Assembly (NCBI GenBank): GCA_013425405.1
Contig: JACCLF010000036.1
Span: 1 to 57,978 of the forward strand
DNA: 57,978 nt
Reading direction: 5' to 3'
Origin: Candidatus Micrarchaeota archaeon
GTDB lineage: Archaea > Micrarchaeota > Micrarchaeia > Burarchaeales > Fermentimicrarchaeaceae
Made by a program: the position numbers and the translations under genes
In this document: positions 1 to 57,978 of the stretch, in pieces
How positions within the stretch are numbered: the first letter of the stretch is position 1
Layout: every line of letters begins with the position of its first letter
The notes under the pieces: generated by a model
What the model saw: the letters and a program-made list of their open reading frames with translations, nothing else
Told to the model about the DNA's origin: nothing
Database searches by the model: none

Positions 1-831
1 TTTAGGAACATACATATTATTTGAAAAAATCATCAATTCCTGTCCAAATCCCGCTTTAGCCGCACTATAACGTAAATTATACCGTTTTTGTCTATATGAA
101 GCATACAATCTTCTGATGGACTTTACATTATCGTAGGTCAATATCCAATTTTGTGTTTTCAAATTCCTTATCTTTTGGGAGAGTTCTTTATGATCCTCAT
201 CGACATAATAGTTTAGATAAAGATTTTTGCCGTTCACATAGTATGGAGGATCAAAATAAAAAAGCGCTTTCTTAGGAAGTGATTTACTAACTAATTTAAT
301 TAGCTCAGCAGCATCAGAATTATAGAGTTCAATTCGATTCTTATACTGAGAAATCATTCTAATTCGATTTATCAGCTCTTGTTTGTTATATCGGGCATCA
401 ATTTTCCATTTACCACTCTGCTTTAAACCCCCAATAACGCCCGCGTCTAGAATTCCAGAGCGATTAGTTCTGTTTAAAAAGAATGTTGAAAATCCAAGCT
501 CAATAAGACCACATTTCTCTTTAAGCCGTTGTTTCGCCTTTTGTTTTTTCCAAACATTGATATTCACCGGAGTTTTTTCTATAAGACTACAAAGTTTGTC
601 GGTTTCATTCAAAACAGAATACCAGAAAGCATAAATAGAACGATCAATGTCATTGATTATTATTTTTGAAACATAGCCATCTAAAAGTAAGGAAAGGGCA
701 ACAGAAGCACCTCCAGCGTAAGGTTCGATATAAACGCAGTCCAATAATAAATTATCTTTTATGATTTGTTTAAAATAAGGCACAATTTTTCCCTTGCCTC
801 CTGGATACCTTAATGGCGAATAGAGCTTCAT
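1..831 (-). CDS. Dam-family (D12 class) N6-adenine DNA methyltransferase; 3' end runs off the window
   Basis: Reverse-strand frame is open from position 1 to the ATG at 829-831 (277 codons, no stop in window, so it is absent from the ORF track). Own translation: MKLYSPLRYPGGKGKIVPYF..IEPYAGGASV (AdoMet motif I)..FYFDPPYYVNG (DPPY motif IV)..GQELMIFSNNMYVPK. The motif order I then IV matches alpha-group Dam-like enzymes. Confidence 0.85.
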   Translation of the reverse strand, partial: MKLYSPLRYPGGKGKIVPYFKQIIKDNLLLDCVYIEPYAGGASVALSLLLDGYVSKIIINDIDRSIYAFWYSVLNETDKLCSLIEKTPVNINVWKKQKAKQRLKEKCGLIELGFSTFFLNRTNRSGILDAGVIGGLKQSGKWKIDARYNKQELINRIRMISQYKNRIELYNSDAAELIKLVSKSLPKKALFYFDPPYYVNGKNLYLNYYVDEDHKELSQKIRNLKTQNWILTYDNVKSIRRLYASYRQKRYNLRYSAAKAGFGQELMIFSNNMYVPK

Positions 832-838
832 ATAAACA

Positions 839-2179
839 CTATATATTCTCCCAAACTTTTTTCATGAATTCTTCTATGTTATCCCATGCGATGATTAAAT
901 CTTTTGGGGCGGGGGAAAAATGAGGGTTGTGGACGTATGCATGTAATGTGTCGATTCCTAATATGCTGTCTTTATCACTTATTGCAGTTCTGATTCCCTT
1001 AAATACTGTTTTATCTGCAATTTTCTTTGCCACCAACTCGTTGGCTACAGTATTAGCTTTCTTTTTTAACTTTATGTAGTTGCCTTTCTCTGTCGTTGGC
1101 AGTTTATGCTCTATTAAATAGCAATCAATACTTAATTCTACAAAGACTCTTAAAAGTACGGCCGCTGCATTTGTAAATTTATTAGCATCTAGTTTTTGGA
1201 GTTCGTAGTAAATCTTATTGACTTTCGAATTAGTAATTTTCATCACACATTTTTTTGGAATCAGATATCGCCGATGCATTGGAAAAGGTTTCGGAGCTTT
1301 TGCATATTTGGTAGTCGGGGCAGAAGCCGGAGCCCGCCAAGGTTTCACTGCTTTGATATTCGTATTTGGTTTTGAAACAGGATTAAACTTTTGGATATAA
1401 TCTTTTCTGTCATCTTTGGTATAAATCTTTTTTACATTAAAATTTGGATCGAGTAGGTCCTTAGCAACTTGTGTTAATCCTTTGACAACTTCTTTCTCTG
1501 AAATTGAAGATTCGATTATTCCATTATTAAGTTCAATTCCTAAGAACTTTCGAACGTCTGGATCAGAAATTAATCTATCAAGGTTTGTTGTCTTTAATTC
1601 ACCTAAACTGTTCTTTATTTCAGTAGGAACATCGGGTGAAGTTTGAATAATTTTAATAGCTTGCAAAGCAATTGATGACTTCTGTTCTATTTTTTCTCTA
1701 AATCTATCGATTTGTTGAGTAGTCCAACTTACTGTTCCGATTCCGTCATTTTCACCAGTGTGTTTCAATTTAATCCATTTATCTGCTTCTGTGGGTGTAT
1801 CACAAACAGCACATTCGATTTCGTTGGTGGGTCTAGATTTGTACTGATCATGAAGTTTCTTGAATTTGTTTTTTAACGAACTCCTTGCGGGATCATCTAT
1901 CAGTTCGGGATTTGACAAGAGCTTTAAGACAACGATTCTCCTGTTCCCCTCAACTACGTTAAATCTCGTCGTATCATGGCTAGAAGGCGTGACTAGTACA
2001 CGCTCGATTGGATTAAGACCCTCTTCAACTATGTTCTTTGCTAAATTGTAAAGCTTAGCCCCTTGATTTTCGATTATTTTGTCAATAGCTTCCTTTTGGC
2101 TTGCTACCGGTTCAAAACGGTAGTTTTCTGTGCTTACATTAAGATCAGCAATGGGGATTGGTTTAGTAGTAACTGACAT
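839..2179 (-). CDS. ParB/Srx-like N-terminal domain protein (446 aa), function unknown
   Basis: Track ORF. The N-terminal ~90 aa resemble the ParB N-terminal fold (IPIADLNVSTENYR ... FNVVEGNRRIVVLKLL with a GNRR arginine patch). I do not recognise the long C-terminal helical part. Its stop at 839 lies 7 nt before the methyltransferase ATG, so the two form an operon. TATA-like cttatatat (minus) sits ~21 nt upstream of the ATG. Confidence 0.6.
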   Translation of the reverse strand: MSVTTKPIPIADLNVSTENYRFEPVASQKEAIDKIIENQGAKLYNLAKNIVEEGLNPIERVLVTPSSHDTTRFNVVEGNRRIVVLKLLSNPELIDDPARSSLKNKFKKLHDQYKSRPTNEIECAVCDTPTEADKWIKLKHTGENDGIGTVSWTTQQIDRFREKIEQKSSIALQAIKIIQTSPDVPTEIKNSLGELKTTNLDRLISDPDVRKFLGIELNNGIIESSISEKEVVKGLTQVAKDLLDPNFNVKKIYTKDDRKDYIQKFNPVSKPNTNIKAVKPWRAPASAPTTKYAKAPKPFPMHRRYLIPKKCVMKITNSKVNKIYYELQKLDANKFTNAAAVLLRVFVELSIDCYLIEHKLPTTEKGNYIKLKKKANTVANELVAKKIADKTVFKGIRTAISDKDSILGIDTLHAYVHNPHFSPAPKDLIIAWDNIEEFMKKVWENI

Positions 2180-2369
2180 AGTCGTGTTTTCACATTTCGC
2201 ATATATAAGATTGTATGCTAGTCACCTCATTTCCTCGGAAACGCAACGCCCTCAGGTGGTCAGGTCAAGCATCTTCCACGATCGGACGAAGAGTCGTAGC
2301 AGTCTATTTAAACCTTGCCACTCAGAACCAGCTCGGGAACAAGGCAAAATCGCTTGGGCGGGTGGCAAC

Positions 2370-2386
2370 CTGAGCCTAGGGCTCAG
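2370..2386 (-). other. 7-bp stem / 3-nt loop hairpin abutting the tRNA-Glu 3' end
   Basis: ctgagcc-tag-ggctcag is a perfect inverted repeat starting one base after the tRNA discriminator position. Confidence 0.4.
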
Positions 2387-2461
2387 TGCTCCGACCGGGA
2401 TTTGAACCCGGGTCGCAGGCTCGAGAGGCCTGAATCCTTAACCGGACTAGACGATCGGAGC
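2387..2461 (-). tRNA. tRNA-Glu (anticodon CUC), 75 nt, no encoded CCA
   Basis: Hand-folded reverse complement: GCTCCGA/TCGGAGC acceptor, D loop AGTCCGGTTAA, anticodon stem CAGGC/GCCTG with loop CT-CTC-GA, T arm CCGGG-TTCAAAT-CCCGG, discriminator A. Confidence 0.85.
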
Positions 2462-2502
2462 TCAGGTTGTTTATTATCAAGTTCGGTATTTAAAATGTTT
2501 AT

Positions 2503-2937
2503 TCATAGAAACCAGTTGTTAATCTGTTCAACCCTGTCCATCCCCTTGCTGCACTCCTTCAGCGCATTCGGCCTTATCTTTATCAATTCTGAAGTATCCT
2601 TCTTTTTCTTAACAAGCTCTACAACAGCTTGAAAATACTCCATTGCTTCATCTGATTCCCTGCTTCCCTTCTCATAAAAAAACTCCTTATCCCTCTCTAC
2701 AAGCTTTACTATCAATGGATTTTTCTTTTCTACATGCTCAACGCTCCTCAATGAAGAGATTGTGTGCTCAAGCCTCTTTAAATTAATCTCCGCCAGTCCC
2801 AATTCCGCCCTTGCAAAATTTTTATCATTTGAAATAGCCATTTTGAATTCTCTGACGGCATCCTTATACCTCCCTTCTTTTAAGTGCTCTTCCCCTTTAC
2901 TGCATAATGCATCATTCTCTTCTTTTACTTTAAGCAT
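2503..2937 (-). CDS. small TPR-like helical protein (144 aa)
   Basis: Track ORF 2503..3051 trimmed to Met39 (ATG at 2935-2937), because the longer form overlaps tRNA-Val. TPR-like segment GEEHLKEGRYKDAVREFKMAISNDKNFARAELGLAEI. Confidence 0.55.
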   Translation of the reverse strand: MLKVKEENDALCSKGEEHLKEGRYKDAVREFKMAISNDKNFARAELGLAEINLKRLEHTISSLRSVEHVEKKNPLIVKLVERDKEFFYEKGSRESDEAMEYFQAVVELVKKKKDTSELIKIRPNALKECSKGMDRVEQINNWFL

Positions 2938-2960
2938 GTTCCACAACTTCCAAGCAGCAG

Positions 2961-3032
2961 TGGGCCCGCCCGGGATCGAACCGGGGATCTTCAGTGTGTG
3001 AGACTGACGTCTTACCACTCGACTACGGGCCC
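2961..3032 (-). tRNA. tRNA-Val (anticodon CAC), 72 nt
   Basis: Reverse complement: GGGCCCG/CGGGCCC acceptor, anticodon stem TCAGT/ACTGA with loop CT-CAC-AC, T arm CCCGG-TTCGATC-CCGGG, discriminator A. Confidence 0.85.
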
Positions 3033-3115
3033 TCCTTACTTTTAGGAGCAAAACAGTTTAATAAATCCTCCTCTGCTGGCATATATTTTTAAACATCTGA
3101 AGATAATAGTAGCTT

Positions 3116-3748
3116 ATGAGGACAAATGCGGCATTAATTCTCACCATAATCATACTATCCTTCTTAATAGGAGCCTACTTCTACCCGCAGATGCCTGATG
3201 CTTTTGCCTCGCACTGGAATGCAGCAGGCGAGGTTGACAGCTATGCGCCCAAATTGTGGGGTCTGTTTACAATGCCGGTTATCCTCGTTATAATTCTCAT
3301 CTTTATCGTACTCATACCGCGCATAGACCCTCTCAAAGCAAATATCGGGAAGTTCAGGGAATACTACGACACATTCTCAATAATAGTGGCTTTGTTCTTC
3401 TTCTACCTCGACCTGCTTGTGATACTCTGGAATATAGGTGTGAAATTTGACCTGATGCAGCTTCTTGTACCGGCTTTTGCTGTACTGCTCTACTACTCCG
3501 GGGTCCTCACTGAAAATTCTAAGAGGAACTGGTTCATAGGCATACAGACCCCCTGGACAATGAGCAGCGACAAGGTGTGGAACAAAACGAATAAGTTCTG
3601 CGGCAAGCTTTCCAAGGCAACTGCAATCATTGCTCTTTTAGGAATATTCTTTCCGTACTACGCAGTGCTCATCATAGCTATTCCCGTCATAGTTCTAGCT
3701 GTTTATTCGGTCATCTACTCCTACATTGAATATCAGAGGGAACGCTGA
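3116..3748 (+). CDS. SdpI/DUF1648-type integral membrane protein
   Basis: Multi-TM protein with N-terminal HWNAAGEVDSY and C-terminal KRNWFIGIQTPWTMSSDKVW motifs, typical of SdpI/YfhL-like proteins. Confidence 0.7.
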   Translation: MRTNAALILTIIILSFLIGAYFYPQMPDAFASHWNAAGEVDSYAPKLWGLFTMPVILVIILIFIVLIPRIDPLKANIGKFREYYDTFSIIVALFFFYLDLLVILWNIGVKFDLMQLLVPAFAVLLYYSGVLTENSKRNWFIGIQTPWTMSSDKVWNKTNKFCGKLSKATAIIALLGIFFPYYAVLIIAIPVIVLAVYSVIYSYIEYQRER

Positions 3749-3791
3749 AAGCAAAAAGGCTTTAATATACTATTCAACAAAGTTGTTTGCT

Positions 3792-6437
3792 ATGGGAAAG
3801 AAGGAGCTCATACAGAAATTCCAGAAAGACCATGACAAATACTGGAAGGTTGAGCTTTTTGAGAGGGAGGGTTACACCCGGAAGCAGTGCAAAAAATGTG
3901 GGAAGTTCTTCTGGTCGGTTGGCAGTAATGACATATGCCCTGACGCCACATGCACGAGCTACGGGTTCATAGGCAACCCGCCTACAAGCAAGAGGTTCAA
4001 CTACGCAGATACATGGAAGGAAATTGACAAATTCTTCGTTTCAAAAGGCCACGCATCCGTGAGAAGATACCCGGTTGTCTCGCGCTGGAGGCCTGATTTG
4101 TTCTTCACAGTTGCATCCATAATAGACTTCCAGAGAATAGAGAAGGGCCAGGTTGCTTTCGAGCTGCCTGCAAACCCGCTTATAATCCCTCAGGTCTGCA
4201 TGAGGTTCTCGGACATACCGAACATAGGAGTGACCGGCAGGCACTACAGCTCATTCGTCATGGTGGGCCAGCATGCCATTGCCAATGAGAAGGGATACTG
4301 GAAGGATAAATGCATTGATTTGGACTTTGAGCTCGTGAACAGTGTTTTCGGCATTCCCAAGGAGGAGATAGCCTTCGTTGAGGATGCCTGGGTCGGCTAC
4401 GGGGCGTTCGGCTTCTCCCTTGAATACTACGTGAGAGGTTTAGAGCTGGGCAACGCAGTCTTCACCCAATTCCTTGGAGAAATGGACAGCTACAGGGAGA
4501 TGGATGAAAAAATAATTGACATGGGGGCCGGGCTGGAGAGGTTCACCTGGATAACCCAGGGCACGCCCACAAGCTATGATGCGGTTTTCGGCCCCATCAT
4601 TGAGAAAATGAGGAAAGATTCAGGAATTGAGTTTGACATGGAGCTTTTCAACAAATATGCGAAGATAAGCGGTTCCCTTGACATGGACGTCTCAAGCGAT
4701 ATAGGCAGTATGAAAAAAGGAATTGCAAAATCCCTTGGAATAACTGCTGATGAGCTGGAGTCAAAAATTGCTCCGCTGGAGGCAATCTACGCAATCTGCG
4801 ACCATGCCCGAACGCTGGCTTATGCAATAAACGATGGAGCCCTGCCGAGCAATACCGGAGGGGGCTACAACCTCAGGGTTGTCCTCAGAAGGGCATTGAG
4901 CTTTCTGGAGCAGTATGCGTTCCCCTTCCGCATAAGCGACATACTGGAGCTGAACTGCAAGGAGCTGAAACCGCTCTTCCCCGAGCTGCTTGAGAACCTC
5001 CCCCAGATGCAGAAAATAATAGACGTTGAGGAGAAGAGGTATGACGCAACAGTAAAGATATCCAGAAGGATTGTTGCGGACATACTTGGCGAGGGCAAAA
5101 AATTCTCTTCGAATGAGCTCGCAAAGCTCTACGAATCGCAGGGCATAACCCCCGAGCTCATACAAAAGGTTGCCAGGGAGGGGAAGGTGAACATCCAGAT
5201 TCCATCTGACTTCTACGACTCTCTTACTAAGAACCACATAACCGTGAAGGAGGAGAAATCTCCCTTTGATGCAACTGGCCTGCCGGAGACCAGAGCTGTT
5301 TACTACGAGGATGCGGAAAAGCTGGAGCTTGACTCCACTGTCATTGCAATAAGGAATGGGGCAGTTGTCCTTGATGCCACAATATTCTACCCCGAGGGAG
5401 GGGGGCAGGTTGCGGACCTTGGCACAATCAATGGAGTCAAAGTCTTGGATGTGCAGAAAGTCGCAGGCGTCATATTTCACAGAGTTGAGAAGCTTGACTT
5501 CAGCGAGGGGCAGAGAGTCTACATTCACGTTGACGGTGAGACCAGGAAAGCCCTCATGAGGCACCACAGCGCTACGCACATACTGAACTACGCCTGCAGG
5601 AAAGTTCTCGGAAATCATGTCTGGCAGGCAGGGGCAAAGAAGGAAAAGGAGAGGGCGCACCTTGACATAACGCACTATGAAAAACTCTTGCCAGAGCAGA
5701 CAAAGCAGATAGAGCTGGTTGCAAACAGAATTGTGCTGGAAGACAGGAAGATAAAAATAACCAACATGGACAGGAGCGAGGCCGAGAAGGAATACGGCTT
5801 CACGATATACCAGGGCGGCGCATCTCCTGGCAGGCTGATAAGGATAGTGGAGATTGAGGGCGGAGTTGATGTCGAGGCATGCGGTGGGCTTCATCTGCCC
5901 AGCACTGGAAAAGTTGGAATGATCAAGATAATAACGGAGGAGAGGATTCAAGATGGGGTGAGCAGGATTGAGTTCGTTGCTGGAGAAGCAGCCTTAAACT
6001 ACATCCAAAAGGAGGCTGAGGTGCTGAGAGAAGCTTCCGAGAAGCTCAAAGTATCCCCCGAGCAGCTTGTCTCAACTGAAGAGCGCTTCTTCTCAGAGTG
6101 GAAGGAGAGGGGCAAGAAGCTTGGGGAGCTTGAGGAGCGCATTGCCGAGCTGGAGGCTGAGAAGCTTTTGCCTGAAGCAAAGGGCGGCATTGTAAGAAAG
6201 GTGCTGAATGTTGATGTCAAACTTCTTGAAAAGATTGCGCTCTGCATATCTGAGAGGGACGTTACAGCAGTTCTTGCAAACCAGAACAATGACGTTGTTG
6301 CAGCAACCTTTGAGAATTCCGAGCTGGACGCGAGCAAGCTCCTTTCGCAACTGTACTCAAAGTTCGGGGGAGCAGGAGGAGGGAGTAAGAGGTTCGCTAG
6401 GGGCAGAACCAAAGAAAAAGTCTCCTTCTCCAGTTAG
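3792..6437 (+). CDS. alaS: alanine--tRNA ligase, archaeal type
   Basis: Track ORF trimmed to MGKKELIQKF. N-terminal zinc-ribbon-like CKKCGKFFWS, long catalytic and editing regions (HHSATHIL), about 880 aa as in archaeal AlaRS. Confidence 0.95.
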   Translation: MGKKELIQKFQKDHDKYWKVELFEREGYTRKQCKKCGKFFWSVGSNDICPDATCTSYGFIGNPPTSKRFNYADTWKEIDKFFVSKGHASVRRYPVVSRWRPDLFFTVASIIDFQRIEKGQVAFELPANPLIIPQVCMRFSDIPNIGVTGRHYSSFVMVGQHAIANEKGYWKDKCIDLDFELVNSVFGIPKEEIAFVEDAWVGYGAFGFSLEYYVRGLELGNAVFTQFLGEMDSYREMDEKIIDMGAGLERFTWITQGTPTSYDAVFGPIIEKMRKDSGIEFDMELFNKYAKISGSLDMDVSSDIGSMKKGIAKSLGITADELESKIAPLEAIYAICDHARTLAYAINDGALPSNTGGGYNLRVVLRRALSFLEQYAFPFRISDILELNCKELKPLFPELLENLPQMQKIIDVEEKRYDATVKISRRIVADILGEGKKFSSNELAKLYESQGITPELIQKVAREGKVNIQIPSDFYDSLTKNHITVKEEKSPFDATGLPETRAVYYEDAEKLELDSTVIAIRNGAVVLDATIFYPEGGGQVADLGTINGVKVLDVQKVAGVIFHRVEKLDFSEGQRVYIHVDGETRKALMRHHSATHILNYACRKVLGNHVWQAGAKKEKERAHLDITHYEKLLPEQTKQIELVANRIVLEDRKIKITNMDRSEAEKEYGFTIYQGGASPGRLIRIVEIEGGVDVEACGGLHLPSTGKVGMIKIITEERIQDGVSRIEFVAGEAALNYIQKEAEVLREASEKLKVSPEQLVSTEERFFSEWKERGKKLGELEERIAELEAEKLLPEAKGGIVRKVLNVDVKLLEKIALCISERDVTAVLANQNNDVVAATFENSELDASKLLSQLYSKFGGAGGGSKRFARGRTKEKVSFSS

Positions 6438-7000
6438 ACTTTTATTATTTTATAGCTCTCCAGCCACTCCCTTGCCTTCTTCTTTATAGAACTGTGCTTT
6501 GAGCGGCTGGCTATCCCTTGCATGTGGGGTATCTTCTCCTCGTTTTTCAGCTGGTTTCTAAGTATGAGACTCAGCGTCCTCTTCGCAACTGAGAGGTGCT
6601 TCGTGTGCGCCCCTATGTAATCGGCATGCTTCAGTTTATCCCTGTCGTCAATCTCGCTTTTTTCTATGTAATCCAGCGCGTCTATGGCAACTGGCTCGTG
6701 GCTTGAGAAGCTGGCAACCAGTTTTGCCTTGTCAAGCTTATCGCTCTGGGGCATTACACCTCCTTCTATTCTCTCCCAGGCGTTCTCAGCAACCGAGAGA
6801 TGGGGCGCAAATATTGCGGTGTCCCCGAAGTAATGGCTCTTGTCCCACTCCGAGAGCATCTTGCTTCCGGCAATGATGTCAACTGCAGTACGCCCAACTC
6901 CCTCATCGTGATTCGTCACTGCAGCCTGGTGGAGCTTCGCATAGTTGCTCAAAAAAAGTCCTAACCTGTCCTTCAGGGACACATCCTTGCTCTTCTTCAT
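6434..7000 (-). CDS. hypothetical protein (188 aa)
   Basis: Track ORF, convergent with alaS; the two stop codons overlap (TTAG at 6434-6437). No motif recognised. Confidence 0.5.
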   Translation of the reverse strand: MKKSKDVSLKDRLGLFLSNYAKLHQAAVTNHDEGVGRTAVDIIAGSKMLSEWDKSHYFGDTAIFAPHLSVAENAWERIEGGVMPQSDKLDKAKLVASFSSHEPVAIDALDYIEKSEIDDRDKLKHADYIGAHTKHLSVAKRTLSLILRNQLKNEEKIPHMQGIASRSKHSSIKKKAREWLESYKIIKV

Positions 7001-7143
7001 AACTTCTATTTTTACAACTTCTAATATATTAAATTATCCTATCTTGGCAGCTTTCCTTGACCCTATCTCTTTCAGCCATCTCACTGACTAGAGGACAGCA
7101 ATGAAAGCCTTATATATCTTTTCAGTTATATATCTAATCAGAT

Positions 7144-7620
7144 ATGAAAGTATTTGCAAAAGGCCTGCTGAACCTTTTCATACTCTGCGAGGCGGAGAAG
7201 CCGGTTTCCGGCAAAAAGATAACGAAGAGAATAACCGAACTCACATACGGGAAGTGGAAACCCAGCCCAGGAGTCATATACCCTCTGCTGAGAAAAATGG
7301 AGATGGAGGGACTTATTAAATCCGACCTCTCAGAAGGCGAGGGGAGAAGGGAGATAACCTACGTGATTACGGCCCATGGCAAGAAACATCTCGCAGAAGG
7401 CAGGGAGAGGATGATGCATAAGGGAGACATGTCAACAATATTCCTGCCGCTCATAACCAAGGTGATATACAACTTTGATGATGACGAAATAAAGGAGCTT
7501 GTAGAAGAATTTGAGAAATTCAACAAGCTGAGGGAGAAATTCATCGAACTTCCTGAAAAGAAAAGGAAGGAGGCATTTCTCAAGATATGCAGTCTTTTTG
7601 AAAAACTCGTGGAATCGTGA
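7144..7620 (+). CDS. PadR-family transcriptional regulator
   Basis: Winged-helix signature KPVSGKKITKRITELTYGKWKPSPGVIYPLLRKMEMEGLI. First gene of the ABC operon. Confidence 0.8.
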   Translation: MKVFAKGLLNLFILCEAEKPVSGKKITKRITELTYGKWKPSPGVIYPLLRKMEMEGLIKSDLSEGEGRREITYVITAHGKKHLAEGRERMMHKGDMSTIFLPLITKVIYNFDDDEIKELVEEFEKFNKLREKFIELPEKKRKEAFLKICSLFEKLVES

Positions 7621-7626
7621 TTCGTA

Positions 7627-8322
7627 GTGAGTTCTATGGATGAAGTAATAAAAGTTGAAAACCTCAAGAAAATGTACCTCATGGGAGATTATAAGCTGGA
7701 TGTTCTGAGAGGGATAGACCTCACAGTCAGGAGGGGAGATGCCCTCTCCATAATGGGCCCCTCGGGAAGCGGAAAAAGCACACTGATTCAGATAATGGGA
7801 TGCCTTGACAAGCCCACAAGCGGCAAGATGTACATAGATGGGATAGATGTCTCAACAATGAGCGATGATGAGCTCGCGGAGATAAGGAGCAAGAAAGTAG
7901 GCTTCGTCTTCCAATCCTTCTTCCTCATCCCCACAATGAATGCAGTGCAGAATGTTGAGCTGCCGATGATTTTCAACGGCTTCTCCCTTGAAGAGAGGCA
8001 CAGGAGGGCATTAGAGATTCTTGATCTAGTGGGGCTTGGAGAGAGGGCCGAGCACAAACCTTCAGAGCTCAGCGGCGGCGAGAGGCAGAGGGCGGCAATA
8101 GCCCGCGCATTGGCAAATGACCCGCGCATAATTTTTGCAGATGAGCCGACAGGCAACCTGGATTCAAAATCAGGCGAAGAGATAATCAACCTCCTAATGA
8201 AGCTTAATAAAAAAGGTTATACAATAATAATTGTTACGCACAATATTAACATAGCAAGGCATGCTAAAAAGATAATTCACATAAAGGATGGGCTTATAGA
8301 AAAAACTGAGGTGGTGAAGTGA
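7627..8322 (+). CDS. ABC transporter ATP-binding protein (MacB/LolD-like)
   Basis: Walker A GPSGSGKST, signature LSGGERQR, Walker B IIFADEPTGNLD. Confidence 0.95.
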   Translation: MSSMDEVIKVENLKKMYLMGDYKLDVLRGIDLTVRRGDALSIMGPSGSGKSTLIQIMGCLDKPTSGKMYIDGIDVSTMSDDELAEIRSKKVGFVFQSFFLIPTMNAVQNVELPMIFNGFSLEERHRRALEILDLVGLGERAEHKPSELSGGERQRAAIARALANDPRIIFADEPTGNLDSKSGEEIINLLMKLNKKGYTIIIVTHNINIARHAKKIIHIKDGLIEKTEVVK

Positions 8323-9839
8323 GAAAAGAAGCTTTGTTTGCAGTGTTGCTTGCACTGGTTGCGGTTGTATCGGCAGATGTGCAGATAAATTCATACTCCG
8401 TTCTGCCGAGCACGCTCAAACCCGGAGTAACGGGCTCTGTGTCCATAACTATATCCAACCCGAGCACATCAACACTAATAGGTGCGGTGATATACCAGGG
8501 AGGAGAGCAGTTCACTTTCACGTCAAACAGAATACAGCTTGGTGATATAGGCTCCCTGGGCTCTACGGTAATCACAGTTCCATTTACCATAAAGGACGAC
8601 GTGGTTCCGGGTATCTACAACCTGAGGCTGAACGCTTTCTGGACCGAGGGCAGCAATACTTATACGAAGACATTCTCAATACCCATAAGCGTAACAAACC
8701 CGCCAATATTCAACTTCTCTTTCACCCCAATAAAACAGATAACCCCTGGCGGCAGTTTCATTGTTGATGCCCAGCTTAGAAATGAGGGAGGAAGTATCTC
8801 CAAGATATCTCTGACTGTCAACTCCACCTCCTTCTTCTTCGACGGAGTGTCCCAGCTCAACCTAGGAGATTTGGCAAGCGGGCAAAATATCTCTTTCCAA
8901 CTTCCCATTGTGTCAAGCGCTTTGCTCCAATCAGGAGTGCAGTCCATCCCCCTGGCGGTGACCTACCAGGATCCGCTTGGTTCAATGCAGCAGGCGGCGA
9001 TAACGATAACTCCTGTGCAGGTGGTTAAAAATTCTGTAGATTTTATAGTCGACGCGCAGGCAGAGAAAAAGCCTGTGTCACCTGGAGACAAGACCAAATT
9101 CTTCATTAACATAACCAATATAGGAAACAGCAATGCCCAATCCGCAAAAATAAGCGTCTCTTCAGCTTCGTCCTCTTTCACCTCCCTAGGCACTTCTGAA
9201 AGATATTTTGATACAATCCATCCCGACTCCAAAGAGCGCATGGAGTTCGAAATTGGGGTTGGCGGGACCACACCGGCAGGCTACTACCCGGTAACAATAA
9301 CAATAAACTACCTCAACATAAACGGTGAGACGCAGACTCCAATCCAGAAGCAGGTCGGTATAGAAGTCGGGGACGTGCCGCAGATAAACATAACGCCAAG
9401 CACCAATCCGGCACCTCTTTCAGCAGGAGGTACCTACGCCATTTCACTTCAGTTCTCAAACACGGGGAACATAAACATCAGGGCGCTGAGCGTGCGCGTA
9501 ACAAGCAATGATTTTGATATATTAAGTTCTCCTGATAACTACATAGGCACCCTTAAGTTAGATGACTACAGCACAGTGCAATACACTCTGTATGCAAAGA
9601 GCGGCCTGAAACCTGGTTTGTACCCAGTCCATATCGTGATGCTTTTCAGGGACGCGTACAACTCAGAGCACCACGTTGCGCAGGATGTAATACTTGAGGT
9701 TGTTTCTCCAGAAGTTGCAGCGCTTATCCAAAAGCCGACAGGCATGAGCCTCACCTTAATATTCATAATACTGGTTGTGATAGGCGTCATTCTCTATGTG
9801 GCGTACACAAGATACTTCAAGAAGAAGAAGGTGAAGTAG
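8319..9839 (+). CDS. surface protein with repeated beta-sandwich (CARDB/COG1361-like) segments and a C-terminal TM anchor
   Basis: Signal peptide, repeated Ig-like segments, C-terminal TM helix plus KKKKVK tail. GTG start overlaps the ATPase TGA. This is the position of the COG1361-type partner seen in archaeal MacB-like operons. Confidence 0.65.
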   Translation: MRKEALFAVLLALVAVVSADVQINSYSVLPSTLKPGVTGSVSITISNPSTSTLIGAVIYQGGEQFTFTSNRIQLGDIGSLGSTVITVPFTIKDDVVPGIYNLRLNAFWTEGSNTYTKTFSIPISVTNPPIFNFSFTPIKQITPGGSFIVDAQLRNEGGSISKISLTVNSTSFFFDGVSQLNLGDLASGQNISFQLPIVSSALLQSGVQSIPLAVTYQDPLGSMQQAAITITPVQVVKNSVDFIVDAQAEKKPVSPGDKTKFFINITNIGNSNAQSAKISVSSASSSFTSLGTSERYFDTIHPDSKERMEFEIGVGGTTPAGYYPVTITINYLNINGETQTPIQKQVGIEVGDVPQINITPSTNPAPLSAGGTYAISLQFSNTGNINIRALSVRVTSNDFDILSSPDNYIGTLKLDDYSTVQYTLYAKSGLKPGLYPVHIVMLFRDAYNSEHHVAQDVILEVVSPEVAALIQKPTGMSLTLIFIILVVIGVILYVAYTRYFKKKKVK

Positions 9840-11044
9840 TGTATCATCTGGACCTGCTGAACTACGCAGTGAACAACCTCTTCAACAGGAAGCTGAGAAG
9901 TTACCTCACAATACTGGGCATAGTGATAGGTATAGCAGCAATAGTGGTGCTGATATCCATCGCGCAGGGGGTCAACGACTTCATAATGAACCAGCTCGGG
10001 GCGCTCGGCGGGAACTGGATAAGCATAAATCCCGGAAGCCCTAAGCAGTCAATGATGGGTTCAGTGATGTCGGCTGTCTCGGCAACACTTAGCACAAACG
10101 ATGCCAATGCCTTAAAGGCAATTCCCGGAGTTCAGAAGGTTTACCCGATGCTCCAGGATAGATCAGTAATACAGTTCAAAAATGAGACTGGCAGAGTCAT
10201 AATTGTCGGAGTAGATTCCGAGGCTTTGAAAGACGTTTCATACTATGAAGTTGACAAAGGCAGGTTATACAAGAGTGGGGAGAGACGCATAGTGGTGATA
10301 GGTGATTCAATAGCCAACGGTGTGTTCAAGACCAACATCACCGTCAATCAAGTCATACAGATAAAGGGAGCAAGCTTTAGGGTTATTGGGATATTCAAGA
10401 AAGGGGGAGGATTGGCAGCAGCTACGGGTGGTATGATGGTTATGCCATTAGAGGACGCCAAATTTATATTCGGGGATCAGAAGCTCCCCAATCAGGCTGA
10501 TGAAATCCTTGTTGAGACTGCAAATGGGTACGACCCTGAGGTAATTGGCAGCCAGGTAAGCACAAAACTCCGGCAGTTGCATCATGTGAAGGAAGGTGAA
10601 GAGGATTTCACAGTGCAAACTCCAGCATCCATCGCGCAGACCGTAAACACCATAACAGGAACACTGGCACTCTTCCTTGCGGGCATATCCGGCATAGCCC
10701 TCATAGTGGGGGGGATAGGCATTGCCAACACAATGTTCATGTCCGTGATGGAGAGGACGAAGGAGATAGGCATCCTGAAGGCAATAGGGGCGACAGAAAA
10801 TGTGGTTTTGGAGATGTTCCTTTTAGAAGCAGGCATCATAGGCCTTGTGGGAGGAGCTCTGGGGCTTGTGCTTGCAGCCGTTGCAACCCTTGTGCTCAAC
10901 TACTTTGGTGTGCCCACAGACATATCGCCTGAACTCGCAACATTTGGGCTTTTATTCTCCATGGTGGTTGGAGTAATCGCAGGCTTCTTCCCAGCGAGAA
11001 GAGCGGCAAGGTTACTGCCTGTTGAAGCTCTAAGGTATGAGTAG
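9839..11044 (+). CDS. ABC transporter permease, FtsX/MacB family
   Basis: N-terminal TM, large extracytoplasmic domain, C-terminal FtsX-type 3-TM bundle (ERTKEIGILKAIGAT). GTG start overlaps the upstream TAG by 1 nt. Confidence 0.9.
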   Translation: MYHLDLLNYAVNNLFNRKLRSYLTILGIVIGIAAIVVLISIAQGVNDFIMNQLGALGGNWISINPGSPKQSMMGSVMSAVSATLSTNDANALKAIPGVQKVYPMLQDRSVIQFKNETGRVIIVGVDSEALKDVSYYEVDKGRLYKSGERRIVVIGDSIANGVFKTNITVNQVIQIKGASFRVIGIFKKGGGLAAATGGMMVMPLEDAKFIFGDQKLPNQADEILVETANGYDPEVIGSQVSTKLRQLHHVKEGEEDFTVQTPASIAQTVNTITGTLALFLAGISGIALIVGGIGIANTMFMSVMERTKEIGILKAIGATENVVLEMFLLEAGIIGLVGGALGLVLAAVATLVLNYFGVPTDISPELATFGLLFSMVVGVIAGFFPARRAARLLPVEALRYE

Positions 11045-11047
11045 ATT

Positions 11048-11974
11048 TCAAGTGTAGCTTACTCTTACCCCGCCAGCGTTATTAAAGCTAAGAAGACTTC
11101 TCAAGGTGTAAGCAATTCCCTGCCCTATGCCGGAAAGTAATCCATCAAATGGGTTTGCGCTTCCCATATCGCATACTGCCGGCTCCTTCTTGAATGACAT
11201 ATTTGCAAGGGTTGCTGCTTCCACCAGCGCAGTCCTCTTGTTGCCAATCTGGTCGACAAGCCCCACCTCCTTCGCCTGCCTCCCAGTCAGAACTCTTGCA
11301 TCAAGAATCTCATTGAACTTCTGCTGGTTCAGCTTGCCTCTCCTCCCCTCCTCGACAACACTCTTGAACTCACTAAAAATCTCGTTTATAATGGCCTGCA
11401 TAATCTGCTTCTCCTTCTCAGTAGGAGGCCTTGTGCTTGTTCCTATATCCTTGAGCTCTCCGGATTTGAATATAGTGTAGTTCAGGCCAATCTTGTTAAA
11501 CAGCCCGCTCATGTCCTCGAATGTTGCAACAACCCCTATGCTGCCAGTCAGGGCGTCTGGCTCGGAAACTATGTAATCCGCAGGCGCCGATATGTAATAG
11601 CCCCCGGATGCCGCAACCTCCCTGAAATATGCAACCTTGGGCTTCTTCATTTCTTTCACAGCGTCATGTATCTCCTTGCTCGCAACAACAGAGCCGCCTG
11701 GCGAGTTGACTTCAAGAACCACTGCCTTGACGTCATCCCTGCTCTCAGCATCGTTTATCTGCCTTACAATTTCATCAGAGCCAACTGTGGGAGAGCCAAA
11801 AAGCCCTCCGCTGGAGCTTACAGTGCTTATCTCACCGTCTACCTTAATCACACCAACGCATTCCCTGGGAGCTGCAAGGTAGTAAACTGCGTATAACGCA
11901 ATTGCAGTTCCAATGACCATCAAAGCTCCCATAGCTACGAGCAGGACTGTTATGATGAGCTTGTCCGTCTTCAT
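11048..11974 (-). CDS. sppA: signal peptide peptidase SppA (S49 family, 36K type)
   Basis: N-terminal TM, VVLEVNSPGGSVVASKEI and AASGGYYISAPADYI motifs. Confidence 0.88.
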   Translation of the reverse strand: MKTDKLIITVLLVAMGALMVIGTAIALYAVYYLAAPRECVGVIKVDGEISTVSSSGGLFGSPTVGSDEIVRQINDAESRDDVKAVVLEVNSPGGSVVASKEIHDAVKEMKKPKVAYFREVAASGGYYISAPADYIVSEPDALTGSIGVVATFEDMSGLFNKIGLNYTIFKSGELKDIGTSTRPPTEKEKQIMQAIINEIFSEFKSVVEEGRRGKLNQQKFNEILDARVLTGRQAKEVGLVDQIGNKRTALVEAATLANMSFKKEPAVCDMGSANPFDGLLSGIGQGIAYTLRSLLSFNNAGGVRVSYT

Positions 11975-12019
11975 ACACTAATAAATACTTTTCTACCCTT
12001 ATAAATATTGTGGTATAAG

Positions 12020-12544
12020 ATGAACATTGCCCAGGTGCTACTTTTCATACTCCCAGCCTACATCGCCAATGCCACGCCTGTCATTTTTGGCGGCGGAATG
12101 CCTGTAGACTTCAGGAAAAAATTCACAGACAAGGAGAGAGTACTCGGAGATGGAAAAACCTGGAGGGGCCTGCTTGCCGGGATATGCTTCGGAAGCCTGA
12201 CAGGGTTTGTTGAATCCCAGCTATGCTCCACTGCCGTGCTTTCCCTTTCGGTATGCCTGACCGATTTTCTGCCCATCGGAATTGTGCTCTCTCTTGGAAC
12301 CATGCTTGGAGATTTGGCTGGCAGCTTCGTGAAAAGGAGAATGAGGATAAAGAGAGGGCAGCCATCTCTAATTCTTGACCAGCTCTCCTTCCTGTTTTTT
12401 GCACTGCTTCTCTCAATACCATATGTGCCTTCCGGATTCTTAGCTCTGAATTCGCTGGTTTTCCTCGTTGTGCTTACCTACCTGCTTCACGTAGCAACCA
12501 ACATTCTAGCAAATAGGCTGGGCCTTAAGAAAGTTCCATGGTGA
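12020..12544 (+). CDS. carS: CDP-archaeol synthase
   Basis: Track ORF trimmed to MNIAQV. YIANATPVIFGGG..DGKTWRGL..GDLAGSFVKRR pattern of the CarS/DUF46 family. Confidence 0.8.
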   Translation: MNIAQVLLFILPAYIANATPVIFGGGMPVDFRKKFTDKERVLGDGKTWRGLLAGICFGSLTGFVESQLCSTAVLSLSVCLTDFLPIGIVLSLGTMLGDLAGSFVKRRMRIKRGQPSLILDQLSFLFFALLLSIPYVPSGFLALNSLVFLVVLTYLLHVATNILANRLGLKKVPW

Positions 12545-12548
12545 GCAG

Positions 12549-14330
12549 CTAGCTGTTGCATCCGAAGCAACCATCGCAGTCGTTTCCATTACTCGATACC
12601 GTGTTTGACTTAAAGACAGGGTTGGAGCTGTAGCAGTAAAACCCATACTGCGTATGGCCGCTCACGGCATTCCCAGTAAATATGTCATTCGAACCTTCTA
12701 AATACACGCCGCTGTCGCCGTTATTCCTAATCGAATTGCCTTCGAATTCATTTGAATCTGATGAGATCGAGCGGGCACCAGAAGCACCGTTTGAAGCGAT
12801 GTCGTTGTTCAAAATACGGTTGGATGTCGAATTGTAGATGTCTATTCCATACATGCCGTTCTGCTGGATTATATTTTGAGATATGAGATTGGCCGATGAG
12901 GAGCTTATAGTTATGCTGATGTTATTCTGGTTTATTGTGTTACTCGTTGCATTGTTCCTGTATGCAAGGTGGAGCCATATCCCCTGTGAATTCCCTCTGA
13001 GCTCATTCTGAGTTAGAGAATTCATATGCGAGGAGTACAGCCATATGCCGTAGCTGCTGTTCAGCACTGTATTCAAGCGCAAATTGTTTGATGTGGAATT
13101 TATTAGGCTGATGCCCATGCTGTTTTCTTTCAGGCGGTTTTCCGAGAAGATATTATTCTGCGAGTTCTGCAGCAGAACACTCTGCACATTCTGCTCCATG
13201 CTGTTTCTTTCCACATCGTTTAAACTCGAGTATAGCATTTTGACCGCATTCTTGTTATACTCAAGAGAGTTGTCCACAATGCTGTTCTGGTCTGAAGAAT
13301 TCAGCTTAATTCCGTCCTGGCATCCGGATATGTTGTTTTTGCTTATGGTGTTATTGCCTGATGAAACCAATGACAGACAGAAAATTGAATTGTAGCTGAA
13401 GTTGCCCGAATCTATGCTGTTGTTGGATGAGGATTGCAAAAAGATGCCCTCATCGTTGTCTGCAACTGTCTCGCCGCTCAGAGAATTTAGGCTTGAGTAA
13501 TTCAGGTATATCCCTCTGTGGTTGTTCGAATTCAGGTTATTCCTAAGCATGTTATCCGAAGAGCCTGAGATGAGCACGCCGCTTTCGTGGTTATCGCGTA
13601 TCTTATTCCCGTTTATCTGCGTGCCCGCTGAGCCTGGGGAGAGGTACACCCCAATGCTGTTGTCCTTAATAATATTATTCTCAATGAGCAGATTATGCGT
13701 GAGATTGCCCACATAAATCCCGTAGGCGCTTTCTGATATGACATTGTTCCTTAACTTCGCATCATCCGCATCTATCATCAATCCATAGAGGTTTCCCTTG
13801 ATAATGCTACCCTCAATAACAGAATTTTGGGCCTCTATGTGAGGGCCCTTTGTGCTCTCATACAGCCTTGAGCCTACGCCCTGCAGCTCTGAGTTTCTCA
13901 TCTCAAATTTTGCGTCCTTGTGCACGAAGAAAATGAAATTAGTCGAGTTATCCCCGTTCTCTATTATGCTCATGTCGCCAATGGTGACAGGATTGTTATC
14001 GTTGTCAAGCACCTTCAGCTCGCCGCCTGGGAAAACCTCCATTGTCCTGTCGCTGTAAGTTTTGCCTTTCATTACAATTGTAACATTCCTTAGGGTGAGC
14101 GAGCCGCCGTTCAGAACCATGAGGCTGCCGTCCATCTCTATTGTCCTGTTCGCGCATATTGTGTAGTAGGTTATATTCCACCCGTCGGTCTCCGGAGAGC
14201 AGGCCTGGTACTTATCCGTAAACTGTGAAAAAAAACCAAAATAGTACAGAACAGCCAGCATCACAAAAACTAACCACAGCACCCATGCGTAGGTATGTAT
14301 CAATTCAGCTGAGATGGGCTTCTTTGCCAT
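12549..14330 (-). CDS. membrane-anchored right-handed parallel beta-helix (PbH1/NosD-like) repeat protein
   Basis: N-terminal TM, then more than 15 degenerate ~22-aa N/S/I-rich repeats (NNxISxNxxGIxL). Many N-x-S/T sequons. Cys-rich C terminus CDGCFGCNS. Confidence 0.7.
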   Translation of the reverse strand: MAKKPISAELIHTYAWVLWLVFVMLAVLYYFGFFSQFTDKYQACSPETDGWNITYYTICANRTIEMDGSLMVLNGGSLTLRNVTIVMKGKTYSDRTMEVFPGGELKVLDNDNNPVTIGDMSIIENGDNSTNFIFFVHKDAKFEMRNSELQGVGSRLYESTKGPHIEAQNSVIEGSIIKGNLYGLMIDADDAKLRNNVISESAYGIYVGNLTHNLLIENNIIKDNSIGVYLSPGSAGTQINGNKIRDNHESGVLISGSSDNMLRNNLNSNNHRGIYLNYSSLNSLSGETVADNDEGIFLQSSSNNSIDSGNFSYNSIFCLSLVSSGNNTISKNNISGCQDGIKLNSSDQNSIVDNSLEYNKNAVKMLYSSLNDVERNSMEQNVQSVLLQNSQNNIFSENRLKENSMGISLINSTSNNLRLNTVLNSSYGIWLYSSHMNSLTQNELRGNSQGIWLHLAYRNNATSNTINQNNISITISSSSANLISQNIIQQNGMYGIDIYNSTSNRILNNDIASNGASGARSISSDSNEFEGNSIRNNGDSGVYLEGSNDIFTGNAVSGHTQYGFYCYSSNPVFKSNTVSSNGNDCDGCFGCNS

Positions 14331-14394
14331 TCTACTTTCACCTAGCTATTTTGTGATACTACTTACCTCTAGTTAGTATTTAATACTTCCCCGC

Positions 14395-14688
14395 TTACTC
14401 GACCTTTGTTATCTTGCCGAATTTGCCTGCCGAGAGCTGCGGGTTGCCCCTGAACTCAGAGACCCAACCATTCTCTATCTTTATCTTGTCCCCAATTGCT
14501 ATTCTGCTTATATCGTCTCCCCAAAGAGAAAGAGTTATCTCCCCGCTGTCATCCTTTATTGTGGCGTTGGCCACTCTCGTCTTCTTCCCGAACCTTGTGA
14601 GCACATCTCTGGGTTCCTCTATAGCAGTGACTTCTGCAACTTCTAGGGTAGCATTACCTGTTCCTGGTTTGAGCTCTGAAATTTTCAT
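14395..14688 (-). CDS. single OB-fold nucleic-acid-binding (SSB/RPA-like) protein
   Basis: 97 aa. Pattern ...VANATIKDDSGEITLSLWGDDI...IENGWVSEFRGNPQL is typical of short archaeal OB-fold proteins. Confidence 0.6.
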   Translation of the reverse strand: MKISELKPGTGNATLEVAEVTAIEEPRDVLTRFGKKTRVANATIKDDSGEITLSLWGDDISRIAIGDKIKIENGWVSEFRGNPQLSAGKFGKITKVE

Positions 14689-14733
14689 CTCTTCACCTCT
14701 CCCTTGTTTATGGGACTTACTAATTTTTATACG

Positions 14734-15660
14734 TTACCGTTTTCTCAAAGCAGCAAGCATTAATGGAAGAATAACCGTTGCATCGCCGTCTATTGTGACC
14801 TGCTTCGCCTTCTCCTTCACCTTTCCCCAGGAGATTGCTTCCCTTAATCTTGCACCGCTCAAACTTCCATCATAGGCAGTTGCAGTAGTTATATACACCC
14901 CGTAATCCAGCCCTCCCTTGAACTGGTTCCACCAGATTGTGTGGTGCTTTGAGATGCCTCCTCCAATCATGAGAGCCCCTCTCCTCTTGCTGTCAAAAAC
15001 AATATCGCTGAGCTCCTTCTCATCCTTAATTAAATTGAGCTTGAACCTGTGGTCCTGGGAGAATATCACGAGGTTTGTCCCAAAAGCAGAGTCTAGCAAT
15101 CCCGGGCAGTATACCGGTATGTTGTGCTTCGCAGCCTGATACAGGATTGAATTCTCATCCTTCAATCTTCTTCCAAATTCGCAGGAAAGCTCACGGCTGC
15201 TCCACTCATCTTTCTTATTTGTAAGCTCCTTTAGGATGGGAAGCATCTTTTTCTCAAGCAGCATCCCATAGCTGGAGTTTGGAATGAGCACGTTCCCAAG
15301 CCTGTTCACCCCAATCCTGTGAAGCATCTCATCGTCAAGCTCAAAACTGCCTTCAAAGTAGCCGCCCCCCCACGCCCTTGCCAAATCATGGTCCAGAGTC
15401 CCGCCGGTTGTTATGACAACATCAAACTCCTTGACAAACTGCGCCAGAGCCCCTCTCAGGCCTGTTGCAACAATGCATGCCGGAAATGACAGGAAGTTGG
15501 TGCACTCCCTGTCGTCAAGCATCTCCTGCAGTATGTTCACTCCTTTTCCCAGATGGCGTGCCGTGAACCCCCCGGCATTGCGCATCTCATCCACAAGCTC
15601 GGCAACCCCCATGCCCTCGCTGAGCCTCATGTCCTTTACTCTTTTTTTAAGAAGTTTCAT
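14734..15660 (-). CDS. dys: deoxyhypusine synthase
   Basis: Track ORF trimmed to MKLLKK (ATG 15658-15660), because the upstream Met codons overlap the preceding gene. FLSFPACIVATGLRG..VVITTGGTLDHDL..GGGISKHH motifs. Confidence 0.88.
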   Translation of the reverse strand: MKLLKKRVKDMRLSEGMGVAELVDEMRNAGGFTARHLGKGVNILQEMLDDRECTNFLSFPACIVATGLRGALAQFVKEFDVVITTGGTLDHDLARAWGGGYFEGSFELDDEMLHRIGVNRLGNVLIPNSSYGMLLEKKMLPILKELTNKKDEWSSRELSCEFGRRLKDENSILYQAAKHNIPVYCPGLLDSAFGTNLVIFSQDHRFKLNLIKDEKELSDIVFDSKRRGALMIGGGISKHHTIWWNQFKGGLDYGVYITTATAYDGSLSGARLREAISWGKVKEKAKQVTIDGDATVILPLMLAALRKR

Positions 15661-15664
15661 AGAA

Positions 15665-17188
15665 TCACACATATTTTTCGAGTACAATTTTCTGCATCTC
15701 CACTGCCTCCAGCACATTAGAAATCTCAAGCGCCATGCTGAGCTTTGTCTCGCTCTCTGCAATTATGTCAAACAGCACATCCCCAACCTTCACTTTGTCT
15801 CCCTGTTTCACGTGCATGTATATTCCTGCACCCTTGCTCTTTGGCGCGCCGGCAGCCCTGGCAATTCTTGATATTATTCTGTTGTCGACGTGGTGTATCC
15901 TGCCCTCTTTCTCAGACTTCACCTCAGCCTTGTAATTGCCAATCGGTATGTCATCCACCTTCACCTTGGCGTTTCCTCCCTGTGCTCCTATTATCTCCCT
16001 CATCTTCTCCAGAGCTTTTCCGGATTTCAGTATATCACTGGCAACTGCGTAACCCTTGCCTTTCTCCACCTTTCCGCAAAGCTCCAGCAGCGCTCCTGCA
16101 AGCACCAGGGATTTCTCAGTGAGGTCTGCCGGGCCTTCCCCCTGCAGCACCCTCAGCACATCCCTTGCCTCCAGAGCAGGCCCTATGCCGTTGCCGATGG
16201 GCCCGTTTCCAACAGTTATGTAGCATTCAACCTTCATTTCGAGCCTATCCCCAATCTCAAGGAAATCCCTTGCCATCCCGTTTGCAACACGTGTGTCCTC
16301 TATTTTTGCTCCTCTCCCGACGGGTATATCTATCACAACATACTCGGCACCGACAGACTTCTTCTTGGCAAGTATGCTTGCCAGCAGCACTCCCTTGGGA
16401 TCTAACCTCATGGAATTCCTTATCCTTATCAGCTTGTCATCTGCCGCTGCAAGGTCCATGGCTCCCCCCCACACAACACAGCCATGTGTTTTGAGCACAA
16501 CATTCTTCATCTCATCAAGCTTGAAAGTGACGGGAGCAAGCACCTCCATTGTATCAGCTGTGCCGGCAGGAGACGTGATTGACCTTGCGGATGTTTTCGG
16601 TATGTACAAGCCGGCTGCGGCTATTATAGGAACTAAAATCATTGTAGTCCTGTTCCCTGCAACGCCCCCCGAGCAGTGCTTGTCCACAACCGGGTGCACC
16701 CCAATGTCCAGTATGCTCCCAGAACCGACAATTGCATTCGTCAAATAAACAGTCTCATCATTGCTCAAACCTCTTATATAAAGCGAAGTCACGAAAGAGG
16801 CAAGCTCGGTCTCGCTGAGCTTGTTTTCCATAATCTCATCTATGACTTTCTTTATCTCCTCATTCCCAAGGCTTCCCCCGTCCATTTTCTTCTTTATAAT
16901 CTCAATGGATGCTGGGTTGCTCGTGGTGCTCACCTCAATAATATCCCCTCTCTTGGCGCCTATCCCGCAGGAAGTGTCGGAGAAGAGCGCAATTTCCCCC
17001 CTCTTCACAAGAGTGTCGCTCACATCAACAATCGCAGTGCATTTCTTATCGCCGTTCTTCAGTGAAACCCTGTCCCCTATAATCATGTCCATATCATGTG
17101 CCTCATCCTCATTGAGCACAACTATGTTCTTCCCGGTCTCAATGTCAAACGTCTTGGCTTTCAGCGTATAGCTCCCTTTTTCAACCAT
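15665..17188 (-). CDS. deoA: AMP phosphorylase (archaeal thymidine-phosphorylase family, ~500 aa form)
   Basis: N-terminal extra domain (TFDIETGKNIVVLNEDEA) plus the pyrimidine-nucleoside phosphorylase core (DKHCSGGVAGNRTT). Confidence 0.88.
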   Translation of the reverse strand: MVEKGSYTLKAKTFDIETGKNIVVLNEDEAHDMDMIIGDRVSLKNGDKKCTAIVDVSDTLVKRGEIALFSDTSCGIGAKRGDIIEVSTTSNPASIEIIKKKMDGGSLGNEEIKKVIDEIMENKLSETELASFVTSLYIRGLSNDETVYLTNAIVGSGSILDIGVHPVVDKHCSGGVAGNRTTMILVPIIAAAGLYIPKTSARSITSPAGTADTMEVLAPVTFKLDEMKNVVLKTHGCVVWGGAMDLAAADDKLIRIRNSMRLDPKGVLLASILAKKKSVGAEYVVIDIPVGRGAKIEDTRVANGMARDFLEIGDRLEMKVECYITVGNGPIGNGIGPALEARDVLRVLQGEGPADLTEKSLVLAGALLELCGKVEKGKGYAVASDILKSGKALEKMREIIGAQGGNAKVKVDDIPIGNYKAEVKSEKEGRIHHVDNRIISRIARAAGAPKSKGAGIYMHVKQGDKVKVGDVLFDIIAESETKLSMALEISNVLEAVEMQKIVLEKYV

Positions 17189-17196
17189 AGCACCAC

Positions 17197-18135
17197 CTAA
17201 TACAGTTTTTCAATTCCTTCCCTCATGATGACATTCAGCAGGCTCTGGGGTGTTACCACCCCCATCTCGGTTATGTAAGCAGTAAGATACCTTGCAGGAG
17301 TGACATCAAACGCAGGGTTCCTTATCTCAACTCCCTTCAGCCTCTTGGGGTTTGCTATCTCCTCGGGGCTTCTCTCCTCTATTTTCTCAATTCCGCCCCA
17401 CAGGGTGATGGGGTCGAACTTGAATGTCTCCGCTGCAGAATACATATTCACTCCGTGCTCATGCGCTATCATGGCAATTCCGCACGTTCCAATCTTGTTT
17501 ATCAAATCCCCTTTTGAAGTTATTGCATCCGCCCCGACTAGAACTGAATCAACATCCTTCATGAAATGGCTTACCGCCGAATCAACAATGAGGGTGACCT
17601 TCACCCCTGCGCCGCTGAGCTGCCTTGCAGTGATGAGCCCCTGGAATTTTGGCCTTGTCTCCGTGCATATAACCTCTATTCCCTTGCTGAGCTCGTTTGC
17701 CCTTTCAAGGATTGATACAACCAAGCTGCTGTGGCAGTGCGTGAGTATGACAGAGCTGCCGGAAAGCTCCCTCCCCCCGTACTCGGCTATCCTCTCCCCA
17801 TCCTCTTTCTCCCTCTTGAAATATTCCAACTCCTCCATCTCAACAAGCTTCCTGAGCGCTGCAACGTCTCCCTTGCTCTTCCTCACATCTGCAAAAAGAG
17901 CTCTCAGAGCGTTCCTCAGCATTGGTTCTGTAGGCCTTGTGGAAGCCAGCTCGTCTGCTGCAACAAGCAGCTCATTCACCAGTTCCTCCCTGCTTTTTGC
18001 TTTTGATTTCCTGGCTATTATGCCCATGGCTGCCATTGCAGCCTTTGCAACATTTCTGGCTCCCTGTATCTTGAGCATCTTTATATTATTCCTTATCCTC
18101 TCAACATCTCTCTGCAAACTACCACCATTAACCAA
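17197..18135 (-). CDS. e2b2: ribose-1,5-bisphosphate isomerase (eIF-2B alpha/beta/delta-like, e2b2)
   Basis: IF-2B family pattern (VILTHCHSS, LVGADAITSKGDLINKIGT). Directly upstream of AMP phosphorylase with an 8-nt gap. Confidence 0.82.
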   Translation of the reverse strand: MVNGGSLQRDVERIRNNIKMLKIQGARNVAKAAMAAMGIIARKSKAKSREELVNELLVAADELASTRPTEPMLRNALRALFADVRKSKGDVAALRKLVEMEELEYFKREKEDGERIAEYGGRELSGSSVILTHCHSSLVVSILERANELSKGIEVICTETRPKFQGLITARQLSGAGVKVTLIVDSAVSHFMKDVDSVLVGADAITSKGDLINKIGTCGIAMIAHEHGVNMYSAAETFKFDPITLWGGIEKIEERSPEEIANPKRLKGVEIRNPAFDVTPARYLTAYITEMGVVTPQSLLNVIMREGIEKLY

Positions 18136-18161
18136 TAAATTATACGGGCGCTATTTAAAAA

Positions 18162-18377
18162 TTAGAGGGCTTTGCGCTTTCTCTCTTTCAAGAATTTTCT
18201 GTATGCCTTCTCATCATCAAAAACTATCGGCATGACCCTCCTCTTGCATCTCTCGCAGTAGTACATTCCGGCAAGTTCCGATGCCCCCGGAACTCCGCCC
18301 TCGCGCAGTGAGAAAGCCCTTATCCTCAGGCTTCCGCATCTGGAGCATGCCTTCAGCCTCCCTCTTTTGTCGCTCAT
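18162..18377 (-). CDS. small zinc-ribbon protein (71 aa)
   Basis: CSRCGS ... CERCKRR pair of CxxC knuckles. Confidence 0.5.
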   Translation of the reverse strand: MSDKRGRLKACSRCGSLRIRAFSLREGGVPGASELAGMYYCERCKRRVMPIVFDDEKAYRKFLKERKRKAL

Positions 18378-18458
18378 AAAAACACTTCCTTCGCCTTCGT
18401 TTACTTATATAAACTGGTATATTCTTAAGCTTCAAATTCAAAAAATATTGAGGATGCA

Positions 18459-19205
18459 ATGGTAGGAATTTATAGACAAGCAAGCCGAGAAGCAGAAGCC
18501 AAATATGCAGAGTTCATAATGAAAAGGAAAAATGATGAATGGAGTGGTACAGTAGAAGAAAAGCTGGAGGAAAAGACAAGAACCCGAACTCTTGGCATAA
18601 CATATGTCCAAGGTGGAGGAGCTGACTTGACAGAGACAATCAGAGTATCAAGAAGTGCAAATGGGGAAGAGGTTGGCATTGTGGTGAAAAAAGTGCACCT
18701 CAACCAAGAAGGAAAAACTGGCTGGGGCGACATTGAATTCAGCTTTGGCGGCTGGAAATACCCCACACACTTCGAAGTGCAGAAAGAGAATGAACGAATA
18801 GACAACTCTTCGCCAAATACCGTAAAGACCGATTTCGGAATTAAAAAAATAGACAAGAAAACCGGACTTTTTAATGGGAAGGGAACCATATTCGGCTGCC
18901 AGCAGGACTCAATATATGCTACTCTGTCAGAAAAAGGCAATCTGATCTCATACATCGAGACAACCGAGGGAGCCATAGGAGTGACTAAAATAACTGTACA
19001 TATAGAAAGATTATACAGAAAGGAGAGCCAAGCATTTGAATCCTTTTCAGCCGATATATCTGTGGGCGATGGCATCGCGGAACGTGCACTTGACGCATCG
19101 CTGCATCTGGAGTCTGAGAGGACCAAATTCCTGAATTTCCTCTCCCAGCAGCCAGTAGAAAACTGGAGCAAAGAAATGGAGCTGAAAACAGGCAACCTTA
19201 AATAA
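18459..19205 (+). CDS. hypothetical protein (248 aa; start uncertain)
   Basis: Track ORF only; no motif recognised. Confidence 0.4.
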   Translation: MVGIYRQASREAEAKYAEFIMKRKNDEWSGTVEEKLEEKTRTRTLGITYVQGGGADLTETIRVSRSANGEEVGIVVKKVHLNQEGKTGWGDIEFSFGGWKYPTHFEVQKENERIDNSSPNTVKTDFGIKKIDKKTGLFNGKGTIFGCQQDSIYATLSEKGNLISYIETTEGAIGVTKITVHIERLYRKESQAFESFSADISVGDGIAERALDASLHLESERTKFLNFLSQQPVENWSKEMELKTGNLK

Positions 19206-19264
19206 AAACCGAAAGCATATAAAGCTTTATAGATTAAAACTCTGTATCTAAAAGAGGGGATACT

Positions 19265-20326
19265 TTGATTGAGCAAGGCTTTGTTTCTAAGGATGATGAG
19301 GAGCTGCTGAAGTTCATAGAGAGCTCGGCTCCCAAGATATACGTGGTTGGCACGGGAGGCGGAGGCTGCAACACGCTCAACAGGATATTTGAGGTGGGCA
19401 TACCGGGAGCGTCCGTCATAGCCATGAACACTGATGCTCACCACCTTGTCAAGACGAAGGCGGACAAGAAGCTTCTGCTTGGGAAGAACATAACCAAGGG
19501 TCTGGGAGCGGGCAGCAACCCCACTGTCGGAGAGGAGGCTGCAAAGGAGAGCAAGGATGAAATCACAAAGCTCATCTCGAATTCCCAGATGGTTTTTGTT
19601 ACATGCGGGCTTGGGGGAGGCACCGGCACCGGAAGCGCGCATATAATTGCCGGGCAGGCGAAGGATGTTGGCGCGCTGACCATTGCCGTTGTGACACTGC
19701 CCTTCCTCTCCGAGGGAAAGGTGAGGAGAGCCAACGCATTGGAGGGGCTGAACAAGCTCAAGAGGCAGGCTGATACCGTCATAGTAATACCAAATGACAA
19801 GCTGCTCGCAATAGTGCCTGATTTGCCGCTCAACACGGCTTTCAAGGTTGCAGACGAGGTGCTTGCCAGCTCGGTGAAGGGCATAACAGAGCTTGTAACA
19901 AAGGTGGGGCTGGTGAACCTGGATTTCGCCGACTTGAAGACAATACTCAAAGACGCAGGCTGCGCTGTCATAGGATTCGGCGAGTCGGCTGCCAATGCCA
20001 AGTCTGATGAGAGGGCAGCCACTGCAGTTGAGAATGCGCTGAATAGTCCTTTGCTTGACACCGACATTTCTGATGCAGACAAGGCCCTTGTCAATGTGAC
20101 CGGGGGGGCGGACATGACTCTGCGCGAGGCTGAGCTCGTCATAGAGGAGATTTCAAAGAGAATCAGCCCTAACTCCCACATCATATGGGGTGCCCGCATA
20201 GAGCCTGAAATGAACAAGTCAAGCCTGAAGGTTCTTGTTGTAATTGCAGGGGCAAAGCTTCCCAACTACGAGAAAGTTGAAATCAAGGCTGAGGCTCCTG
20301 AAATAGACCTCGACTCAATAATATAG
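19265..20326 (+). CDS. ftsZ: cell division GTPase FtsZ
   Basis: VVGTGGGGCNTLNRI and tubulin signature GLGGGTGTGSAHIIA. TTG start preceded by a GAGGGGA SD. Confidence 0.95.
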   Translation: MIEQGFVSKDDEELLKFIESSAPKIYVVGTGGGGCNTLNRIFEVGIPGASVIAMNTDAHHLVKTKADKKLLLGKNITKGLGAGSNPTVGEEAAKESKDEITKLISNSQMVFVTCGLGGGTGTGSAHIIAGQAKDVGALTIAVVTLPFLSEGKVRRANALEGLNKLKRQADTVIVIPNDKLLAIVPDLPLNTAFKVADEVLASSVKGITELVTKVGLVNLDFADLKTILKDAGCAVIGFGESAANAKSDERAATAVENALNSPLLDTDISDADKALVNVTGGADMTLREAELVIEEISKRISPNSHIIWGARIEPEMNKSSLKVLVVIAGAKLPNYEKVEIKAEAPEIDLDSII

Positions 20327-20334
20327 GTGTTTGC

Positions 20335-20526
20335 ATGAATCCTCTGGATAAATTGAATGAATTCATACAGAAAGCTTTGAGGGTGCTCAGAGTATCCTAC
20401 AGGCCGACATCTGATGAATTCTACACCACGCTTAAGATTACCGGGCTGGGGATGGTGCTCATAGGAGTAATCGGCTATGTCCTGACAATAATATTCGGCT
20501 TTCTTGAAAAAGGTGGTAAATCTTGA
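20335..20526 (+). CDS. secE: protein translocase subunit SecE/Sec61-gamma
   Basis: 63 aa with a single C-terminal TM. Conserved position upstream of spt5-rpl11. Confidence 0.8.
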   Translation: MNPLDKLNEFIQKALRVLRVSYRPTSDEFYTTLKITGLGMVLIGVIGYVLTIIFGFLEKGGKS

Positions 20527-20963
20527 TATTCGTCTACAGGGTAACGGCAGGGCAGGAGAAGGTTGTAGTTGATGTTCTTAAGAATAAGATAAAGAAGGAC
20601 AACTTGCCAATCTATGCGATTGCGCTGCTTGAGGACATGAGAGGCTATCTCATACTGGAGGCTGAGGATGAGGTCATTGCGAGGCAGGCTGCAATGAAGA
20701 TACCTAACATAAAGGGAGTTTTGGCAAAGAGCATGGGTATAGCGGAGATAGCCCCGCTCATTGAGACGAGGACGACAAAAATCCAGATAGCCAAAGGGGA
20801 TGTTGTGGAGCTCATAAGCGGGCCGTTCAAGGGAGAAAAAGCAAGGATAATCAAAATTGATGAATCTAAGGATGAGGTGACAGTGGAGCTTCTCGAAGTT
20901 GCAGTCCCGATTCCGGTCACGATAAAGATTAACATTGTTAAGGTTTACCAGAAGGCAGAGTGA
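20523..20963 (+). CDS. spt5: transcription elongation factor Spt5 (NusG)
   Basis: NGN domain plus KOW motif GDVVELISGPFKGEKARIIKID. TTG start overlaps the secE stop. Confidence 0.9.
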   Translation: MIFVYRVTAGQEKVVVDVLKNKIKKDNLPIYAIALLEDMRGYLILEAEDEVIARQAAMKIPNIKGVLAKSMGIAEIAPLIETRTTKIQIAKGDVVELISGPFKGEKARIIKIDESKDEVTVELLEVAVPIPVTIKINIVKVYQKAE

Positions 20964-20973
20964 GGTGTTCAAC

Positions 20974-21447
20974 TTGAAAGTAACCGTGCAAGCACTTGTG
21001 GATGGGGGAAAAGCCACGCCAGGAGCACCCTTGGGTCCGGCTCTCGGGCCTCTCGGAGTGAACATGGGGCAGATTATTGCAACCATAAATGAAAAAACAA
21101 AGAACTTTGAGGGGATGAAGATACCAGTCAAGGTGATAGTTGACAAGGACAGCAAGACTTTTGAAATTGAGGTTGGAACTCCACCGGCAAGCGCGCTCAT
21201 AAAGAAGGAGCTTGGAATTGAGCTTGGCGCAAAGGTCAAGGGTGAAGTTGTGGGGAATCTCACCATGGAGCAGGTTGTGAAGGTGGCAAAGATGAAGGGT
21301 GAAGTGAGCTTAGCAAAGGGCCTGAAGCCAACTGTGAATGAAATCCTTGGAACCTGCGTGAGCATGGGAGTAACCTGTGATGGGAAGAGCCCCAAGGAAG
21401 TAATAAAGGAAGTGAATGAGGGCAAGCACGACAAGCTGCTCTCCTGA
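20974..21447 (+). CDS. rpl11: 50S ribosomal protein L11 (uL11)
   Basis: KVTVQALVDGGKATPGAPLGPALGPLGVNMGQI. I prefer the TTG at 20974 after the GAGG SD; GTG 20965 is possible. The track start at 20935 overlaps spt5. Confidence 0.88.
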   Translation: MKVTVQALVDGGKATPGAPLGPALGPLGVNMGQIIATINEKTKNFEGMKIPVKVIVDKDSKTFEIEVGTPPASALIKKELGIELGAKVKGEVVGNLTMEQVVKVAKMKGEVSLAKGLKPTVNEILGTCVSMGVTCDGKSPKEVIKEVNEGKHDKLLS

Positions 21448-21516
21448 ATGCCAACCGAGCTGCACGAAGAAACTTTTTGATGTGAAAGAGCTTATGAAAA
21501 GCATCGCCGAGCAGGT

Positions 21517-21532
21517 GTAATACGTGATACAT
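21517..21532 (+). repeat. degenerate copy of the ATACGTG(TA/AT)ACAT motif
   Basis: gtaATACGTGATACAT lies between the rpl11 stop and the 3' end of the repeat-protein gene. 11 of 13 core positions match the two exact copies. Confidence 0.5.
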
Positions 21533-21537
21533 ATCCA

Positions 21538-23493
21538 CTAAATATCTTTCTGAATTTCAGGTTCCTTGAATTCCAGCCCTTTCTGAGCCATAAGAACTTT
21601 CAGGTACTCCTTGAAGTCATCGCGTGGGAGGGTCAGCCTTGAGGTTATGCTGAACTTTACCGGGTCTACATTGTTGAAGTTGCACAAGCTCAGGTTAGAT
21701 TCCAAAACATTAGGACCGCTTGCAAAAACAGTCTGGTGAGTCTTCCAATCGAGGTTATGCATGTTGCATATCCCTATAATCTTTTCAACTGTTTCCGGTG
21801 ACTTTTTCTTAATATAGTCGTTTACCTCATTTTCATTCACGCCCTCCCGTGTCAATATCTCGAGTAGTTTGCTCCTCCTCTCTTCGGGTGAAAGCACTTT
21901 CGGTTGGATGCCTTTTTCGATTATTTCCTTCAATCGGGCATTGAATTTTTCATTTGGGAGAGTAAGGTCGGCTAGAAGCTCGAATTTTACCGGGTCGATA
22001 TTGCTGGAGGTGCATGAGCGGAGATTCAGAAGCAGTGTATTCGGGGCAAGCACGAAAACTATCTGATGCTTTTTCCAGCCGAACCCGTTTTCCTCACATG
22101 CTTCTATTATCTTCTTGACTGTCTGAGGGTGATGTTTCTTGACGTAGTCCTTAATGTCATTTTCATCCATCCCCTTTTCCGTCATTATTTCTACAACTGC
22201 ATTCTCTCTTTCTCCCGGTACAGTATAATCCTGTGGTATGCCATGGGAGAGTGCATCATCCAGTGCTTTGTTGAACCTCTCAGTTGGGAGCATAAGGAAT
22301 TTTAACAAGTTAAAGCGGACAGGGTCTGCATTACGAGATGCACATGAATCTAGGTTTGAGTTGAGAGTGCCAGGGGCGTAGGAAAAGACAATCTGGTGGG
22401 TTTTCCAGTCAAAGTTGTGATTGTCGCATATTTCTATTACTCTCTCAACCGTTTCGGGAGCTTTTTTCTTTACATAATTCTTGATGTCCTTCTCCTCCAG
22501 TCCATTCTTCACGAGTATTGCAATAATTTTTTTCTCCTTCTCCTCGGGTGATAGCTTTTCTGGGGGCACATACGTCTTCAGGAACCCCCTGAATTTTTCA
22601 GAGTTCATGTAAAGGTGCGGAACCAACGCTTCTTCAACAGCGTCTCTCCCCTGCTCAGCGCAGGTTTTCAGGTTCTCTGAGAGGTTTTGCGCGGGGAATA
22701 CAAGCGCATATGCAAACTTTACCGGGTCAACTCCGTGCTCCTCAAGGGCTTTGACATTGCTGCTGAAGCTGTTGAAAGGATAGACGAGAAAGTTGCGGTA
22801 GGGCGTGAACGGTATGTGCTTCTCTTCGCATAATGCGACTATTCTCTTAAGGTTTTTCAGGGCGAGGTTATGGAGAGGGGGGTGATTCTCAAAATCTATG
22901 CCCTTCTCCTTGCAGAAAGCATCTATCTCTGCGTTTCTTGCCTTTACCTGCTCTGGAGTGAAGAAAGGTCTGCCCATCCTGCCTCCGAAATGCCTGACCG
23001 GCTTGACTATCCTCTCTTGTACAGCTGGAACCGAGGCTTCTGTCTTCATTGCATGCGGCTGAAATGCCTGCTTCGGGGATTCAGCTAGAGAAGACTTTTG
23101 GAGTTGTTTTATAGGCTGAGGTGCAGGGATGTTTTGGAGGGAACGGGTGTATGTCAGCAGGGTACTGAGCCTCTGCTCATAACCTTTTGCAGTTTCGGCG
23201 GATTCCGGGTGCTTCAGAAGCCAGTCATCCATTACAAGCTTTCCAGAACCGTCATATTTCGCGGTTATTGATTTAACCCTGTCGACTATTTTCACCTCTT
23301 TCAGAGTTTTATTAGAGTTGAACAGGAGCTCAACGGAAAGTGCAGGTGGCTTTCCCCCGAATGCAGGTGAGATGCTGTCGACAGTCCTGAAGCTCTCCCA
23401 CACAACCTTCTCCTTCCCGAGGCTTTCGAGATGCTCCTTCAGCCTTAGCTTTTCATCACCGAAATAGCAGAAAGTCCTTTCCAGTTTATGCAT
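21538..23493 (-). CDS. helical tandem-repeat protein (3 x 110-aa repeats), unknown function
   Basis: Track ORF trimmed to MHKLERTF (ATG 23491-23493). Anchors YVKKKAPETV / YVKKHHPQTV / YIKKKSPETV occur at aa 361, 471 and 581 of the track numbering, exactly 110 aa apart. DPV[KR]F recurs 4 times. Confidence 0.6.
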   Translation of the reverse strand: MHKLERTFCYFGDEKLRLKEHLESLGKEKVVWESFRTVDSISPAFGGKPPALSVELLFNSNKTLKEVKIVDRVKSITAKYDGSGKLVMDDWLLKHPESAETAKGYEQRLSTLLTYTRSLQNIPAPQPIKQLQKSSLAESPKQAFQPHAMKTEASVPAVQERIVKPVRHFGGRMGRPFFTPEQVKARNAEIDAFCKEKGIDFENHPPLHNLALKNLKRIVALCEEKHIPFTPYRNFLVYPFNSFSSNVKALEEHGVDPVKFAYALVFPAQNLSENLKTCAEQGRDAVEEALVPHLYMNSEKFRGFLKTYVPPEKLSPEEKEKKIIAILVKNGLEEKDIKNYVKKKAPETVERVIEICDNHNFDWKTHQIVFSYAPGTLNSNLDSCASRNADPVRFNLLKFLMLPTERFNKALDDALSHGIPQDYTVPGERENAVVEIMTEKGMDENDIKDYVKKHHPQTVKKIIEACEENGFGWKKHQIVFVLAPNTLLLNLRSCTSSNIDPVKFELLADLTLPNEKFNARLKEIIEKGIQPKVLSPEERRSKLLEILTREGVNENEVNDYIKKKSPETVEKIIGICNMHNLDWKTHQTVFASGPNVLESNLSLCNFNNVDPVKFSITSRLTLPRDDFKEYLKVLMAQKGLEFKEPEIQKDI

Positions 23494-23540
23494 GCTTATT
23501 TTTTGCCTTAGAAAGTAATTAAATCTAATGGAATAAAGGA

Positions 23541-23557
23541 GTGATACGTGTAACATG
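23541..23557 (+). repeat. motif copy GTGATACGTGTAACATG in the divergent intergenic region
   Basis: The 14-nt core ATACGTGTAACATG is identical to 24711-24724. It lies ~15 nt upstream of the TATA (atatataaata) of the 23604 gene. Confidence 0.6.
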
Positions 23558-23603
23558 CTTCTTGAACTAAATATATAAATAGCCTAAAAGGCATAATCTC
23601 AGC

Positions 23604-24674
23604 ATGATCTACAAGCAGGCAAAGGAGGAAAGAAAAGAACCATCAGAAAGCATCAGGGATGCGCTGGATGCTGTAAAACCAAAGCCAATGTCGGTTTTAT
23701 CTAAAGAAAGGTTCTTCAAACAAAACGTAAGCGAGATAAAGTGCGAACCCCTACTCTTCAACAGCAAGCTTTTCAAACATCTACCGATAAGAAAGGAAGA
23801 TGTAGAGAATAAACTATCTGTCTTCGTAGATAGGAGCGGAAATGCCGTTACGATGGAATTGCTTGGGTTGACCGCGCATGGAAGGTCATTTTTTCTCAAT
23901 GTTAAATTTTCTGACAGATTTGGAAATGTCTACAACTACATAGACATCAAAGGCGCGGGTATGCATGAAAAAGAATGGCATGAAACGATAAGGGTTTATG
24001 GTTACGACGAGGACATAGGGGGGCTTCTCAATTATGATGATGCAAAAATAGACTGGGATATGAGTAACCTATTCCTCAGAAATAGGATAAGGACCTCCGC
24101 ACCAATTGCGATGGGTAGGGTGGAAGAGATAATCTTTGCGGGGGGAAAGAGACCCAGCATGAAAGATTTGAGAATGCAGGGCTGGATACCGCCGTATGTA
24201 GAAGAAGAGTATCAGAGAATAAAGTACGTTCCAGTCATATACATCAGAGGTTTCTCGGAGATAATGAGACTCCAGGATGCCGAAAAGGAGGATTATGAGA
24301 GATTTGCAAATGCTCACGGGATGACCCTTGTCGAGTACAGGGATTGGTGGATTGAGGAAGTGGCAAAAAACCTTGCAAGGATGCACAATCTAGGCAAAGC
24401 CCATAATGCGTTAAACGTGCACAACCTGACGCTGGATGGCTGCATAGTGGATCATGATGCCGTAAAGAGTTTTTCTAAATCGCAGGATGCGTGGATGTTT
24501 TCAAATGAGATTAGCAATAGTGCTGGGATTCTGGGGGGATTCACACGTCGGCTTGGGTACAGCTCCGATTATGAGGTGCCGAATGAGAAGCTCTTTCTGG
24601 AGAAATATTTTGAAAACCGCACAAACATTACAGAACGTCAGCTTAGTACTGTATACGCTCAGTTTAGATACTAG
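23604..24674 (+). CDS. hypothetical protein with weak protein-kinase-like/APH-like features
   Basis: YIDIKGAG (Gly-rich loop-like) and MHNLGKAHNALNVHNLTLDGCIVDHD (resembles the HGDLhxxN...iDxD catalytic/metal loops, but with Ala at the catalytic Asp position). The assignment is tentative. Confidence 0.45.
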   Translation: MIYKQAKEERKEPSESIRDALDAVKPKPMSVLSKERFFKQNVSEIKCEPLLFNSKLFKHLPIRKEDVENKLSVFVDRSGNAVTMELLGLTAHGRSFFLNVKFSDRFGNVYNYIDIKGAGMHEKEWHETIRVYGYDEDIGGLLNYDDAKIDWDMSNLFLRNRIRTSAPIAMGRVEEIIFAGGKRPSMKDLRMQGWIPPYVEEEYQRIKYVPVIYIRGFSEIMRLQDAEKEDYERFANAHGMTLVEYRDWWIEEVAKNLARMHNLGKAHNALNVHNLTLDGCIVDHDAVKSFSKSQDAWMFSNEISNSAGILGGFTRRLGYSSDYEVPNEKLFLEKYFENRTNITERQLSTVYAQFRY

Positions 24675-24707
24675 TTATAATGTTAAGGCAAAGCATGAAA
24701 TCGTAAC

Positions 24708-24724
24708 GTAATACGTGTAACATG
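24708..24724 (+). repeat. motif copy GTAATACGTGTAACATG immediately 3' of the 23604..24674 gene
   Basis: 16 of 17 positions match 23541-23557. Confidence 0.6.
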
Positions 24725-24907
24725 TTGTGCTTGGAGAAGCAACTTGACCATAGCCTGATTCTGGGTGTTTGTTGCATACTACAATTTCATGAGAGTCCAC
24801 ACAAAGTTTGGAAAGCCGCATAGCAGATGACCTAGCTTATCTTTATAGTATCTCGTATTTACTGTGAATATTTATATTAACAACCCGCATAATGAATTGG
24901 TGCACGA

Positions 24908-26581
24908 ATGAAAAAGCTTTTCTTCATGCTGCTCTGCATACCGCTTCTGGCGGCGCAGCAGGCTCTCCCCACAGAGGGAGTCAAATGGGTGTTCAACGCA
25001 GGAGACTCCATACTTGCATCCCCGACAATCCGCAATGGCGTTATTTTCCTAGGCTCCACAAACGGCAGTTTATACGCCATCAATCCAATGAACGGACAGC
25101 CCATCTGGACATATGGACCTGCCGAAAAGATACAATCCTCACCGGCAGTATCAGATGAAATGGTATTCTTCGGCTCAAACGACGGCTACCTGTATGCACT
25201 CTGGCTGAATGGAACCCTGGCATGGAAATTCAAGACAGATGACATAATCCTGTCGTCTCCTGCCCTGTCAAACAACATGGTATTCTTCGGCTCAAACGAC
25301 GGCTACCTGTATGCACTCTGGCTGAATGGAACCCTGGCATGGAAATTCAAGACTGATAACAAGATACTGTCCACCCCGCTGCTTGCCTACGGCCTCCTCT
25401 ACTTCAACTCCGCGGATGGAAGCCTATACTCCGTATACCCGGAGAGTGGGAATGTCCTGTGGAAATATTCGGAAGAGTCACCATTCGCCTCCTCGCCAAT
25501 TGCATCAAACTGGATAATTTACGTGGGCTCTGACGATGGAACTCTATACGCCTTCAATGCTTTCAACGGGACGATTGTATGGAAACAGAAATACCCGAAC
25601 AAAATTCAATCCAGCTTTGCAATATCGCCAAAGAACATCCTATACTTCACATGCAAGGACGGCAATGCATATGCCGTGTATGCGGCCGATGGCAGCAAAT
25701 TCTGGAATATAAGCACCGGAACCGAATCCCAGTCGTCAGTCCATTATAATGACCGCTCCGGATTCTCCTATTTCGGAACCAGCGACGACAACCTCTACGC
25801 AGTTAACTCCAAAGGCAGCCTAGTGTGGAGATTTGAAACCGGAAACTGGGTCATTGCAGCTCCCCTAGAGTACAGAGGAATAGTCTACGCCGGCTCCTAC
25901 GATGGGAATCTCTACGCAATATCCACAATACGAATCCGATTCCCGTCAACTGAGATGAACGTTACCGGCTCGCAGGTTCCAGTAAGCGGCGAAGCCTACG
26001 CAGATGCAGGAATAAAATACGTCCAGGTCAGGTTCAACGACGGGGCATGGCAAGATGTCAATGGGACGGAGAAATGGAGCTACATGTGGGACACCTCCTC
26101 ATTGAAGGATGATGTTTACACATTTGAAGCGAGAGGCACTGATGACCTCGGCAATGTGGAGCCTCCGCCCTACTCCAACCTCCTAGTCAAATTCGCAAGA
26201 AACATTCCTGAGAAGGAGCTGATAGTCTCATACCAACAAGTAATTATTGCTGGAATGCCCATGAGGTTTGAAGTGAATGACACAGAGGGAAACCCAGTGC
26301 CCCACCCTGAATTGACAATATTCGGCAGAACCTACACCGGGGATGAGAACGGGGTTGTTGCAAGCGATGAAAACGGCAACCCCCTAAAGTCAGATGCCGA
26401 AGGTGATTTCAACTTCACCGTAAGGAAAATTGGTTACCGCACCCAATACCTCAGCATAAAAGTTGTGAAGGTTGTGGATGTCATTCCATACGTCATAGGT
26501 GTTTTGGTAGGGCTGGTTGTGCTGGCCTTCATAATCTACAGGCTTGTCAGGAATCTTTTGAGAAGAATGAAGAAGCAATAG
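24908..26581 (+). CDS. secreted PQQ-like (BamB-type) beta-propeller repeat protein with Ig-like C-terminal domains and a TM anchor
   Basis: Signal peptide. About 8 blades of pattern SSPxxxxxxxxxGSxDGxLYAxxxxxGxxxWxF. C-terminal TM plus a basic tail. Confidence 0.8.
   Translation: MKKLFFMLLCIPLLAAQQALPTEGVKWVFNAGDSILASPTIRNGVIFLGSTNGSLYAINPMNGQPIWTYGPAEKIQSSPAVSDEMVFFGSNDGYLYALWLNGTLAWKFKTDDIILSSPALSNNMVFFGSNDGYLYALWLNGTLAWKFKTDNKILSTPLLAYGLLYFNSADGSLYSVYPESGNVLWKYSEESPFASSPIASNWIIYVGSDDGTLYAFNAFNGTIVWKQKYPNKIQSSFAISPKNILYFTCKDGNAYAVYAADGSKFWNISTGTESQSSVHYNDRSGFSYFGTSDDNLYAVNSKGSLVWRFETGNWVIAAPLEYRGIVYAGSYDGNLYAISTIRIRFPSTEMNVTGSQVPVSGEAYADAGIKYVQVRFNDGAWQDVNGTEKWSYMWDTSSLKDDVYTFEARGTDDLGNVEPPPYSNLLVKFARNIPEKELIVSYQQVIIAGMPMRFEVNDTEGNPVPHPELTIFGRTYTGDENGVVASDENGNPLKSDAEGDFNFTVRKIGYRTQYLSIKVVKVVDVIPYVIGVLVGLVVLAFIIYRLVRNLLRRMKKQ
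25160..25353 (+). repeat. 117-bp tandem duplication (one propeller blade) inside the PQQ-like gene
   Basis: 25160-25236 is identical (77/77) to 25277-25353. The peptide MVFFGSNDGYLYALWLNGTLAWKFKTD is repeated exactly. Confidence 0.9.
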
Positions 26582-26653
26582 ATTTATATTCCTTACCCGG
26601 CATAATTATTCCACTCATTTTCCCGTTTTACTGCTTTGAGCAGGAGGGGTGAA

Positions 26654-27286
26654 ATGGACAGGCAAAAAATAATTGATGCATTGAAAAAGGCTCTAGAAGA
26701 CAAGGGCAAGAAAAAGTTCACGCAGAGCGTAGAGCTTGCAGTTAATTTCAGGGATATTGACTTCAACAAGCAGGAGAACAGGCTCAACCTTGAAGTTGTA
26801 CTGCCGAAGGGCAAGGGGAAGGAGCAGAAAGTCGGAGTTTTTGCAGACGGACAGTTCGCCCTTGAAGCCAAGAAGCTCGGAGTTCTGGTCATAGGCAGCG
26901 ATGAGCTGCCAAAAATCGCAGCAGACAAGGCAAAGCTCACTAGCATGCTCAGTTACGAATTCCTGGCCCAGCCAAACCTCATGGCAGTCGTTGCGAAACA
27001 TCTGGGTCAGGTGCTGGGCACCAAGGGGAAGCTGCCCAAGCCTCTAGTGGGCACGAAAATTGATGAGGCAGTAGAGAGGGCAAAGAAGGTTGTGAAGATA
27101 AGGAGCAAGGGCAAATACCTGCCGGTTACTCACTGCCCTGTCGGGACAGAGAACATGACCCCTGAGGACATTGCAGACAACATTGAGGCAGTGCTCGATG
27201 CAGTGAAGGCGAAGACAGGGGAGCAGAGGATTAAATCGATTTTTGTCAAGCTTACAATGGGGAAATCCCAGAAGATTGGTGAATAG
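26654..27286 (+). CDS. rpl1: 50S ribosomal protein L1 (uL1)
   Basis: Track ORF trimmed to MDRQKII, after a GGAGGGG SD. L1 family pattern and conserved order before P0/P1. Confidence 0.9.
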   Translation: MDRQKIIDALKKALEDKGKKKFTQSVELAVNFRDIDFNKQENRLNLEVVLPKGKGKEQKVGVFADGQFALEAKKLGVLVIGSDELPKIAADKAKLTSMLSYEFLAQPNLMAVVAKHLGQVLGTKGKLPKPLVGTKIDEAVERAKKVVKIRSKGKYLPVTHCPVGTENMTPEDIADNIEAVLDAVKAKTGEQRIKSIFVKLTMGKSQKIGE

Positions 27287-27288
27287 AT

Positions 27289-28128
27289 ATGAGTGAGGAG
27301 GCCCTGAAGCAGAAGAAGGAGTTCGTTTCAAAGCTAGCGGAGAGGATAAAGAAGTTCAAGGTCATTGCAGTTGCAGATATACGCAACTACCCGGACAGGC
27401 ATCTGCAGGCAATAAGGAAGAAGCTGAGGGGAAAGGCAGATATGATTGTTGCCAAGAACTCCCTTATCTCAAGAGCATTGGAGAATGCTGGGAAGGGCGC
27501 AGAGCTGACCAGCTCAATGACAGGCCCGACAGCGCTTATACTCACCGACATGAACCCGTTTCAGCTCTACAGGCTTGTGAAACAGGGCAAGGGAAAGGCT
27601 GCCGCAAAGCCTGGTCAGGTTGCTCCGTACGACATAGTCATACCTGCTGGGGAAACCTCGCTTCCTCCAGGGCCTGTGCTTTCCGAGCTAAAGCAGGGGG
27701 GCGTTAACGCCCAGATTAAGGGAGGCAAGGTTGTCATTGCAACCGATTCCGTTGTTGCAAAGGCAGGGCAGAAGATATCAGATGCAGCATCAAAAGCGCT
27801 GCAGAAGCTTGGGATTGAGCCGTTTGAAGTGATGCTCAACATCCATGCAGCCTGGGAGGACAAGCTTGTCTACAAGAAGGATGTGCTCGACGTTGACGAG
27901 CAGAAGTTCCTTGATGACTTGAGGAGGTGCGCATCCGAGGCTCTCAACCTCTCGCTTGCAGCTTCCTATCCTACAAAGCAGAATATCCAGCTCATGCTGC
28001 AGAAGGCACATCTTAACTCAAGGAGCCTTGCGCTAAATGCGAACATCTATGAGAAGGATGTAATCGATGCCATACTCGCAAAGGCAAATGCTCATGCAAA
28101 TGCACTGAAATCAAAAATTGGTGCTTAA
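27289..28128 (+). CDS. rpl10: 50S ribosomal protein L10 / acidic stalk protein P0 (uL10)
   Basis: KKEFVSKLAERIKKFKVIAVADIRNYPDRHLQAIRKKLRG, typical archaeal P0 N terminus. Confidence 0.9.
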   Translation: MSEEALKQKKEFVSKLAERIKKFKVIAVADIRNYPDRHLQAIRKKLRGKADMIVAKNSLISRALENAGKGAELTSSMTGPTALILTDMNPFQLYRLVKQGKGKAAAKPGQVAPYDIVIPAGETSLPPGPVLSELKQGGVNAQIKGGKVVIATDSVVAKAGQKISDAASKALQKLGIEPFEVMLNIHAAWEDKLVYKKDVLDVDEQKFLDDLRRCASEALNLSLAASYPTKQNIQLMLQKAHLNSRSLALNANIYEKDVIDAILAKANAHANALKSKIGA

Positions 28129-28144
28129 ACCAGGAGGTAATTTT

Positions 28145-28438
28145 ATGGAATATGTGTATGCGGCTCTGTTGCTGCATGCGGCAAAGCAGCCAGTGAACGA
28201 GGAGAATGTTGCCAAAATTATAGGCGCATCTGGCATGCAGGCGGACCAGGCGAAAGTGAAGGCGCTTGTGTCATCCCTGCAGGGTGTGAACATAGACGAG
28301 GCAATAAAGGCGGCAGCAATGCCAGTTGCAGCTCCAGTTCAGGTAGCAGCGCCAGCAGCAAAGACAGAAGAGAAGAAAGAGGAGAAGAAACCAACAGCGG
28401 AGGAAGCTGCGGCAGGACTTTCGGCTCTATTCGGTTGA
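28145..28438 (+). CDS. rpl12: 50S ribosomal stalk protein P1 (aL12)
   Basis: Trimmed to MEYVYAALLLHAA, after an AGGAGG SD. Ala/Pro hinge and C-terminal EEKKEEKK...GLSALFG. Confidence 0.9.
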   Translation: MEYVYAALLLHAAKQPVNEENVAKIIGASGMQADQAKVKALVSSLQGVNIDEAIKAAAMPVAAPVQVAAPAAKTEEKKEEKKPTAEEAAAGLSALFG

Positions 28439-28615
28439 TTTTTTGTGGCATACCCACTTAAGAGCTTCCTGCTTCATTGACGCTGCTATTGCAGCATCTC
28501 AATCCAGTCCTCATGGCTTTCATTGCAGGCGTTACTTCCCGTCTGCCCGACGGTAGTTTATACAGATGTTTCCTTATGCTGAGCATCTATCCCGCCGCTT
28601 AATTGCTTCCTATCA

Positions 28616-28624
28616 TTTTTTTTT
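28616..28624 (+). terminator. oligo-T (T9) candidate archaeal terminator downstream of rpl12
   Basis: Run of nine T, 178 nt after the rpl12 stop. Confidence 0.35.
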
Positions 28625-28729
28625 AAGAAAGGGTTGGGAGATGCCAGCGAGTTTCCTTAGCCGGCAGCTCCCATAAGGGGCAATCAGAACCCCAACGGTC
28701 CAGCCATTCCTCCTTTCCACCGGTCATAC

Positions 28730-28855
28730 CTAGCTAACATCAAGCACCAGCCTATCCCCTACCCTCTGTATCACGGTGGAAACATTATTCATCTTCAGCC
28801 TCTCGGCAAGAGCCTCTACTTCATTCAGAGTCAGTTTCGCAATGTCCATTTTCAT
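28730..28855 (-). CDS. small protein Y1 (41 aa), paralog of 54488..54661
   Basis: MKMDIAKLTLNEVEALAERLKMNNVSTVIQRVGDRLVLDVS. ATG is 6 nt after a GAGGTG SD. The first 5 codons lie inside the 91-bp identical block. Confidence 0.55.
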   Translation of the reverse strand: MKMDIAKLTLNEVEALAERLKMNNVSTVIQRVGDRLVLDVS

Positions 28856-28932
28856 CTCAATCACCTCTTTACTGCTAAGAGGTGGTTTTCCAGGGTATTT
28901 AAATAGGCGGAAGGGGGGTAGCTTTCCAGTGA
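28842..28932 (-). repeat. 91-bp block 100% identical to 54648..54738
   Basis: Base-by-base comparison found no mismatch. Identity stops abruptly on both sides. Confidence 0.95.
28862..28905 (-). promoter_or_regulatory. promoter of Y1: TATA box plus 8-bp/7-nt-spacer palindrome covering the SD
   Basis: Minus strand reads TATTTAAATA (28896-28905), then CACCTCTT-AGCAGTA-AAGAGGTG (28862-28884), then ATTGAG-ATG. CTGGAAA direct repeats lie at 28887-28893 and 28923-28929. Confidence 0.6.
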
Positions 28933-29057
28933 TCCTAATCCGCATCCTCCAGGAGCTCTTCAGCCCTGCGACCTCTCAAAACACTTACTGCCCCTCTCTT
29001 AGAAAAGACGCCAGGGCTACTTGTTCCCTTTAACTTACAGTGAAAAAGAAAAAGCAC

Positions 29058-29420
29058 TCAGGCCAGACTTCTTTTCTTAAGTTCTTCCTGAAGTTCTGTG
29101 ACTTTCTTTGCCCTTTCAGCATCAATTCTTTCCAAATTCTTCCTTGCATTATCCAGCTCCTCGTGCAAGATTGGGCTGCTGGGTTTTATGTTCTTCTCCT
29201 TAAGAACCGGCAGCATTCCATCCGCCATCTCTTTTGGCTTCAGCTCCTTGCTTCTGTCAAAGAGCCCCAGTTTGGTGACAATATCCATGACAGCATTTCT
29301 CTCGTTCCTTTCTCTTATTATATCGCCGAATACATCTTTACTTCCTTCTTTCCCTCCTGACGTTTTTTTATCGGCATCTCTTTCCTCTCGAGTTTTGAAT
29401 ATATCTTTAATGCTAGACAT
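29058..29420 (-). CDS. small charged helical protein X1 (120 aa), paralog of 54754..55044
   Basis: Aligns with X2 over ~90 aa (MLPVLKEKNIKPSSPILHEELD..ERIDAERAKKVTELQEELKKRSL). Family not recognised. Confidence 0.6.
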   Translation of the reverse strand: MSSIKDIFKTREERDADKKTSGGKEGSKDVFGDIIRERNERNAVMDIVTKLGLFDRSKELKPKEMADGMLPVLKEKNIKPSSPILHEELDNARKNLERIDAERAKKVTELQEELKKRSLA

Positions 29421-29458
29421 AAAATCACGTATAATTTATGCACAATATAATTTATAAA
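29421..29458 (-). promoter_or_regulatory. promoter of X1 (TTTATAAA, near-leaderless)
   Basis: TTTATAAA at 29451-29458 lies 30 nt upstream of the ATG. The 19 nt including the ATG (29418-29436) are identical to 55042-55060. Confidence 0.55.
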
Positions 29459-29503
29459 CACATTCCATAACCGAATTTGTATGCAGAGAGAGTTCCAAAT
29501 GAT

Positions 29504-30343
29504 TCACTCGCTGAGCAGCAGCCTCAGGCTGACATCAACAGCTTTCACAGAATGTGTGAGGCATCCCATTGATATGTAATCCACATCATGTTTTGCATAC
29601 TCCTGTATGTTATCCAGGGTTATCCCTCCTGAAACCTCCACAATAACCTTCTCCCTCAGCCCGCTGTCCTTAAGCATCTCGAAAGCCTTTTTAATCTCTT
29701 CATGCGGCATATTGTCGAACATCACAATGTCAGCGCCATTCTTCGCAGCCTCAAGCGCATCAGCGGCATTGTTCACCTCTATGCATATCCTCTTTGTGAA
29801 GCTCGCGTGCGCCTTTGCCCTTGAAAGACACTCTTCAACACTGCCCACAACTCTCAGGTGGTTCCTCTTTATGAGAACTTCGTCGTCAAGCCTCCACCTC
29901 TCCGGGTCTCCTCCTCCAATTTCAACAGACTTCTTGTCAAGATAGCCCAGAACTGTTTTTCTGGTGCACGTCACCTTCACCTTGGGGTTGACCTTCCTTG
30001 CCAGCTTGACTGCATTGTTTGTCATTGTCGCAATGCCGCTCATCCTCTGTATGAGGTTCAGGGCAGTCCTCTCAGCCTCAAAAAGCCTCCTGCTGTTCCC
30101 GCTCACCTCGAGGATTGCATTGCCCTCCTTCATCTCGGTGCCCTCCTTCATAAGCTCCTTCACAGTGAGCGTGTTGCTCTTGAGTATGTGAGCAGCCTCC
30201 TCAACCCCCGCGCATATGCCCTCTCCTCCCGAAACTATCTCAGCCCTCAGCTCCATGTTCTTCGGGAGCAATGCGGCTGTAGTAATATCCCTGAACCCTA
30301 TATCCTCACGCATTATCTCAAAAATTATCTCTCTCCACCCCAT
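29504..30343 (-). CDS. nadC: nicotinate-nucleotide pyrophosphorylase (quinolinate phosphoribosyltransferase)
   Basis: QPRTase pattern (ERTALNLIQRMSGIAT, TRKT, MFDNM, EVSGGIT). Confidence 0.9.
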   Translation of the reverse strand: MGWREIIFEIMREDIGFRDITTAALLPKNMELRAEIVSGGEGICAGVEEAAHILKSNTLTVKELMKEGTEMKEGNAILEVSGNSRRLFEAERTALNLIQRMSGIATMTNNAVKLARKVNPKVKVTCTRKTVLGYLDKKSVEIGGGDPERWRLDDEVLIKRNHLRVVGSVEECLSRAKAHASFTKRICIEVNNAADALEAAKNGADIVMFDNMPHEEIKKAFEMLKDSGLREKVIVEVSGGITLDNIQEYAKHDVDYISMGCLTHSVKAVDVSLRLLLSE

Positions 30344-30410
30344 CTTCTCACCCGCATAGGTATTGCGATAACTTCTTTATAAACTTTTAATTTCCCACAG
30401 TAATTAATTA

Positions 30411-31229
30411 ATGAACTGCTATAATTATACGCCCTCAAGGGAAGTTAGAATGAACCGGGAGGTTCCTCTTGTGCTATGTTTAAATATCAGAAATGAGCAG
30501 ATTTATGTGGTGATGTTTATGAAGACAGTCGTACCCGAACACGAGGCTGCAAACACCGCAATTGAAAAACTGCATGAGCAGCAAGTGCTGCAAAACCTGC
30601 ATAATCCTGAAAGCCAGCGGACCATGCAGCTCAAGCTGATTCTGAATGATGCAGGCAATAAGAGGATGCTCACTCCGAAAGTAATCCGCGAGGTTGAAAT
30701 TCTCATGGTAAATGAGGGCAGGGACCAGGCTCTGGCAACAGAGACATATGTGAAGATACTGGCGAAAAACCCGGATTTGCAGAAGGAAGGAACTAAGCAA
30801 TTTCTCGGTGTGGCTCAGTTCGAGCTAAGCCTGAACAGGGACATGGTGGGAAACAACCCTGAGGTCAAGGTGGCATTCCTGAGGGGCTTATACGCAAACG
30901 TTGAAGGATTCTATGATTTGGATTCAACCATGAGGGCAAGGATTTTTGAATGCCTTGGCGCTCCCAGCCTGGCAGTGAGGAATGAGGCAGTGAGGCTGAT
31001 TGAAAACAAGTTCAAGATATCAACAGACGTCACTAGGCAGATAGCCGGGAATTTGCCTCTTGACTCGAGCAAGCTGAGGGATGATATCATAAAGATGGCA
31101 GGCTTGAGCGAGGAAGCCGAGAAGAGATGGTCTGGCAGTAATACGGTTTTAACCCAGATAGGGAGGGATATGCGGAAAAAGGATTTCAAGTCCGTCATAG
31201 CAGAGATGGGAAGAGGCTGGAGAGGATAA
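30411..31229 (+). CDS. hypothetical protein (start uncertain; possibly Met35/Met37 at 30513/30519)
   Basis: Track ORF only. Confidence 0.4.
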   Translation: MNCYNYTPSREVRMNREVPLVLCLNIRNEQIYVVMFMKTVVPEHEAANTAIEKLHEQQVLQNLHNPESQRTMQLKLILNDAGNKRMLTPKVIREVEILMVNEGRDQALATETYVKILAKNPDLQKEGTKQFLGVAQFELSLNRDMVGNNPEVKVAFLRGLYANVEGFYDLDSTMRARIFECLGAPSLAVRNEAVRLIENKFKISTDVTRQIAGNLPLDSSKLRDDIIKMAGLSEEAEKRWSGSNTVLTQIGRDMRKKDFKSVIAEMGRGWRG

Positions 31230-31394
31230 ACAAGGAACTTGAGAAGACGGGGGGAATGCTCACTGCCGAATGCGTCCACATTCTGGAAACTGGCGGATAA
31301 AGGCTTTTACGGGCGTTTCCGAATCAGAAATGGCTTTCCGGTGGGTGCCTGTTCCATAAGCTATTTTAACAATCATCCGCAATATTACCCTCAC

Positions 31395-31481
31395 GGGCCG
31401 GTAGATCAATGGTAGATCGTTGCCTTCGCGTCATCCTTGCGGAAAAGGCAAAGGCTGCGGGTTCGAATCCCGCCCGGTCCA
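31395..31481 (+). tRNA. tRNA-Ala (anticodon CGC) with a 15-nt canonical intron (31431..31445)
   Basis: GGGCCGG/CCGGTCC acceptor with the G3:U70 Ala identity pair. Anticodon stem TTGCC/GGCAA, loop TT-CGC-G|intron|A. T arm GCGGG-TTCGAAT-CCCGC. Intron sits at 37/38. 72 nt after splicing. Confidence 0.8.
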
Positions 31482-31541
31482 TCTCCTAAGTTTTTTGCTT
31501 CTCAACGCTTTGCTTTAAATATCCAAGAAATAAATGTTTAA

Positions 31542-32063
31542 GTGGTGGTTGTTGTGAAAAACATCAGATTTCTCCTGCTAACTCTTGCTTTCGCCATTCT
31601 CTTTCAGGGTTGCTGCGGTGTCGTCCCTGACAACACAAACAGCACAATCAGCCCTGCTCGGGATCTTTCCGGGACATGGAAGGGCACAGCCTCGTTTCAG
31701 GAAAATGTTGAAGGCGCGCAGTGCACCACTACTGGAACCTTCACCCTGGACCTCCAGCAGGATGGCAACAACCTCAACGGCGACTTCGTCCTCTCTCATA
31801 TTTCAATCAGCCAGAAGAGGCTGCCCGGCAACTACGAGGTCCCGCCAATCGGATGCTCGGGCCCTGTCGGCAACGAACTCAGCGGGCAGGTTGACGGCAC
31901 AGTCAGCTCCTCCTCCATCACGCTGAACAGCGGCGGCTACCGCCAGTTCTCCGGATCATTTACAACCGACATAATGTCCCTGAAGCTGGAGAAATGCCTC
32001 GTCAATGATGAGCCCTGCACTGTTGATAACAACGCAAAGTGGAAGATATCCTTAACCAGATAG
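31542..32063 (+). CDS. small secreted lipobox protein (173 aa)
   Basis: Signal peptide ending FQGCC; Cys-containing beta-rich mature part. Confidence 0.5.
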   Translation: MVVVVKNIRFLLLTLAFAILFQGCCGVVPDNTNSTISPARDLSGTWKGTASFQENVEGAQCTTTGTFTLDLQQDGNNLNGDFVLSHISISQKRLPGNYEVPPIGCSGPVGNELSGQVDGTVSSSSITLNSGGYRQFSGSFTTDIMSLKLEKCLVNDEPCTVDNNAKWKISLTR

Positions 32064-32375
32064 GACTGAATTGCCTAACCCGCTCAAAACGCATTGTAGA
32101 ATAGAGGGCGAGAGCTTCCTTTCAGGATATAAGACTTGTCAAGGAGTGAAGGTAAGTTTAAATTCTCCTTATGCTATTACATACACATAGGGGAATCGGG
32201 GGCAGAAGCCTTTCCTAGGCTGGGATATGCTTTCATATTCCACTACCCCTGCCCCAAACAGATTCAAGCCGGCAGTCTCGCTGTTAAACCCCAAGCTCCT
32301 AGAATCGCCTCTTTGCCTTTTTCATCCATTTCATATGGAAACCATACATTTTTATATCACCAAAGATAAGTTCAT

Positions 32376-34328
32376 TTGATGAAAAAAATTATTCTGGTGC
32401 TTATACTGGCCTTCTTTATTTTTGGGTGCTGCGCTTTCATACCCTGGCTCAGCGGCAAAGATGAGTTTGAGATGATACCAAAAAATGCCAATGCTGTCTT
32501 CATACTCAAACCATCCTCAATTCTCAATGACTCCGATTTTAAGTCTCTCTCCAAGGGCGTGGTGGACTACGAGATGAAGCAGGCTGAGAAAAATGCAGGC
32601 ATCGATTTCCAGAAGATTGACAGGCTAATAATATTTTTCAAATTCGATTCACTCACTCAGCAAGATGAAAACTATTTTGGTCTCATTGCAAAGGGCGCAA
32701 TAGACAAAGACAAAATTCTGGAAAAAATCAAGCAGGACAACACGGTAATCGAGCTGAGCTACCACAAGCGTGTGATGTATGAAATAAGTCCGACGGCGAT
32801 GTCTGCCAATGAGAGTTACATGTCATTCATTGGCGATAATGTGCTCGTCAGCGGCTCAAAAGAAGCCGTTCAGGATTCGATTGAAGTTGACACCGGGGAG
32901 AGGGAGAGCATTACGAGCAGGCAGAATCTCACAACCCTCTACAACAAGCTTGGGAAGGACTCCATTTTCATGTTCCTCGTTGAGAGCTCCCCGAATATCA
33001 AGCGGGAGATAAGCAAGGAGGGCAACCAGTCTGCTGCAATACTGAACCTGCAGCCTCTCTCGCAGGTGGACTCGCTCGGGTTCTCACTCGACAAGGTAGG
33101 AAAGAACATCAACTTCAAAATGCTTGTACTTACTGATCAGGCTGCAGGAGCTGGCGGCATTGTAAGAGTCTTGGACAAAGCAATTTCAATCGCAAGAAGT
33201 GCGTCCCCAACTGGCAGTTCTGTGAAAAATCTTCTGGCAAAATTCCACATCGGGACATCTCAAAATGAGGTTTCTGTTAACGTCTCATCAACAATTAATG
33301 AACTAAGAGCAGCATACGAGGAATTATCCACTCCTACCGAAATAACCGAATCAGGATGGTATACCTGCAACAATGTTTCAGAACATCCCTGCAGCGACTA
33401 CCAGGCAGTTTACTGCGACAAGTTCGACCCGACCAACTTGGCTGTGCGCGAAGCGGCTGCGGAGGCAATCGCCCCCAACCCAGGCGCATACTCCGCCAAT
33501 CAGATATTGGACGTATACGACTGGGTCCACCAAAACGTCATCTATCAGAACGTGCCTGTGAACCTCACATACGAGCCGTACCCGCCGCAAGAAACACTCG
33601 ATACTGGGTCAGGCGATTGCAAGAATCAGGCCGTGCTTATCGCATCCATGATTGAGGCAATAGGAGGAAGCGCCAGAATACTACTCATCCCCGAATGCCA
33701 GCATGCATTTGCGGAGGTTTACATCGGAGGAAATGCTACCAAGGACCGCTTTTTGGAGGCAGCGTTTGCCCACTACAGCTCCCATTATACATACATAAAC
33801 TGGCATTACACAAACACCTCAAAAAATGACACCGAGACATGGGTTCCCCTTGACACCGCGGGGGGAAGCTATGCCGGAAATACCATAGCTGACTGCCTCA
33901 ACACCTCGCAAGTGTTTCTGCTTTACAACTGCAATCTTCACGGCTGGCAATGGAAGGCGCCCGATGTCACATGGCTGGAATACGGACCATTCAACCTCTA
34001 TAACAAGAACGATGTGATCGAGCCGGATACATGGCTTTACTTCACTTACAGCATCAACACCACCCAGTACGACTACTGCACATACAACATAAAACTCACT
34101 TCCAAAGCAAGGCTGTTTGACTGGTACATCATACCCGCAAGCGACTACAACAACTTCAAGAATGGCTACTCGTACCGCTACCACTACCGGGAGGAGCAGA
34201 TTGCGGATACAGCGTACAATTTCACGATGAACAAACCAGACAAATTCAATTTAATAATCAAGAACAGCAATATGGGCTACCCCATGACTATCACGACATC
34301 AGTGAACGAGAGATGCTACAAGAAGTGA
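32376..34328 (+). CDS. lipobox protein with a C-terminal transglutaminase-like cysteine-protease core
   Basis: Signal peptide ending FGCC. Core GSGDCKNQAVLIASMIEAIGGSARILLIPECQHAFAEVYIG (Cys...His arrangement of the transglutaminase-like superfamily). Confidence 0.65.
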   Translation: MMKKIILVLILAFFIFGCCAFIPWLSGKDEFEMIPKNANAVFILKPSSILNDSDFKSLSKGVVDYEMKQAEKNAGIDFQKIDRLIIFFKFDSLTQQDENYFGLIAKGAIDKDKILEKIKQDNTVIELSYHKRVMYEISPTAMSANESYMSFIGDNVLVSGSKEAVQDSIEVDTGERESITSRQNLTTLYNKLGKDSIFMFLVESSPNIKREISKEGNQSAAILNLQPLSQVDSLGFSLDKVGKNINFKMLVLTDQAAGAGGIVRVLDKAISIARSASPTGSSVKNLLAKFHIGTSQNEVSVNVSSTINELRAAYEELSTPTEITESGWYTCNNVSEHPCSDYQAVYCDKFDPTNLAVREAAAEAIAPNPGAYSANQILDVYDWVHQNVIYQNVPVNLTYEPYPPQETLDTGSGDCKNQAVLIASMIEAIGGSARILLIPECQHAFAEVYIGGNATKDRFLEAAFAHYSSHYTYINWHYTNTSKNDTETWVPLDTAGGSYAGNTIADCLNTSQVFLLYNCNLHGWQWKAPDVTWLEYGPFNLYNKNDVIEPDTWLYFTYSINTTQYDYCTYNIKLTSKARLFDWYIIPASDYNNFKNGYSYRYHYREEQIADTAYNFTMNKPDKFNLIIKNSNMGYPMTITTSVNERCYKK

Positions 34329-34396
34329 GCAGAAGCATTCTTTAGCTTTAACTAAGAGAAATCCCTGCTTTTCAAACAATCGCACTTTCAGTAAAA

Positions 34397-35314
34397 TCAA
34401 CCAAACTTTCTAGAGACTTCCAGCATCCTATCCAGAGCCACCCTGGCTTTTTTGATAATCTCCCGGTCTATTTCAACAGGATAAATCTCTTCCTCAATAG
34501 ACCTCAAAACAGTAGGCAATGTATTCTTTTTCTGCTGTATGCACGTTGCGATAATTGCATAGAACTTCTTTTCCGGCATCTCCAGCTTCAATCTCTCCAC
34601 CATCCCATGTTCAGTGATGATGATGAACTCATTTGCCTCATTCTCTTTTGCATAGTACAGCATCTGGCTCGTGCTGCACACATGATCCGCCAGCGCAATC
34701 ACATCAAGAGGGCACTCGGGATGGACCAGCACCTTTGCTCCAGAATGCAGGTTCTTTGCCTCCTTCACCTGGCTGGCAGTAATCTTTGAATGCACATAGC
34801 AGAACCCCTTCCACGGAATTATCTCCTTGTCGCTCTTCGTCTGCACGTACTTCGCCAGGTTCTCGTCAGGAACGAAGATTACCTCTTTTTCAGGCAATGA
34901 ATTAACAACATCAACGCAATTCGATGATGTGCAGCAGATGTCCGATTCAGCCTTTGTTTCAGCCGACGTATTAACATAAGAGACAACTGCGGCACCCGGA
35001 TGCTGTTTTTTCAAGTTCAGCAATTCCTGCCTCGTAACCATTCCTGCCATGGGGCATTGCGCATCTCTTACAGGAATCAGTACCTTCTTGTTGGGATTGA
35101 GTATCTTTGCAGACTCGGCCATGAAATCCACTCCGCAGAACACAATGATGTCGGCATCAGTCTTTGCAGCCTCCTTGCTCAGCTCCAGCGAATCGCCGAT
35201 GAAATCCGCTACTTTGTATATCTCCGGCCTCTGGTAGTTGTGGACAAGCATAACAGCATTATTCTCTTTTTTCAACCTGTTTATTTTGCTGATTAATGAG
35301 TTCATTTCGCTCAT
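34397..35314 (-). CDS. nadA: quinolinate synthase
   Basis: NadA pattern (VHNYQ, FCGVDFMAE, CPMA, VSYVNTSAE, HPECP). Confidence 0.9.
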   Translation of the reverse strand: MSEMNSLISKINRLKKENNAVMLVHNYQRPEIYKVADFIGDSLELSKEAAKTDADIIVFCGVDFMAESAKILNPNKKVLIPVRDAQCPMAGMVTRQELLNLKKQHPGAAVVSYVNTSAETKAESDICCTSSNCVDVVNSLPEKEVIFVPDENLAKYVQTKSDKEIIPWKGFCYVHSKITASQVKEAKNLHSGAKVLVHPECPLDVIALADHVCSTSQMLYYAKENEANEFIIITEHGMVERLKLEMPEKKFYAIIATCIQQKKNTLPTVLRSIEEEIYPVEIDREIIKKARVALDRMLEVSRKFG

Positions 35315-36114
35315 GTCCCCACCTGGATCGGTTCGGTAATTTTCTTCAACGTAGCGACTGCAGACAGGGCAGCCAGGTAGCTTGTCTTTGGATTGTCCGG
35401 GCTCGGAACATTTTCAGTTCTCGTCTTCAGCACGCCGAATCTGCCCTCCGCAATTATCTCATGAACGTTGGACTTTATACCTGGGTCGGCAATTATCTGC
35501 ACTCTTGTTTTCTTAGGGCCTATGCCCGCCAAGCTCAAAGAAGCTGCAACATTGATATTGGAAGGAAATAACTTGACAGCTTCCTCCGCAGGACCCTCGT
35601 ATATGACTGTTGGTTTTTTGATTTCTTTCAAATCCATCGGATGCTTTTCGAAGAAAGGCGCCCCCTCCAGTGATTCAGGTGGTTTTGTCGTCTTTATAAC
35701 CACTCTCTCTATTTCATCTCTCGCGGATTTTACACCATCCAAGCCGGCAATGGCTCCAGATGGCAGGTAGACTTTCAGTTTGTTTTTTTCTGCGAGTTCT
35801 CCAATCTCCTGCAATAAACGTTCATCCACCAGAGCGCCAGTGCTCATTATCATGACATTCTTTTTTGCTTTCAAAGCTTTCGGTATCAGAGTCCTGACTG
35901 CCTGTTGCGAGGCTGCTTCCAATACCAAGTCTAACTCTTGTTTCAGAATCTCATCAAAATCCCTGTATTCTGTATGGAACTTTTCGGCAAATTCTAAAGC
36001 TTTTTTCGTATCTATGTCGTAGACACACTTGAGCTCAGCTTTTATCTTATTTTCATTTATATGTCTAGCAATAACCCTGCCGATGGATCCGCAGCCTATC
36101 AATGCAATCTTCAT
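35311..36114 (-). CDS. nadX: L-aspartate dehydrogenase
   Basis: MKIALIGCGSIGRVIARHI Rossmann start, ~267 aa. Overlaps the nadA start by 4 nt. Confidence 0.82.
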   Translation of the reverse strand: MKIALIGCGSIGRVIARHINENKIKAELKCVYDIDTKKALEFAEKFHTEYRDFDEILKQELDLVLEAASQQAVRTLIPKALKAKKNVMIMSTGALVDERLLQEIGELAEKNKLKVYLPSGAIAGLDGVKSARDEIERVVIKTTKPPESLEGAPFFEKHPMDLKEIKKPTVIYEGPAEEAVKLFPSNINVAASLSLAGIGPKKTRVQIIADPGIKSNVHEIIAEGRFGVLKTRTENVPSPDNPKTSYLAALSAVATLKKITEPIQVGT

Positions 36115-36183
36115 TCAATCACTAAAACAACGTTCTTAACGTTAATAATCTTTTCTTTTAATGCAGACTAAAGAGACTTCTCT

Positions 36184-36203
36184 TTCGAATCCCGCCCGGT
36201 CCA
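36184..36203 (+). repeat. 20-nt exact copy of the 3' end of tRNA-Ala (att-like direct repeat)
   Basis: TTCGAATCCCGCCCGGTCCA equals 31462-31481 (T loop through discriminator), in the same orientation. Confidence 0.85.
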
Positions 36204-37138
36204 CTAATTATCAAATTGCTTGCTTTGGCTTAAGAATGACTTGCCTTTTTTCGACGTCACAGTGCATACCGTTATATACTACAGACCGCAATATAACTAT
36301 GTAACTTCTTTTCTCTTTCTTGAAATCTAGTTATGGTTGGTGGGAGCAATGGGACTATTTTACTCTCCCCGCAAGATGGGGATATTACTGAATATAGACA
36401 AGAATTTGAAGCGAGACGAGATTGCTGAGGAAGAGCGGGACCAGTCAGAGTAGAGTCAAGGTAGATGGAAACAATGAGGCTATTAGCGAATATGGTAATC
36501 ACCGAAATAGAACACATCGACAGTTTGGTTGAAAATTTGAAAGCAAAGGGTATTATCTGAAGTGCATAGTGAATAAGGGAAGGATGTTCTGTAATGCAGG
36601 AAAGAACTTTCAACACCCGCACTTTTTAATTCCTTTTTTCTTCTTTTTAATTCTGTAAAGACGTCTTAACCTGGTTTGGCTTGAGGATCAGATTACCCAT
36701 ACTGCCTGTAATGTACTTTGCCTCCGTGCCTCTCCTGAGCCTTTCTCCTTCTTGCCTGTGTCCTGCATGTTGCCCTTCTCCTAGCTATTCTCGTTTTCAA
36801 CAATGCATCACCTGCCTTATTCTAGACTACTCATCATCGTAAACCTTGAATTGTTTCTTCTTGCAGTACCTTTCCATATTCGCGCGGTACTCTTTATGCA
36901 CACATTCCCTTCTCATCGAACTCAATCAAATCACCACTAATCATTTTACATATCCGTATTTTTTTAATAGCAATACGCTAAACAGGATGACATTACTGCC
37001 ACTCTCCGCCTTGCCTATTACTTCCCCATAGAAATAGGATACTAATACTAGTATAGAATCTGGAGTATATAAACCAATGTATGTCAACTTGCTTTGGCTC
37101 TTCTATCTGTAAAACCAACACTGCTATATCAATTCAGC

Positions 37139-37603
37139 TCATACCACTCCGGGTTGTTTCTTGAATTTCTCAATCTGGTCAACGCCTTCAGGAGTCAGTT
37201 TATAAACCTCCTCTATCTTTTCCTTCCCCTCGAACTGCACTGCTACATAACCCGCCTTGATTAACCCCACTAACTGACTCTTGAGCGCATCCTCCACAAG
37301 CGATGGGCGGATTGTAGTCTTTGTCCTCTCCACTGTCTCCTCAACGCGTATAATTTCACTCTCAAACTTAGTTACCTTGCTTGCAGGATTTACAAGAGGC
37401 TGTTTTGATATCTCATCTGTTGCATCTTGGAGTATCTTCGTTTCTATAATCTTTAGTGCTGGTGTTTTGCCGGATTTCTCTATACTGTAAATGGTGTCCA
37501 GTATCTTCCTTGCTTCAGGTGTAAGAGATGTAGGAGGTTTCTCTACAACATCAATATTACAAAGCACCTCTTTTATTGAAGGGTCCTTTTCAGCAAAAAC
37601 CAT
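37139..37603 (-). CDS. hypothetical protein, possible C-terminal winged-helix
   Basis: Track ORF. C terminus LVGLIKAGYVAVQFEGKEKIEEVYKLTPEGV is wHTH-like (weak). Confidence 0.4.
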   Translation of the reverse strand: MVFAEKDPSIKEVLCNIDVVEKPPTSLTPEARKILDTIYSIEKSGKTPALKIIETKILQDATDEISKQPLVNPASKVTKFESEIIRVEETVERTKTTIRPSLVEDALKSQLVGLIKAGYVAVQFEGKEKIEEVYKLTPEGVDQIEKFKKQPGVV

Positions 37604-37857
37604 AACATCACCAATTAATTTCTGCGTTTCTGAGTATATTAACCTTGCTCAGACCAGGTGGTGTAACTTTAACTGGGGATGAAGGGCTTTAGGAGCCATC
37701 TATTGTTGCAGTTAGTTGAACTGGGCAGACGGAACTAGAAATTATGGTTGTTTAAGAAATGCCCTCATCCTAATTAACGCACCACGACCCACAGACCACC
37801 ATTCTTAAATACAGAAAACGGCATAATTATAGCGGTGAACTTACGATAAGCAAATGG

Positions 37858-38646
37858 TTGGCAGCAGGCATACTACTTTTGCTATCCGCTACTTTGACCT
37901 CATTCAGTTATATAGGCACGAAGCAGTTTCCTATAAAAGGCATGGGCCTGGCTGTGTGCGAGACCAGCGAATCGCATATGGAAAATGTGTCTTACATAGG
38001 TACTGTCTACTACCGCGAGAGGGTGCCGGTTGTCAACCTCCAGTATGCCCCAGAACAGCCCAATTTGCAAAAACCCTACACCCAGCAGGAATGCGTCAGC
38101 ATCCCCTACATTGAAGAGGAGTGCACTCAGGAAGGGATTGCCTATTCAATAACCGATAAGACATGCTACAGGACGGGTTGGCAGCAGAACTGGTCCAATG
38201 TTGAATGCACCTTAAAAAACACTGATTCTATTGGCGGCAATTTCACAGTCTACACTGGCTTCGGAACTGACCTTGATAAATACCCATGGATCCGGAGCGG
38301 AACCTGGGTTCATTTCACCCAGACCGGTCAGGCTACGACCGTCTACCTCTACCCCGGCTCATCAAAGACATTCGAGTATCACCTGGAGATTAAAGCGCCC
38401 GACACGCCTTTCATATGCTACTGCTATGTTGCATCCCAGTCAACAAAAGAGGTCTGCAGAAATGTGCAAAAAACCAGGCAGAAATGCCATGAGGCTGTGA
38501 GGCCAACAACCCTCTCAGACGGCGGTTCTGCCAATGATGCAACCGTAGACCCCAGAGCCATCTCATACAAGAATGAACTTAAGAGCAAGAGTGTTGTAAA
38601 ATACCGCGCAGAGACCAGATACGAATTCATTGAGGAGTCATGCTAG
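37858..38646 (+). CDS. secreted Cys-rich hypothetical protein
   Basis: N-terminal hydrophobic segment; 13 Cys by hand count. Confidence 0.45.
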   Translation: MAAGILLLLSATLTSFSYIGTKQFPIKGMGLAVCETSESHMENVSYIGTVYYRERVPVVNLQYAPEQPNLQKPYTQQECVSIPYIEEECTQEGIAYSITDKTCYRTGWQQNWSNVECTLKNTDSIGGNFTVYTGFGTDLDKYPWIRSGTWVHFTQTGQATTVYLYPGSSKTFEYHLEIKAPDTPFICYCYVASQSTKEVCRNVQKTRQKCHEAVRPTTLSDGGSANDATVDPRAISYKNELKSKSVVKYRAETRYEFIEESC

Positions 38647-38759
38647 CGGCTTCTTTGGCGTAAGTTAGCAGAAGCGAGCGGGAAATCCCACATGCTTTAG
38701 GAGTGGGAGCATGTCACATTAATATAAGACATCATCCAATAGCATATAGCGGTGAGCTT

Positions 38760-39062
38760 ATGGCTGAGGAAGAATGCCCGATGTATAGGTTCTGCAAGGT
38801 TGTTGGGAGCAAGTGGGGTAGCATAATTGTAAACAGCCTTTTAAAAAATGAAGAGCTGGGCTTCAACGAGCTTCTGAGAACGCTGAAGGCAAACCCCAAG
38901 ACTCTTTCGGACAAGCTCAGGCTTCTCGAGAGGAACAGCCTGATAAGAAGAAGAGTGGTGGAGGAGAGGCCGGTGAGGGTCATGTACTCGCTTACACCGA
39001 AGGGAAAAGAAGCTAGTGAGATTTCAGACTATCTCTCCAATTGGTTCAAAAAGTTCGAGTGA
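38760..39062 (+). CDS. HxlR-family winged-helix transcriptional regulator
   Basis: Trimmed to MAEEECPMY. CP..........GSKW....L......FNEL......NPKTLSDKLRLLERNSLIRR...ERPVRVMYSLTPKG. Confidence 0.8.
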   Translation: MAEEECPMYRFCKVVGSKWGSIIVNSLLKNEELGFNELLRTLKANPKTLSDKLRLLERNSLIRRRVVEERPVRVMYSLTPKGKEASEISDYLSNWFKKFE

Positions 39063-39071
39063 GGTGGTTTT

Positions 39072-39980
39072 ATCTTCAGCAAAATCTACATACTCGGCGC
39101 AGGCGCCATAGGCAGCTCGTGCGGGGCAATTCTGTCAAAGAAAAACGATGTCACGCTTATTGGCGATAAGAAACACGTTGACGCAATAAATGAAAAGGGG
39201 CTGACTGTGAAAGGAGGGATGGAAGGTGTTCTGCGCATAAAGGCAGACACGCAGATAAGCGAAATCCCCCCCAACACGCTGATAATTCTGACAACAAAGG
39301 TGCATGACTCCCAGAAAGCTCTTGAGGGAGTGGTTAAGCTTCTGAGGGGAGACACAACAATACTCATACTGCAGAACGGGATGGGTAACGAGGAGCTTGT
39401 GAAGGCCGTAGTTGGGGATAAACCACATGTGGAGAGGGGCGTGCTTCATTTCGGAGCTGAATTTCTTAGGCCGGGTGAAGTTACCATAATGAAGGGCTGG
39501 GTGGTACTCGGCAGTAACGAAAATGGAAAGGAAATTGCCAAGCTGTTCAATGAAAGTGGGTTAACAACGAAAGTGGTTGATGACCTCAAGAGGGACATAT
39601 GGAGAAAGCTTATAACAAACTGCGTGATAAACCCGCTCACAGCCATACTTGAGGTTAGGGATTATGAAGTTGTCGCGCCGGCTCTTGCCAACCTGCGGCA
39701 TGAAATAGTAAGTGAATGCATTGAGGTCGCAAAAGCTGAGGGAGTGGAGTTTGATAGTAACCTTGCACAGGAGGTGGATACGGAAATATCTGGGTTAAAG
39801 AACTATTCCTCAATGCACCAGGATTTGATGAAAGGAAAGAAGACTGAAATTGATTTCCTGAACGGAAAGGTTGTCGAGATGGGGAGGAAACATAAAATAC
39901 CCACTCCAGTCAACGAGTCCGTTGTCTGCATGATAAAATACTTGGAGGAGAACAATGCTAGAAGGGTTGAAGGGAAATAA
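39072..39980 (+). CDS. panE: 2-dehydropantoate 2-reductase (ketopantoate reductase); start codon unresolved
   Basis: ApbA/PanE pattern. The Rossmann motif KIYILGAGAIGSSCGAIL is encoded at 39081-39134, upstream of the track's GTG 39207. The only in-frame candidates after the upstream TGA are ATC 39072, ATC 39084 and ATA 39090. Confidence 0.7.
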   Translation: MFSKIYILGAGAIGSSCGAILSKKNDVTLIGDKKHVDAINEKGLTVKGGMEGVLRIKADTQISEIPPNTLIILTTKVHDSQKALEGVVKLLRGDTTILILQNGMGNEELVKAVVGDKPHVERGVLHFGAEFLRPGEVTIMKGWVVLGSNENGKEIAKLFNESGLTTKVVDDLKRDIWRKLITNCVINPLTAILEVRDYEVVAPALANLRHEIVSECIEVAKAEGVEFDSNLAQEVDTEISGLKNYSSMHQDLMKGKKTEIDFLNGKVVEMGRKHKIPTPVNESVVCMIKYLEENNARRVEGK

Positions 39981-40710
39981 GAAGGTCGTGATGCTCACTG
40001 CCTACGACTACCAGGTAGCCAGGCTGCTTGAGCAGGCAGGAGTAGACCTGATACTTGTAGGAGACAGCCTTGGAATGGTTGTGCTCGGTTATGAGAGCAC
40101 AAAGCAGGTTACAATGCAGGAGATGCTCCACCACACAAGAGCAGTTTCAAGAGGCGCCAGAAACACCCCGATAATAGGCGACATGCCAATTGGCTCCTAT
40201 GCAACTCCCGAGCTGGCTCTTGAGAACGCCAGGAAATTCATTGAGGCAGGAGCTATAGGTGTAAAGGTAGAAGGATGCGTGAAGGAAGTTATCCACGAGC
40301 TCATATCAAATAAAATTCCAGTCATGGGGCACCTCGGGCTGCTTCCCCAGACTGCTGAGAAGTATAAGCTTGTCGGAAAGCTTGATAATGAGGCTGAGAA
40401 AATATTTGAAGATGCGCAGGCAATTGACAAGCTTGGCGTATTTTCAATGGTGCTGGAATGCATGCCAGAGCAGCTTGCAAAGAAAATTACTGAGAATGTT
40501 AAGAGCATAACTATAGGAATAGGCGCAGGCAAATACTGCGATGGGCAGGTGCTTGTCATAAACGACCTGCTGGGAATGGATGAGAGGTTCAAGCCCAAGT
40601 ATGTGAAGAAATATGCTGATATGTCTGAAATCATAAAGAAAGCCGCAATGGAATTCAAAAAAGAGGTTGAGAGCGGGGAATTTCCTGATGATGCGCACTC
40701 GTTTCACTGA
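39955..40710 (+). CDS. panB: 3-methyl-2-oxobutanoate hydroxymethyltransferase
   Basis: VMLTAYDY..LVGDSLGMVVLGYESTK..IIGDMPIGSY..VKVEG pattern. Confidence 0.9.
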   Translation: MLEGLKGNKKVVMLTAYDYQVARLLEQAGVDLILVGDSLGMVVLGYESTKQVTMQEMLHHTRAVSRGARNTPIIGDMPIGSYATPELALENARKFIEAGAIGVKVEGCVKEVIHELISNKIPVMGHLGLLPQTAEKYKLVGKLDNEAEKIFEDAQAIDKLGVFSMVLECMPEQLAKKITENVKSITIGIGAGKYCDGQVLVINDLLGMDERFKPKYVKKYADMSEIIKKAAMEFKKEVESGEFPDDAHSFH

Positions 40711-41834
40711 ACCGCATACCTTTCAACAACTTTAATAACGGCCTCGGTTGTTTTTATCAAACCTTTGATGTTGCAATACTCATTCACTTTATGTGGTTGC
40801 CCCCGCGTTCCAGGTCCCATAACATAGCAACCTGCACCTGCGTATTTGTTGAATATAGCAGAGTCATTCCTACCCCTATTGAAATCAACCACAGGCACGC
40901 AGCCAACACTCCTAATAGCAATTTTGCATTCCTCAAGAAAATCCTCCTCCTTGAAAATTCCCCCGGGAATGCCACTCAGTTTTTCCATTTTGAAATTTTT
41001 TCCTAGAGCCTGTCTGCATATATCATTAATTCTGCTCTCTATCTCACCCTCCTCCCCATGAGGTATTGCTCTGTAATCGATTGTCAAAGAGCACTTGCCA
41101 GGTATCACGTTTGCACCTTCCTTTGCCTCAATCTGGGTGATGCTGGCTGCCGCACGAACAATGCCAATGCCATTTATTTTCATAGCAGGCAACTTCATTT
41201 TTTTGAATCTTTCAATAAAACTGCATGAGTTGTATATTGCATTCTCCCCTCTTTCCGGGTGGCCGCTGTGGCAGCTCTTTCCGAGCACGTCAACCCGATA
41301 TCTGTAGCTTCCCCTGCAGCCTATTGCTATTCCTATCGAGCCATCCTCCCTTGAAGTTGGCTCCAGCACAATACCTCTCCTTGCTTTTATTCTCTTTGCA
41401 AGTCTATACGCTCCATTCACCTCAAGGGGCTTGGCCTCCTCATTGCCAGTGAAAGTGAAAACTATCCGGTTGTTCAACTTCTCCTCTCTAAGCAGTCGAG
41501 CTATCTCAAGCATTGCTGCAACCCCTGCCTTGCAGTCACTTGAGCCTCTGCCGTAAACTCTTCCATCCTTAACAACTCCTGAGAAAGCGCCTTTCCAGTC
41601 AGCTTTTACGGTATCCATATGGGCATTGAGCAGGAATCCCTCGCCTCTCCCTATTTCAGAGAGCAGATTTCCATCGGAATCCCTTGCAACCTTAAAACCA
41701 GTTTCCCGAAGCCTTGCCTCAACATAGTCCGACATGCCAGAAATATTCTGGGAGCTATCTATTCTGACCAATTCCTGCAGGGTTCTGACAAGCCTTTTTC
41801 TATCCACATTATCCTTCTCCGTAAATTTGCCCAA
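40704..41834 (-). CDS. M20-family metallopeptidase (ArgE/DapE-like deacylase)
   Basis: LLNAHMDTV, GRGSSDCKAG, NEE metal-ligand motifs. Confidence 0.82.
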   Translation of the reverse strand: MGKFTEKDNVDRKRLVRTLQELVRIDSSQNISGMSDYVEARLRETGFKVARDSDGNLLSEIGRGEGFLLNAHMDTVKADWKGAFSGVVKDGRVYGRGSSDCKAGVAAMLEIARLLREEKLNNRIVFTFTGNEEAKPLEVNGAYRLAKRIKARRGIVLEPTSREDGSIGIAIGCRGSYRYRVDVLGKSCHSGHPERGENAIYNSCSFIERFKKMKLPAMKINGIGIVRAAASITQIEAKEGANVIPGKCSLTIDYRAIPHGEEGEIESRINDICRQALGKNFKMEKLSGIPGGIFKEEDFLEECKIAIRSVGCVPVVDFNRGRNDSAIFNKYAGAGCYVMGPGTRGQPHKVNEYCNIKGLIKTTEAVIKVVERYAVQ

Positions 41835-43848
41835 ACCAGTTGTATCCTCTTGGAGAAGAAGGCCAAATGCATATTGTATGCTTCCCCACAGTTGTGTTTA
41901 TTACTATTCCCGAGTTCGTATAGGACGAGCTCGCTGTAGCGATATAGCAATATCTGCCGCCAGAGCCGCAGCCGGTTGTTGAGCATCCACGACCGATTTC
42001 AGAGGCATCTGGGCAGTCTACACCATACATCAAATAGCGCGAATAGCTATCATTAATGCTTGTGAACTTTGCTCTAATCTTATACTGCAGTGAGGATGCA
42101 GTAATCTGGGCGCATAGATGGTCCGCTCCGTTCATTGTTCCATTCGCCAATGCAGACATATTTGATCTGGGTGTTACGTATACAAACGGATCCCTGCTGT
42201 ATCTGCTAACATCGACAGTTTTAACTTCATCCTCATACCCTTCCTTGCTGACTTCAATGCGAACTCTTCCATTTTCAACATTCTGTATTGTTGCCTCTCC
42301 ATCCTTATCTGTGTAGTTCGTCCCAAGCAGTACGCTACCTGAGTAAACCTTTACTTTCGCTTCCTTCACCTTAACGCCGCCTCCAGATTCTGTGCTGTAA
42401 TAGTAGACGGTCACCCTGAGGTTCTTATCCACCTTTGTCATGTAAATGTCAATTGGGCTTGTGAATGAGTATACACTCTGACTCTGGTTTTCATACCCCT
42501 CTTTGCTCGCAACAATGTATAAGCTTTCATTCATCAGTAAATTCTCAAACACGGCATTCCCAGAATCGTCAGTATAAAGGGTTTTGATGAGCTCATTTTT
42601 GGGCGTCGATGGACCCACATCATCAATTATACTGTAATCATACGCGTAATAAACTCCCATGAGCAAGTCAACCCTGGCTCCTGCCAGCGGCTGCCTGCTT
42701 CCATAACTCCCGGAGTAAACCTTCACCTCCAACTTTCCCTTATCAGTCCAGCTGGCATCGCTTCCAGGCAGGTTGACTGAGAAAACAATATTTTTGGCGT
42801 TCTCTCTTGCAGTATTCGCATTATCCTTCACATAAGTTATAACTCCTATGTAGTACTCGCCAACCTTTCTCTGCAGAGTGATGAGCTGGGTTGTGCTAAT
42901 CAGCTTTATTGTAGTCTCCTTCATGCAGGCCTCCTTGCCGTTGGATTCTACTATTGTGCTCTTTTCATTGCTGCTCCCAGTGCTGAAGCAGTAGTTGCCG
43001 GTCTGCTGCAGAACTGGCGTTTTTGCAATGTCCGCTCTGCCAGCAGCCACAAGGTTGTCTGCGTTGTCATCTCCGAAAAGGGCCATATAGCCGCTTCCGT
43101 TGATTAACTCATTATTTCCTGCGTAGATTTTCACTTCACCAAAAAGCTTTCCAGAAATTGGTATGCTTTTCTTTATATAATCTGTCTCGTTGAACATCGC
43201 CCTCACATTGCCTGTGTCATACTTTTTCCCAATGACCGTCTCGCAGGTATTGCCAAAATTGTTCTGCCCAGAGTATACGCTCTGAAGGGCATACCCCAGG
43301 AGGGGGCTTTCAGCGTTATCCGCAAATGCCGGAGAAGGCACATACGGGGTGTTTTTTGGCAATCCAAACGTCATCAAAACCTTTAATGTATCACCATCTT
43401 TCCACACGCATATAGGCACTTCATAACTCCCGGTGCTGATGCTTACCACAGTCACATCTTTCCCGCCAATGCTCTTTGTTTCAATTTTGGTTTGTCTTCT
43501 CGTTTTTTCGTCCATGCTTGAGTTCATCCGCTCAATAGCGTCATTCACGCTCATGTTTGTTTTTGAATAGCTGACAAATCCCAGCGAGTCATTGTATACT
43601 GCAACTGCGGCCTCGCTTCCCTTGCTGTCTTTTAGGGACTTTCCAGTGATAAGAGTTCCGAAAAGCTCCTGGAACTCCTTATTTCCATCCTCTGTGAACT
43701 TCATGTAAACCAATGCTTTGGCATTGTCCGTGGGAATGTTTGAAAATATCTCATACTCGTCCTTTGCCGGCGGATTCAGCCAATCGAGGCAGCCGGCCAG
43801 AACTATAGCTGAGAATAACAGAAGAAGAGCAACTTTTTTATAATTCAT
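41809..43848 (-). CDS. large lipobox surface protein with two carboxypeptidase-regulatory-like beta-sandwich domains
   Basis: Signal peptide ending LAGC. Segments GARVDLL...YTDDSGNAVFENL...YIVASKEGYE and VKVYSG...YTDKDGEATIQNV...IEVSKEGYE. Its N-terminal region resembles that of the 32376 protein. Confidence 0.55.
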   Translation of the reverse strand: MNYKKVALLLLFSAIVLAGCLDWLNPPAKDEYEIFSNIPTDNAKALVYMKFTEDGNKEFQELFGTLITGKSLKDSKGSEAAVAVYNDSLGFVSYSKTNMSVNDAIERMNSSMDEKTRRQTKIETKSIGGKDVTVVSISTGSYEVPICVWKDGDTLKVLMTFGLPKNTPYVPSPAFADNAESPLLGYALQSVYSGQNNFGNTCETVIGKKYDTGNVRAMFNETDYIKKSIPISGKLFGEVKIYAGNNELINGSGYMALFGDDNADNLVAAGRADIAKTPVLQQTGNYCFSTGSSNEKSTIVESNGKEACMKETTIKLISTTQLITLQRKVGEYYIGVITYVKDNANTARENAKNIVFSVNLPGSDASWTDKGKLEVKVYSGSYGSRQPLAGARVDLLMGVYYAYDYSIIDDVGPSTPKNELIKTLYTDDSGNAVFENLLMNESLYIVASKEGYENQSQSVYSFTSPIDIYMTKVDKNLRVTVYYYSTESGGGVKVKEAKVKVYSGSVLLGTNYTDKDGEATIQNVENGRVRIEVSKEGYEDEVKTVDVSRYSRDPFVYVTPRSNMSALANGTMNGADHLCAQITASSLQYKIRAKFTSINDSYSRYLMYGVDCPDASEIGRGCSTTGCGSGGRYCYIATASSSYTNSGIVINTTVGKHTICIWPSSPRGYNWFGQIYGEG

Positions 43849-43917
43849 CTTACCACCGCTATAACACTAAATTTTTTAATATATAAAGATATACATATCA
43901 AGGAAGGGCGTGGTATA

Positions 43918-45228
43918 GTGATTAAACATAATGTTTTAGTAGAGGGAAATGAGACTCTTATCCATGCAATTGAGCAGACCCTCCATGCTGTCCAACCTGA
44001 CAATCTGGTTAAAAGAAGCGTGATTCTCCGTAATGGCGAGTTGGTAATAGAGGGTTGCAGTGAGGAAAGGTTCAAGCTTGACGCTTTTGGCAGCATCCAT
44101 CTTCTTGGCTGGGGAAAGGCGAGCGGACTGATGGCTGAAGAAGTTGAAAAAATACTCCCAATCAATGGCGGAATTGTTAATATACTGCGAGGCACTCATT
44201 TCAAAGTGAAGCATATTCAGCTCCAGGAGGCCGAGCATCCCATCCCCGGCGCAGGAAGCCTTGAGGGCACCAGAAAGATGCTGGAATATGCCAAGCAGAT
44301 AAGAAAAAACGATTTGGTAATCTGCCTCATTTCAGGAGGCGGGTCCGCCCTGCTCTCCCAGCCGGTTGAGGGTTTGAAGCTTGAGGAGAAGCAGAAAATC
44401 ATAGACCGGCTCATGAAAGCCGGCGCCAATATAAATGAGCTCAACACTGTGAGGAAGCACCTCTCGAAGGTCAAGGGAGGCAGGCTTGCAGAAAAATTAT
44501 ACCCTGCGACGCTGGTAAACCTAATAATCTCAGATGTTGTCGGCGACCCGCTGGATGTAATCTCCTCAGGCCCAACAGTGCCGGACAGCACCACTTTCTC
44601 CGATGCGAGGAGGATTCTTCAAAAATACGGCCTCTGGGATGACTCAAATGCCTGCAGGATTATTGCGGCAGGAATCGACGGAAAGATTGAGGATACCCCA
44701 GAGCCTGGAGATAGTGTTTTCAGGAATGTGCACAGCTTCATCATAGGGAGCAACGAAATTGCCCTGCTTGCGGCAAAGAAATACCTTGAATCAAATGGCA
44801 TGAAGCCAGAGCTTATACGCAACGTTCATGGCGATGCAAGAGAGGTCGGCGCGATGCTTGCTGGCTTGCTCAAGAAGGGCAAGACATTCATAGCTGGAGG
44901 AGAGACTACGGTGAAGGTTGTCGGCAAGGGGATGGGAGGCAGGAACCAAGAGGTTGCGCTTGCCTGCGCTTTGGAAATAGCGGGCATGAAAGGACTTCTG
45001 TTCGCCTCATTCGGGACAGACGGAATAGATGGCAGCTCACCTGCAGATGGCGCAATTGTTGACGGTCATACAATAGAAAGAGGCAGGGAGCTTGGGCTGG
45101 ATGCGCTTGAATTCCAGAGGAATAACGACTCATACAACTTTTTCAAAAAGATTGGCGCATGCATAACCACCGGGCCAACCAGGACGAATGTGAATGACGT
45201 TATGATAGGTTTAGCGAGCAATCAATAA
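43918..45228 (+). CDS. glycerate 2-kinase / hydroxypyruvate reductase family (DUF4147+MOFRL)
   Basis: GWGKASGLMA, ISGGGSALL, GGETTVKVVGKGMGGRNQE, GTDGIDG motifs. GTG start. Confidence 0.82.
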   Translation: MIKHNVLVEGNETLIHAIEQTLHAVQPDNLVKRSVILRNGELVIEGCSEERFKLDAFGSIHLLGWGKASGLMAEEVEKILPINGGIVNILRGTHFKVKHIQLQEAEHPIPGAGSLEGTRKMLEYAKQIRKNDLVICLISGGGSALLSQPVEGLKLEEKQKIIDRLMKAGANINELNTVRKHLSKVKGGRLAEKLYPATLVNLIISDVVGDPLDVISSGPTVPDSTTFSDARRILQKYGLWDDSNACRIIAAGIDGKIEDTPEPGDSVFRNVHSFIIGSNEIALLAAKKYLESNGMKPELIRNVHGDAREVGAMLAGLLKKGKTFIAGGETTVKVVGKGMGGRNQEVALACALEIAGMKGLLFASFGTDGIDGSSPADGAIVDGHTIERGRELGLDALEFQRNNDSYNFFKKIGACITTGPTRTNVNDVMIGLASNQ

Positions 45229-46322
45229 TTCTCCTCCACGCCGTCTATCCCGGCATTGGTTCTCACAGAATTCCTTTTGAAATGCGTTTTAGATACTTTA
45301 AAACCGCTCTTCTTAAGCCTATTCATAAAACTCTTAAAATTGGGAGGGGATTTCTTCACTTTCTCAGCAACCTTGTGCAGGTCGAAATATGTGGGTGGCA
45401 TCCCAGCCTCCTCTTCCATAAGACCCAGCATTTCATCAATTCTGAGCCTGTTGCCGTAATTTCTCTGCTGGTTCATCTCCTTCATTCTCCTGGGGAACTT
45501 AACATTCCAAAGCTCTCCAAGGAACAGAGGCCCCGCATGCTCAAATTTTCCTCCGCATCTGGGGCATTTCTCCTTCAGAAGAGGCGGGTTCATCCTCCAC
45601 TCCCTGTTCAGACATTTCGGGCAGTGGGAGATATAACCTAACTTCTTCATGCTTGCAACCGCCTCATCAGCTCCTGCCTTAACCCTTGCAAATAGCTTGA
45701 AGAAATGCTGTGCCGACATAGAAAGGCAGAACTCCACCCCCAGGTTCAATGTAGACGCCTGCCTGACAATTGCACTTGCCAGTATCCTCACTCCAATTTC
45801 ATGGCAGTACTCATTGTCAATTGGAACTGCTCCGTAATTCTTCAGGCATGCCCTGGAATGCGCTCCGCAGAGAACTGCAGTGTCAGTTGCAGTCACAGAG
45901 AGCATTCCTTCCTTCCTGAAGGATGCAAGGGCACTCTGCAGGTAAGGCAGAGGAGTTCCGAAGGGGTCTATCTCAACCCAGTCAAACCCTCTCTTGTGGA
46001 AGAGGAAGTCATTTATGTGGCAGCAGTGAACTTTGTAATTTTTCAACTTGTTCAGTTTTGCATTCCTCTCAGCAAGCTTGCATGCATCTTCATCCATATC
46101 TACAAACTCAACCCTTGCGACGCATTCATCTTCCAGCATGTACCTTATGCCTCTCACTCCGCTGGCGCACAGCCCGTCAACAAGATGTATCCTCCTCCCG
46201 ACTTCCTCGCAGTATGCCCCAACTGCCAGGCTGGAAATATCCCTGCAGAACTCCATCTGAAGGTTGAAGAAGACATTTTTAGAGAGTATAAGCTCAGCTT
46301 TTCCCTCTTTTACTTTTTCCAT
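45222..46322 (-). CDS. trm1: tRNA (guanine26-N2)-dimethyltransferase Trm1
   Basis: TRM1 family pattern (FFNLQMEFCRD, DGLCASGVRGIRY, IDPFGTP) plus a C-terminal Zn-ribbon CPKC...CPRCG. Confidence 0.88.
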   Translation of the reverse strand: MEKVKEGKAELILSKNVFFNLQMEFCRDISSLAVGAYCEEVGRRIHLVDGLCASGVRGIRYMLEDECVARVEFVDMDEDACKLAERNAKLNKLKNYKVHCCHINDFLFHKRGFDWVEIDPFGTPLPYLQSALASFRKEGMLSVTATDTAVLCGAHSRACLKNYGAVPIDNEYCHEIGVRILASAIVRQASTLNLGVEFCLSMSAQHFFKLFARVKAGADEAVASMKKLGYISHCPKCLNREWRMNPPLLKEKCPRCGGKFEHAGPLFLGELWNVKFPRRMKEMNQQRNYGNRLRIDEMLGLMEEEAGMPPTYFDLHKVAEKVKKSPPNFKSFMNRLKKSGFKVSKTHFKRNSVRTNAGIDGVEENY

Positions 46323-46355
46323 TATTTCATCCCACTTTCACAGAGAATTCATCAA

Positions 46356-47357
46356 CTATTCTTTAATAACTTTAGCAACCTTATGAATCTCGTCAGCTGC
46401 TTCTTTCTTCTCCTTTTCAATTTTCTCCAGCTCATTAAGGACCTCCCAGAACCTCTTGCTCTTTAAGAGCTCATGAAAACTATCCTTGAAAATTTTCTCG
46501 CATCCTTCGATTAAATCTCCTGCAACCTCACCTGTTTTTGTAAAACTTGCAACAAAAAAAGTATTATTCTCTAAATCATCTCCGCTGTAATCCCTCCAAA
46601 GCTTCATAACATTGCGATTGAGTCTAAATTCCTCTACATCCCTTACCTTTAATGGAATCCCTTTCATCTCATCAATCGGATACGCAGAAATTGCTTGAGC
46701 AAATCCCCCGATTATCAGCACTCCGTTTTCTTTCAGCAATTTTACAGCTTCAAGAATATGGAGTTTATCCACTGAAGTCATCATAGCGCCAAGAAGTATA
46801 CTAATCCTACCTTCTTCTGACTCTCTAAGCCTTTCAAGCACTTTTTTGCTAACCTCTTCTTCAAATAAGCCATCATATTTCTTCTGGAAAAACTCCTTAT
46901 ATTTACTAATGTATTTTTCAACGAAATCAGAATAAAAGCCTAAAATAACATTTGGTGTATTAAGAAGAACTGCCGCATCTGCACCACTGATAGGCACACT
47001 CGACATATCCCCAACAACCTTAAACCTCTCGCCCTTCTTTTCCTTATCGCGCATGCGTAGGTCTTCAAATTTTCCAAGTTGCTCCCTGCTTAAATCAACA
47101 ACAACATAATTGAATTTCTTCTCTGCAACCTTCTCAACAGCATCTTTGAATCTTCCTCTCCCTCCTGCAATGTCGACAATTGTGACTGGCTTCTCGCTCT
47201 CATTGATAATATTTGTAATTCCCGAAACTGAAACTGCCTTTTCATAAAATTTGTCCATGTAAGAGCTCTTGGAAACTTTCTCATGGAATGAGGTAGGGTA
47301 AAAATTCTGAAACCTCGCCAGCACCTTTCCCTCTTCCGGCTCAAGTAATCTGTACAT
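46356..47357 (-). CDS. putative class I SAM-dependent methyltransferase
   Basis: Motif I-like VTIVDIAGGRGRF and motif II-like YVVVDLS. Substrate unknown. Confidence 0.5.
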   Translation of the reverse strand: MYRLLEPEEGKVLARFQNFYPTSFHEKVSKSSYMDKFYEKAVSVSGITNIINESEKPVTIVDIAGGRGRFKDAVEKVAEKKFNYVVVDLSREQLGKFEDLRMRDKEKKGERFKVVGDMSSVPISGADAAVLLNTPNVILGFYSDFVEKYISKYKEFFQKKYDGLFEEEVSKKVLERLRESEEGRISILLGAMMTSVDKLHILEAVKLLKENGVLIIGGFAQAISAYPIDEMKGIPLKVRDVEEFRLNRNVMKLWRDYSGDDLENNTFFVASFTKTGEVAGDLIEGCEKIFKDSFHELLKSKRFWEVLNELEKIEKEKKEAADEIHKVAKVIKE

Positions 47358-47396
47358 AACGAATTTTTGAATTTTGGAGTATAAAAACAGTATCCA

Positions 47397-47807
47397 TCAT
47401 TTCTCAAACTTCTTTCCTTGTTCCCATTTCCCCTCTATCATCTTGTTGAAAGCAAACTCCAGCACTCTTTTGAAGGCAGCTCTCTCGCTCTCGCCGAGCT
47501 TCATTGCAATCTTCTTCTCTCTCTCAACGCTGAAGAACCCGTCGTTGTAGCCTATCCTGTTCTTGTTCTCCACATTCTCCAGAGTTGTGAATGTGTGGAA
47601 GGCGCTCCAGCCCTTATTCTCCTCAATCGCTTCCGCAAGCCCGGCAACCTCATCAATGTCGAGCTTCACCCTGTTCTTGTTCACTTTGTCGCTGAGAGTT
47701 ATGAAAAGCGCGCAGTCGCCCGACCTGCACTCTCCAAGCGAAATTGTGAGTGAAGTTGTCTTCTCCTCTGTCTGATGTATGAAAGAATGCATAACGCTCA
47801 AAGGCAT
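47397..47807 (-). CDS. hypothetical protein (136 aa)
   Basis: Track ORF. Lies between the dCMP deaminase and methyltransferase genes on the same strand. Confidence 0.45.
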   Translation of the reverse strand: MPLSVMHSFIHQTEEKTTSLTISLGECRSGDCALFITLSDKVNKNRVKLDIDEVAGLAEAIEENKGWSAFHTFTTLENVENKNRIGYNDGFFSVEREKKIAMKLGESERAAFKRVLEFAFNKMIEGKWEQGKKFEK

Positions 47808-47811
47808 ACCC

Positions 47812-48267
47812 TCACCTCTTTTTCCAGTCCAGCTTGTCCATCTTCACTCCAGCCTGCTTGAAAAGCTCGAAAGCCTCCTTGTCTGCGTAATCTCCTGAAT
47901 AAACAACTCGATTTATGCCTGCATTGATTATCATCTTGGCGCATATCTTGCAGGGTATCCCGTTCACGTACATAGTTGCATCCTTTGAGGAAATCCCGTG
48001 CAGTGCGCATTGTATAATTGCATTCTGCTCTGCATGCACACCTCTGCATATCTCATGGTGGGTTCCGCTCTCTATGCCCAGCTCATCTCTCAAACAGCCA
48101 ATCTCCAAGCAATGCGGCAAACCTCTTGGAGCTCCATTGTAGCCTGTTGCTAGTAGCCTCTTATCCTTGACTATTACCGCTCCAAAATTATGCCTCTTGC
48201 ACGTTGACCTCTCCGCAACATCATCGCATATCTTCATGAAGTATTCATCCCAGGAAGGCCTCGACAT
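47812..48267 (-). CDS. dCMP deaminase (ComEB-type cytidine/deoxycytidylate deaminase)
   Basis: HAEQNAI and PCKICAKMI zinc-ligand motifs. Confidence 0.9.
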
Positions 48268-48388
48268 GGTTCACCTCTATCATGTATTTTGAAAAGAAAT
48301 GAATTTAATACATTAGTCTCACCAACAGTATTAATACAGCGAAGTGGACGGTAACTAAAGAATTTAAATTATTAACACCAATTCATAA

Positions 48389-49525
48389 ATGGTGCTAAGC
48401 TTGAAAAAATCAAATCTTTTGTTAATTATCCTCCTGCTCTGCCTCACAGTCAACTCGGCTAATGTGACGATGTACTTCTTCTATTCAACAACCTGCTCGC
48501 ACTGCCATGCCGAATCCATATTCCTGACAAAACTTGAACCTCGCTACCCGTCATTGGAGATAAAGAGCCTTGCAGTGGACATCTCGCCGTCAAATGCAAA
48601 TCTTATGAAGCAGTTCATGGAATCGCATAACGTCTCATCAACCGCAGGAGTCCCGCAGACGTACATAGGAGACTCCGTGGTGCTTGGCTATGTCGATGAC
48701 GGGACTACCGGCAAGCTCATAGAGCAGAAGATACAGGAGTGCATGCAAGCTGGATGCAACAAGACGGTAATTACAACCGAGGAGTATGTATTCGAATATC
48801 CAATAGTCGGAAGAGTCGATGTCAGGACTCTCTCCCTTCCTTTCCTCAGCTTCCTGCTCGGCTTTCTTGACGGCTTCAATCCCTGTGCGATGTGGGTTCT
48901 CATCTACCTCATAACAATGCTGGCAGGGACAAGGAGCAGGAGAAAGATGATACTTGTTGTGGGGACTTTTGTGGTTGCCTCGGGACTCTGGTATTTCCTA
49001 ATACTGAGCGGCTGGCTGAAGCTGTGGGACATCATAGGGCTGACCGATGTGACGCGTGTGCTTATCGGAATTGTTGCAATTGGTGCAGGTGCGCTCAACC
49101 TCAAAGATTACATAACTCTGCCGAAAGCAGTCTGCAAGGTTACTGATGCAGCTTCCCAGAGCAGTATTATGAAAAAAATTGATGAAATAACAAAGCCCAG
49201 TGCAGTACCGGCAACCCTTCTGGGCATAATCATCCTTGCATTCACCGTGAACACCATAGAATTTGCCTGCTCAGCTGGCTTCCCTGCCACATTCACAAGG
49301 ATACTTGCCCTGAATAAACTGCCTGCACTTGAATACTACTTTTACATTCTCATATACATATTCTTTTACATGCTTGATGACATGATTCTTTTCAGCGTTG
49401 CAGCGCTGACCCTCAGCTCAACTGACTTCTCAGCAAAATACGGCAAGTTCTCCCAGCTCATCGGCGGTGTTGTTCTGCTTGTCCTCGGGTTGCTTCTTAT
49501 ATTCATGCCAAGCGTCCTGAGCTAA
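48389..49525 (+). CDS. membrane thiol:disulfide oxidoreductase: thioredoxin-fold (CSHC) domain fused to a CcdA/DsbD-like TM domain
   Basis: FFYSTTCSHCHAE plus TM domain with LLGFLDGFNPCAMWVL. Confidence 0.6.
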   Translation: MVLSLKKSNLLLIILLLCLTVNSANVTMYFFYSTTCSHCHAESIFLTKLEPRYPSLEIKSLAVDISPSNANLMKQFMESHNVSSTAGVPQTYIGDSVVLGYVDDGTTGKLIEQKIQECMQAGCNKTVITTEEYVFEYPIVGRVDVRTLSLPFLSFLLGFLDGFNPCAMWVLIYLITMLAGTRSRRKMILVVGTFVVASGLWYFLILSGWLKLWDIIGLTDVTRVLIGIVAIGAGALNLKDYITLPKAVCKVTDAASQSSIMKKIDEITKPSAVPATLLGIIILAFTVNTIEFACSAGFPATFTRILALNKLPALEYYFYILIYIFFYMLDDMILFSVAALTLSSTDFSAKYGKFSQLIGGVVLLVLGLLLIFMPSVLS

Positions 49526-50611
49526 TCAGAGAATCTTGTTAAGTATCTCTGCAATATCCTCCTTTTTCATCTCCACCATGTTGGTTTCAAGGGTTGAGAC
49601 AACCACACCGTCGAGTATGAGCGGTATGTCCTCCTTCTTCACTCCAAACTCGCTGAGCCTTATCCTTAGCCCCACCTCCTTGAACAGCTCCCTCATCTTC
49701 TCCGGCCCGTAAATCTGCGTGATGCGGTTTATTTTCTCGGAGCGCAGGGCGTTGAACTCCATAACTTCCGGAAGGGTGATGGAGCAGGCGTTTCCGTGGG
49801 CCGCGCCGAAATAAACCGTGAGCGGGTATGAAATTGCATGAGAAGGGCCTGTCCATGCGTTGCTTATTGCCATTCCTCCTAAAAGGCTTGCAAGGGACAT
49901 CTCCTCCCGTGCATCCATATTCTCCGGTTCCTGGCAGGCTTTCTTCAGATTATCAAAAATAAGCTTTGCCGCCCTCATGGCCAGATAATCGGTTATCGGC
50001 TGTGCCTTCTTTGACCAGAGGGCTTCAAGCGCGTGGGAAAGAGCATCCGCCCCTGTGTTTGCCGTGAGCCCGGCAGGCATGCTTGCTGTGAGTTCGGGGT
50101 CGACTATGGCAACCTTCGGGAACAGCTGCTTGTTCCTGATTGGAGCCTTGAGCTTTTTTTCCTTGTCGGATATAACTGCAAAAGGAGTCACCTCGCTCCC
50201 GGTGCCTGCCGTTGTCGGTATTGCCACAAGAGGAAGGCCTTTCTTCTCGATCTTCTTTTTCCCGAATGCGTACTCATAGGCATTTCCTTTGTTTACAGCT
50301 ATTGACGCCATGAGTTTTGCCGCATCAATTACGCTTCCGCCGCCAAGCGCCATGACGAACTCGCACCCTTCTTTCTCAATAACCTCAACTCCGCCGTCAA
50401 CATTCTGGCATGTCGGATTGGGCTCAACATTGTCATAAACCGAAAGCTTAACATTGCTGAGCTGCTTCTTTATCCTCCCGATGAACTGCTCCCGGAATCC
50501 TCCCTTGCCGGTCACAAGCAGGACATGCTTCCTGTCCACACTCTCCCAAACTCTGCTCAGGCTGCCCTTGCCGAAAATTATCTTAGTCGGCAGCTGGAAT
50601 TCCCAGTCCAT
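49526..50611 (-). CDS. iron-containing (group III) alcohol dehydrogenase family protein
   Basis: ALGGGSVIDAAK, PTTAGTGSE, and His-rich metal motifs GADALSHALE / GPSHAISYPL. Confidence 0.85.
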   Translation of the reverse strand: MDWEFQLPTKIIFGKGSLSRVWESVDRKHVLLVTGKGGFREQFIGRIKKQLSNVKLSVYDNVEPNPTCQNVDGGVEVIEKEGCEFVMALGGGSVIDAAKLMASIAVNKGNAYEYAFGKKKIEKKGLPLVAIPTTAGTGSEVTPFAVISDKEKKLKAPIRNKQLFPKVAIVDPELTASMPAGLTANTGADALSHALEALWSKKAQPITDYLAMRAAKLIFDNLKKACQEPENMDAREEMSLASLLGGMAISNAWTGPSHAISYPLTVYFGAAHGNACSITLPEVMEFNALRSEKINRITQIYGPEKMRELFKEVGLRIRLSEFGVKKEDIPLILDGVVVSTLETNMVEMKKEDIAEILNKIL

Positions 50612-50823
50612 CCACTCTCCTCCAATTTTTTAACAGCATCAATAAGCCCGTGCGCATAGTTGATGCATCCAAAAGCGGTCACATAATCCTTTTTGTCAAG
50701 ATAGAACTGTGCATCCTTGCAGTACCTCGTTGCGAGCTCGACTATTTCTGGTGCCTCCCTCACATCCTTTACGCTTTTGTAGAACTGCTCTATGTCGTCC
50801 CTTATCCTTCTCTCCTCATCCAT
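50578..50823 (-). CDS. DUF357-like archaeal small protein
   Basis: YCKDAQFYLDKKDYVTAFGCINYAHGLIDA pattern. The 3' end overlaps the ADH start by 34 nt. Confidence 0.5.
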   Translation of the reverse strand: MDEERRIRDDIEQFYKSVKDVREAPEIVELATRYCKDAQFYLDKKDYVTAFGCINYAHGLIDAVKKLEESGWTGNSSCRLR

Positions 50824-50861
50824 GGTAGGTATTTTAATTTTCTTTATTTTAATCTATTCCT

Positions 50862-51821
50862 ATGTACAATAGGGTTATCGTTGGAGGGACCTTTGAGACG
50901 CTCCACAAAGGGCACAGGAAACTGCTCAGATTTGCCCTCTCATCCGGCAGGAGAGTCTACATCGGCCTGACAAGCGATGAGTTCACGAGAAAGAACAAAA
51001 AATACAGCTGTTCTCCATTTGTATCTAGGAAGAAACGGCTTGAGAAGTTCCTTGGAAAGAAGGTGCGTAGGGTGGAGATATTTCCGCTCCATGACGTCTA
51101 CGGACCCACCATTGATGGCAATTTTGATGCAATAGCTGTCAGTGAGGAGACAAGGGGCAGGGCGGAGGAGATAAACATGCTCAGGAGAAGCAAGGGGCTG
51201 AAGCCATTGGAAATACTTGCAATACCGCTTTTTAATTCAGATGACCTCAAGAAACTCTCCTGTGAGAGGATAAAGGAGGGGGAGGTGGATGATATGGGAA
51301 GGGTAAAAAACCCCATACTACTGGCCGTAGGCTCGACAAACCCCGCCAAGCTCAAGGGTGTCGAAAAAGTTGCAAGAAAGATATTCAAAAACTTCAAAAT
51401 ACGCGGAATCAAGGTCAAGTCAAAGATTCCCGGCCAGCCCTTTGATGATGAGACAGTAAAAGGCGCTGTGAACAGAGCCCGTATTGCAAAGCTGAAGCTC
51501 AAAGGAGATTATGGCGTGGGGCTAGAGAGCGGGCTTTTCAGGTACAGGGGAAAATACTACGACTGCCTGGTTTGCGCCGTGTACGATGGCGAGAGAGTCA
51601 CAATCGGCTACAGCATGGCGTTTGAGATTCCCCGCGAGCTGGCCGAGGAGATGGAGAGCACTGAAAAAACCATGAGCAAACTCTTCGAAGAGGTCAGCGG
51701 AATCAGTGAAATAGGAAAGAAGAAGGGAGCAATTGGCTACCTTTCAAAAGGGCTGGCTAAGAGGAGCCAGATGGCGGAGCAGGCTTTTCTCTGCGCCATG
51801 ATACCGCGGATGAGTCGTTGA
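50862..51821 (+). CDS. coaD: fusion protein: archaeal phosphopantetheine adenylyltransferase (N) + DUF84/YjjX-type ITP/XTP NTPase (C)
   Basis: N-terminal part: VGGTFETLHKGHRKLL...IGLTSD...HDVYGPT...AVSEETRGRAEEIN. C-terminal part: LAVGSTNPAKLKGV...SKIPGQPFDDETVKGAVNRA...GVGLESG. Confidence 0.78.
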   Translation: MYNRVIVGGTFETLHKGHRKLLRFALSSGRRVYIGLTSDEFTRKNKKYSCSPFVSRKKRLEKFLGKKVRRVEIFPLHDVYGPTIDGNFDAIAVSEETRGRAEEINMLRRSKGLKPLEILAIPLFNSDDLKKLSCERIKEGEVDDMGRVKNPILLAVGSTNPAKLKGVEKVARKIFKNFKIRGIKVKSKIPGQPFDDETVKGAVNRARIAKLKLKGDYGVGLESGLFRYRGKYYDCLVCAVYDGERVTIGYSMAFEIPRELAEEMESTEKTMSKLFEEVSGISEIGKKKGAIGYLSKGLAKRSQMAEQAFLCAMIPRMSR

Positions 51822-51891
51822 AAATACCCTAAAATGAAAGTAATAAATACCCCTGAATGCACATAAGTCAGTATAAAATTCAAAAAGGTGA

Positions 51892-52527
51892 TTGAATATG
51901 GCGGATGTGACTGCACCTCCTGGCACTCTATCGTTTCAGGAGCAGCTTGATTTGATAATTGACGATATAGACAGGTCAATAGCTGGAAAACATGTCTTCA
52001 CGTTGCGCGACCTGCTTGAGAATCCCCGGGATTACTCAGAAACGCAGGATGTAGGGAAGGAAATAGACAAACTCAAGGTGGATGTGAATGGTTATTTTGA
52101 AGAAATGATTTCTGGCGCTTCTGATCAGGTTTCCAAATACAAGGACGATGCCATGAAGGCTACGAGACTTGCTGACAAATTTGAAGATGTCTTGAAAGAT
52201 AAGGCCAAGAGCGCGAAGAAGCCATTCGTAGCCCCGTTCTACTTCGTGAGGAATGAGGACGAAGACGAGATAATATACATTGACAGCTATGATACTTCCT
52301 ATGAAGCGCTTGTTGATAAACTGCTGGAATCCAGTATGTTCATCATAAACGCAAGCGTGCCAGTTGACACTTTCAGGATGGGCCGCTGGGTTTTCGTTGG
52401 CGATAACAAGAACAGAGGCATTGCAGTATTCTTTCCCACGAACCCCGTGGGCGTTCTAGAAATGGCGAGGAATCAGCTGGAAACTGCACTGGAAGGGGTA
52501 AAACTCGACCTGGAATCTGAAAAATAG
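51892..52527 (+). CDS. hypothetical acidic protein (211 aa)
   Basis: Track ORF only. Confidence 0.45.
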   Translation: MNMADVTAPPGTLSFQEQLDLIIDDIDRSIAGKHVFTLRDLLENPRDYSETQDVGKEIDKLKVDVNGYFEEMISGASDQVSKYKDDAMKATRLADKFEDVLKDKAKSAKKPFVAPFYFVRNEDEDEIIYIDSYDTSYEALVDKLLESSMFIINASVPVDTFRMGRWVFVGDNKNRGIAVFFPTNPVGVLEMARNQLETALEGVKLDLESEK

Positions 52528-52535
52528 ATAGATGC

Positions 52536-53654
52536 CTAATCCTTAACCATGAACCTGTCTATCTCTTTCTTAGCGTTTTCCCTCTTCTTCTGATGCTCCT
52601 CAAGGAACCTGCAGACCTTGTCAGCCAGGTATTTCTTGCACTCTCCGCAGAGTATCCTCCCCGCCTTACAGTCATCAAATGAATTCCTCAGCTTCTCGTC
52701 ATTCTCCTCAAACATGTAGTAGAGCCACTGGTGGACGACGCACACCTCCGGATTCCCTCCCTTCTCCTTCTGCTCGGCAACAGTAGCCCTGCCGCCAGTG
52801 AAGGCAGCCATCACCTTCTTCCTGGCAACTGGTGCAGAGTCGGTCGTGTATATTGCAGTATCCTCCTTAGAAGCCGACATTTTTCCGCCAACCCCCTGCA
52901 GGCCCGGAAGGAACTTGCTGTATATTCCCGCAGGCTTCGGCATCCCAAGCGCAGGAGCGACATCCCTGGCTATCCTCCAGTACGGGTCCTGGTCTATGGC
53001 GCATGGTATGAGGCAGTTCACATTCCTCTTCTCCAGCATCTGTGCCATAAATGCCGGCGATGCCTGCACTGCCGGGAAGAATATTATGCCTATGTTGGAG
53101 CTGTTGGTGAAGCCAAAAACTGCCTTGGCAGTTGAGAAGGTAACCCTCTTTGCAACATCCAGGGCTATCCTGTAGATTGTTTTTATATACTCAACATCGG
53201 AGAATATCACAGTCTTGCCCGGCTCCATACCCGCAGCAATGACATCGAGCGCATTGTCATAGCTGTAGCCCACGGCCTCCTCCAGCCCAACGTCCCTCAT
53301 GAGAAATTTCTCATCGTCAGTCATCTGAAAATAAAGCTTGCAGCCAAATGCTTTCTGCAGGTATGCTGTGAAAATCCACGGTATGAGATGCCCCAGATGG
53401 GTCCTACCGGACGGACCCCTTCCGGTGTAGAGCACAAACTCCTTCCCCTTCTCATACTCATCCATGATTACATCAAAGTCCCTGTGGGAGAAGAACAGCC
53501 CCCTTCGGAGGTAGAGGTGCGTCCCGCCGGCTTTCTTCTCAATTTTTTCAATGAGCTCTTTTGACAGCGGCTGCACCCCGAACTCCTTGATGAGCTTGCC
53601 GTAATCAACCTCACCAGTAACTTCCCATGGGTTTACTGTGAATTTCTTCTGCAT
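52536..53654 (-). CDS. trpS: tryptophan--tRNA ligase (archaeal/eukaryotic type)
   Basis: TGRGPSGRTHLGHLIPW (HIGH-type) and KMSASK motifs; 372 aa. Confidence 0.9.
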   Translation of the reverse strand: MQKKFTVNPWEVTGEVDYGKLIKEFGVQPLSKELIEKIEKKAGGTHLYLRRGLFFSHRDFDVIMDEYEKGKEFVLYTGRGPSGRTHLGHLIPWIFTAYLQKAFGCKLYFQMTDDEKFLMRDVGLEEAVGYSYDNALDVIAAGMEPGKTVIFSDVEYIKTIYRIALDVAKRVTFSTAKAVFGFTNSSNIGIIFFPAVQASPAFMAQMLEKRNVNCLIPCAIDQDPYWRIARDVAPALGMPKPAGIYSKFLPGLQGVGGKMSASKEDTAIYTTDSAPVARKKVMAAFTGGRATVAEQKEKGGNPEVCVVHQWLYYMFEENDEKLRNSFDDCKAGRILCGECKKYLADKVCRFLEEHQKKRENAKKEIDRFMVKD

Positions 53655-53666
53655 CTCAAACGACCT

Positions 53667-54407
53667 TTATACTCTCTTATTTCTAAAGATAAATATTAAT
53701 AATCCAACTGCCGAGCCGATGACTACCACGGGTATTACCCCGCTCACTGCAGCCTGGACGAAACCGAACCTGTGGGTTTCCCTTATGGCGGCTATGAGTA
53801 TACCCATTGCGTAGAGTGTGACAAATATGGCTCCTAGAATCAAGATTGCTACGCTCATCAAGAGCAGAAGCCAGAGCGCTCCTCCTATAATTAAAATTAC
53901 AAATGGTAGCATGGGAATGACCAGAGAGAGCATGTAGATGTGCTGCTTGAGACTTCCCATTCCTCCAACCAGCATGGCAAAAGAATATGAAACGAGCGTA
54001 ACTGCCAGCCATACAGCAAGCAGGATTAGGAATAAAGTCGTATAGCCGAAAATCCCAATAATCGAGCCTGCGCTCTCCCCGGGAGGCGGTTTTCCTGTTA
54101 TGAACAGCAAGAACGCAAGTATGCCGGCGTTTACCAGGCCCACAAGAAGGTTCATGGCTATGCCTGCAGAGGAAGCCTTCTTGCTGCTTTTTTTGAAAAC
54201 TTTGTTTGGGCTGATGAATAAGTTCGCCCAGGCATTCCATCTCATCAGAGTGCTGCCGGCAGTCTCCTCCTTCTCAGTCTCGCTCGGGAGTATGGAGCAG
54301 TCAATGCAAATCGTATCGGGAGACCCGCCGCAGTCCTCGCAGAGAGGCCTTCCGCACTTTGAACATGTGGCAACAGCTTCTTTTTCTGGATGGTAGGCGC
54401 ACTCCAT
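53667..54407 (-). CDS. membrane protein with an N-terminal B-box-like zinc ribbon and a multi-TM (Yip1-like) body
   Basis: CAYHPEKEAVATCSKCGRPLCEDC, followed by 5 hydrophobic helices. Confidence 0.55.
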   Translation of the reverse strand: MECAYHPEKEAVATCSKCGRPLCEDCGGSPDTICIDCSILPSETEKEETAGSTLMRWNAWANLFISPNKVFKKSSKKASSAGIAMNLLVGLVNAGILAFLLFITGKPPPGESAGSIIGIFGYTTLFLILLAVWLAVTLVSYSFAMLVGGMGSLKQHIYMLSLVIPMLPFVILIIGGALWLLLLMSVAILILGAIFVTLYAMGILIAAIRETHRFGFVQAAVSGVIPVVVIGSAVGLLIFIFRNKRV

Positions 54408-54487
54408 TCAAATCGATAGATTAACTTTCTGCCGCTTAATATAGTTTTCTCTTGAAAAGAAGAATAAAAAGAAGGAAAAAAAAGAAA

Positions 54488-54661
54488 CTATATGTTCTCA
54501 ATTCCCAGCTCAACCCTGGCAGGCCTTATTGAAGTGGATTTGCATACAAGCAGCAGAGTCTCCCCGTTCCTCTTAACAAAGGAAGTTATGTTCCTCCTGT
54601 CCAGGAACGATATGAGCTGATCAATTTCCTCATCCTTGAGCTTGCTTATGTCCATTTTCAT
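54488..54661 (-). CDS. small protein Y2 (57 aa), paralog of 28730..28855
   Basis: MKMDISKLKDEEIDQLISFLDRRNITSFVKRNGETLLLVCK... The same SD/ATG context as Y1, inside the identical block. Confidence 0.55.
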   Translation of the reverse strand: MKMDISKLKDEEIDQLISFLDRRNITSFVKRNGETLLLVCKSTSIRPARVELGIENI

Positions 54662-54738
54662 CTCAATCACCTCTTTACTGCTAAGAGGTGGTTTTCCAGG
54701 GTATTTAAATAGGCGGAAGGGGGGTAGCTTTCCAGTGA
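54648..54738 (-). repeat. 91-bp block 100% identical to 28842..28932
   Basis: See 28842..28932. The offset between copies is 25806 nt, in the same orientation. Confidence 0.95.
54668..54711 (-). promoter_or_regulatory. promoter of Y2: TATA box plus palindrome (copy of 28862..28905)
   Basis: TATTTAAATA at 54702-54711; palindrome at 54668-54690. Confidence 0.6.
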
Positions 54739-54753
54739 AACTAGAAACAGCCT

Positions 54754-55044
54754 CTACTCAAGCTTTCTCTTCCTAAGTTCTTCCTGCAGTTCTTTAATCT
54801 TCGTGGCTTTCTGAGGATCTATTCTCTCCACAGTACCTATCATTCCTTCAAGTTGCTCGTGCAATACTTGACTGTCTGGCCTAATGTTGTTCTCCTTAAG
54901 GATTGGCATAAGCCTTTGTATCTCCGCTTTAACGTCTAGTGGTTTTTCCTTATTTGTAAGCTCCATACCCCTAACTATATCGAATACCTTATCTCTTTCC
55001 TTTCCTGCGCCTATTATTTCATCCAAAATACCGGTTTTACCCAT
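54754..55044 (-). CDS. small charged helical protein X2 (96 aa), paralog of 29058..29420
   Basis: LMPILKENNIRPDSQVLHEQLE..ERIDPQKATKIKELQEELRKRKLE. Confidence 0.6.
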   Translation of the reverse strand: MGKTGILDEIIGAGKERDKVFDIVRGMELTNKEKPLDVKAEIQRLMPILKENNIRPDSQVLHEQLEGMIGTVERIDPQKATKIKELQEELRKRKLE

Positions 55045-55082
55045 AAAATCACGTATAATTCATGTATCATATTCTTTATAAA
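55045..55082 (-). promoter_or_regulatory. promoter of X2 (TTTATAAA, near-leaderless)
   Basis: TTTATAAA at 55075-55082, with the same 30-nt spacing to the ATG as at X1. Confidence 0.55.
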
Positions 55083-55102
55083 TATACGCCACGATAAAAA
55101 TT

Positions 55103-55342
55103 ATGAAAGATGCTTCCTCCGCCGAGATTGTCAGGAGAGCAGTTGAAATGGCTAGAGAGAGCATCCCCTGGCATCATCACTATATGCCTCCGGGCTGTCA
55201 CTTCTCAAGGGAAAGCAAAATGCACCAGCTGATTCTTGAGAATGAAATAACCCAAGAAATATGGGTTGCAAAAACTGATGAAAAACCACTTGATGAATTG
55301 AAGAAACTTGAGGATTTGTTCTTCAGAAAGAAATTCCCCTAG
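55103..55342 (+). CDS. hypothetical protein (79 aa)
   Basis: Track ORF, divergent from X2. Confidence 0.35.
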   Translation: MKDASSAEIVRRAVEMARESIPWHHHYMPPGCHFSRESKMHQLILENEITQEIWVAKTDEKPLDELKKLEDLFFRKKFP

Positions 55343-55882
55343 CTACTCTACTGGTATGTTCTCTGCCTTGGGCTTGCTCTTCTCCTTTTTCTCCAGGCAG
55401 ACTTCCAGCACTCCATTTTTGTAGTTCGCCTTGGCACTCTTTGAATCCACTGCAGCAGGCAGCTTCACTTCCTTGTAGAAGTCGCTCTCCTCCCCAGGAG
55501 CAGAAATTGTGAGCATCCTGTCCGTTGTCTTGAGGTTTATCTGGTTCTTGTTGACACCCGGAAGCTCCACCATGACTGTTATGTCGCCTTCCCTCTCAAT
55601 CACATCCACGAGTGGCTCCCTCTTGTCGCTCACCATGGGCCCCTTCATTGTGGGCTTGACATTCCCAAACTTCTGTATAACGGGCTTGCCGTCAGGGCCG
55701 ACCCTCATGTTGACTCCGAAAACAATGGGCTCGCCGCTCCTGAGCTCCCCCAACCCAGACCCCATAGCTCTCTTCATAAACTCGTCCATCACCCTCCTGA
55801 TTTCCTCAAAATCCCCGAATGAATCATCACTGAAGAAACCAAAAGGATCGTCAAAACCTCTTTTCTTCTTTTTGTCTGCCAT
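55343..55882 (-). CDS. hsp20: small heat-shock protein, Hsp20/alpha-crystallin family
   Basis: Trimmed to MADKKKKRGFDDPF (ATG 55880-55882, after a GGAGGG SD). Alpha-crystallin domain DVIEREGDITVMVELPGV...KANYKNGVLEVCL. Confidence 0.9.
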   Translation of the reverse strand: MADKKKKRGFDDPFGFFSDDSFGDFEEIRRVMDEFMKRAMGSGLGELRSGEPIVFGVNMRVGPDGKPVIQKFGNVKPTMKGPMVSDKREPLVDVIEREGDITVMVELPGVNKNQINLKTTDRMLTISAPGEESDFYKEVKLPAAVDSKSAKANYKNGVLEVCLEKKEKSKPKAENIPVE

Positions 55883-55925
55883 GCGCTCACCCTCCTCTAG
55901 AACATTAGAATGAGAAGATATAAAT

Positions 55926-56432
55926 TCATTTCTTATCCTTTTCTGCAGATTTGCCCTTCTCAATAATTCTCTTGGCAAGCTCCGCCCTGTTGATGAGCTG
56001 CTTGTTGAATTTCTCCTTGTCCTCCGGAGTCATAATTCTTTCATACATGAACTGGCTGTACTCCTGCGATGTCTGCGAAATATTAAGGAGAATGTCATGG
56101 AGCTGCTGGACTGACAGCTTAATCTCCATGGGGCGGATGATATCTATGCCAATCGGCCCGTACCTGAAGCACACATTGACCAGCGAGTTCAAGTCTCTTA
56201 CGAGTATCTTCACCTCTGCGCATGTGGAGTACATGCTCTCATACTCCACAGGCTCCTCAATCTCCCCGGTTGCATACACCACTCCAATCTCATGGGTCAA
56301 CCTGCCTACCATATCCACCATGGAGTTCCTGATTATCTCTGCAGAATTCCCGTGTATATCAAAATACACCACAGCCAGCAGACCTCCCTTCTTCACTATA
56401 TCTTCGTTGACTTCCTCTACAGAACTACTCAT
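55926..56432 (-). CDS. hypothetical protein (168 aa) upstream of hsp20
   Basis: Track ORF, 43 nt upstream of hsp20 on the same strand. Confidence 0.5.
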   Translation of the reverse strand: MSSSVEEVNEDIVKKGGLLAVVYFDIHGNSAEIIRNSMVDMVGRLTHEIGVVYATGEIEEPVEYESMYSTCAEVKILVRDLNSLVNVCFRYGPIGIDIIRPMEIKLSVQQLHDILLNISQTSQEYSQFMYERIMTPEDKEKFNKQLINRAELAKRIIEKGKSAEKDKK

Positions 56433-56589
56433 TGGACAACCTCTCCAGCTTTCCGTCCTTCATTATGAACCTGTGCTCTAGATTTCTTGGGCATACATAT
56501 ACGTCGTTCTGCAGCTCAAGCCTCACAGATATACCTTCCTTAGTGAAGCAGACCAGGCATGCTTTCGTGTTGCTCCAGTCCATCGCCAT
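56425..56589 (-). CDS. possible small zinc-ribbon-like protein (54 aa; below the track cutoff)
   Basis: Own translation: MAMDWSNTKACLVCFTKEGISVRLELQNDVYVCPRNLEHRFIMKDGKLERLSNE. A GGTGGGTGA SD lies upstream. Its stop overlaps the ATG of the 168-aa gene (AATGAGTAG). Confidence 0.35.
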   Translation of the reverse strand: MAMDWSNTKACLVCFTKEGISVRLELQNDVYVCPRNLEHRFIMKDGKLERLSNE

Positions 56590-56636
56590 CTCATCACCCA
56601 CCTATGCTATATTTTTGCGCATTCTTCAATATAAGC

Positions 56637-57944
56637 TTACCCCTTTTTGATTATCTCAATGCATTCCTCAGCGCCAACAAGCTTCTCCTCCCCGCTCCTG
56701 AAATCCCTCAACTTCACCTTGCCCTGCTTCATCTCCTCCCTACCTATTATCACAACATAGGGTATATTGAGTGAATTGGCATAGTTCAACTGCTTTGCCA
56801 GCGATCTTTCCCTCAAATCAATCATTGCAGCAACTCCATTTTTTCTGAATAAACCTGCAATTTTCATGGCTTCCTCCATTGAGCTTTCGTCAACGCTTGC
56901 TATGAACACGCTTTTTTCCCCGGCATCCTTCCTTTCGCCCATAACCTCGGCAATCCTCTCAATGCCAAAGCTTATTCCAGTTGCAGGCATCTCCTTCCCC
57001 AGGAACAGGCCTATCATTTTGTCGTATCTGCCCCCTCCTGCCAGGCTTCCTATCCCCTCTGAGAAGAAAACCTCAAAGATGGGGCCCGTGTAGTATTCCA
57101 TGCCCCTTGCAAGGCTGAAGTCAACCTTGAGATTGCCTTCAGCGCCCATTTTCCTTAAGCATGAGATAAGCTCTCTTGTTTCTGCAATTCCCTCCCTCCC
57201 TTCCTTTATATCGCCTATGAGCTTCTCGCACTCATCAAGCATCCTGTCGGCTTCCCCGCTAAGTGAAATGAGCTCCATGAGCTTCTCCCCAGCCTTCTTC
57301 TCAATTCCTCTTCCTGCCAGCTCCTCAAAAACCTTCTCCTTCCCAATCTTCTCAAGCTTGTCTATAGCCCTGAATGCGTCCTCAACCTTTCCAGCTTCTA
57401 TGCCCGCAAACTTCACCATTGCGGACAGGATTTTCCTGTTGTTCAGCCTCACTGTGAATTCCTTGAAGCCCAGCTCCCTGAAAACATCAACAGTGCAGGC
57501 AACTATCTCGGCATCTGCCAGCATGCTCTCAGAACCAACTATGTCAACATCAGCCTGCCAGAACTCCCTGAGCCTTCCCTTTGCCACATCCCCATACCTC
57601 CAGACGCTGCCAATCTGGTATCTTTTAAAAGGCAGCGGAATATTCGGGTTCATTGCAATAAACCTTGCAAGAGGAACTGTCAGGTCGTACCTCATCCCCA
57701 CTCTCCTGCCGCCCTTATCCTCGAAGTTGTACGTCTCGTTAATTATCTCGCTCCCTCCAGCACCCTTTGCAGACAGCACCTCCCAACTCTCAAGGGCAGG
57801 AGTTTCAAGCGGAGCGAAGCCATAGAGTTTGAAAACTCGTTTGATGCTCCCAAGCATCCTCTCCCTCACCCTCATCTCCTCGGGCTTTATATCCCTCATC
57901 CCCCTTGGGGTTGAAACAGCTTCTGGACTAGGCATATAAGACAC
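56637..57944 (-). CDS. hisS: histidine--tRNA ligase
   Basis: PRGMRDI, class II motifs (FRYE-like WRYGDVAKGRLREFWQ, GGGRYD), and a C-terminal anticodon-binding domain. Confidence 0.95.
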   Translation of the reverse strand: MSYMPSPEAVSTPRGMRDIKPEEMRVRERMLGSIKRVFKLYGFAPLETPALESWEVLSAKGAGGSEIINETYNFEDKGGRRVGMRYDLTVPLARFIAMNPNIPLPFKRYQIGSVWRYGDVAKGRLREFWQADVDIVGSESMLADAEIVACTVDVFRELGFKEFTVRLNNRKILSAMVKFAGIEAGKVEDAFRAIDKLEKIGKEKVFEELAGRGIEKKAGEKLMELISLSGEADRMLDECEKLIGDIKEGREGIAETRELISCLRKMGAEGNLKVDFSLARGMEYYTGPIFEVFFSEGIGSLAGGGRYDKMIGLFLGKEMPATGISFGIERIAEVMGERKDAGEKSVFIASVDESSMEEAMKIAGLFRKNGVAAMIDLRERSLAKQLNYANSLNIPYVVIIGREEMKQGKVKLRDFRSGEEKLVGAEECIEIIKKG

Positions 57945-57978
57945 CTCTCACTAAAGCGCAGCTAGAGAAATCTGAAAA

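Follow-up and report, generated by a model that had tools for sequence, protein, structure and literature searches.

The X and Y genes at two loci

The window analyzed here comprises positions 1 to 57,978 of contig JACCLF010000036.1 from a Fermentimicrarchaeum-like Micrarchaeota (DPANN) genome. As the original prediction had proposed, a pair of small genes, named X and Y, is found twice on the minus strand, and the open reading frames (ORFs) were confirmed at both loci. At locus A, X_A (120 aa) occupies positions 29058-29420 and Y_A (41 aa) positions 28730-28855; at locus B, X_B (96 aa) occupies 54754-55044 and Y_B (57 aa) 54488-54661. The four assignments draw on the ORFs, on homology (between X_A and X_B, and of both Y genes to their homologues), on dN/dS, and on AF2 models, which for X represent the family. 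The two X copies align with 43% identity over 94 aa (E 1e-23) and the two Y copies with 39% identity over 38 aa (E 1e-8), in line with the earlier claim that both genes are alignable between the loci. Comparison with orthologues shows purifying selection on all four genes, with dN/dS values of 0.04-0.27 (X, 0.16-0.25; Y_A, 0.08-0.27; Y_B, 0.04-0.22) at a pS of 0.4-0.8.

The Y start is the ATG of MKMDI, located 5 nt past the Shine-Dalgarno (SD) sequence GAGGTGA and kept in 31 homologues. An alternative start at an in-frame GTG three codons upstream, giving proteins of 44 or 60 aa, is disfavored by the conservation of the ATG after GAGGTGA.

Each gene has a TATA box of its own, X being near-leaderless and Y SD-led, as originally described. 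The X promoter and its short leader lie on the minus strand at 29421-29458 for locus A, where the TATA box TTTATAAA (29451-29458) is followed by a conserved ATAAATTATACGTGATTTT before the ATG, and at 55045-55082 for locus B, with TTTATAAA at 55075-55082. At both loci the TATA box is found only 30 nt before the ATG, which makes X near-leaderless. The X_B box is palindromic and is common to a divergent 79-aa ORF. The same promoter/leader block stands ahead of X in 11/11 distinct X loci. The TATA box of Y, TTTAAATA, is located at 28896-28903 (A) and 54702-54709 (B), and the gene has a strong SD sequence.

The X stop and the Y start are 202 nt apart at locus A and 92 nt apart at locus B, and a T-rich, terminator-like stretch follows X. 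The gap at locus A includes a 125-nt spacer (28933-29057, minus strand), which is a relic of the 5' and 3' ends of a gene for a 405-aa membrane protein. In a relative (L044), this gene is still located between X and Y_A, so the adjacency of X_A and Y_A in the window results from the deletion of the intervening gene. On the other side of Y_A, a conserved non-coding element (28606-28729, putatively minus strand) has a U-run after a 13-bp hairpin, GGGAGCUGCCGGC...GCUGGCAnCUCCC, and is probably the 3' UTR/terminator of Y_A. A third small ORF within this element was ruled out, as the frames and lengths vary between loci.

The original prediction could not assign either protein to a family, and our searches agree: profile and sequence searches in Pfam, NCBIfam, PADLOC, PHROGs, and PDB yield no family match for X or Y. 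Sequence profiles, the PDB sequence search, and Foldseek likewise give no toxin, antitoxin, defense, or DNA-binding fold. Rfam has nothing at either locus, with one HIV_FE match (E 0.77) being disregarded, and searches of the literature on Fermentimicrarchaeum, and on Micrarchaeota together with TnpB, returned no account of the X/Y genes or of the promoter motif discussed below.

Structure prediction of X and Y singly, which had been put forward as a check, gave a model for each. The X family is modeled as a four-helix protein (pLDDT 83), to which X_A adds an N-terminal charged extension; X carries a net charge of about 0 to +3, and the model has no Foldseek match, viral models included. A PDB profile match of X to designer pentatricopeptide-repeat (PPR) proteins (E 3e-11) proved to be an artefact of repeat summation, with about 11 bits being summed over nine identical target repeats, each stretch having an E value of at least 4, and X matches neither the Pfam PPR models nor any structure in Foldseek.

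The near-neutral Y protein is predicted to fold as a beta-alpha-beta-beta mini-protein, with strands at residues 2-4, 26-32, and 35-41, a helix at 10-22, and a pLDDT of about 90 for residues 1-40. Y_B has the fold of Y_A and an additional tail (...RVELGIENI) that is conserved but modeled with low confidence. The sequence pattern of Y is compatible with a ribbon-helix-helix (RHH) protein of the Arc/CopG type, but the predicted topology rejects this candidate; the only RHH-like PDB sequence match, 2k1o, which we take to be an RHH fold, has an E value of 0.29. The best Foldseek matches are EHEE mini-proteins and ACT/ferredoxin-like half domains (TM about 0.57 over 43 residues), among them the N-terminal regulatory domain of the Thermotoga maritima DAH7PS (1vr6/4grs), and their topology is that of the Y model. 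However, these matches reach E values of only 0.03-0.2 at 9-12% identity, and the fold is small and generic, so a function cannot be transferred from them.

Conservation of Y and patchy occurrence of X

All 40 clusters of the Y family come from Micrarchaeota or metagenomes. Y is the conserved core, and its two old paralogues keep fixed syntenic positions in Fermentimicrarchaeum-like Micrarchaeota: Y_A is flanked by nadC and rpl12, Y_B by hsp20 and a Yip1-like gene. In most B loci hsp20 is found upstream of Y_B, and the neighborhood of copy B and the hsp20 cluster, already noted for the window, is conserved in other genomes. Given how tiny the genomes of DPANN archaea are, a pair of conserved orphan mini-proteins that persists in two copies probably does something important.

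X homologues were recovered by exhaustive HMMER searches and exact-protein look-ups. Among 1.84 billion representative proteins the family forms only 6 clusters at 50% identity; at 90% identity there are 12. The original prediction saw in X and Y a functional two-protein module, kept in two copies, which could be a partner or regulatory pair and perhaps toxin-antitoxin-like. This is favored by the position of X directly upstream of Y in 8/11 distinct X loci, by the nadC-X-Y_A-rpl12 order, retained in genomes with X proteins only 43-60% identical, and by the presence of the pair at loci A and B alike, both in the window and in L048/L049.

The survey of co-occurrence also gave a second result, with X being present at only 8/20 distinct Y loci and missing from the other 12. 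For the complete genome Sv326, no X was found among the loci compared or, at the protein level, among the 1.84 billion representative proteins. X presence differs between relatives with near-identical Y_A (L001 versus L035; L051 versus L012), L042 and L044 carry frameshifted X genes, and X stands ahead of the unrelated small-protein gene W89 (L003) or of a region without Y (L004). With X at 8/20 Y loci, in frameshifted copies, and before non-Y genes, these data do not support an obligate or toxin-antitoxin-like module. What stands of the module claim is that X and Y are real genes with promoters of their own and recurring neighbors. The secondary nature of the adjacency at locus A speaks against the module as well, which has a rather small chance of being correct.

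Type II toxin-antitoxin systems resemble X and Y in having two small neighboring genes of one orientation, a patchy partner, and more than one copy per genome. X and Y differ from such systems by their separate promoters, the terminator-like T-run between the genes, and the lack of ORF overlap; they are not predicted to form a single operon, do not strictly co-occur, and match no toxin, antitoxin, or defense model, known superfamily, or DNA-binding fold. Furthermore, Y is found at fixed syntenic positions and not on mobile islands.

A putative promoter box shared with TnpB insertion sequences

The promoter and leader of Y form a 91-nt block at 28842-28932 (copy A) and 54648-54738 (copy B), both on the minus strand. 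Copy A spans the TCACTGGAAAGCTACCCCCCTTCC box, the TATA box, an inverted repeat, the SD sequence, and the first 14 nt of Y_A, and in copy B the inverted repeat is located at 54668-54691. The two blocks are 100% identical over 91 nt, whereas the flanking coding DNA is about 55-60% identical. This identity had not been part of the original prediction.

Within a genome, the A and B leaders are 73 to 100% identical. In a close relative (L049), the B locus carries a tract of about 245 nt which is about 99% identical to locus A of the window, and the sequence alignment thereby directly shows an A-to-B gene conversion over this tract. Gene conversion between A and B explains the perfect 91-nt identity in the window, and the described example documents promoter-restricted gene conversion between diverged paralogues.

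In the promoter module, 5-6 nt separate TCACTGGAAAGYTACCCC(CC)TTCC from a perfect TATA box downstream of it. When 185,579 species genomes were scanned, the core of the module (TCACTGGAAAGYTACCCC...TATA) was found only in Micrarchaeota. The scan with the pattern TTCACTNGAAAGYTANCC-N4-14-TTTAWAWA resulted in 29 matches, which were confined to 4 Micrarchaeota MAGs; we estimate that about 1-2 matches would be expected by chance, and the viral contigs scanned contained no box. The genes behind the box are Y_A, Y_B, W89, a HerA-like gene, about 12 tnpB genes, and omega-RNA mini-elements, and hsp20 is without it. At Y_A, Y_B, W89, the HerA-like gene, and the tnpB genes, the distance from the start of the box to the TATA box is 22-24 nt. 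The box sequence does not vary across 16 Y loci, although 40-80% of synonymous sites have changed. Conservation beyond the neutral expectation, at a fixed TATA distance and at several unlinked genes, is what a regulon promoter should show, and together with the archaeal promoter geometry it points to the box as a promoter/regulon element.

The box also bears on the position of X. In 10/11 X loci, the X stop is followed by a box-type promoter that points the same way as X, whatever gene the promoter drives (Y_A, Y_B, W89, a membrane protein, or an unknown gene), and in most of these loci the box starts 10-20 nt past the X stop. At locus A of the window the canonical box is found 125 nt from the X stop, beyond a box-like relic, and L044 and L004 have a degenerate box. 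X is a facultative gene whose position tracks the promoter rather than the partner gene.

Such an arrangement would fit X as a cis-encoded regulator of the promoter directly downstream. However, searches for a DNA-binding fold or family of X found none, its net charge is low, and it lacks Foldseek matches; about 13 such promoters are found in Sv326 without a detected X, and where a genome does carry X, the gene accompanies only 1-2 of the box promoters. The position is accounted for without any function if X hitch-hikes on recombination between homologous promoters, and we regard a regulatory X as improbable.

The same box with its TATA box is predicted to drive tnpB/omega-RNA from within the left ends of IS200/IS605-type elements and mini-derivatives, for which the TnpB domains were confirmed. 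TnpB-omega-RNA elements of the IS200/IS605 family have been described (Karvelis et al. 2021, PMC8612924), as have the 3' ncRNAs of archaeal IS1341 elements (Gomes-Filho et al. 2015, PMC4615843). The combination is the internal left-end promoter of TnpB elements in Sv326, Sv174, and MFD04408. In full insertion sequences (ISs), the left end, found after a TTAGC target, reads AGAAGCGAGCG...CCCCACAC..GGTGGG, and the box is located 15-90 nt inside it, after AGAAGCGAGCG and a hairpin. The terminus and hairpin are found upstream of the box at L006, L009, L010, L016, L018, L020, L021, L024, L029, and L031 and are missing at all Y, W89, and HerA-like loci. This true left end rules out a reading in which TCAC of the box is the IS target (TAM) and TGGAAAG the left-end terminus.

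The window itself has no tnpB but carries two relics of the element family, an omega-RNA-like insertion near Y_A (28445-28623) and a 48-nt mini-element (38670-38717), both IS605-derived. The omega-RNA-like sequence might have belonged to a Y cassette from the start, but a clean empty site in the six other Y_A loci aligned across the position rules this out; the piece is a lineage-specific insertion.

These similarities raise the possibility that the Y loci are domesticated IS200/IS605 fragments, in which a left-end promoter has come to drive a gene that was cargo or a replacement. An identical promoter lies inside the TnpB left ends, relics are nearby, and small accessory repressors are known within IS605 elements: Arc is a small RHH repressor of IS605-family transposon promoters, and Arc-like proteins are also reported beside many cellular genes (Moon et al., bioRxiv 2026, 10.64898/2026.09.24.754181). 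Y resembles Arc in being a very small protein tied to a promoter that drives tnpB.

However, of the IS200/IS605 hallmarks the Y loci have the internal promoter and lack the left-end terminus and hairpin as well as a tnpB and an ancestral omega-RNA/right end of their own. They are single-copy and syntenic, and in the MAG JAVZHX the box is found at host genes only under the strict pattern. The beta-alpha-beta-beta model of Y differs from the beta-alpha-alpha fold of Arc, and Y, being near-neutral and outside IS boundaries, is linked to Arc only by the promoter sequence. There seems to be only a small likelihood that the Y loci are domesticated fragments.

The Y leader and the possible roles of X, Y, and the box

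The 9-bp inverted repeat of locus A, CCACCTCTT-N7-AAGAGGTG (28862-28885, minus strand), has the SD of Y_A as its 3' arm, and its stem of 8-9 bp occludes GAGGTG (predicted fold -11.1 kcal/mol, z -3.15). Across 13 distinct leaders, 87.7% of cells are paired, compared to 45-68% in shifted controls. The 13 leaders show no pair with double-sided covariation in the stem, the only changes being C-to-U changes that keep G.U pairs.

These values, and the position of Y_B after hsp20 in most B loci, could be read as an SD-sequestering RNA switch, such as an RNA thermometer, controlling the translation of Y. The start site was calibrated on the tnpB genes and omega-RNAs: counted from the TATA box, the tnpB ATG begins at the 27th nt and the conserved 5' end of the omega-RNA at nt 22-23. 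By archaeal promoter geometry, the predicted +1 of Y (22-27 nt after the TATA box) falls in the loop of the repeat, so the 5' arm would be missing from RNA made from Y's own promoter. The 3' arm would be fixed anyway as the SD, and Y_A has the same element yet adjoins rpl12 and not hsp20. An RNA switch is quite doubtful.

Archaeal stress regulons with start-site operators by hsp20 include those of Phr in Pyrococcus and HSR1 in Archaeoglobus. The Y promoters resemble them in having a palindrome over the start site of a small gene beside hsp20, with the motif at a few unlinked genes. In contrast, hsp20 here lacks the box, Y_A is not near any chaperone gene, and the sequence is presumably unlike the published Phr and HSR1 sites.

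The explanation that we favor, with some confidence, on the basis of these genome comparisons is that X and Y are separately transcribed, lineage-restricted small-protein genes. Y is the core, placed behind an IS-type promoter module, X is facultative, and gene conversion acts between the A and B loci. The Y genes may belong to a very small regulon that is read by a factor recognizing the box. The inverted repeat could then be an operator-like element, or it could block the translation of read-through RNA. The insertion sequences may have captured the host-gene promoter, the direction from host to IS being suggested by a single MAG without box-driven tnpB under the strict pattern. X would spread between sites by hitch-hiking on recombination between homologous promoters. 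As X is followed by Y in 8/11 and by a box-type promoter in 10/11 X loci, X may have a functional link to Y or to the promoter. The most likely role for Y would be that of a small protein- or ligand-binding regulatory subunit, co-expressed with W89 and the IS genes.

A further reading, to which we attach little probability, takes the box promoter as a Micrarchaeota-specific circuit that couples Y_A, Y_B, and W89 to the TnpB/omega-RNA insertion sequences, where the mini-proteins would modulate TnpB/IS605 activity or its consequences, as functional counterparts of Arc in IS605 elements but built on a new fold (beta-alpha-beta-beta), and X would be an accessory regulator travelling with the promoter.

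The analysis removes the toxin-antitoxin-like label from the pair and replaces it by testable statements. It also describes a lineage-specific promoter module common to a host set of three or four genes and to TnpB insertion sequences; if the shared promoter means shared regulation, this would offer a handle on the archaeal control of RNA-guided TnpB elements. The TnpB/omega-RNA copies, including the promoter-driven mini-elements predicted to express omega-RNA without tnpB, may be of interest to the RNA-guided nuclease field.

The small-protein genes X and Y

Two neighbourhoods of the window, loci A and B, carry the same pair of genes on the minus strand, a longer one, X, and a shorter one, Y. 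The ORF listing places X_A at 29058-29420 (120 aa), Y_A at 28730-28855 (41 aa), X_B at 54754-55044 (96 aa), and Y_B at 54488-54661 (57 aa), which agrees with the original prediction of a pair present twice. The X copies are alignable, as had been claimed, with 43% identity over 94 residues (E 1e-23), and the Y copies share 39% identity over 38 residues (E 1e-8). Judged by their coding constraint, X and Y are real genes, since dN/dS against orthologues on other contigs is low (Nei-Gojobori; 0.16-0.25 for X, 0.08-0.27 for Y_A, and 0.04-0.22 for Y_B), with synonymous differences of 40-80%. All four proteins have a near-neutral charge.

The statement that neither protein can be assigned to a family holds, as profile searches of Pfam, NCBIfam, PADLOC, and PHROGs yield no match for X or Y. 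The AlphaFold2 model of Y, built from the family alignment, is a beta(2-4)-alpha(10-22)-beta(26-32)-beta(35-41) mini-domain with a pLDDT of about 90, the extra tail of Y_B being of low confidence, and X is modeled in the same way as a four-helix protein (pLDDT 83, pTM 0.69). Foldseek searches with both models gave nothing significant; the best matches for Y are generic EHEE mini-proteins and ACT-like half-domains at E values of at least 0.03, and the best E values for X are 5 (PDB) and 0.9 (viral models). In a PDB profile search, X matched designer PPR proteins (E 3e-11), a result judged not meaningful because it consists of about 11 bits summed over nine identical repeats. The literature search found no paper describing the X or Y genes or the promoter motif discussed below.

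Both families are rare. An exhaustive HMMER search of 1.84 billion representative proteins gave six clusters for the X profile, and a word-index search gave 12 clusters at 90% identity. The Y profile gave 40 clusters, which fall into an A type of 41 aa and a B type of 57-58 aa and all originate from Micrarchaeota MAGs or metagenomes. Y_A of the window is 85% identical to Y_A of Sv326 ("Ca. Fermentimicrarchaeum limneticum," complete, 1.18 Mb).

A promoter common to Y and TnpB insertion sequences

The DNA alignment of loci A and B contains a 91-nt block (28842-28932 versus 54648-54738) that is 100% identical, whereas the flanking coding DNA is only about 55-60% identical. This block, absent from the original prediction, comprises a motif termed the box (TCACTGGAAAGCTACCCCCCTTCC), a perfect TATA box (TTTAAATA), an inverted repeat of 9 bp, and the first 14 nt of Y; the 3' arm of the repeat is also the Shine-Dalgarno (SD) sequence of Y. 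The box is invariant at 16 Y loci with largely saturated synonymous sites. Among 185,579 species, one genome each, the box-plus-TATA pattern has 29 matches, with about 1-2 estimated by chance, confined to four Micrarchaeota MAGs (Sv326, Sv174, JAVZHX [DRTY-6 bin 19], and MFD04408), which identifies the source of the window as a relative of these four.

Four genomes have the same promoter before W89, and JAVZHX has it before a HerA-like 501-aa gene; it also precedes about a dozen TnpB genes and a multi-copy non-coding unit. W89, a conserved 89-aa protein (MPIEEEIVHWWKDEKG...; L003:3585-3854, L008, L022, and L027 in the comparison loci) with a leaderless gene, is, after Y_A and Y_B, the third small protein of the host to be encoded behind the box promoter and is not found in the window. 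The box-driven TnpB proteins have the domains OrfB_IS605, Cas12f1-like TNB, and HTH_OrfB_IS605, and the non-coding unit is the TnpB omega-RNA/right-end scaffold, as indicated by blastn matches to the 3' end of each tnpB and compensatory stem changes.

Full insertion sequences (ISs) and tnpB-less mini-elements have the box internally, 15-90 nt from the left end, which starts with AGAAGCGAGCG, carries the hairpin CCCCACAC...GGTGGG, and follows a TTAGC target. No such left end is found upstream of the box at the Y, W89, and HerA-like genes, and in JAVZHX the box occurs before host genes only. The box as a transposon end was rejected on these grounds, and for the same reasons we read it as a host-type promoter element, a putative factor-binding site, that is carried by ISs.

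The best-supported account is that the conserved mini-protein genes Y_A and Y_B belong to a putative very small regulon whose promoter is common to TnpB ISs, that X is a facultative neighbour following the box promoter, and that the promoter-leader region is homogenised by gene conversion. The earlier observation is confirmed, and its interpretation as a functional module is partly supported. The promoter is all that Y loci have in common with IS200/IS605 elements. In functional terms, the closest analogue is Arc, an RHH protein repressing IS605 promoters (bioRxiv 10.64898/2026.09.24.754181), but Y is not an RHH protein and lies outside any IS.

The inverted repeat at the Y start (CCACCUCUU-N7-AAGAGGUG) could act in RNA or in DNA. 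Folded as RNA, it has a free energy of -11.1 kcal/mol (z -3.15) and hides the SD sequence, and pairing is kept in 87.7% of positions over 13 distinct leaders versus 45-68% in shifted controls. Zero pairs are changed on both sides in these leaders, and the 3' arm is constrained anyway as the SD sequence. Where the same promoter occurs elsewhere, counting from the TATA box puts the start of the tnpB ATG at the 27th nt and that of the conserved 5' end of omega-RNA at nt 22-23, distances with which the usual archaeal TATA-to-start spacing agrees. This geometry places the predicted Y +1 in the loop of the repeat and speaks against the repeat acting as RNA within the Y transcript itself. With such a start site, the repeat is more likely to be an operator-like DNA element around it or a translation block on upstream read-through RNA.

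The association of X with Y

The comparison covered 20 Y loci and 11 X loci, all of them distinct. The position of Y is fixed: Y_A has nadC on one side and convergent rpl12 on the other in nearly every locus, and Y_B is flanked by hsp20 and a Yip1-like gene. The proximity of copy B to hsp20 noted previously therefore extends to relatives. It recalls the archaeal Phr and HSR1 regulons, but hsp20 here has no box.

X is found upstream of Y at 8/20 Y loci only, six with Y_A (window, L001, L044, L050, L051, and L052) and two, near-identical relatives, with Y_B (window and L048/L049). X was found neither beside the two Y genes of Sv326 nor at nine further metagenomic Y loci. Its presence differs between close relatives with almost the same Y_A (L001 versus L035; L051 versus L012), it is split by frameshifts in L042 and in L044-L047, and what follows it is W89 in L003 and, in L004, a region without Y. 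X and Y_A are held apart by a 405-aa membrane-protein gene in L044, which is closely related to window locus A; the 125-nt window spacer (28933-29057) is a relic of this gene, so that the X_A-Y_A adjacency is secondary. At locus B, hsp20 is followed directly by the Y_B promoter in L030, L036, and L037, and a divergent 79-aa gene adjoins Y_B in L038, indicating that X_B is an insertion there. A box-type promoter lies downstream of 10 of the 11 X loci, which suggests that X tracks the promoter and not Y itself. The box usually starts 10-20 nt past the X stop codon; L044 and L004 have a degenerate version, and at window locus A the 125-nt relic separates X from the canonical box.

The proposed pairing is thus a real neighbourhood that recurs in relatives, but it is neither obligate nor toxin-antitoxin-like. 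Of the features that define type II toxin-antitoxin modules, the locus shows none of those that can be tested: X and Y do not form one operon, do not consistently co-occur, and have no known folds.

The X promoter/leader (TTTATAAA-N13-14-ATAAATTATACGTGATTTTATG; 29421-29458 and 55045-55082, minus strand) is kept in 11/11 distinct X loci despite saturated synonymous sites in X, suggesting that another conserved regulatory element surrounds the start site of X. Divergent from X_B, with a palindromic TATA box common to both, is a 79-aa ORF (...IPWHHHYMPPGCHF...; 55103-55342, plus strand). It is 100% identical in L048/L049 and 68% in L038, where it is divergent to Y_B and X is absent; no family was found for this ORF, which is probably a real gene.

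Gene conversion and omega-RNA relics

Both Y types occur in Sv326, JAVZHX, and several metagenome bins, so the A/B split is older than the separation of these genomes. Within one genome, the A and B leaders nevertheless often share lineage-specific variants, with identities of 100, 97, 89, 84, 80, and 73% in six genomes. Locus B of L049, about 97% identical to the window, contains a ~245-nt tract that matches window locus A at ~99% identity and does not resemble locus B of the window. The tract extends from the X 3' end across the 125-nt spacer and the promoter as far as the Y start. This tract is direct evidence of gene conversion between A and B loci. Such conversion would homogenise the promoter-leader region and may offer a route for X to hitch-hike between box-type promoters.

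The window holds two elements related to TnpB ISs and no tnpB. An insertion of ~179 nt (28445-28623, minus strand) separates the Y_A 3' element from the rpl12 stop codon (28438) and is not found in other Y_A loci aligned across the site. Homology to the TnpB omega-RNA/right-end scaffold extends over its 3' two-thirds (28557-28445), where stem changes are compensatory. The insertion ends with GGGTATGCCAC, 6 nt from the rpl12 stop, so a would-be guide would be antisense to the rpl12 end. A 48-nt miniature IS200/605 relic (AGAAGCGAGCGGGAAATCCCACATGCTTTAGGAGTGGGAGCATGTCAC; 38670-38717, plus strand) is inserted after GTTAGC. It is made up of the start of the left end, a single hairpin, and the terminus of the right end, all from the element family to which the Sv326 TnpB ISs belong.

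The tnpB-less mini-elements of Sv326 and Sv174 (L018:5815-6101, L005, L009, L013, and L025) join the left-end box promoter directly to the omega-RNA scaffold, which makes them stand-alone omega-RNA genes with a promoter of their own; their scaffolds have covarying stems and two alternative 3' modules. In L044 (3096-3270), another omega-RNA-bearing mini-element follows GTTAGC; its insertion point coincides with the Y_A stop codon, so that Y_A is lengthened to 84 aa, a product whose JGI name "RNA-binding protein YhbY" is probably spurious.

Directly 3' of Y_A, a ~115-nt non-coding element (28606-28729, putatively minus strand) is nearly invariant in seven loci. It has no Rfam match, and its reading frames are not conserved despite an SD-like GGAGG and a start codon; it contains a 13-bp hairpin, GGGAGCUGCCGGC...GCUGGCAnCUCCC, followed by a U-run.

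Follow-up and report, generated by a model that had tools for sequence, protein, structure and literature searches.

The Two Y Loci

The window analysed in this study is the whole 57,978-nt contig C40 of a metagenome bin from a Candidatus Micrarchaeota archaeon (945,707 bp in 58 contigs, 47% G+C). Two small genes on its minus strand, here called Y1 and Y2, have the same 91 bases at their 5' ends. Y1 (28730-28855; 41 aa, MKMDIAKLTLNEVEALAERLKMNNVSTVIQRVGDRLVLDVS) is convergent with rpl12, and Y2 (54488-54661; 57 aa) is located between hsp20, which precedes it, and a Zn-ribbon membrane protein gene and trpS, which follow it. The two copies of the identical block (28842-28932 at Y1 and 54648-54738 at Y2, both on the minus strand) consist of the promoter, the leader and the first five codons of these two anciently duplicated genes, whose proteins are 39% identical. 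The sequence separating rpl12 from the stop codon of Y1 (28439-28729) is conserved with G002, the closest relative of this genome, in which the counterpart of this spacer also carries a copy resembling a tnpB 3' end/omega-RNA region.

Orthologues of both genes were found at the same syntenic sites in the seven genomes compared, i.e., this genome (G000), all five other species of the genus (G001-G005; Ca. Fermentimicrarchaeum) and one member of the sister genus (G006). The Y1 site is convergent with rpl12-rpl10-rpl1 in all of them, and the Y2 site is always upstream of the Zn-ribbon membrane protein gene and trpS and in most cases directly after hsp20. Wherever visible, the two sites are on one contig, in the same orientation and 23-42 kb apart. 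Single-copy Y homologues (MK[MIL][DN][IV]...) are present in many other families of Micrarchaeota. Since both paralogs occur in the sister genus and single-copy homologues occur elsewhere, the Y duplication predates the split between Ca. Fermentimicrarchaeum and its sister genus, and the Y family is older still. Variable sites in the genes were mostly at third codon positions (12/10/26 for the first, second and third positions of Y1 and 10/8/28 for those of Y2), and Y1 and Y2 are therefore real coding genes, members of a Micrarchaeota-wide family of small proteins.

No Pfam family scored above threshold for Y1, Y2 or their upstream neighbours X1 and X2, and the Y homologues in the databases are all annotated as "hypothetical" and have no Pfam domain. 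AlphaFold predicts Y2 to form a beta-alpha-beta-beta domain, with a pLDDT of about 92 for residues 1-41. This model had no match in the PDB at E<0.01 and resembled only generic beta-alpha-beta-beta mini-domains. A full-text literature search on the genus name returned no title or abstract dealing with the Y family or with the upstream promoter element described below. A longer ORF of 71 aa (28730-28945), which runs through the Y1 promoter, was considered and rejected; at the Y2 copy a TAG closes its frame, and the ORF overlaps the TATA box. For annotation purposes, such longer ORFs running through the promoter are not genes.

In this genome X1 (29058-29420, minus strand; 120 aa) and X2 (54754-55044, minus strand; 96 aa) are the upstream neighbours of Y1 and Y2, with the stop codon of X2 16 nt before the block, and the two X proteins are 43% identical. 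The sequence-only reading speaks of two cassettes, but a two-gene X-Y cassette was not conserved among the relatives: X adjoins Y in this genome and otherwise at a single site, the Y1 locus of G006, and is missing beside Y in G001-G005, and in four genomes (G002, G003, G005 and G006) the block comes directly after the hsp20 stop codon. The conserved unit is thus the block plus Y, and X1 lies outside it. Over 50 nt, the promoters and leaders of X1 and X2 (29418-29467 and 55042-55091) show 80% identity, and the 19 bases immediately preceding the ATG are the same in both; against 43% identity of the proteins, this is a weaker version of the pattern at the Y block.

Extent and Edges of the Identical Block

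The full identity of the two copies, already reported from the sequence, was confirmed at every base (91/91), and an exact match of this length cannot be due to chance in 58 kb. The sharp edges reported with it were also found. The bases flanking the block mismatch at once on one side (CAGTTTCGCA versus GAGCTTGCTT) and on the other (TCCTAATCCG versus AACTAGAAAC); past the block, the coding DNA of Y1 and Y2 shows 47% identity over 109 nt, and on the upstream side the identity is about 23% in the first 100 nt. Upstream of TCACTGG the two loci have nothing in common, and their flanks are locus-specific and orthologous across species. The genome-wide search for more copies of the 91-mer, proposed earlier as a check, was run on the whole 945,707-bp assembly and gave no third full copy.

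An assembly artefact, i.e., a collapsed or chimeric repeat, has to be considered in a bin of 58 contigs with an estimated contamination of 6.5%. However, six relatives that were assembled independently, one of them a closed genome, have the same synteny on all four flanks, and four other assemblies show only 0-4 differences between their two copies, each with its own species-specific sequence. This explanation is therefore extremely improbable. The possibility that the copies are the attL and attR sites of an integrated element was rejected as well; the 26-kb interval holds the housekeeping genes nadC and trpS, and both sites are ancestral.

Structure of the Block

On the minus strand the block is composed of TCACTGGAAAGCTACCCCCC-TTCCGCCTA-TTTAAATA-CC-CTGGAAA-AC-CACCTCTT-AGCAGTA-AAGAGGTG-ATTGAG-ATGAAAATGGACAT, and the coordinates of all parts were verified. 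It begins with a 20-nt upstream promoter element, TCACTGGAAAGCTACCCCCC (28913-28932 in copy 1 and 54719-54738 in copy 2), the core of which recurs upstream of TATA boxes. After a spacer of 9 nt follows the TATA box, TTTAAATA (28896-28903 for Y1 and 54702-54709 for Y2), which is unchanged in all 14 Y promoters. An 8-bp palindrome, CACCTCTT-AGCAGTA-AAGAGGTG (28862-28884 and 54668-54690), overlaps the Shine-Dalgarno sequence, GAGGTGAT, in its right arm (28860-28867 and 54666-54673). The 3' end of the block is formed by ATTGAG and the first five codons, ATG AAA ATG GAC AT, corresponding to the conserved N-terminus MKMDI.

The heptamer CTGGAAA occurs twice in the block, 36 nt apart (28923-28929 and 28887-28893, the latter corresponding to 54693-54699 in copy 2), as stated in the sequence-only reading. 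The presence of the pair was confirmed, but a significance of the second heptamer was not: downstream of the TATA box it is found only in G000 and in one copy of G002, and other sequence takes its place in G001 and G003-G006. It is probably non-functional, and a role of the pair as a repeated operator was ruled out by this lack of conservation.

In leaderless genes with the same promoter module, the distance from the TATA box to the ATG is 21-26 nt, in agreement with archaeal promoters, in which the TATA box is located about 21-27 nt upstream of the transcription start. On this account transcription of Y probably starts in the palindrome loop (around 28870-28875), as judged from the geometry. 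The leader would then be about 15-20 nt long and contain the Shine-Dalgarno sequence, and the left arm of the palindrome, which begins about 10-12 nt after the TATA box, would not be transcribed. If transcribed, the palindrome is predicted to fold with -11 to -13 kcal/mol in this genome and with -8 to -18 kcal/mol within the genus. Its right arm is invariant, and the changes in the left arm are one-sided, three of them being G-U compatible and one disruptive. All members of the genus keep the stem while the loop varies from 4 to 8 nt, and this is easier to reconcile with a nucleic acid hairpin than with a dimeric operator of rigid geometry. It could act either as a DNA element at the melting region or as an RNA hairpin in read-through transcripts.

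These features lead to the question of whether the whole sequence could be constrained as a structured RNA, i.e., a Shine-Dalgarno-sequestering hairpin, a thermosensor or a small RNA gene. Known Shine-Dalgarno-sequestering hairpins and RNA thermometers have an anti-Shine-Dalgarno arm as the palindrome does, and hsp20, a small heat-shock gene, adjoins one of the Y copies. The three compatible changes in the left arm are all C-to-T, the stem is retained despite the changes in loop length, and in other families, where Y is single-copy, the leaders contain other hairpins that cover the Shine-Dalgarno sequence. The Y palindrome differs from the known hairpins, however, in that its left arm, 10-11 nt past the TATA box, is probably upstream of the start and hence not transcribed from this promoter, and in that no double compensatory change was found among the aligned genomes. 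The short-RNA reading of the block offered earlier received no support from Rfam, in which only three tRNAs of the whole window reached the gathering threshold. Moreover, a hairpin would account for 23 nt and not for 91. A structured RNA is thus a very unlikely cause of the identity.

Block and Coding Sequence in Seven Genomes

The block (92 alignment columns) and the next 109 nt of coding sequence were aligned for the 14 gene copies of the seven genomes. Of the 92 block columns 53 were invariant, compared with 23 of the 109 coding positions that follow codon 5. Variable columns at which both paralogs agree in every genome were found ten times in the block and never in the coding sequence, and conversely fixed differences between the two paralog types numbered 25 in the coding sequence and none in the block. 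Within genomes, Y1 and Y2 differ at 53-64 of the 109 coding positions, whereas their blocks differ at 0 (G000 and G005), 2 (G004), 3 (G002), 4 (G003), 16 (G006) and 18 (G001) of the 92 columns. In five of the seven genomes (those with 0, 0, 2, 3 and 4 differences) the two blocks of one genome are more similar to each other than to their orthologues in other genomes. Between genomes, the mean block identity is 82.6% for the same and for the other paralog type alike.

The trees gave the same picture. Y1 and Y2 were reciprocally monophyletic in the coding tree, with support of 100 for both, whereas in the block tree the paralog label needs seven changes, which is the maximum. A block tree in which Y1 was held monophyletic was rejected (log-likelihood difference 45, AU p=0.007). 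The block of G005 is similar to that of G000 in having two 100% identical copies of 91 nt with the same boundaries, but the sequence is its own. In a pair of copies from one metagenome sample (M1), the block differs at 17 of 91 positions. Both genes are intact in the lineages with diverged blocks (G001, G006 and the M1 pair).

Probable Gene Conversion Between the Two Promoters

The block groups by genome and the directly adjacent coding sequence groups by paralog, and this is the signature of gene conversion. Accordingly, the comparison of orthologous loci, which had been suggested for separating conversion from constraint, came out in favor of conversion. The alternative of a constrained cis element proved correct in part: the 53 invariant columns show that constraint exists, but constraint alone gives only about 80% identity, as seen in G001, G006 and the metagenome pair. 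Since the lineages without recent conversion are about 80% identical, constraint fails to explain 100%. Drifted blocks occur together with intact and conserved genes, and therefore the function requires only about 80% block identity. Based on these results, the block very probably represents concerted evolution by short-tract gene conversion acting on a functionally constrained core.

Several changes are common to both copies of one species. For example, both Y promoters of G004 contain the off-consensus CTGGCAAG, whereas CTGGAAAG is retained in the seven further copies of the upstream element in that genome. Similarly, the same stem-breaking C-to-G change is present in both palindromes of G002, and the loop indels of G003 and G004 are found in both copies within each genome. 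Such changes are unlikely to have been selected twice. The third codon of Y1 also provides information on the direction of the last event. It is ATT (Ile) in G001, G002, G004 and G006 and ATG (Met), the state of Y2, in G000, G003 and G005, and the latter are exactly the genomes in which the blocks are homogeneous through the start codon. As codon 3 of Y1 took the state of Y2 (I3M), we infer that in the last event in G000 Y2 was the donor and Y1 the recipient, at any rate for the 3' end of the block. The closest relative, G002, keeps ATT, and the event is thus later than the split between G000 and G002.

It could be argued that purifying selection, with or without co-evolution of a trans-acting factor, holds the two control regions identical in the absence of recombination. 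The 53 of 92 invariant columns across the 14 sequences agree with this explanation, and so does a change that affects whole lineages at the 5' edge of the block. Every copy of the element in G003 and G005 (loci L034-L085) reads TTCAC-CTGG and not TTCA-CTGG, a one-base shift throughout the regulon. This variant is common to all module copies, beyond the Y pair, and suggests that the copies either co-evolved with a factor or were all homogenised; it may thus reflect one of these rather than conversion between Y1 and Y2. However, 16-18 differences are tolerated in G001, G006 and the M1 pair with both genes intact. The off-consensus base of G004, the stem break of G002 and the loop indels would not be expected to arise twice independently, and codon 3 of Y1 has the Y2 state exactly where the blocks are homogenised. 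Purifying selection as the only cause is therefore improbable.

For gene conversion between the Y loci, the following process can be proposed. Short-tract, non-crossover conversion would recur between direct repeats 26 kb apart. The genome encodes RadA (contig C18; 308 bits against the Rad51/RadA family). The invariant functional positions would keep an island of homology alive, and the free positions between them would be homogenised by conversion. Tracts would stop where the homology ends, i.e., at the 5' edge of the element and after codon 5, beyond which the identity of Y1 and Y2 is at the random level. The sharp edges could be explained in this way, since heteroduplex cannot extend where there is no homology. 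A crossover between the repeats would delete 26 kb with trpS and other housekeeping genes. The net effect of the process would be that two diverged paralogs remain under the same transcriptional and translational control. No conversion event was seen directly, and the same tract boundaries in G000 and G005 would be explained only by the argument of the homology island.

Concerted evolution of dispersed paralogs is exemplified by tufA/tufB in bacteria and by the chaperonin paralogs of archaea. Gene conversion has been documented in archaea for Haloferax (PMC11276520) and in bacteria between the rRNA operons of E. coli (PMC8022953). The Y loci resemble bacterial and archaeal gene conversion in that paralogs within a genome are closer than orthologues, the trees of tract and flank are in conflict and a recombinase is present. 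They differ from the known cases in the tract, which is only about 91 nt long and covers the control region and five codons next to fully diverged coding bodies, and in the host, a DPANN archaeon with a reduced genome. Ectopic gene conversion is a known process, and it is the control-region tract of about 91 nt, the saturation of the paralogs and the DPANN genome that are unusual here. The Y loci would provide a clean multi-genome case of promoter-limited concerted evolution in DPANN and of short-tract recombination in reduced genomes, and they would illustrate that conversion is able to keep a single control region for two paralogs of diverged function.

Distribution of the Upstream Element

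The core of the upstream element, CTGGAAAG[C/T]TACCCC, was found 19 times in this genome (at most one mismatch), always 8-11 nt upstream of a TATA box. Across the clade there are 79 distinct copies, and because their position 8-11 nt upstream of the TATA box is fixed, the element was taken as part of the promoter. Its conservation sets in 4 nt ahead of CTGG, at the position where the identical block has its 5' edge. Most likely, judging from its position about 40-60 nt before the start, it is the site of a transcription factor or an element determining promoter strength. It is similar to the activating sites located upstream of the BRE and TATA box in other archaeal promoters (Ptr2- and Lrp-type) in being non-palindromic, in having a fixed distance to the TATA box and in serving a set of genes. 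Compared with these sites, the Y element is lineage-specific and mostly present on insertion sequences, and its function is deduced from position only.

When one genome of each prokaryotic species was scanned for the pattern, the element turned up almost exclusively in Ca. Fermentimicrarchaeum and close relatives, including the closed genome of F. limneticum Sv326, and the module pattern was not found in the IMG/VR viral contigs. In this genus about 20 promoters per genome contain it, most of them belonging to TnpB insertion sequences. The genes downstream belong to two TnpB families (OrfB_IS605, Cas12f1-like TNB and HTH_OrfB_IS605 domains), and the element also drives mini-elements in which the promoter is fused to the 3' end of tnpB (omega-RNA region). 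The other promoters with the element are those of Y1, Y2, a HEPN protein gene, an 89-aa protein gene and an operon of an exonuclease-like gene and radA. Outside the genus, a slightly different element is present once in G009 (another genus of the same family) and once in G015 (another family), in both cases upstream of the single Y, and degenerate CAC[C/T]GG[A/C]A is found upstream of the Y TATA box in further families. Because the sole genome copy precedes the single Y in G009 and G015, the element is old at Y. Its spread took place in this lineage alone, for the most part on insertion sequences, and is later than its presence at Y.

This distribution bears on another possible origin of the block, namely that a mobile promoter cassette, such as a left-end fragment of a TnpB insertion sequence, landed recently and independently before both genes. 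The first 34 nt or so of the block, comprising the element and the TATA box, are indeed common to the left-end promoters of the two TnpB families and the mini-elements, with about 19 copies in this genome, and the left ends of IS200/IS605-family elements (TnpB-only, IS1341-type) have the same 15-20-nt element and TATA box as the Y blocks. However, the similarity to the insertion sequences covers only the stretch from TCACTGG to the TATA box, and the two blocks remain identical further on, through the leader into the coding sequence. The insertion sequence copies drive tnpB with OrfB_IS605 and Cas12f1-like TNB domains, and the Y blocks have neither tnpB nor the right, omega-RNA end nor the upstream sequence specific to the insertion sequences. 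In addition, the block is present at both loci in 7/7 genomes, the single-copy Y of other families already has the element as the only copy in its genome, and no Y1-type transposase was found in this genome. A recent landing of such a cassette at both genes is accordingly highly improbable, and conversion remains the preferred explanation for the identity of the blocks.

The reverse direction of transfer should be considered for the element itself. It is possible, though doubtful, that TnpB insertion sequences of the Fermentimicrarchaeum lineage took over an element once private to Y, giving rise to a lineage-specific regulon of mobile elements, recombinase and Y in which conversion among the short repeats, most clearly between Y1 and Y2, keeps the promoters in step. 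To judge from the distribution of the element, this capture, which would extend to the radA operon, is the more novel lead. If true, it would tie mobile elements and a recombinase to the expression of Y. A lineage-specific promoter element common to host genes, a radA operon and TnpB elements would also offer a handle on the regulation of transcription and the control of mobile elements in organisms without genetics.

The exonuclease-like gene encodes a 196-aa protein with a weak PolB-exonuclease-like match and has a 4-nt overlap with radA at the start codon of the latter. Both genes are under the module promoter at C18:2667-916 and C37:1136-127 and also in relatives (L057 and L046). Through this common module, the recombinase belongs to the same apparent regulon as Y and the insertion sequences. 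The contigs C18 and C37 are near-duplicates (about 96%), which suggests the presence of two strains in the bin.

TnpB loci with the element are located at C8:17278, C8:26225, C8:75036, C9:2144, C9:42909, C36:16601, C45:5098, C48:122, C20:3347 and C56:22542. The two families represented at these loci are the IS605 OrfB type and the Cas12f1-like TNB type. The TnpB genes look leaderless, with the ATG 21-26 nt after the TATA box, and family A has a palindrome, GACGTAAATAACGTC, between the TATA box and the ATG. Module-driven non-coding elements of about 150 nt are of two types, type 1 at C9:10332, C14:13610 and C18:2667 and type 2 at C20:17697, and such elements are also present in relatives (L028, L036, L053, L058, L071 and L081). 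A search of two of the relatives' loci against Rfam gave one tRNA only. The type 1 elements are homologous to the 3' end of tnpB and terminate in ...GCATG[C/T]CAC. From their sequence they look like stand-alone omega-RNAs expressed from the left-end promoter (mini-IS).

Two further genes are driven by the module. The 89-aa protein (MPIEEEIVHWWKD...; C42:27832, and L031, L035, L042, L065, L066 and L074 in relatives) is without a Pfam domain and has at least 64% identity across many genera of Micrarchaeota, with the module promoter in this genus. The HEPN-domain protein (254 aa; C35:10016) has an internal start, MKMMDI, which resembles the N-terminus of Y.
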